A stretch of DNA of 30,308 nucleotides, from assembly GCA_002269645.1 (NCBI GenBank), contig NIVC01000537.1, positions 1 through 30,308 of the forward strand. The letters run 5' to 3'. The translations under genes were made by a program, and so were the position numbers. Positions 1 to 30,308 of this stretch are shown one piece after another; positions within the stretch are counted from its first letter, which is position 1, and each line of letters begins with the position of its first letter. Origin of the DNA: Macrostomum lignano. Lineage: Eukaryota. A model generated the notes under the pieces. That model saw only the letters and a list, made by a program, of their open reading frames with translations, made no database searches and was not told the origin of the DNA.

Positions 1-86
1 TAGAGGATGGCAGATAGAGATGGCAGATAGAGGATGGCAGATAGAGTAAATAGTATTGCAGATAGAGGATAGCAGATAGAGATGGC
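1..86. repeat. Tandem repeat, 13-14-bp unit GATGGCAGATAGA(G), probably continuing upstream of the window
   Basis: Directly visible repeated units. Confidence 0.8.
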
Positions 87-157
87 AGTGATTGGCACAG
101 AGCAGATGCAAGCACAAGCAGTCAATATCCAAAGCAACTGAGACGAACCCCACCCAG

Positions 158-2759
158 GTAATGGTAGTCCCGGAGGGTGTCTACCCTCGGTCGCAGCAAG
201 CCCTGACAGTAGGCGCGGTCAGCACGTGGAACTGCGGCTTACCTACGACTCCACTGTGAGATTCCCGAAGCCGCCAGCGAGAGACTGCCAGATGGAGAAG
301 GACAGACAAGCCGTGGTGTACGCTATGCAGTCGTGGAATTCAACTGCCAGCAGTCAAGTGTGAGCGCTTCTTGGGGTGTCTGAGAGTGATGAAAATTGAG
401 GATGAGTGCGATGCTGGAGAAGGAGATTATAATTCTGATATTGGGATTATAATTATAGGATGAGATCAGAATAGGGCGAGATTATATTGGGATCCGGTTA
501 GAACATGGTGGATTAGAACGGGTCAGATGGGAATGGATGAGATTAGATTTGGATGTGATGAGAATGGTTTGAGATTAGATTGGGATGAGATTAGATTGAA
601 TTGAGGTTAGATTGGGATGAGATTAGATTGTGATGAGATTAGATTGGGATTAGGTTAAACTGGGATGACACCATATTCGGATAGGATTAGAATGGGGTGA
701 ATTAGAAGGCAATGAGATTAGAGTCGATCAAGTGAGACCATAGAGTTAATTGTGATTAGAATGGCGTGAGACTGTATTGATTATTTATATTGATAGTATA
801 AGACCAGGTGGTTTGGCGAAGTTTCGAGGCAATTAGGGATTAATAAGATTCATATGTAATCTTGACAGTAGCACTCTTTGCAATAACTTTGCATTAAAAA
901 TAATTAAAATCGGCAGGGAACTCGTAAACATGACAGAAATCCGTGAGGCCACAACTTGGACTGAAAAGATTGACGCGCTGGCAAATATTCTCGCTGATCT
1001 GAACAGAAAGCGAGAAATTAAAGAGTGAGGCATCTTTTAATTTTCTGTTTGTGAAATTGTATTAAAATATGCTTTTGCCCTACTAACAGTAGAAAAACTA
1101 AGAATAATCTCATAATTTCTATTTATTGTTCTAAAAACGCTTTTCACCTACTTTGAGTAGCTTCATGTACATATAAAGTATCAATAATACCCGAAAAACA
1201 GAGGTCGAATTAACAATCGGCTAATCTTCAAATCCGGCACCCAAACCGACTGCATCGATGCTTATAAGGCGCGTCGTTTCTTAGAAAACTGCGGCTGCCT
1301 TCCGACGGCTCTCCTGCCGTTGCCAGCCAGCCTCATCGGTAGTTTCTGCTTCAATCAGAGTGGCACTGGACACAATTTCACCTGGACCGAGCGTTGCCTA
1401 GCAACCGAAACAGCCAAGCTGCTGCAATACGAACATGAGGCCAGATCGAAATGCCCGCCTCCGTGCGAGACGTTAAGCTACTCCATCAGCCAGGCGGGCA
1501 GCCCGTGGCCCGGCCTAGAGAGAGAGTCGGCTGTAGGCTGGATGAAGCTGCTGGCAATGTCGCTCGGCTATCCCAATAATCCCACCGGCTCGAGGGCCAT
1601 CGCCGGCATATTCGCTACTTACTTGCGCGCCGAGCGACTATCCAGACAGCCAGCTGAAAAGAGGGATCTCAACCAGATGCTGGAGTTTCAGCAAAAACTT
1701 CTGTCGCTAGAGAGGCAATTCGCTCGCATTACTGTGAGAATTCATAGATTTTTTCGTTTATTCTGCTGGTTCGTTTCTAAGCCAATTAGATAGAGAAAAT
1801 CAATCGGCTGTTCTCAGCCAATCAGCGATGGCTATGAGATAGAGAGAATCAATTGACCATTCTCAGCCAATCAGCGACAACTATGAGATGGAGAGAATCA
1901 ATTGACCATTCTCAGTCAATTAGCGACGACTATAAGATAGATATAATCAATTGGCGTTCTCAGCCAATCAGATGACGACTTCAGCCAATCAGCGACGACT
2001 TTGAGATAGAGAGAATTAAGTTCTCAGCCAATCAGTGACGACTATGAAATAGAGATAATCAATTGGCGTTCTCAGCCAATCAGCGACATTTGAGCGATAG
2101 AGAGAATCAATCGGCCGTTCTCAGCCAATCAAAGATGACTATGAGATAGAGATATCAAATGACCATTCTCAGCCAATCAGCGACGACTATGAGATAGAGA
2201 GAATCAATCGGCTGTTCTTGGCCAATCAGCGGCGAGTAGGAAATAGATAGTAGAGGGAAATAATTTGCAGTCTCAGCCAATGAAAACTGATATTTCTGTA
2301 ACCAATCAAGTGCAAAGAAGCAGAAAGGGATATTTATGCATAACAAACATTAAATATCGATTTTTTTCGAACAGGTAACAGCGGCTCGAGAGTTCGGAGA
2401 AGAAATAGTTGAAGAGCCTGGCTACACTATCAAGGATCTGATGGCCGACATGGGAGGTGCGTATCCTTCCTTGGCCTCTGTCCACTCGTATCCAACCAAT
2501 ATTATCGATTATTATTGATTTTTCAGGAGCGCTCGGTCTGTGGTCGGGGGTGTCAGTGCTAACCGCGTGCGAACTCATCGAACTGATTGCCTACCTGGCC
2601 GGGGCAGCCGCCAACTCCCGTCTGTTGCGAGGCGCTCAATCGAAAGTGCAGGCCCAACAGGAGGCTGCTTCATCCGCTTCCGTTGCCGCCGCCGCGACCA
2701 CCGACGAGTCCGAGATGATCGACAGTGCAGTCAGCCTTCAAAAGACTATTGACTTATAA
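158..2759 (+). CDS. DEG/ENaC (ASIC-like) sodium channel subunit, 3' part; exons ~158-359, 917-1024, 1202-1733, 2375-2456, 2527-2759
   Basis: Spliced translation gives VMVVPEGVYP..GQHVELRL..RFPKPPARDC, DC..ENCGCLP..FC..RC..KCPPPCETLSYSIS..WP, and TM2 region DLMADMGGALGLWSGVSVLTACELIE (family GGxLGLxxGxS motif). All four introns are GT-AG with matching phases. Stop TAA at 2757-2759. The start of the first exon is uncertain, and a 1-nt frameshift lies near 215-219. Confidence 0.9.
430..770. repeat. Degenerate GATTAGATTGGGATGA-type array in ENaC intron 360-916
   Basis: Recurrent gattagatt/gggatga motifs. Confidence 0.65.
1795..2285. repeat. ~48-bp minisatellite (TTCTCAGCCAATCAGCGACGACTATGAGATAGAGAGAATCAAT..) in ENaC intron 1734-2374
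   Basis: About 10 diverged copies visible. Confidence 0.85.
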
Positions 2760-2869
2760 GCGCTGGGTGTGAATTAATAGCGTTGAACTCGTTGACTTAA
2801 TTTATATAGGTCTTAGCTAATGCACTTATAATTTAGATAAACTATTGTCTATTAATCAATTGTTTCGAT

Positions 2870-3115
2870 TATATTTGTCTGAGCACATCTGCACACAATA
2901 TATTTGTGTCTGAGTGTCTGAGTACATCTGCACACAATAAATTTGTTTGAGTACATTTGCACACAATAAATTTGTTTGAGTACATCTGCACACAATAAAT
3001 TTGTTTGAGTACATCTGCACACAATAAATTTGTTTGATTACATCTGCACACAATAAATTTGTTTGAGTACATCTGCACACAATAAATTTGTTTGAGTACA
3101 TCTGCACACATTTAA
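2870..3115. repeat. 29-bp minisatellite CTGCACACAATAAATTTGTTTGAGTACAT downstream of the ENaC stop
   Basis: About 8 copies; AATAAA recurs every 29 bp from 2936 to 3081. Confidence 0.9.
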
Positions 3116-3638
3116 TTTGTCTAATAAAGTTCAAATTCAGACACTGCATCTGAGAAAAGAAAATAATATTGCAGTGGAATGTACTCGAGTATTGAAGCGC
3201 CAAAGAAGATATTGAAGCGCCATAAATGGATGTTAAAGTGCCATGGACGACAGGTAAAATTGAATAAAACCTGGCAAATTGAAATCAATCCAGTTAAATT
3301 AAAGTTGACAGGTTCACTGTCGCGTCGTGCCTATATATGCACCGCAGCGTGACAGGATAACTTCAGAGTTGTCCACTATAAGAAGAAAAAAGGCCAGCGC
3401 TCATATTTTGTTTCATTATTTGCCTAATCCATTTAAATTCAAAGCGAAAATTGGGAAGAAAAGGCGTCACTGAAATTGAATTAAATTACCCGTCACTTTA
3501 GACTGCATGCAGGTTCGTTGAAATCTGTATAAATTCGCAACTCTTTACAGACCCACACAAAGCATCAAAGTTGTTCTTTTATCGAGGTCAAAAGGCAGAG
3601 GCTTTTATCCTACATCATTACAGGAACTAAGAATTGCA

Positions 3639-5601
3639 ATGGTGCATCTGCGAAGGTAAGATTTTGCGGAGTAGCCTGGATTTTTTATTGGTGGCAGAGA
3701 CGCATCTTTGAGGCGCCAAACCTGCTGTGTAGGGAGCGCCAAACTTGCTGTGTAGGGGGGCGCCAAACTTGCTGTGTAGGGAGCGCCAAACTTGCTGTGT
3801 AGGGAGTATCAAACCTGCTGTGTAGGGAGCGCCAAACTTGCTGTGTAGGGGGGCGCCAAACTTGCTGTGTAGGGGGGCGCCAAACTTGCTGTGTAGAGAG
3901 CGCCAAACTTGCTGTGTAGGGAGCGCCAAACCTGCTGTGTAGGGGGCGCCAAACTTGCTGTGTGGGGGGGAGCGCCAAACTTGCTGTGTGGGGGGGGAGC
4001 GCCAAATCTGCTGTGTAGGGAGCGCCAAACCTGCTGTGTAGGGGGCGCCAAACTTGCTGTGTGGGGGGGGGAGCGCCAAACTTGCTGTGTGGAGGAGAGC
4101 GCCAAACCTGCTGTGTGGGGAGCGCCAAACTTGCTGTGTGGGGGGGGAGCGCCAAACTTGCTGTGTGGGGAGCGCCAAACCTGCTGTGTGGGGAGCGCCA
4201 AATCTGCTGTGTAGGGAGCGCCAAACTTGCTGTGTGGGGGGGAGCGCCAAACCTGCTGTGTAGCCAAACTTGCTGTGTAGGGGGGCGCCAAACACTTTAT
4301 TATCATAACATATTATGAAACATTTTGCAGGACTCTACTCGATATTAAAAAGCCGACTGTGCTGTTATTACTGAGCACGGTTTTGGTTGCTAACTTGAGC
4401 AGCTGTCAAGCCATGGAGATTTCTTCTAATTCTGGTTTCCCGTCGAGCCGAACAGATTTTCAACGCTGGCTGACTGGTAACCTAGAAGCGGCTGGGGATT
4501 CTGTTCGGGGATTTTAGTCATTGGAAACTGGGGGATTAGGGCGTTAGTAACTGGGGATTAGGGGATTAGTCACTAGGACTAGTGACTGGGGATTTGGGTA
4601 TTAGGCACTAAGATTAGGGGATTAGAGACTGAGATTAGGGGATTAGTCACTAAGATTAGGGGATTGGTGACTGGGGATTAGGGGATTAGTCACTAGGATT
4701 AAGGGATTAGTGACTGGGGATTATGGGATTAATCACTAAGATTAGGGGATTAGTCACTAAGATTAGGGGATTAGTCACTAAGATTAGGGGATTAGTGAAC
4801 TGGGGATTAGGGGATTAGTAACTAAGACTAAGGGATTAGTGAACTGGGGATTAGGGGATTAGTAACTAAGATTAAGGGATTAGTGACTGGGGATTAGGAG
4901 ATTAGTCACTAAGATTAGGAGATTAGTGAACTGGGGATTAGGGGATTAGTAACTAAGATTTGTGACTGGGGATTTTTGGATTAGTCACTAAGATTAGGGG
5001 ATTAGAGACTGGGGATTAGGGGATTAGTCACTAAGATTAGGGGATTAGTGACTGAGGATAAGAGGATTAGTCACTAAGATTAGGGGATTAGTCACTAAGA
5101 TTAAGGGATTTGTGACTGGGGATTTTTGGATTTGTCACTAAGGTTAGGGATTAGTGACTGGGGATTAGAGGATTAGTCACTAAGATTAGGGGATTGGTGT
5201 CTGTTATTAGAAGATTGAACAGAGATGGTTATTATAAACGAAGACATCAGTTCCTGTAATTAATTATTGACGATATACTATTAGTACTTATTAATGTACA
5301 AACAGCTGAAGCGCCTGGATCACCGATGCCATGGAAAATGAAGCGACGCCATGAAAAGCTGCACCGCAGGACAGCACCAATGTCCAGCTCGACTTTAACA
5401 GCCCCATTGCAACCTCGTCTGCGCCTGCGCCTGTCGCATCTGGTGTACTTTCCATGCGCTTACGGAGGCCTGCCCTATCCCGTTGGCTGCGGCAAGTCCG
5501 GCCTGGGGCCGCGGGTGTTCGTGTCTAGGAAGCGGCGTCAGCTGGTGTGCGTGTGCCTGTGCCCCGCCAGCGCCGCTCTGCCTAATTGCAGCGTCGTTTA
5601 A
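3639..5601 (+). CDS. Putative secreted Cys-rich precursor, 152 aa; coding exons 3639-3655, 4331-4476, 5306-5601
   Basis: ATG GTG CAT CTG CGA AG|gtaaga ... ttttgcag|G ACT CTA (phase 2), and ACT G|gtaacc ... caaacag|CT GAA (phase 1). Joined length is 459 nt = 153 codons with no internal stop. N-terminal hydrophobic stretch (PTVLLLLSTVLVANLSSCQA), KRR/RR/RKRR sites and 6 C-terminal Cys. Confidence 0.75.
3712..4292. repeat. ~23-bp minisatellite GCGCCAAACTTGCTGTGT(A/G)GGGA with variable G-run, in intron 3656-4330
   Basis: About 25 copies visible. Confidence 0.95.
4485..5195. repeat. GGGGATTAG-based minisatellite (~21-bp unit GGGGATTAGTCACTAAGATTA) in intron 4477-5305
   Basis: Directly visible. 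Confidence 0.9.
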
Positions 5602-7019
5602 ATTGACAACCAATTTGAAATAATTATAGCATTGCAGCGATTATTAAAATTAAAGCGGTAAAATGTACGCACGTACAATGTACATGGCAAATATCTAAAT
5701 ATATATATGGACTTTGACCAAAACCGCGAGAATCAGAAGGCCAAACAACTACAGTACGACTATTAAAGTACGACCATTAAAATTTGAAGGACTTTTGATT
5801 GGAGCTTTAATCAAAACATCTTAAATCGTGCTAACTTTGCTATTGCCTGCTATGAGTAGGGTATTAGTGAACTTATATAAAATAATTACAATTAGATTCA
5901 AAACTTTGGTAGTTATTAGTGGCTTTGCCTTCGACTAATTTATAGTAATTCATACGCTTTTTAAAGCAATATAAATGTATCACCCTTCACGATTGGCCCC
6001 AGGGACATCTTTTGCGGAGTAAGCGTATAGTTGCATTACATTATAACAAAACACACACGTTTTTCAAACGTACTGGCCGTGTCGTTAAATAAACATTAGT
6101 TGAAATGCGAAGTCCAGTTAGAAAATAAATATGGTTCAGTCTTTACTGCATAGAGTAGAGAGTAGATTTACGACGTTAGTTGCACTGTTGAATAACTACA
6201 GTTTTTAATTAAACCGAAAGCATTGTTTATTTAGGCACCATTTTCACAAGTAAGTAAATGAGAATTTTCATCAGCAGACTCGCTCGCATAGGAAATGAAC
6301 TGCTATTTGTATGATTAACGAGTCTGTAACTGTCTAACTGTTAAAAATGAAACGCGGGTTAACAGGTGGTGCGAAATACAAATGCAAGTTGGGTAGGGTA
6401 GGGAAAATAAACACTCGAGCTTCGAGCGCTAAAAAGTGTCACTCATAAGTAGAGATTCTGCATTTTCTGACCTGCTGAATAGACCCAACAACCAGACACA
6501 GATAACAAATATTTGGTTTTCTCAAAATTGTGTGGCGATAAAAACTAATTACTAATGTACTTTTTAATGTGCGCACTTAATCTATTATTGTATTTATTTT
6601 ATTTGGCCGCCGCGGCCCAGGCCTCCGGTAAAGGAAGAAACGTTTTGGGGTGGAGAGGGGGCTTCTCGGTATGTACATGCCTCACTGTACATTGAATTGG
6701 GAGTGGGGGGAATCGGGGTTGGTTGGGTAAAAGAGAGAGGAACGAGGGGGATAGAGTTAGGTAAGACTTTTAGCTCGCAAACCCTAAACTAACCCTTATA
6801 TATATCAGCACATGGACCCATTCCAGACAGATTCTGTCAATGTTTTGCATCAGTCTATCTAACCAGCAAACTTGTTAACTAAATAAATCCTGCTTAAGGT
6901 TATATACACTGAATATCGTGAAAGCTCTTGCACGTTTTCTATTGCAACCAAGCATCAAACAACGAATTACACTAGCTAATATATTAATTACCAAACGGTG
7001 AAACAAGCAGCAACAAAGC

Positions 7020-10000
7020 ATGGAAATTTCGACGCACCAAGAGCCTTTTATTTATGTCAATGACAAACGATACGAGAGTAAGTATAACCACACTATGCGA
7101 TTCTTGGGATTGCTTTTTTTACCAATAAATCGTTAGTTTTACAATCCACGGTCATGTAGTCACTCGCGATTGCGACCCCGAGATGAGTCTGAACGACTTT
7201 CTTCGCGACACGCTCAACTTGAAGGGCACCAAAGTGATGTGCCGCGAGGCCGGCTGCGGTTGTTGCACAGTGTGCGCCGTTTATAAACATCCAGCTACTG
7301 GCGAGATCGAGTCTAAACCGGTTAATTCGGTGAGCTAAATTTTTTGTGATTGTTGAATGTTGCCTGTGGACTATATTTGTTAGTTAGGATAGGGGAAGTC
7401 CTTGAATCTGAAGATTGAAGAAACTAGCTGCTTGGCTAGAATCAAGGTTAAAACCTAATAAGGGAGGTTGGACATCCCGAATGATACATCATTCAGCGAA
7501 GAAAAGCACCTGGACTACTAAAATAGAAGCCCTTGAACTACTGGAATAAAAGTCCCTGGCCTGAACTATGGGAATAGAAGTCCTTGTTGAACTACTGGAA
7601 TAGAAGTCCTTGAACTACTCGAATAGAAGTCCTTGAACTACTGGAATAGAAGTCCTTGTTGAACTACTGGAATAGAAGTCCTTGAACTACTGGAATAGAA
7701 GTCCTTGTTGAACTACTGGAATAGAAGTCCTTGAACTACTGGAATAGAAGTCCTTGTTGAACTACTGGAATAGAAGTCCTTGAATTACTCGAATAGAAGT
7801 CCTTGAACTACTGGAATAGAAGTCCTTGAACTACTGGAATGGAAGTCCTTGTTGAACTACTGGAATAGAAGTCCCTGAACTAATGGATTAGAAGCCCCTG
7901 AACTGCTGGATTAGAAGCCCCTGAACTACTGGAATAGAAGTCCTTGAACTACTCGAATAGAAGTCCTTGAACTACTGGAATAGAAGTCCTTGAACTACTC
8001 GAATAGAAGTCCTTGAACTACTCGAATAGAAGTCCTTGAACTACTGGAATAGAAGTCCTTGAACTACTCGAATAGAAGTCCTTGAACTACTCGAATAGAA
8101 GTCCTTGAACTACTCGAATAGAAGTCCTTGAACTACTCGAATAGAAGTCCTTTAACTACTCGAATAGAAGTCCTTGAACTACTCGAATAGAAGTCCTTGA
8201 ACTACTCGAATAGAAATCCTTGAACTACTGGATTAGAAGTCCTTTAACTACTCGAATAGAAGTCCTTGAACTACTGGAATAGAAGTCCTTGAACTACTGG
8301 AATAGAAGTCCTTGAACTACTCGAATAGAAGTCCTTGAACTACTCGAATAGAAGTCCTTGAACTACTCGAATAGAAGTCCTTGAACTACTCGAATAGAAG
8401 TCCTTTAACTACTCGAATAGAAGTCCTTGAACTACTCGAATAGAAGTCCTTGAACTACTCGAATAGAAGTCCTTGAACTACTGGAATGGAAGTCCTTGTT
8501 GAACTACTGGAATAGAAGTCCCTGAACTAATGGATTAGAAGCCCCTGAACTGCTGGATTAGAAGCCCCTGAACTACTGGAATAGAAGTCCTTGAACTACT
8601 CGAATAGAAGTCCTTGAACTACTGGAATAGAAGTCCTTGAACTACTCGAATAGAAGTCCTTGAACTACTCGAATAGAAGTCCTTGAACTACTGGAATAGA
8701 AGTCCTTGAACTACTCGAATAGAAGTCCTTGAACTACTCGAATAGAAGTCCTTGAACTACTCGAATAGAAGTCCTTGAACTACTCGAATAGAAGTCCTTT
8801 AACTACTCGAATAGAAGTCCTTGAACTACTCGAATAGAAGTCCTTGAACTACTCGAATAGAAATCCTTGAACTACTGGATTAGAAGTCCTTTAACTACTT
8901 GAATAGAAGTCCTTGAACTACTGGAATAGAAGTCCTTGTTGAACTACTGGAATAGAAGTCCTTGAACTACTGGAATAGAAGTCATTGAACTACTCGAATA
9001 GAAATCCTTAAACTACTGGAATAGAAGTCCTTGAATTACTCGAATAGAAGTCCTTGAACTACTGGAATAGAAGTCCTTGAATTACTCGAATAGGAGTCCT
9101 TGAACTACTGGAATAGAAGTCCTTGTTGAACTACTCGAATAGAACTTAGAAGTCCTTGAACTACTCGAATAGAAGTCCTTGAACTACCGGATTACCGGAA
9201 TAGAAATCCCTGAACTACCGGAATAGAAGTCCTTAGCTATGGTAATGTTAGATTTTCAATATCACATGTGCCTCAGATGTAACATTGACCCCTTACCCCA
9301 TTACAGTGTGTGACACCCTTGTACTCCGCCGCCGGCTGGCACATTGTCACCATTGAAGGCATCGGCGGCCGCAGCCAGTCCGCGGGCTACCACCCAATTC
9401 AGGCCAGCCTAGCCGACGGATTCGGCAGTCAGTGCGGCTACTGTTCGCCCGGCTTCGTCATGTCGGCCTACAGCCAGCTGAGAGACAATCCGAAGGCTAC
9501 TAAATTAGAGGTTGAGCACTTTTTCGACGGCAATATTTGCCGCTGCACCGGCTATAGGCCGATATTGGACTCGATGAAGAGCTTCGCTTGCGATGCCGGC
9601 AAAGCTGGAGGCTGTTTGGAGGTTGAGGCGAGTACGATTATTGGTACTTTGATTGTCTATATGAGATTGTATTGTGGCATTTGGAGGTAATATTCCAATA
9701 AGACTTCAAATCCCAGATTCAAGATCCCAACCGGGATCTCATCTTAACTCCATGGTCCCAGATCCCAACCTCTTGATCCCAGATCCCAACCTCTTGATCC
9801 CAGATCCCAACCTCTTGATCCCAGATCCCAACCTCTTGATCCCAGATCCCGACTTCTTGATACCAGATCCCAACCTCTTGATCCCAGATCCCAACCTCTT
9901 GATCCCAGATCCCAACCTCTTGATCCCAGATCCCAACCTCTTGATACCAGATCCCACCCCGTGATCTCCAGATCCCAATCCCTTGATTCCAGATCCCAAC

Positions 10001-13000
10001 CTCTTGATCCCAGATCCCAACCTCTTGATCCCAGATCCCAACCTCTTGATCCCAGATCCCAACCTCTTGATCCCAGATCCCAACCTCTTGATACCAGATC
10101 CCACCCCGTGATCCCCAGATCCCAATCCCTTGATCCCAGATCCCGATCCCTTGATCCCAGATCCCAATCTCTTGATCCCAGATCCCAACCTCTTGATCCC
10201 AGATCTTAACTCCTTGATCCCAGTTCCCAGATCCTAGATTAGCAGCGCTAAAAATTCAACCCTAAAATTTGAGTTCAGATCCCGGATAAATGATTATGAA
10301 ATTCCTAAAAATTCACTCCCAGCTTTATCTAAATAATTTCGAAAGCATTTATGCTACTTAAAGTAGTTAACTTATTTTTAAAACAGAATAATTTTTATTT
10401 AATAAGCAATATTGATTGAAATGATAGCTATTGAAAATGCAGGATCTAGAGCGCGGCTGCTGCCGAAGCCAAGTTGGCAAAGTGCCAACCTCCGGCGTGG
10501 CGGCCATCGCTCGCGGTTGGAAAGGCCAGAAGTTCTACAATCCCGGCACACTGAAGGAGCTGCTGACTCTGCTTGGCAGACTGCGGAATGATAATTATCG
10601 ATTGGTGTTTGGCAACACGTCTAGCGGCGTGTTTAAAGAGGACGCCATTGCTGATCATTACGTGAATATTAGGAATGTTCCCGAACTGTATAAGATTGAG
10701 GTGAGCTTCGGTTTGTTGCTATTCATTTTTTAGTATCTTTCTCACAATATTTTTTTCGTTTTGCTAGTTTTTTTGAAAATTTTCGTATGTTTTTTTCTAA
10801 ATTTCCTCATTCCCAGAATCCCAGAAACTCCCCATTTCCATAAATTTCTTCATTCATTCCCAGAAATTTCCTCTCCCAGAAATTCCCCATTCCCATAAAT
10901 TTCCCATTTCCATAAATTTCTTCATTCATTCCCACGAATTTCCCATTCCCAGAAATTTCCTCTCCCAGAAATTCCCCATTTCCAGAAATTTCCTCCCAGA
11001 AATTCCCCATTCCCATAAATTTCCTCTCCAAGAAACTCCCCATTCCAATGAATTCCCCATTCCCAAAAATTTCCTCTCCCAGAAATTCCCCATTCCCATA
11101 AATTTCCTCTCCAAGAAACTCCCCATTCCAATGAATTCCCCATTCCCAAAAATTTCCTCTCCCCATTCCAATGAATTCCCCATTCCCATTTCCTCTCCCA
11201 GAAAATTCCCCATTGCCAGAAATTCCCCATTCCCAGAATTTCCCTATTCTTAAAAATTCCCCATTTCCAAAACTTTTCCCAATCCCAAAAAATCTCCCAT
11301 TCCAAAATGCTTCCCCGTTTTTAAATAATTTCCTCAGTTCCCAAAAAATTATCCATTTCCAAAAAATTCCTCATTGCTAAGAATTTCCCAATTCCCGAAA
11401 ATTTCCTCAACTCCAAAAATTCCCATTTTGGGAAACTTTATCATTCAGGAAAACTTATTTCCGAATATTTTCAATCGTACAAGTTATGAATATTATCAAG
11501 AAAATTGCTGCCTTGTTTATTTTCTCCACCAAACCACAGGAGACCGAGGCCAGCCTAGAGATCGGTTCCAATCTCACCCTGCACGACCTGCTAGTGCTAT
11601 TCGCTCGCGTTGCCAATGACAACAAACAAGCCGGCAGGGCCTACCTGGGCCAGTTCTCCCGCCACCTGCAGCAGGTGGCCAATCAGGCAGTCCGTAGAAA
11701 CGGTTGCTGGGCGGGCAATCTCATGCTCAAGTTGGCCCATCCCGAATTCCCCTCCGACCTGTTCGTGCTGATGGCCGCTTCCGGAGCCATTGTGAAAGTC
11801 GCCGACTCAATTGACGGTGGAGCGGCTGTTCAAGAGTACACGATGACCGACTTTCTTCGGCAGGACATGCGCGGCCGGGTCGTCACCTCGGCGCTCCTGC
11901 CGCTCTCTGGCGGCGTCGGGCAGCGGTTCGGCTCGTTCAAGATTACTCCCAGGGCTCTGGTGGGTTGGCCATTGTTGTTTGATTGCCTTGTTCGCTATGC
12001 ACTCATTTCTGAAGATTCTAAATTCTAAAGATCCCCATTCTAAATTCTAAAGATCCCCATTCTAAATTCTAAAGATCCCCATTCTAAAGATTCCCATTCC
12101 AATGATGCCCATTCTAAAGTCTAAAGATCCCCATTCTAAAGATCCCCATTCTAAAGATTCCCATTCCAATGATGCCCATTCTAAAGATCCCCATTCTAAA
12201 GTCTAAAGATCCCCATTCTAAAGATCCCCATTCTAAAGATTCCCATTCCAATGATGCCCATTCTAAAGTCTAAAGATCCCCATTCTAAAGATCCCCATTC
12301 TAAAGATTCCCATTCCAATGATGCCCATTCTAAAGATCCCCATTCTAAAGATTCCCATTCCAATGATCCCCATTCTAAAGTCTAAAGATCCCCATTCTAA
12401 AGATCCCCATTCTAAAGATTCCCATTCCAATGATGCCCATTCTAAAGATCCCCATTCTAAAGATCCCATTCCAATGATCCCCATTCTAAAGATCCCCATT
12501 CTAAAGATCCCCATTCCAATGATCCCCATTCTAAAGATCCCCATTCTAAAGATCCCCATTCCAATGATCCCCATTCTAAAGATCCCCATTCTAAAGATCC
12601 CCATTCCAATGATCCCCATTCTAAAGATCCCCATTCTAAAGATCCCCATTCTAAAGACCCCCATTCTAAAGATCCTCATTATAAAGATCCCCAATTCAAA
12701 GATCTCCATTTTAACGATCCCCATTCCAAAGATCCCCATTTCATAGATCCCCATTTCAAAGATCCCCATTCCAAAGATCATGATTCTAAAGATCCCCATT
12801 TCAAAGATCCCCATTCCTAAGATCCTCATTCTAAAGATCCACACACCAAATATTTAAAATCTCAGAACGCCCACGCCTACCTCAACGCCGCGTTCAACGT
12901 CTCCGTGGACTCAGCCAACGGCTACACAGTCACTGATCGGCCCAGAATTGTCTACGGCGGCGTGTGTGACAAGTTTGTAAGCGCAGATTAAAAAAACACT

Positions 13001-16000
13001 GATTTTCATGGCTTATGACTAGGAATTTATTTAGTAATGTTAATTTTTCTTTCAGAATCACGCTGTTAAAACTGAGAACTATTTGCAGAATAAGAGCCTT
13101 ATAGATCAGGAGACTGTTAACGGTGAGATTGTCATTCAGGTTGTTAAAAAATCATATTTTATTTTCACACTCAAAACGTCCCATCATTCACTCTTTCAAA
13201 TGCTTATCCACGCTCTTACTCACTCACTCACTCGCTCGTTCACTCACTCACTCGCTCACACTCACTCACTCACTCACTCACTCACTCACTCACTCACTTA
13301 CTCACTCACTCACTCACTCACTCGCTCACTCACTCACTCACTCACTCACTCACTTACTCACTCACTCACTCACTCGCTCACTCACTCTACAATCACTCAC
13401 TCACTCGCTCGCTCACTCACTCACTCACTCGCTCACTCACTCATTCACTCACTCACTCACTTACTCACTCACTCACTCGCTCACTCACTCACTCACTTAC
13501 TCACTCACTCACTCGCTCACTCACTCACTCACTCACTCATTCACTCACTCACTCACTTACTCACTCACTCACTCGCTCACTCACTCACTCACTTACTCAC
13601 TCACTCACTCGCTCACTCACTCACTCACTCACTCATTCACTCACTCACTCATTCACTCACTCACTCACTTACTCACTCACTCACTTACTCACTCACTCAC
13701 TCACTCACTCACTCACTCACTCACTCACTCGCTCGCTCACTCACTCACTCACTCATCCGCCCCACGCCCGCAGGCGCCATCAAGGTGCTGGAATCGGAGC
13801 TGAACCCGGCCGAAGAGGCCACCTGGTCCAGTCCGCAGCACCGCCGCTCGCTAGCCAGCAACCTGCTGTACAAGTTCATCCTCGGCGTCGCCTCCGCCGC
13901 CCTGCCAGCCGCGGACAGCAGCGGAGCTCAAGTTTTCGTGCGTCGAGTCCAGTCAGCTGAGCAGGACTTCGAGCAGGAGCCGAGCGAGTTGCCGTCGGCG
14001 CCGCTAGGGCGAGCCTGCCCAAGCCCGAGGCCCGAGGACAGACTGCTGGAGAGGCTCAGTACGTCAACGATGCTCCTAGTAGGAGCAATGAGCTGTTTGG
14101 CGCGTTCGTACTCGCCCAGGAGGCTCCGGCTAAGCTGAAGGGATTCGGCACCGAGGAGGCTGAGGTGAGCGGCGTTGCGGTAGGGGTGGTAGCATGTGAA
14201 ATTTGACACTTGATAGATGTCTTGAAATCCTGAGAATCCCAAAAATTGTTGATATATGAGTACGCTATGCCACAAAAAACCTCAAAATAAAGGATAAAAG
14301 ATCAAAGGGTAGCATCCTGCAGTGAAAGTGGAACCTTGGGGTAGATGTCTCTATTGGAGGGATAGTGGGCACTGAACACCCTGGGGTAGAGGTCTCTAGA
14401 GGAGGGATAGCGGGCACTAACCAGCCCTGGGGTAGAGGTCTCTAGATGAGGGATAGCGGGCACTGAACACCCTGGGGTAGAGGTCTCTAGATGAGGGATA
14501 GCGGGCACTGAACACCCTGGGGTAGAGGTCTCTAGATGAGGGATAGCGGGCACTGAACACCCTGGGGTAGAGGTCTCTAGATGAGGGATAGCGGGCACTG
14601 AACACCCTGGGGTAGAGGTCTCTAGATGAGGGATAGCGGGCACTGAACACCCTGGGGTAGAGGTCTCTAGATGAGGGATAGCGGGCACTGAACACCCTAG
14701 GGTAGAGGTCTCTAGATGAGGGATAGCGGGCACTGAACACCCTGGGGTAGAGGTCTCTAGATGAGGGATAGCGGGCACTGAACACCCTGGGGTAGAGGTC
14801 TCTAGATGAGGGATAGCGGGCACTGAACACCCTAGGGTAGAGGTCTCTAGATGAGGGATAGCGGGCACTGAACACCCTGGGGTAGAGTTCTCTATTGGAG
14901 GGATAGCGGGCACTGAACACCCTGGGGTAGAGTTCTCTATTGGAGGGATAGCGGGCACTGAACACCCTGGGGTAGAGGTCTCTAGAGTGGGATAACGGGC
15001 ACTGGGTTAGAGGTCTCTAAGAGTGGGATAACGGGCGCAGAGTCACAGACGAGTTTGGGTTAACGGCCGCACCGTAATGCTCTGACTCAAATGATCAACT
15101 TTCAGCAAGTGCCAGGCTACGACCGATTGATCACGGCTAAGGATCTGGAAGGTCGTTACGACAATAATTACGTTTCGGCTCTGATTCCGCCCCAGTTTGC
15201 GTGAGTCGTAATATAGGCACGCACTAAAATGCCTAAAAGTACATTCTTAATCTGTCATCATTAAGAGTCTCTCAGTAATCATTGTGAGAGTCTCTCCATC
15301 GTCATCATTATGAGAGTCTCTCCTTCATCGTTGTGAGAGTCTCCATCATCATTGCGAGAGTCTCTCCTTCATCATCTTCAGTCTCCTGCATCATCGTGAG
15401 AGTCTCCTGCATCATAGTCTTAAGTCTCCTGCACCATTGTGAGTCTCTCCTTCATCATTGTGAGAGTCTCCTGCATCATTGTGAGAGAGTCTCACTGCAT
15501 CATTGTGAGAGTCTCCTGCATCATTGTGAGAGAGTCTCCTGCATCATCGTGAGAGTCTCCTGCATCATTGTGAGAGTCTCCTGCATCATTTTGAGAGTCT
15601 CCTGCATCATTGTGAGAGAGTCCCTGCATCATTGTGAGAGAGTCCCTGCATCATTGTGAGAGAGTCTCCTGCATCATTGTGAGAGTCTCCTGCATCATTG
15701 TGAGAGTCTCCTGCATCATTGTGAGAGTCTCCTGCATCATCGTGAGAGTCTCCTGCATCATTGTGAGAGTCTCCTGCATCATTGTGAGAGTCTCCTGCAT
15801 CATTGTGAGAGAGTCTCCTGCATCATTTTGAGAGTCTCCTGCATCATCGTGAGAGTCTCCTGCATCATTGTGAGAGAGTCTCCTGCATCATCGTGAGAGT
15901 CTCCTGAATCACCGTGAGAGTCTCTCCTCCATCAGTGCGCCCATTTACACAGTCTAAACTCTATATAATTGCACTGCAGACAAACTGAGGAAATCTTGGT

Positions 16001-19000
16001 CACCACAGAGGTTCGCTACGCCGGCCAGCCGCTGGCCATAGTGCTCGCCAAAAGTCAGCGAGCTGCTGACAGAGCCGCCGCCCTGGTCACGGTTGACCTT
16101 GAACAGACTGGCGAGCCAATCACTAGCGTTGCTGAAGCTGTTGCCAAGGCCTCGGTTGTCATGGAGCCGCCCGTGGAGACTGTTGGCTCCGAGGATGTGG
16201 CGAAAGAGTTGGATAGTCAGCCTTGCCGGATTGAAGGCCAAATCGTTGTTAATGAGCAGGTTGGCTTTTCTCATTCTTTTTGGTTTTATAGAGCCTTATA
16301 ATTGCTAGGAATCGCCATTCACCGGCCTTAGAATCGCCATTCACCAGCCTTAGGAATCGCCTTTCACTAACTCTTGAAAAATCGCCATTCACCACCTTTA
16401 AGAATTTCCATTCACCACTTTAAGAATCGCCATTCACCACTCTAAGAATCGCCATTCACCACTTTAAGAATCGCCATTCACCACTTTAAGAATCGCCATT
16501 CACCACTCTAAGAATCGCCATTCACCACTTTAAGAATTTCCCATTCACCACTCTAAGAATCGCCCAATCACCTTTCTTAGAATCGCCCATTCACCACTTT
16601 AAGAATCGCCATTCACCACTCTAAGAATCGCCCAATCACCTTTCTTAGAATCGCCCATTCACCACTTTAAGAATCGCCATTCACCACTCTAAGAATCACC
16701 ATTCACAACTCTAAGAATCGCCATTCACCACATTTAAAAATCCCCATTTACCACCTCTAAGAATTGCCATTCACTACCTTTAAGAATTGCCATTCACCAC
16801 CTTAAGAAACACCATTGACTAACCTAAAAAATCGCCATTTACCACCCTAAGAATCGCCATTCACATTCCTGAGAATAGCTCGTTCACCATCTTAAGAATC
16901 GTCCATTCACCACCTCTAAGAATCGCCATTTACTACCTTCAGAATAAGAATCGCCATTCACCATCCTAAGAATCGTTATTCACCATCCTAAGAATCGCGA
17001 TTCAACACCTTAAGAATCGCCGTTCACTACAACGTGAAGCCACTCTATGGCCCAACCATTCCCAAACCGCAGGCGCACTTCTTCATGGAGTCCCTGACCG
17101 CCAGCGTGACGCCATGCGAGGAGGGCCTGCTGATCTCGGTGCCGCACCAGTGGGCGGACGCCCTGGTCATGACCCTTCGCCGCGTGCTCCGCCGTCCGGC
17201 CAACGAGCTCCGAGTTGTGACACCCCGAATCGGCGGCGGGTTCGGTGGCAAGCTGATCATGTCGGATCTGATCGCCTGCGCCACCTGTGTCGCCGCCGAC
17301 ATTGCCCAGCAACCGGTGCGGATGTACCTGACTCTGGCCTCCAACATGCAGCTGGCGATGAAGCGGCCCGGCATGCTGCTGCGATACAAGGGCGCCGTCA
17401 ATGCTGAGGGCAAACTTAGGGCGGCTGACTGGGAGATCAATAATGAAGTTGGCTATACCGTTAATATGCAGGTGAACATTGGGGATTTTTAACTTGAGAT
17501 TTAAGCAGTTTTGAACTCCATCAATTCATTTTAGGATTCCGATTCCATGAAGTTTTTGGGATTTCAGATCCCATAATGTTTTTGAGATTTCAGATTCCAT
17601 ACTGTTTTTGAGATTTCAGATTCCATAATGTTTTTGGGATTTCAGATTCCATAATGTTTTTGGGATTTCAGATTCCATAATGTTTTTTGGATTTCAAATC
17701 CCATGAAGTTTTTGGGATTTCAGATCCCATGAAATTTTTGTGATTTAAGTTTCCATGGAGTATCTGGGATTTCAGATCCCATGAAGTTTTTGGGATTTCC
17801 CATTCCATGAAGTTTTTGGGATTTTAGATCCCATGAAGTTGTTGGGATTTCAGATCCCATTGAAGTTTTTGGGATTTCAGATCCCATGAAGTCGTTGGGA
17901 TTTCAGATCCCATTGAAGTTTTTGGGATTTCAGATCCCATGAAGTCGTTGGGATTTCAGATCCAATGAAGTCGTTGGGATTTCAGATCCCATGAAGTCGT
18001 TGGCATTTCCGATCCCATGAAGTCGTTGGGATTTCCGATCCCATGAAGTTTTTGGGATTTGCGCTGCCGTGCAATTGTTATTCTAAGAAATCTATAAACT
18101 CCGATCCCATCGTTGTGGGGATTTAAATATCTAAGGATCTTATAAGAGATTATTAGTCTTTTAAACTATTCTCGAAGCAAGCTCCCACCCCTTAAAATTC
18201 TCCCCAGACCATGATCGCAGACGAGCTCAAGCACACCTTGGACATGGGCTACCGGTGCCCAAACTACTCCTTTCGCATCCGTCACATGCGCACGGACAAA
18301 CCCGAGAGCACGTTTGTTCGCGGCCCGGGACCGGCTGTGAGCTCTCTAGCCAACCTGCTGCTCATGGACCACCTGGCATTCGAGGCCGGCATGGACCCCA
18401 TTGAGTTCAAGTTCAACAATCTCTACAAGGATGGAGACGTAATGTTGCCTTGGTTGCTCATTAATTACCAGGCTTAGTCTAGGAACAAAGGATCAGTGAT
18501 TCTGGGATTGGGATCAGTGATTCTCAGATTGGGATCAGTGATTCTCAGATTGGGATCAGTGATTCTCAGATTGGGATCAGTGATTCTCAGATAATGATTA
18601 GGGATTTTGAGATTGGGATCAGTGATTCTCAGATTGGGATCAGTGATTCTCAGATTGGAATCAGTGATTCTCAGATTGGAATCAGTGATTCTCAGATTGG
18701 AATCAGTGATTGTGAGATTGGGATCAGTGATTGTGAGATTGGGATCAGTGATTCTCAGAATGGGATCAGTGATTGTGAGATTGGGATCAGTAATTCTGAG
18801 ATTGGGATCAGTGATTCTCAGATTGGGATTAGTGATTCTCAGATTGGGATCAGTGATTCTCAGATAATGATTAGGGATTTTGAGATTGGGATCAGTGATT
18901 CTCAGATTGGGATCAGAGATTCTCAGATTGGGATCAGTGATTCTCAGATTGGAATCAGTGATTCTCAGATTGAAATCAGTGATTGTGAGATTGGGATCAG

Positions 19001-22000
19001 TGATTGTGAGATTGGGATCAGTGATTCTCAGAATGGGATCAGTGATTGTGAGATTGGGATCAGTGATTCTCAGATTGGGATCAGTGATTCTCAGATTGGG
19101 ATTAGTGATTCTCAGATTGGGATCAGTGATTCTCAGATAATGATTAAGGATTTTGAGATTGGGATCAGTGATTCTCAGATTGGGATCAGAGATTCTCAGA
19201 TTGGGATAAGTGATTCTCAGATTGGAATCAGTGATTGTGAGATTGGGATCAGTGATTGTGAGATTGGGATCAGTGATTCTCAGAATGGGATCAGTGATTG
19301 TGAGATTGGGATCAGTAATTCTGAGATTGGGATCAGTGATTCTCAGATTGGGATTAGTGATTCTCAGATTGGGATCAGTGATTCTCAGATAATGATTAGG
19401 GATTTTGAGATTGGGATCAGTGATTCTCAGATTGGGATCAGAGATTCTCAGATTGGGATCAGTGATTCTCAGATTGGAATCAGTGATTCTCAGATTGAAA
19501 TCAGTGATTGTGAGATTGGGATCAGTGATTGTGAGATTGGGATCAGTGATTCTCAGAATGGGATCAGTGATTGTGAGATTGGGATCAGTGATTCTCAGAT
19601 TGGGATCAGTGATTCTCAGATTGGGATTAGTGATTCTCAGATTGGGATCAGTGATTCTCAGATAATGATTAAGGATTTTGAGATTGGGATCAGTGATTCA
19701 CAGATTGGGATCAGAGATTCTCAGATTGGGATAAGTGATTCTCAGATTGGAATCAGTGATTGTGAGATTGGGATCAGTGATTGTGAGATTGGGATCAGTG
19801 ATTCTCAGAATGGGATCAGTGATTGTGAGATTGGGATCAGTGATTCTCAGATCGGGATCAGAGAATAACTCTTAAGACACAAAATCAACGAAACTACTAA
19901 TCTGAAAACTTCTAAACCAAAAGCTTACTAATCTTGCCTTCCAGTTCGACATCCTGGGCAACAAACGGGAGGGCGACAATTTCCAGCGGATGTGGAGCGA
20001 GCTGCTGCAGCTGGCCGATATTGAAGCCAGGCGAAAGGAAATTGAAGAATTTAATAAGGTGAAAGAGCTGGTGTTGTGTCTATTGTTGGGTATTATCTAT
20101 TCTGTGTCTATTGTTGTTTATCTGTTGTTGCACTCCTTTTATACCGAATGCCACTTCTATTATACAGAATGTCACTCCAGTTATACAGAATGTCACTCCT
20201 GTTATAAATAATGTCACTCCTGTTATACAAATGTCACTCCTGTTGTAAGTAATGTCACTCCTGTTGTACAGAATATCACTCCTATTATACAAAATGTCAC
20301 TCCTGTTATACAGAATGTCACTCCTGTTATACAGAATGTCACTCCTATTATACAGAATGTCACTCCTATTATACAGAATGCCACTACTGTTATACAGAAT
20401 GTCACTCCAGTTATACAGAATGTCACTCCTGTTATACAGAATGTCACTCCTGTTATACAGAATGTCACTCCTGTTATACAGAATGCCACTACTGTTATAC
20501 AGAATGTCACTCCTGTTGTACAGAATGTCACTCCTTGCTCACCCCAGGCCAACACATTTCGCAAGCGCGGCCTGGACATGACTGCTGTGTCCTATCAGAT
20601 CGGCTACGATCGCGGGCGGCCCTCGCAGGTGTACCTGACTGTCCAGGGCTCCGACGGCAGCGTCACCCTGACCCACAGCGGTGCCGAGATGGGTCAGGGC
20701 CTCGGGGTCAAGTGCGCCCAAGCTGTAGCCGCCAAGCTCAATATCGACCTGACTCTGATCAAACTCAAGCCCACGGATAGTCACGTGACGCCTAATAATG
20801 ACGTCACCGGGGGCAGCTCGACTAGCGAGTGGAACTGCCAGGCAGCGGTGAACGCCGCGGAGCAGATCAACCAGCGGCTGGAGACGCTCAGGGCTGCCAA
20901 TCCACAGGACTCTTGGCCGGCTCTGGTGGGCAAGGCTGTGTCCGCCGGGATCTGCTTGGCCGCAATGGAGTGTGAGGATTTTGGGGTTGGGATTTTAGAT
21001 TGTGGGATTGGGATTTTAGATTGTGGGATTGGGATTCTAAATTGTGGGATTGGGATTCTAGATTGTGGGATTGGGATTCTAGATTGTGGGATTGGGATTC
21101 TAGATTGTGGGATTGGGATTTTAGATTGTGGGATTGGGATTTTAGATTGTGGGATTGGGATTTTAGATTGTGGGATTGGGATTCTAAATTGTGGGATTGG
21201 GATTCTAGATTGTGGGATTGGGATTCTAGATTGTGGGATTGGGATTCTAGATTGTGGGGTTGGGATTTTAGATTGTGGGATTGGGATTCTAGATTTTAGG
21301 ATTGGGATTCTAGATTTTAGGATTGGGATTCTAGATTTTAGGATTGGGATTCTAGATTTTAGGATTGGGATTCTAGATTTTAGGATTGGGATTCTAGATT
21401 TTAGGATTAGGATTCTAGATTTTGGGGTTGGAATTTCAAATTGTGGGATTGGGACTTTAGACTTTGGTTCGGAATTTTAGATTGTGGGATTGGGATTCCA
21501 CAATCTCAATTCTATATAGAGATTTTATATCACCTAGCTTAATGGAGTCAACTGGTTCAGAGATGTTGAACTTGAAATCTCAAACCAACCCTGTCGCAGG
21601 TTCACGGCAGACAACGCCGGTCGCAAGGCCGGTCGCTACTGCAGCACCGGGGTCGGCGCCGTGGAAGCCGAGGTCGACGTCCTCACGGGCCTCTACGAGA
21701 TCCGCCGAGTGGACATCACCATGGACGTGGGCCGGTCCATCAACCCAGGGGTGGACATTGGCCAGATTGAAGGCGCCTTCGTCATGGGCATGGGCTACTA
21801 CCTGATGGAGCGGACCGTCTATGATGCCGATTCTGGGCGGAACCTCACCGACTCCACCTGGGAGTACAAGGTGCCGCAGGCGGCCGATACGCCTAGGGAT
21901 TTCCGGGTGCACATTTTGAAGGTGAATAGGCTTGTGCTGTGTCGGGATTTCTATATCTTATTCCAAAACTCCAAGATCCCCAATCTCAAAACGCAGAGAT

Positions 22001-22517
22001 CTTCCGATTCCAAAAGTGAAATATCCCAAATCCCAAAAATGAAATATCCCAAATCCCAAAACTCAAAGATCCCCAATCAACCAATCAACTGAAAGATCCT
22101 AAATCCCCAAACTGAAATATCCTAATCCAAAAACTCAAAAATCCCCAATCACAAAACTGAAATATCCCCGATCCTGAAGCTCAAAGATCCCCAATCCCGA
22201 AACTCAAAGATCCCAATCTCAAAACTAAACCAAAACTGAAATATCCCCAATCCCAAGACTCAGATCCCACCCACCAATGCTTTCCCCAGAGCACCAGCAA
22301 CCCGGCAGCCGCCATGAGCACGAAGGCCATCGGCGAGCCGCCGATCTGCCTGGCGCCGTTGTGCGTCACAGCCATCAAGCGCGCCGTGGAGGCCTATCGT
22401 GAGGCCCGGGGCAAGCCGAGGCGCCATCTGACGTTCGACATGCCGCTGACGCCCGAGCGGGTGCTCATGCTGTGCGAGACCTCCGAGCAGGACCGACTCG
22501 TGGCTCGAGAAACCTGA
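7020..22517 (+). CDS. AOX: Aldehyde oxidase / xanthine dehydrogenase-family molybdo-flavoenzyme, 16 exons: 7020-7077, 7160-7329, 9307-9627, 10443-10700, 11540-11959, 12866-12976, 13056-13122, 13774-14164, 15106-15200, 15980-16259, 17073-17471, 18208-18438, 19945-20058, 20548-20969, 21600-21921, 22290-22517
   Basis: 2Fe-2S motifs MCREAGCGCCTV, QCGYCSPG and CRCTGYRPI; FAD domain GNT..G, AGNL..FPSD, FKITPRAL|NAHAYLNAAF; Moco domain QTAGEAQYVND, QAHFFME, RIGGGFGGK, EMGQGL, EVDVLTG, DIGQIEGAFVMGMG, WEYKVP, KAIGEPP. Exon lengths sum to 3887 nt; one added base gives 1296 codons. The symbol is family-level only. Donors of exons 3 and 14 are less certain. Confidence 0.93.
7510..9235. repeat. 23-bp minisatellite GAACTACT(G/C)GAATAGAAGTCCTT, AOX intron 2
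   Basis: About 70 copies; internal 647-bp block duplication. Confidence 0.97.
9755..10230. repeat. 21-bp minisatellite GATCCCAGATCCCAACCTCTT, AOX intron 3
   Basis: Directly visible. Confidence 0.95.
10805..11420. repeat. Degenerate C-rich array (AATTCCCCATTCCCATAAATTTCCTCTCCCAGA-like), AOX intron 4
   Basis: Recurrent aattccccattccc / aaatttcctctccc motifs. Confidence 0.85.
12015..12840. repeat. 15-bp minisatellite TAAAGATCCCCATTC, AOX intron 5
   Basis: Directly visible. Confidence 0.95.
13213..13755. repeat. (CACT)n tetranucleotide microsatellite, AOX intron 7
   Basis: Directly visible, with occasional CGCT/TACT/CATT variants. Confidence 0.97.
14330..15035. repeat. 45-bp minisatellite GGATAGCGGGCACTGAACACCCTGGGGTAGAGGTCTCTAGATGAG, AOX intron 8
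   Basis: About 14 nearly identical copies. Confidence 0.97.
15260..15925. repeat. 21/23-bp minisatellite CTCCTGCATCATTGTGAGAGT, AOX intron 9
   Basis: Directly visible. Confidence 0.93.
16308..17025. repeat. 22-bp minisatellite TAAGAATCGCCATTCACCACTT, AOX intron 10
   Basis: Directly visible. Confidence 0.92.
17535..18062. repeat. 26-bp minisatellite GGGATTTCAGATCCCATGAAGT(CG/TT)TT, AOX intron 11
   Basis: 26-bp spacing seen at 17950/17976/18002; internal TGGGAT..ATCCCA inverted pair. Confidence 0.92.
18492..19862. repeat. 21-bp minisatellite GATTGGGATCAGTGATTCTCA with higher-order structure, AOX intron 12
   Basis: About 65 copies; landmark variants at 273/273/252/273-bp spacing. Confidence 0.97.
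20135..20535. repeat. 21-bp minisatellite GAATGTCACTCCTGTTATACA, AOX intron 13
   Basis: Directly visible. Confidence 0.95.
20977..21495. repeat. 21-bp minisatellite GATTGTGGGATTGGGATT(C/T)TA, AOX intron 14
   Basis: Directly visible. Confidence 0.95.
21960..22265. repeat. Degenerate C/A-rich array (AAAGATCCCCAATCCCAAAACT-like), AOX intron 15
   Basis: Recurrent atcccaa / aaaactgaaatatcc motifs. Confidence 0.75.
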
Positions 22518-22529
22518 TTGATTTGATTT

Positions 22530-22785
22530 GACAACTGATCCTGACATACTGACAACTGATCCTGACATACTGACAACTGATCCTGACACTACTGACAACT
22601 GATCCTGACATACTGACAACTGATCCTGACACTACTGACAACTGATCCTGACACTTCTGACAACTGATCCTGACACTTCTGACAACTGATCCTGATATAC
22701 TGACAACTGATCCTGACATGCTGACAACTGATCCTGACATGCTGACAACTGATCCTGACACTACTGACAACTGATCCTGACAAAT
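22530..22785. repeat. 21-bp minisatellite TACTGACAACTGATCCTGACA starting just after the AOX stop codon
   Basis: About 12 copies. Confidence 0.93.
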
Positions 22786-23164
22786 CCCTATTCCTGACAT
22801 TAGTTTTCTTCATACCATTTATTCTGGTGACCGGTTTTCTCGCAACTTCGATGCTTTTCTTTAAATTAGAAATATTTACAATAGTAACTTTATAAATCAT
22901 AAATATCAACATCTAACGAGACCAATGCTAGCGTTCGAGCACGAATTATCTATCTATGAATATTTTAAAAACGTAAGAAATATTTGTTTCTTTATTATTC
23001 TGTTCTGTTACCCTAATTGTTCAAAAAATATACGTTCATAAAAGTCAATACAAGGCTTAATCTACTAAATTCAGATATTCCTTGTCTGACGCGAATTGTA
23101 CCTGAAAAAAGTCGCTGTTCGAGGGAACTGGGGACAATTTGACCAGCTAATTTTCATGCACCGT

Positions 23165-24165
23165 GTCTGCTCTGTGTCTATCCGCTGTGTCTCACCCTCT
23201 CTCACCCTCTATCCGCTGTGTCTCACCCTCTATCCGCTGTGTCTCACCCTCTCTCCGCTGTGTCTCGCCCTCTTATCTGATGCGGCTCACCCTCTATCCG
23301 CTGTGGCTCACCCTCTATCCGCTGTGTCTCACCCTCTATCCGCTGTGTCTCACCCTCTATCCGCTGTGGCTCACCCTCTATCCGCTGTGGCTCACCCTCT
23401 ATCCGCTGTGTCTCACCCTCTATCCGCTGTGGCTCACCCTCTATCCGCTGTGTCTCACCCTCTATTCACTGTGTCTCACCCTCTATCCGCTGTGTCTCAC
23501 CCTCTATTCACTGTGTCTCACCCTCTATCCGCTGTGGCTCACCCTCTATCCGCTGTGTCTCACCCTCTATCCGCTGTGTCTCACCCTCTATCCGCTGTGT
23601 CTCACCCTCTTATCTGATGTGGCTCACCCTCTATCCGCTGTGTCTCACCCTCTCTCCGCTATGTCTCACCCTCTATCCGCTGTGTCTCACCCTCTCTCCG
23701 CTGTGTCTCACCCTCTATCCGCTGTGTCTCACCCTCTCTCCGCTGTGTCTCACCCTCTATCCGCTGTGTCTCACCGTCTCTCCGCTGTGTCTCACCCTCT
23801 ATCCGTTGTGTCTCACCCTCTCTCCGCTGTGTCTCACCCTCTATCCGCTGTGTCTCACCCTCTATCAGCTGTGTCTCACCCTCTATCCGTTGTGTCTCAC
23901 CCCTCTCTCCGCTGTGTCTCACCCTATATCAGCTGTGTCTCACCCCTCTATCAGCTGTGTCTCACCCTCCTATCTGATGTGGCTCACCTTCTATCCGCTG
24001 TGTCTCACCCTCTATCCGCTGTGTCTCACCCTCTATCCGCTGTGTCTCACCCTCTATCCGCTGTGTCTCACCCTCTATCCGCTGTGTCTCACCTTCTATC
24101 CGCTGTGTCTCACCCTCTATCCGCTGTCTCACCCTCTATCCGCTGTGTCTCACCCTCTATCCGCT
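23165..24165. repeat. 21-bp minisatellite CTCACCCTCTATCCGCTGTGT
   Basis: About 47 copies. Confidence 0.96.
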
Positions 24166-24959
24166 GTCTTCCCTACAGTATTGCAAACCGCGTATTTAAC
24201 AATAAACATTAAAAAGCTTTAATTGTCAAACTTACAATCAGAGTTTTTAATTACCAAAATCTTACATGATCGCATTTTTTGAAGCTAGGAATTCGAAAAC
24301 TAGATACTATATTATTTATATTAACTTCTGCCTATTTAAATAACGGCCTAAAAGATAAAAATTTTGAGCAGAGACTTACGAGTAATTAATGACGCCAATA
24401 CAAATTGATGTAATGCGTTTTACATCGTTATTCGTTACTAATTCGTTAGTAGTCATTGTGCTGTCTTGACCGGGTGCCCTTGAATTTAGTAACGCAATGG
24501 TGCAGCTTAAGGATATCCCATTTAAATTACTATAATATATAATGTTACACTATACACCTATTATTTACGAGTATATGGGTGATTTCAATATTACTATATG
24601 CATCAAATTAAGAATTTTCGCCGATCGGGAGGCGAATCGCAAGTGTAGATGTTTTATTCTGACAATGGTAATAATACAAGCTGTACGTGCAGAAACACAC
24701 AAACCCGTACACATATTGGTGTTACAATAGGAAGCAAGCAATTGAAGTAAGGGTTGTGATGATTAAAAGTAAAGTCAAAAGCAATATTTAGCATGGGCTC
24801 AATGCTGTTGCTATATATAGAATTTTATTTACTTCATTTTTTTACAAAATTTTCTATTGTGGGTTCACTATGTAAGAGTGAAGCTGCAGAACAATAGAAA
24901 ATTGTATTTGAGTACAAATCTGAAGTTGAGAAGCAGCCTGAAATGAAGACCTCCGCGTC

Positions 24960-25930
24960 GTTGCGGTAGCCGCGAGCCACCAGGCGGAGTTCTGCAGGCG
25001 AGCACGCGGAGGATGGTCGGAATGACCATAGCAGAGAACTCCGTCCTCGACAATTAGAGCATTCCGGGCCGCTTTGAACGGTCTCTCAGCTGGGGAGCTG
25101 CTCGACCATATTTGTTGGTGACGACTCGCTTTGTGACATCCATCAGCAGCCTCTCCCTCTGGGTTTCGGCCTTGAGCTCCTGCCATGGGATTACAGCCTC
25201 TGCTGTCCGGTGGATAACGCTGTCGAGCTGCTGCTCTGCACCCTGGTTCTCGAAGCTGTCACCATTAAAGTCTAGCCGTTACAGCGCATCGTCATGCGGG
25301 ATTGACTCGCCCTTCGTGTAGACGATATGGTAGTCGAAAGTCATTAGTTTTATGGCCCACTGAAGCAGCCTGGCGTTTGCGACTTTCGGCATTTGGCGTC
25401 TCGGAGCCAAAGCTGAACTCCAGCGGGCGGTGATCGGTTCTTAGAGTAAATCAAGATCCCAGCAGGAACAAGGATAACTAAAGTAGTCTTTGAGCATGAA
25501 TTACTTGGCACGCTTCAGGACCCAGACGACTTGCGAGTGCCTCTCTTGCTATGTTTGAGTAGCGCGCCCGATCGATGGTGCTCAGTCGCCTGCTGAAATA
25601 CATTATTGGGTGACCATCTTGTGACGGAATCTGACGAGCGTCGTTTCCTTGCGCTTGTTGTACGGCTTGATGGAGAATGTCCTTGATCAGCGAGAATGTT
25701 GCTTGCGAAGCAGGACCCCCGTTGAACTCAGCTGCTCGGGCGCCCAGCTGATTGAGCGGCTCGACGATATCAAAGTAGCTCCTGATGAACCGCTCAAATA
25801 ATTTCGCGAGTCCTAGGAAAGATTCTAACTGCTTCGTGTCCTTGAGTGGTTTTACCGAGCAGATTTTCACCACCAGGTCCGGGTCCGGCGTGATTCCGGC
25901 GGCGCTAATCTTGTAGCCAAGGAACGAAAG
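24960..25930 (-). mobile_element. Decayed Ty3/gypsy LTR-retrotransposon pol fragment (RT C-terminus/connection, RNase H, start of integrase)
   Basis: Minus-strand translation: SFLGYKISAAGITPDPD..KQLESFLGLA..RFI..PLNQL..FSLIK; GHPIMYFSRRL..YSNIAREALA; LRTDHRPL..ARLLQWAIKLMTFDYHIVYTKGESIPHDDAL*RL; PFKAARNALIVEDGVL..WW. Contains frameshifts, stops and deletions. No paired LTRs identified. Confidence 0.88.
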
Positions 25931-25934
25931 GGGG

Positions 25935-26369
25935 TGTCAACTTAAGGCTCTAGAATGGAACCCAAAGAAAGGCTCCAGACCAAACCGACTGGAATCGATA
26001 ACTGGTCGGACCAGGTGACTAGAATCGCCGAGACATCCCATCCGGGTCCCTTTCCTTGGGGTCCCAGGGGATAAAGGGGGTAAAATGGGGATCTCTTGTC
26101 AACTTAAGGCTCTAGAATGGAACCCAAAGAAAGGCTCCAGACCAAACCGACTGGAATCGATAACTGGTCGGACCAGGTGACTAGAATCGCCGAGACATCC
26201 CATCCGGGTCCCTTTCCTTGGGGTCCCAGGGGATAAAGGGGGTAAAATGGGGATCTCTTGTCAACTTAAGGCTCTAGAATGGAACCTAAAGAAAGGCTCC
26301 AGACCAAACCGACTGGAATCGATAACTGGTCGGACCAGGTGACTAGAATCGCCGAGACATCCCATCCGG
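25935..26369. repeat. 162-bp tandem repeat, ~2.7 near-identical copies
   Basis: TGTCAACTTAAGGCTCTAG starts at 25935, 26097 and 26259. Confidence 0.95.
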
Positions 26370-26407
26370 TCTCTTCCTTTGGGTCGTTACGACAGTTGCT
26401 AGCTGCA

Positions 26408-26530
26408 CAGTTGGTGTTAGCTCATGGGATGTGCTTTGGTGCCGTAAAAGTAGCGTAGAGACCGCCTAGAGTTAACGGTGCGGTTGAAAACTTCTGCAAA
26501 GAGATGCTGAAGATACGATTATCCGGAACC
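26408..26530 (+). pseudogene. Possible retroelement integrase-core fragment
   Basis: Plus-strand translation ..GAVKVA*RPRVNGAVENFCKEMLK resembles the gypsy integrase (Y/H)PxSNGxVERFxxxLK motif; short and contains a stop. Confidence 0.4.
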
Positions 26531-26552
26531 TGAAGATACGATTATCCGGAAC
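26507..26552. repeat. Perfect 23-bp tandem duplication CTGAAGATACGATTATCCGGAAC x2
   Basis: 26507-26529 is identical to 26530-26552. Confidence 0.95.
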
Positions 26553-26578
26553 TCCTATGGGAAGCTCCTCCGTGCTAG

Positions 26579-27235
26579 TCAGGCAACTACCTCACGTACG
26601 AGTGTAAATTCGCTTAGGCAATGACGCTGCAGCTGCAACTCTGGCAGAATGCACTGTAGCAACTCGTTCATACAGTGTTGCTGTCTTGGTGCACTGCTGC
26701 GGATAGCTTCGACAAGTTGATCTACGCTTGCTGGTCCAGTCGCCATAGACGTCATCAGGTTGGTCATTGCAGTATTCACTGCCCCACCTCTGACCGGCTG
26801 AAAGAGCTGGACTTTGCTGCTGATGCAGTGAAGCAGTGCAACAACAATTGCGTTGCACTGCTGACCATGGTTTTGAAGATCAAAGAGTCTTGAAGACTGA
26901 GGCTTGGATCGTGAGCTGCTGCTGGCTGACTGAAACTCCTCTTGCTGGCCGCTAGACTGTTGCTCAGTAGGCTTTCGCTGCTGTGGCAAAGCATTTTCTC
27001 TGGCATAAAGAATGGCAACAAGGCCGCGTAGAAGAGCGGAATCAACAAAGCGAAGGCTAACACCAGACCTTCGATAGCTATCTTGGTGGTAAGCGTAGCA
27101 GCCCAGGAGCTTGAGCACTGCCATTACACGACTTCCAGCTTTTGCAGACGAGTAGCAGCCATGAAAAAGTTGCAATCCTGGATCTCTAAAACCAAAGCGA
27201 TTTTCCGCTGCTGTGTCACACACTCTGAGAATCAC
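26579..27235 (-). other. Unassigned 218-aa ORF, Ser/Gln-rich; possibly degenerate gag-side sequence of the retroelement
   Basis: Non-repetitive open frame upstream of the pol fragment on the same strand; no motif recognised. Confidence 0.2.
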
Positions 27236-28804
27236 GCGGTAGGATTCCGAATTGTGGCGCTAGAAAACGACAGCTAGAAAAATCCAAGACGGATGCCACC
27301 AGTAGTAATTAAAAATTACACAGAGAGCCGTTTTTTCCATTACGAATCAATGGGTAAGTAAGGTACCGAACCAACCGCTAGTGCTTTCTACAGAAATTGC
27401 AACTATTCTATCCACATTTCCATTCACAAAGAACGAAAGAAAAGATCTTTTTCATCAACCAACAACCTCTCAACAGAAACACGATCTCTATCCGATGTAT
27501 AGGCTAGGCAGGATAGCTGCGTTAGAAGAATCGAGGCAAGCAAATAAGTGTCGCAAGCCCGAGTTCCTTCCTAGACAATTTCATGCGAACGCTTACCACA
27601 CACATCGAAGAGAGGGGCACGACTATAGCTGCGAGGAAAACGCAGACAAAAGCTTGAAAACCGAGAGCGAAAAGCCGAACGTTCACCCCCCCCCCTCGCG
27701 AGAGTATGTACATCAAACCCAAATTTGAGGGGTGGGGTGTTGGGAGACGTGGCCTACGTTAGAAATCGGATTCCAACTGGACTAGATTGAAGGTGTGCCA
27801 CCTTAGCAGGTCGAAGTGCATTAATTGCTCAATATTTCGAAATTATTTTTGATTTCTTTGAGTACAGTTTTGCAACACATAAAACCCTAAAAATGTTAAA
27901 CTATTGTAAACTACTTAGATGCTACGTATTTTAGTTACATATGTCCTATGTGACTAATTAATTATAATTTACCATTCATTAATTTTTTAATCACAAAGTT
28001 CTATTAAATAGACTCAAAAAATCAAACTGAGACACATGAATTAACATCATATACTAAGGTCCAAGAAATAATACTCATAATAAATATCTTGGACATTTGG
28101 ACTTACGAAAAATAATCTTGCAATTAACAACGAAATTAGTTAAAAAAAATTTTCGCCGCTCCGATTCTGTTCACTGTAATTTGAAATGAGATTTTCCTAG
28201 AAATTCAGCATTTCAAATGTACAGTTTAACGCCCACAGGTACGTGAAACCACCGGATGCGACTTTGCAGTGAAATGCTTTGCCATTTGATACAAGTTACC
28301 CAACATTAGGTAGCCTGATCATTTAGCTAAATCCATAATTAGGCACAGCAGCTTTCAAAACTCCGAAAAAACGAATTAATCAATAAATATGTAAACTATT
28401 ATATGAGAAAAATACTGCCGTGTCTAAAACAAAAAGCGTCGAGCATTTAACTAACCTCACACAGTGCAATGAGAATTAAAAACAAAGATATTTTTATGGA
28501 AACTTTACACCATTTTTTACACTGTAAATTTTTTTACACTGTGAAAGGTTAATCAATGCTACTCACACTTTTAGGGACTTTCACTGCACATTTTGTGGGC
28601 GGTGCTGCGCGCAATAATAGTTTCGCAAATTTGTATCAAAACCGCCAAACGGCAAACATGCGCGCAGTACCCACTCAATAGAGTGTTCGTTTTTGGAAAG
28701 AATATTTAAATTGTAACTCGAGCAGACATTAGCTTTTTAAGTGCTTTGCTTATGAGAATTCAGCAGCCACTGCAACGCAAATTACGCAATTTATCGTAAA
28801 TAAT

Positions 28805-30308
28805 TGGATGGTTGTTGACTGGACGTATGGTTGTGACTGGATTGTTGCTGACTGGATGGTTGCTGACTGGATGGACGGTTGCTGACTGGATGGTTGCTGA
28901 CTGGACGTATGGTTGTGACTGGATTGTTGCTGACTGGAATGGTTGCTGACTGGACGGATGGTTGCTGACTGGATGGTTGCTGACTGGATTGTTGCTGACT
29001 GGATGGTTGCTAACTGGATGGACGGTTGCTCACTGGATGGCTGCTGACTCGATGGCTGCTGACTAGATGGCTGCTGACTGGATGGTTGCTGACTGGATGT
29101 ATGGTTGTGACTGGATTGTTGCTGACTGGATTGTTGCTGACTGGATGGACTGTTGTTGACTGGATGGTTGCTGACTGGATGGATGTTTGCTGACTGGATG
29201 GTTGCTGACTGGATGGTTGCTGACTGGATGGTCGCTGACTGGATGGTTGTTGACTGGATGGGTGCTGACTGGATGGATGGTTGCTGACTGGATGGATGTT
29301 TGCTGACTGGATGGCTGCTGACAGGATGGCTGCTGACTGGATGGTTGCTGACTGGACGGTTGCTGACTCGATGGATGGTTGCTGACTAGATGGTTGCTGC
29401 CTGGATGGTTTCCGACTGGATGGATGTTTGCTGACTGGATGGTTGCTGACTGGACGGATGGTTGTGACTGGATTGTTGCTGACTGGATGGACGGTTGCTG
29501 ACTGGATGGTTGCTGACTGGATGGTTGCTGACTGGATTGTTCCTGACTGGATTGTTGCTGACTGGACGGACGGTTGCTGACTGGATGGTTGCTGACTGGA
29601 TGTATGGTTGTGACTGGATTGTTGCTGACTGGATTGTTGCTGACTGGATGGACGGTTGCTGACTGGATGGTTGCTGACTGGATGTATGGTTGTGACTGGA
29701 TTGTTGCTGACTGGATGGATGGTTGCTGACTGGATGGACTGTTGTTGACTGGATGGTTGCTGACTGGATGGATGTTTGCTGACTGGATGGTTGCTGACTG
29801 GATGGTTGCTGACTGGATGGTTGCTGACTGGATGGTCGCTGACTGGATGGTTGTTGACTGGATGGTTGCTGACTGGATGGATGGTTGTTGACTGGATGGT
29901 TGCTGACTGGATGGATGATTGCTGACTGGATGGTTGCTGACTGGACGGTTGCTGACTGGATGGATGGTTGCTGACTGGATAGTTGCTGACTGGATGGACG
30001 GTTGCTGACTGGATTGTTGCTGACTGGATTGTTGCTGACTGGATGGACGGTTGCTGACTGGATGGTTGCTGACTGGATGTATGGTTGTGACTGGATTGTT
30101 GCTGACTGGATTGTTGCTGACTGGATTGTTGCTGACTGGATGATTGGTTGCTGACTTGATGGACTGTTGTTGACTGGATGGTTGCTGACTGGATGGATGT
30201 TTGCTGACTGGATGGTTGCTGACTGGATGGTTGCTGACTGGATGGTTGCTAACTGGATGGACGGTTGCTCACTGGATGGCTGCTGACTCGATGGCTGCTG
30301 ACTAGATG
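28805..30308. repeat. 15-bp minisatellite GGTTGCTGACTGGAT with GGAT/GGAC insertions, running off the window end
   Basis: Directly visible; a variant block recurs 1239 bp apart. Confidence 0.96.

Follow-up and report, generated by a model that had tools for sequence, protein, structure and literature searches.

The plus strand of Macrostomum lignano contig NIVC01000537.1 probably carries, at 3639-5601, a functional and unannotated paralogue of the Mlig026996/A0A1I8HGG9-like family of short secreted precursors. All coordinates refer to the window, which is the whole stretch of 30,308 nucleotides that was analysed. The locus has a splice-compatible open reading frame, homology to other M. lignano proteins, a gene structure shared with paralogues, conserved Cys and Arg residues, and selection on its frame. 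The original prediction regarded the gene as an orphan, which is no longer tenable because two or more further M. lignano paralogue groups belong to the family, as do relatives in two other eukaryotes. Judged by homology, the gene is instead a new member of a small uncharacterised family of secreted six-Cys proteins already present in the databases. It is still an undescribed gene, as originally suggested. The databases searched, including both M. lignano gene sets represented there, contain no protein of identical or near-identical sequence, so the window copy is unannotated.

GT..AG joining of the three exons (Table 1) gives 459 nt and 152 amino acids, reproducing exactly the protein that had been predicted. 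The intron phases are 2 for the first intron and 1 for the second, and the splice sites of both are canonical. Both introns consist mainly of minisatellite, as had been noticed before, to about 86% of their length. In intron 2, the repeats span 4519-5231, with about 14.6 copies of the 43 bp unit at 4576-5195, and include 18 TTAGGG hexamers. The plain ORF list for the locus contains 5326-5601 (91 aa) only, in agreement with the earlier remark that the ORF track is limited to the last exon.

Table 1. Features of the 3639-5601 locus and its neighbours in window coordinates; a slash marks an exon boundary.
Feature	Position	Strand	Description
Degenerin-type channel gene	ends 2759	+	upstream neighbour of the locus
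Inverted CCAAT (ATTGG)	3450		from motif scan
Candidate TATA box, TATAAA	3528..3533	+	105 nt 5' of ATG; putative promoter role
Exon 1, coding part	3639..3655	+	MVHLR + 2 nt; ATGGTGCATCTGCGAAG/GTAAGA; donor AAG/GTAAGA; intron phase 2
Intron 1	3656..4330	+	675 nt; about 86% is 23-24 bp minisatellite, about 24 copies, 3713-4293
Exon 2	4331..4476	+	TTTTGCAG/GAC ... CTGACTG/GTAACC; donor CTG/GTAACC, phase 1; remainder of predicted signal peptide, then beginning of pro-region
Intron 2	4477..5305	+	829 nt; about 86% minisatellite, 43 bp (21+22) unit
Exon 3	5306..5601	+	AAACAG/CTG ... TAA; pro-region with basic sites, six-Cys domain, TAA stop
Predicted mature peptide	5419..5598	+	past R92; LRLRLSHLVYFPC...PNCSVV; 60 aa, net charge +8; putative cleavage at R92
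Candidate poly(A) signals, two ATTAAA hexamers of overlapping range	5643..5654	+	42-54 nt past stop; putative role
Xanthine-dehydrogenase-like (XDH-like) gene	starts 7020	+	downstream neighbour; exact UniProt model A0A1I8I8H1

The exon-3 peptide was compared with 1.84 billion proteins by exhaustive HMMER. Its last 50 residues matched three M. lignano protein clusters with 66-70% identity and E-values of 3e-13 to 5e-12 (P0121, 3.3e-13; P0122, 1.3e-12; P0123, 5e-12), P0125 followed at 2.8e-4, and P0129 was added by profile search. The matched clusters are PAA47331.1 (Mlig026996), A0A1I8HGG9, and A0A1I8HUJ2, which are named hypothetical protein BOX15_Mlig026996g1, Secreted protein, and EGF-like domain-containing protein. 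Weaker relatives belong to two other eukaryotes, both AT-rich. The deposited M. lignano paralogue groups are PAA47331.1/PAA56703.1/PAA49465.1 and A0A1I8HGG9/A0A1I8HQH8/A0A1I8G223. A word-indexed search with the full 152-aa product returned no matches, a false negative for the paralogues later found by HMMER. No further copies were found within the window beyond a marginal match at 6624-6683, and literature searches on the locus tag, sequence motifs, and two run/assembly accessions found no papers.

The gene structure is shared with the paralogues. At two loci of GCA_002269645.1 (L001 and L002), three exons are spliced into a 95-aa precursor, with the ATG ending exon 1 (phase 2), exon 2 carrying the predicted signal peptide (phase 1), and exon 3 carrying EKR and the Cys domain; tblastn to both confirms the similarity. 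The paralogue start codon is located at the extreme end of exon 1 (ATGGG/GTAAGC, phase 2), as in the window gene. In another species (L003), for which the comparison covers the second intron and the 5' end of exon 2, the exon-2/exon-3 layout is kept with phases 2 and 1. The Mlig_3_7 annotation was made from RNA-seq assemblies (PMC5730564), and the structure of the Mlig026996 paralogue is therefore transcript-derived. These homologues in M. lignano, with the same layout and phases in a transcript-derived paralogue, bear out the claim of a real three-exon gene.

In the family alignment, the invariant residues are F, P, six C, three G, and the pro-region Arg. The window copy has the family spacing of C-x8-10-C-x17-19-C-x-C-x-C-x8-C (C-x10-C-x19-C-x-C-x-C-x8-C in its own case) together with the F-P-C, G, G-x-G-P, and C-L-C motifs. 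The six C-terminal Cys residues of the original prediction are found as a six-Cys domain at residues 105-149 (C105, C116, C136, C138, C140, and C149). The sole departure from the family motifs is a Leu for the Gly before P-N-C, where all five relatives have Gly. The counterparts Mlig026996g1/g2 (PAA47331.1, PAA56703.1, and PAA49465.1) share 66% identity over the Cys domain, three coding exons with phases 2 and 1, a TATA box upstream, a predicted signal peptide, a short pro-region ending in Arg, and six Cys residues as C-x10-C-x17-19-C-x-C-x-C-x8-C. They have 95 aa, a clean LEKR, and the Gly in GPNC, whereas the window copy has 152 aa, the Leu, a long extra pro-region, two one-residue insertions, and a charge of +8 rather than +5. 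Mlig026996 is transcript-supported, whereas the window copy is a prediction from sequence. The C-terminus of Mlig026996 recurs in the chimeric UniProt model A0A1I8HUJ2 'EGF-like domain-containing protein'. At the protein level, the 'Secreted protein' group (A0A1I8HGG9/A0A1I8HQH8/A0A1I8G223; 117-121 aa) shares 70% identity in the domain and a predicted signal peptide ending in ...AQA/M, compared with ...CQA/M in the candidate (here the slash marks the cleavage position), but its pro-region is shorter than that of the window copy.

The signal-peptide-like N-terminus proposed originally is supported as a prediction by hydropathy, the -3/-1 rule, and an aligned paralogue. Exon 2 encodes the hydrophobic core VLLLLSTVLVA, with a Kyte-Doolittle maximum of 2.90 at residues 16-26, comparable to the cores of the paralogues. 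In the c-region SSCQA, C-Q-A fits the -3/-1 rule, giving a predicted cleavage after A33, and hydropathy found no transmembrane-like stretch downstream of the core. The basic sites in the pro-region are KMKRR (65-69), LHRR (73-76), and LQPR (89-92). R92, which ends LQPR, is the same in all five sequences compared, the relatives reading LEKR, LRKR, LEKR, and VASR, and LHRR is aligned with VHRR of A0A1I8HGG9. KMKRR is located in a low-complexity pro-region insertion specific to the window copy. RKRR is within the Cys domain at a predicted hairpin turn, and the paralogues have SRNR or SKKG at the same place, so RKRR is probably not a cleavage site. The idea of several basic processing sites, for which tBLASTn/HMM comparisons had been proposed as a check, thus stands only in part: the Cys residues and R92 are conserved in relatives and LHRR is common to A0A1I8HGG9, whereas KMKRR and RKRR are not conserved.

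These features suggest a route for the product. Transcription would begin downstream of the TATA box, and the two minisatellite-filled introns, of phases 2 and 1, would be removed. The 152-aa product would enter the ER by its N-terminal signal peptide and be cut after about A33, and the six C-terminal cysteines would form three disulfides. A furin/prohormone-convertase-type protease may then cut at the conserved Arg about 12 residues ahead of the first Cys, which would be R92 and possibly R76, releasing a strongly cationic, disulfide-rich peptide of about 60 aa to act outside the cell. The presumed function is that of a secreted, convertase-processed, disulfide-rich peptide. We infer expression, signal-peptide cleavage, convertase cleavage, and disulfide pairing, as well as any ligand or defence role. 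The neuropeptide, hormone, or toxin precursor first proposed is a candidate reading. Convertase-processed neuropeptide and hormone prepropeptides have the plan predicted here, with a signal peptide, a pro-region, and basic site(s) ahead of a bioactive C-terminal piece, and in one relative the last residues are GGRR, which could serve for amidation and cleavage. They differ in that our precursor is without repeated short peptides, the window copy is without an amidation Gly, and the product would be a folded domain of about 60 aa. Pfam, protein-library, and profile searches found no similarity to named neuropeptide families.

The main rival to a functional gene is a duplicate that was silenced recently or is in decay, in which the homology and structure are real but no expression or no working peptide is left. 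We regard this as unlikely, though clearly ahead of the other alternatives. Redundant copies are common in the M. lignano assembly, large fractions of which are duplicated (PMC5730564). The window copy has a Leu at an otherwise invariant Gly, with the EGF_1 pattern lost, as well as pro-region insertion(s) and, within the domain, two insertions of one residue each. Its candidate frames are the best of six in codon usage, but weakly so (exon 2, -0.19 bits/codon; exon 3, -0.03), below the transcribed paralogue; known exons and paralogue exons score 0.15-0.39. The copy is also missing from both M. lignano gene sets represented in the databases, whereas the neighbouring XDH-like gene has an exact UniProt model. 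This absence is weak evidence, because the word-indexed search missed paralogues of 66-70% identity and had no NCBI (Mlig_3_7) model of the XDH-like gene among its matches. Against decay, the ORF is intact over three exons with canonical splice sites at both introns, the six Cys and the remaining invariant residues are retained, and the copy has candidate TATA and poly(A) signals. In comparison with L001, the identities by codon position are 56/77/44%, and dN/dS is 0.32 (dS 1.37).

It is highly improbable that the segments belong to a neighbouring gene, whether to the XDH-like gene as upstream exons (5' UTR or alternative) or to the channel gene as 3' exons. The three genes are all on the plus strand with gaps of 0.9-1.4 kb, and polycistronic precursor transcripts are known in M. 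lignano (PMC5730564), but the unit carries an ATG, a stop, TATA, and ATTAAA of its own, its homologues over its whole extent are stand-alone precursors of 95-121 aa, and the XDH-like model A0A1I8I8H1 begins with a separate ATG at 7020. A fortuitous join of open frames without a gene, with GT/AG sites stitched around a GC-rich ORF, would fit the mere 17 nt added by exon 1, the GC-rich island in which 3 of 6 frames are open over at least 70 aa, and the weak codon scores, but the sequence comparisons effectively refute it: the matches to expressed paralogues reach an E of about 1e-13, exon roles and both intron phases agree with theirs, and third-position substitutions are in excess against L001.

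The motif C-x-C-x5-G-x2-C, the EGF_1 signature (PROSITE PS00022), is present in all five relatives and missing in the window copy (CLCPASAALPNC) as a result of the Gly to Leu change. Like EGF, the domain has six Cys residues, the last three as C-x-C-x8-C in the window copy and C-x-C-x5-G-x2-C in the relatives, and a predicted beta-hairpin ahead of CxC; CLCPxxxxGPNC resembles Notch EGF repeats. Soluble planarian ligands are likewise secreted without a transmembrane segment, as predicted for our precursor. The Cys spacing is different, however, at 10/19/1/1/8 compared with 7/5/10/1/8 (about 7/4-5/10/1/8 canonical), and the third Cys is 1 residue ahead of the fourth rather than about 10. In contrast to EGFR ligands, which usually have a transmembrane precursor, the sequence ends in G/L-P-N-C without the G-x-R-C hallmark, and no transmembrane segment is predicted. 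Only the last third of the peptide (C-x-C-x8-C) resembles an EGF repeat, namely its C-terminal half, and the first two thirds do not.

Database comparisons of the domain gave few matches. Pfam, including EGF PF00008/PF07974, gave nothing significant for the 152-aa product and all relatives; EGF_2 appeared at E 0.3-0.6 for the distant relatives P0125 and P0129 only, with none for the window copy, P0121, or P0123. A PDB sequence/profile search had a best E of about 2, with only the CxCx8C tail aligned. In hhalign against seven human EGFR ligand domains, the probability was 24% over 13 columns, again in the CxCx8C tail only. The AF2 model of the predicted mature peptide (pLDDT 69.5) has a beta-hairpin. 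Foldseek against the PDB with two AlphaFold models gave no match at E < 1, a weak fold test because confidence in both models is modest (pLDDT 58 and 69.5). A survey of M. lignano reported 8 EGFRs but only 2 ligands (PMC4914847). We consider it doubtful that the family consists of divergent soluble EGF-like ligands with a displaced third Cys, serving part of the expanded M. lignano EGFR set. If this were true, the window copy would be a further unannotated ligand gene.

The locus supplies a missing gene model for a model flatworm genome, and it suggests that short secreted-peptide genes with repeat-filled introns are missed there by ab initio and RNA-seq-based annotation. Such a find is ordinary for an animal genome. 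With this copy, the family has at least three M. lignano paralogue groups, and it has relatives in other species. Its members, small secreted peptides that are cationic and rich in disulfides and have an EGF-like tail, could be signalling or defence peptides.

Exon 3 was also considered as a displaced 2Fe-2S exon of XDH (GCGKSGLGP against GCGEGGCGA). This was rejected because the true first XDH exons are at 7020-7329, with an exact match to A0A1I8I8H1. Rfam and tRNA scans of the whole window found nothing. The 5' UTR of the window gene probably starts near 3560, with the AG at 3622-3623 as a possible alternative (trans-)splice acceptor. In the paralogue L001, TATAAA is located at about 9969, about 30 nt ahead of the annotated gene start at 10001, and there is a CCAAT box as well. 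In the paralogue, AATAAA is located about 105 nt past the stop codon.

The original prediction described the DNA at 3639-5601 exactly as it reads, and translation of the spliced exons (459 nt) gave a 152-aa protein identical to the one proposed. As it had also remarked, only a part of the last exon (5326-5601) appears in the mechanical ORF list. The candidate has a TATAAA at 3528, 105 nt upstream of the ATG; its stop is followed after 42-54 nt by two ATTAAA hexamers. At one locus (L001) of a relative, the 95-aa precursor gene Mlig026996, the annotated start is preceded by TATAAA at a distance of about 30 nt, and a CCAAT box is also present. The promoter and 3' end signals of the candidate agree with the gene model. 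Eighteen telomere-like TTAGGG hexamers are embedded in the 43-bp unit of the intron-2 minisatellite.

Features of the window and protein hits of the searches
Feature	Position	Strand	Details
Exon 1 end	3655	+	ATGGTGCATCTGCGAAG, then GTAAGA
Intron 1		+	675 nt; about 86% minisatellite, 23-24 bp unit at 3713-4293
Exon 2	4331-4476	+	unique island; preceded by TTTTGCAG; ends CTGACTG, then GTAACC
Intron 2	4477-5305	+	829 nt; about 86% minisatellite, 43 bp unit within 4519-5231
Exon 3	5306-5601	+	unique island after AAACAG; TAA at 5599-5601
Amiloride-sensitive sodium channel (ASC, degenerin/ENaC-type), 3' exons	1320-2759	+	Pfam ASC on ORFs; sub-threshold, positionally consistent, E 0.006 and 1.4e-4
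Xanthine dehydrogenase/aldehyde oxidase-like (XDH-like) gene	7020 to at least about 21.9 kb	+	Pfam on ORFs: 2Fe-2S, FAD-binding and molybdopterin domains
Hits P0121/P0126			M. lignano PAA47331.1, PAA56703.1, PAA49465.1; "hypothetical protein BOX15_Mlig026996g1/g2" (cluster look-up)
Hit P0122			M. lignano A0A1I8HUJ2; "EGF-like domain-containing protein", 857-aa chimeric model; C-terminus is the same precursor as Mlig026996
Hits P0123/P0127/P0128			M. lignano A0A1I8HGG9, A0A1I8HQH8, A0A1I8G223; "Secreted protein"
Hit P0125			Logan assembly of SRR18682679; not M. lignano
Hit P0129			ENA assembly ERZ26052287; gained by profile search

Using a codon table trained on 892 codons from the confirmed exons of the window, known exon pieces scored 0.15-0.39 bits per codon when read in the correct frame. 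The candidate frames ranked first of six, yet scored just -0.19 (exon 2) and -0.03 (exon 3) bits per codon, and half of the six frames are open in the GC-rich island. Pfam and word-indexed protein searches with the candidate returned nothing. These intrinsic signals are ambiguous and by themselves do not decide the gene status. The question was settled by an exhaustive HMMER search, in which the last 50 residues of the exon-3 peptide matched three clusters (E 3.3e-13, 1.3e-12, and 5e-12; 66-70% identity). The exon-3 peptide matched a fourth cluster at E 2.8e-4; a fifth match, a repetitive MGPRVFVSRK protein, was regarded as spurious. Because homologous M. lignano clusters exist at E 3.3e-13 to 5e-12, the candidate is not the orphan it had been called; judged by sequence, it is a member of a small uncharacterised family. 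The relatives at L003 336-914 (SRR18682679) and L004 10001-10243 (ERZ26052287) form a subgroup from AT-rich eukaryotes, 61% identical to each other, with the motif FPCNG...GGIGP[KR]...FC[AV]CLCPxxWxGPxC, indicating that the family is not confined to Macrostomum. The C-terminus of one of the two is GGRR, which could signal amidation and cleavage.

The two Mlig026996 loci in GCA_002269645.1 (L001 and L002) allowed the splicing model to be tested independently. There the 95-aa paralogue precursor (MGKPNLTT...GPNCGSS) is assembled from three exons. Exon 1 ends in ATGGG before GTAAGC (phase 2 intron). The hydrophobic core of the signal peptide lies in exon 2, whose terminal TTGG is followed by GTGAGG (phase 1 intron), and exon 3 starts with (E)KR and carries the entire Cys domain. 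The roles of all three exons and both intron phases are equal in the candidate, so paralogy backs the predicted gene model. Since the Mlig_3_7 annotation is a genome-guided RNA-seq assembly (Wudarski et al., 2017; PMC5730564), the paralogue structure is transcript-derived. In L003, which derives from an animal genome of 37% GC, the exon coding for a hydrophobic stretch (SITVWWLVLMFALQIT) measures 50 nt, is entered in phase 2 and left in phase 1, and is separated from the domain exon by a 191-nt intron. The Mlig026996 copies (L001 10109-13363 and L002 7914-11516) lie on separate contigs and are 98-99% identical, which fits the duplicated state of the M. lignano genome. Their intron 2 contains a (CTAT)59 microsatellite, and a minisatellite (10 bp x32) closely precedes the promoter.

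Alignments of family members (A1, A2, and A4) share an invariant F-P-C, three Gly, G-P, six Cys, C-L-C, one Pro, and a pro-region Arg (R92 of the candidate). The codon alignment of the candidate with L001 gave dN 0.43, dS 1.37, and dN/dS 0.32, with 56, 77, and 44% identity at codon positions 1, 2, and 3, a pattern expected of a frame that would have been under purifying selection through most of its evolution. The window copy has Leu in place of the otherwise invariant Gly of G-P-N-C, two single-residue insertions, and a long additional, partly low-complexity stretch in the pro-region. Its codon bias is also weaker than that of the paralogue exons, which scored 0.19 and 0.16. We consider the candidate, a new member of an existing, unstudied family, to be probably a functional gene; that it is a young pseudogene is clearly less likely, though a reading of some weight, and a chance assembly has practically no probability. 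The UniProt (ML2-based) and NCBI (Mlig_3_7) M. lignano proteins searched contain no identical or near-identical protein, so the window copy is unannotated and the description "cryptic" is apt.

In the N-terminus of the candidate, a basic n-region and a core of 11 residues with mean hydropathy 2.90 are followed by SSCQA, which precedes Met34 and aligns with GTAQA preceding MW in A0A1I8HGG9; hydropathy revealed no further hydrophobic segment. Met34 (MEISS, 4407-4425) and the XDH-like start (MEIST, 7017-7035) have CATGGA[G/A]ATTTC in common, probably a coincidence. The argument from processing sites in the original prediction is upheld only in part. Some sites are shared with relatives: the invariant R92 ends LQPR in the window, LEKR, LRKR, and LEKR in three relatives, and VASR in a fourth, and LHRR aligns with VHRR of A0A1I8HGG9. 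KMKRR is found in the window copy alone. RKRR falls inside the Cys domain, between Cys 2 and Cys 3 at the turn of a predicted hairpin, and is SRNR or SKKG in paralogues; of the two readings, conserved basic loop and cleavage site, the former is the likelier. If the precursor is cut after R92, the released peptide would have 60 aa and a net charge of +8; all cleavage steps are inferred.

The Cys spacing is 10/19/1/1/8 in the candidate and 8-10/17-18/1/1/8 in the relatives, whereas it is 7/4-5/10/1/8 in EGF and TGF-alpha; the final three Cys are spaced as in the EGF tail. The EGF_1 pattern is C-x-C-x5-G-x2-C. It matches five of five relatives, presumably accounting for the UniProt name of A0A1I8HUJ2, and the window copy fails it because of the Gly-to-Leu change. 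A0A1I8HUJ2, a long retroelement-like, low-complexity ORF fused to the 95-aa precursor, is the only member with an 'EGF-like' name. Pfam EGF_2 reached E 0.3-0.6 at best, in the two distant relatives only. A PDB profile search aligned only CLCPxxxxGPNC, to Notch-type EGF repeats (E ~2), and hhalign against seven human EGFR-ligand domains gave 24% probability over 13 columns. AlphaFold models of the exon-3 peptide (pLDDT 58) and the 60-aa domain (pLDDT 69.5) place a beta-hairpin before CxC, and Foldseek found no PDB match for them at E below 1. These comparisons limit the EGF-likeness to the C-terminal third; with its third cysteine displaced, the domain is not classed as an EGF domain.

The safest statement from the sequence is that the product would be a secreted, convertase-processed, disulfide-stabilised cationic peptide. 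A published survey (Barberán et al., 2016; PMC4914847) found eight EGFRs but just two EGF ligands in M. lignano and, in planarians, EGF ligands that are soluble and lack a TM segment; a role resembling that of an EGF ligand is therefore a legitimate speculation, if a weak one. A role in defence or reproductive secretion is equally open. Unsurprising as a kind of object, the candidate is of use to annotation and can reasonably be studied by in situ hybridisation and RNAi.

The candidate sits in the 4.3 kb separating the channel and XDH-like genes. With the N-terminal XDH-like exons as query we found M. lignano UniRef100_A0A1I8I8H1 (184 aa), 100% identical to window exons 7020-7077, 7160-7329, and 9307-9630 and truncated because the model reads into the intron past 9630. 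This mapping identified the window as genomic DNA of M. lignano and refuted the idea that the GC-rich third exon is a displaced 2Fe-2S exon of that gene. Nearly all XDH-like introns are filled by repeats that differ from intron to intron, 15-45 bp minisatellites or microsatellites (e.g., 23 bp x71 at 7514-9187 and (ACTC)n at 13218-13755), producing long spurious ORFs. At 6624-6683 (+), SGKGRNVLGWRGGFSVCTCL marginally resembles SGAGPRVFRSKKGFLVCVCL of the family hairpin/CxC part (50% over 20 aa, E ~0.2), either by chance or as the decayed remains of a duplicated exon in the interval that separates the candidate from the XDH-like gene. The GC-rich block at 24850-27240 (-) is a probable retroelement remnant. 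It has minus-strand ORFs, one with a weak RT_RNaseH_2 match, and contains a tandem repeat (162 bp x2.8) at 25935-26385.
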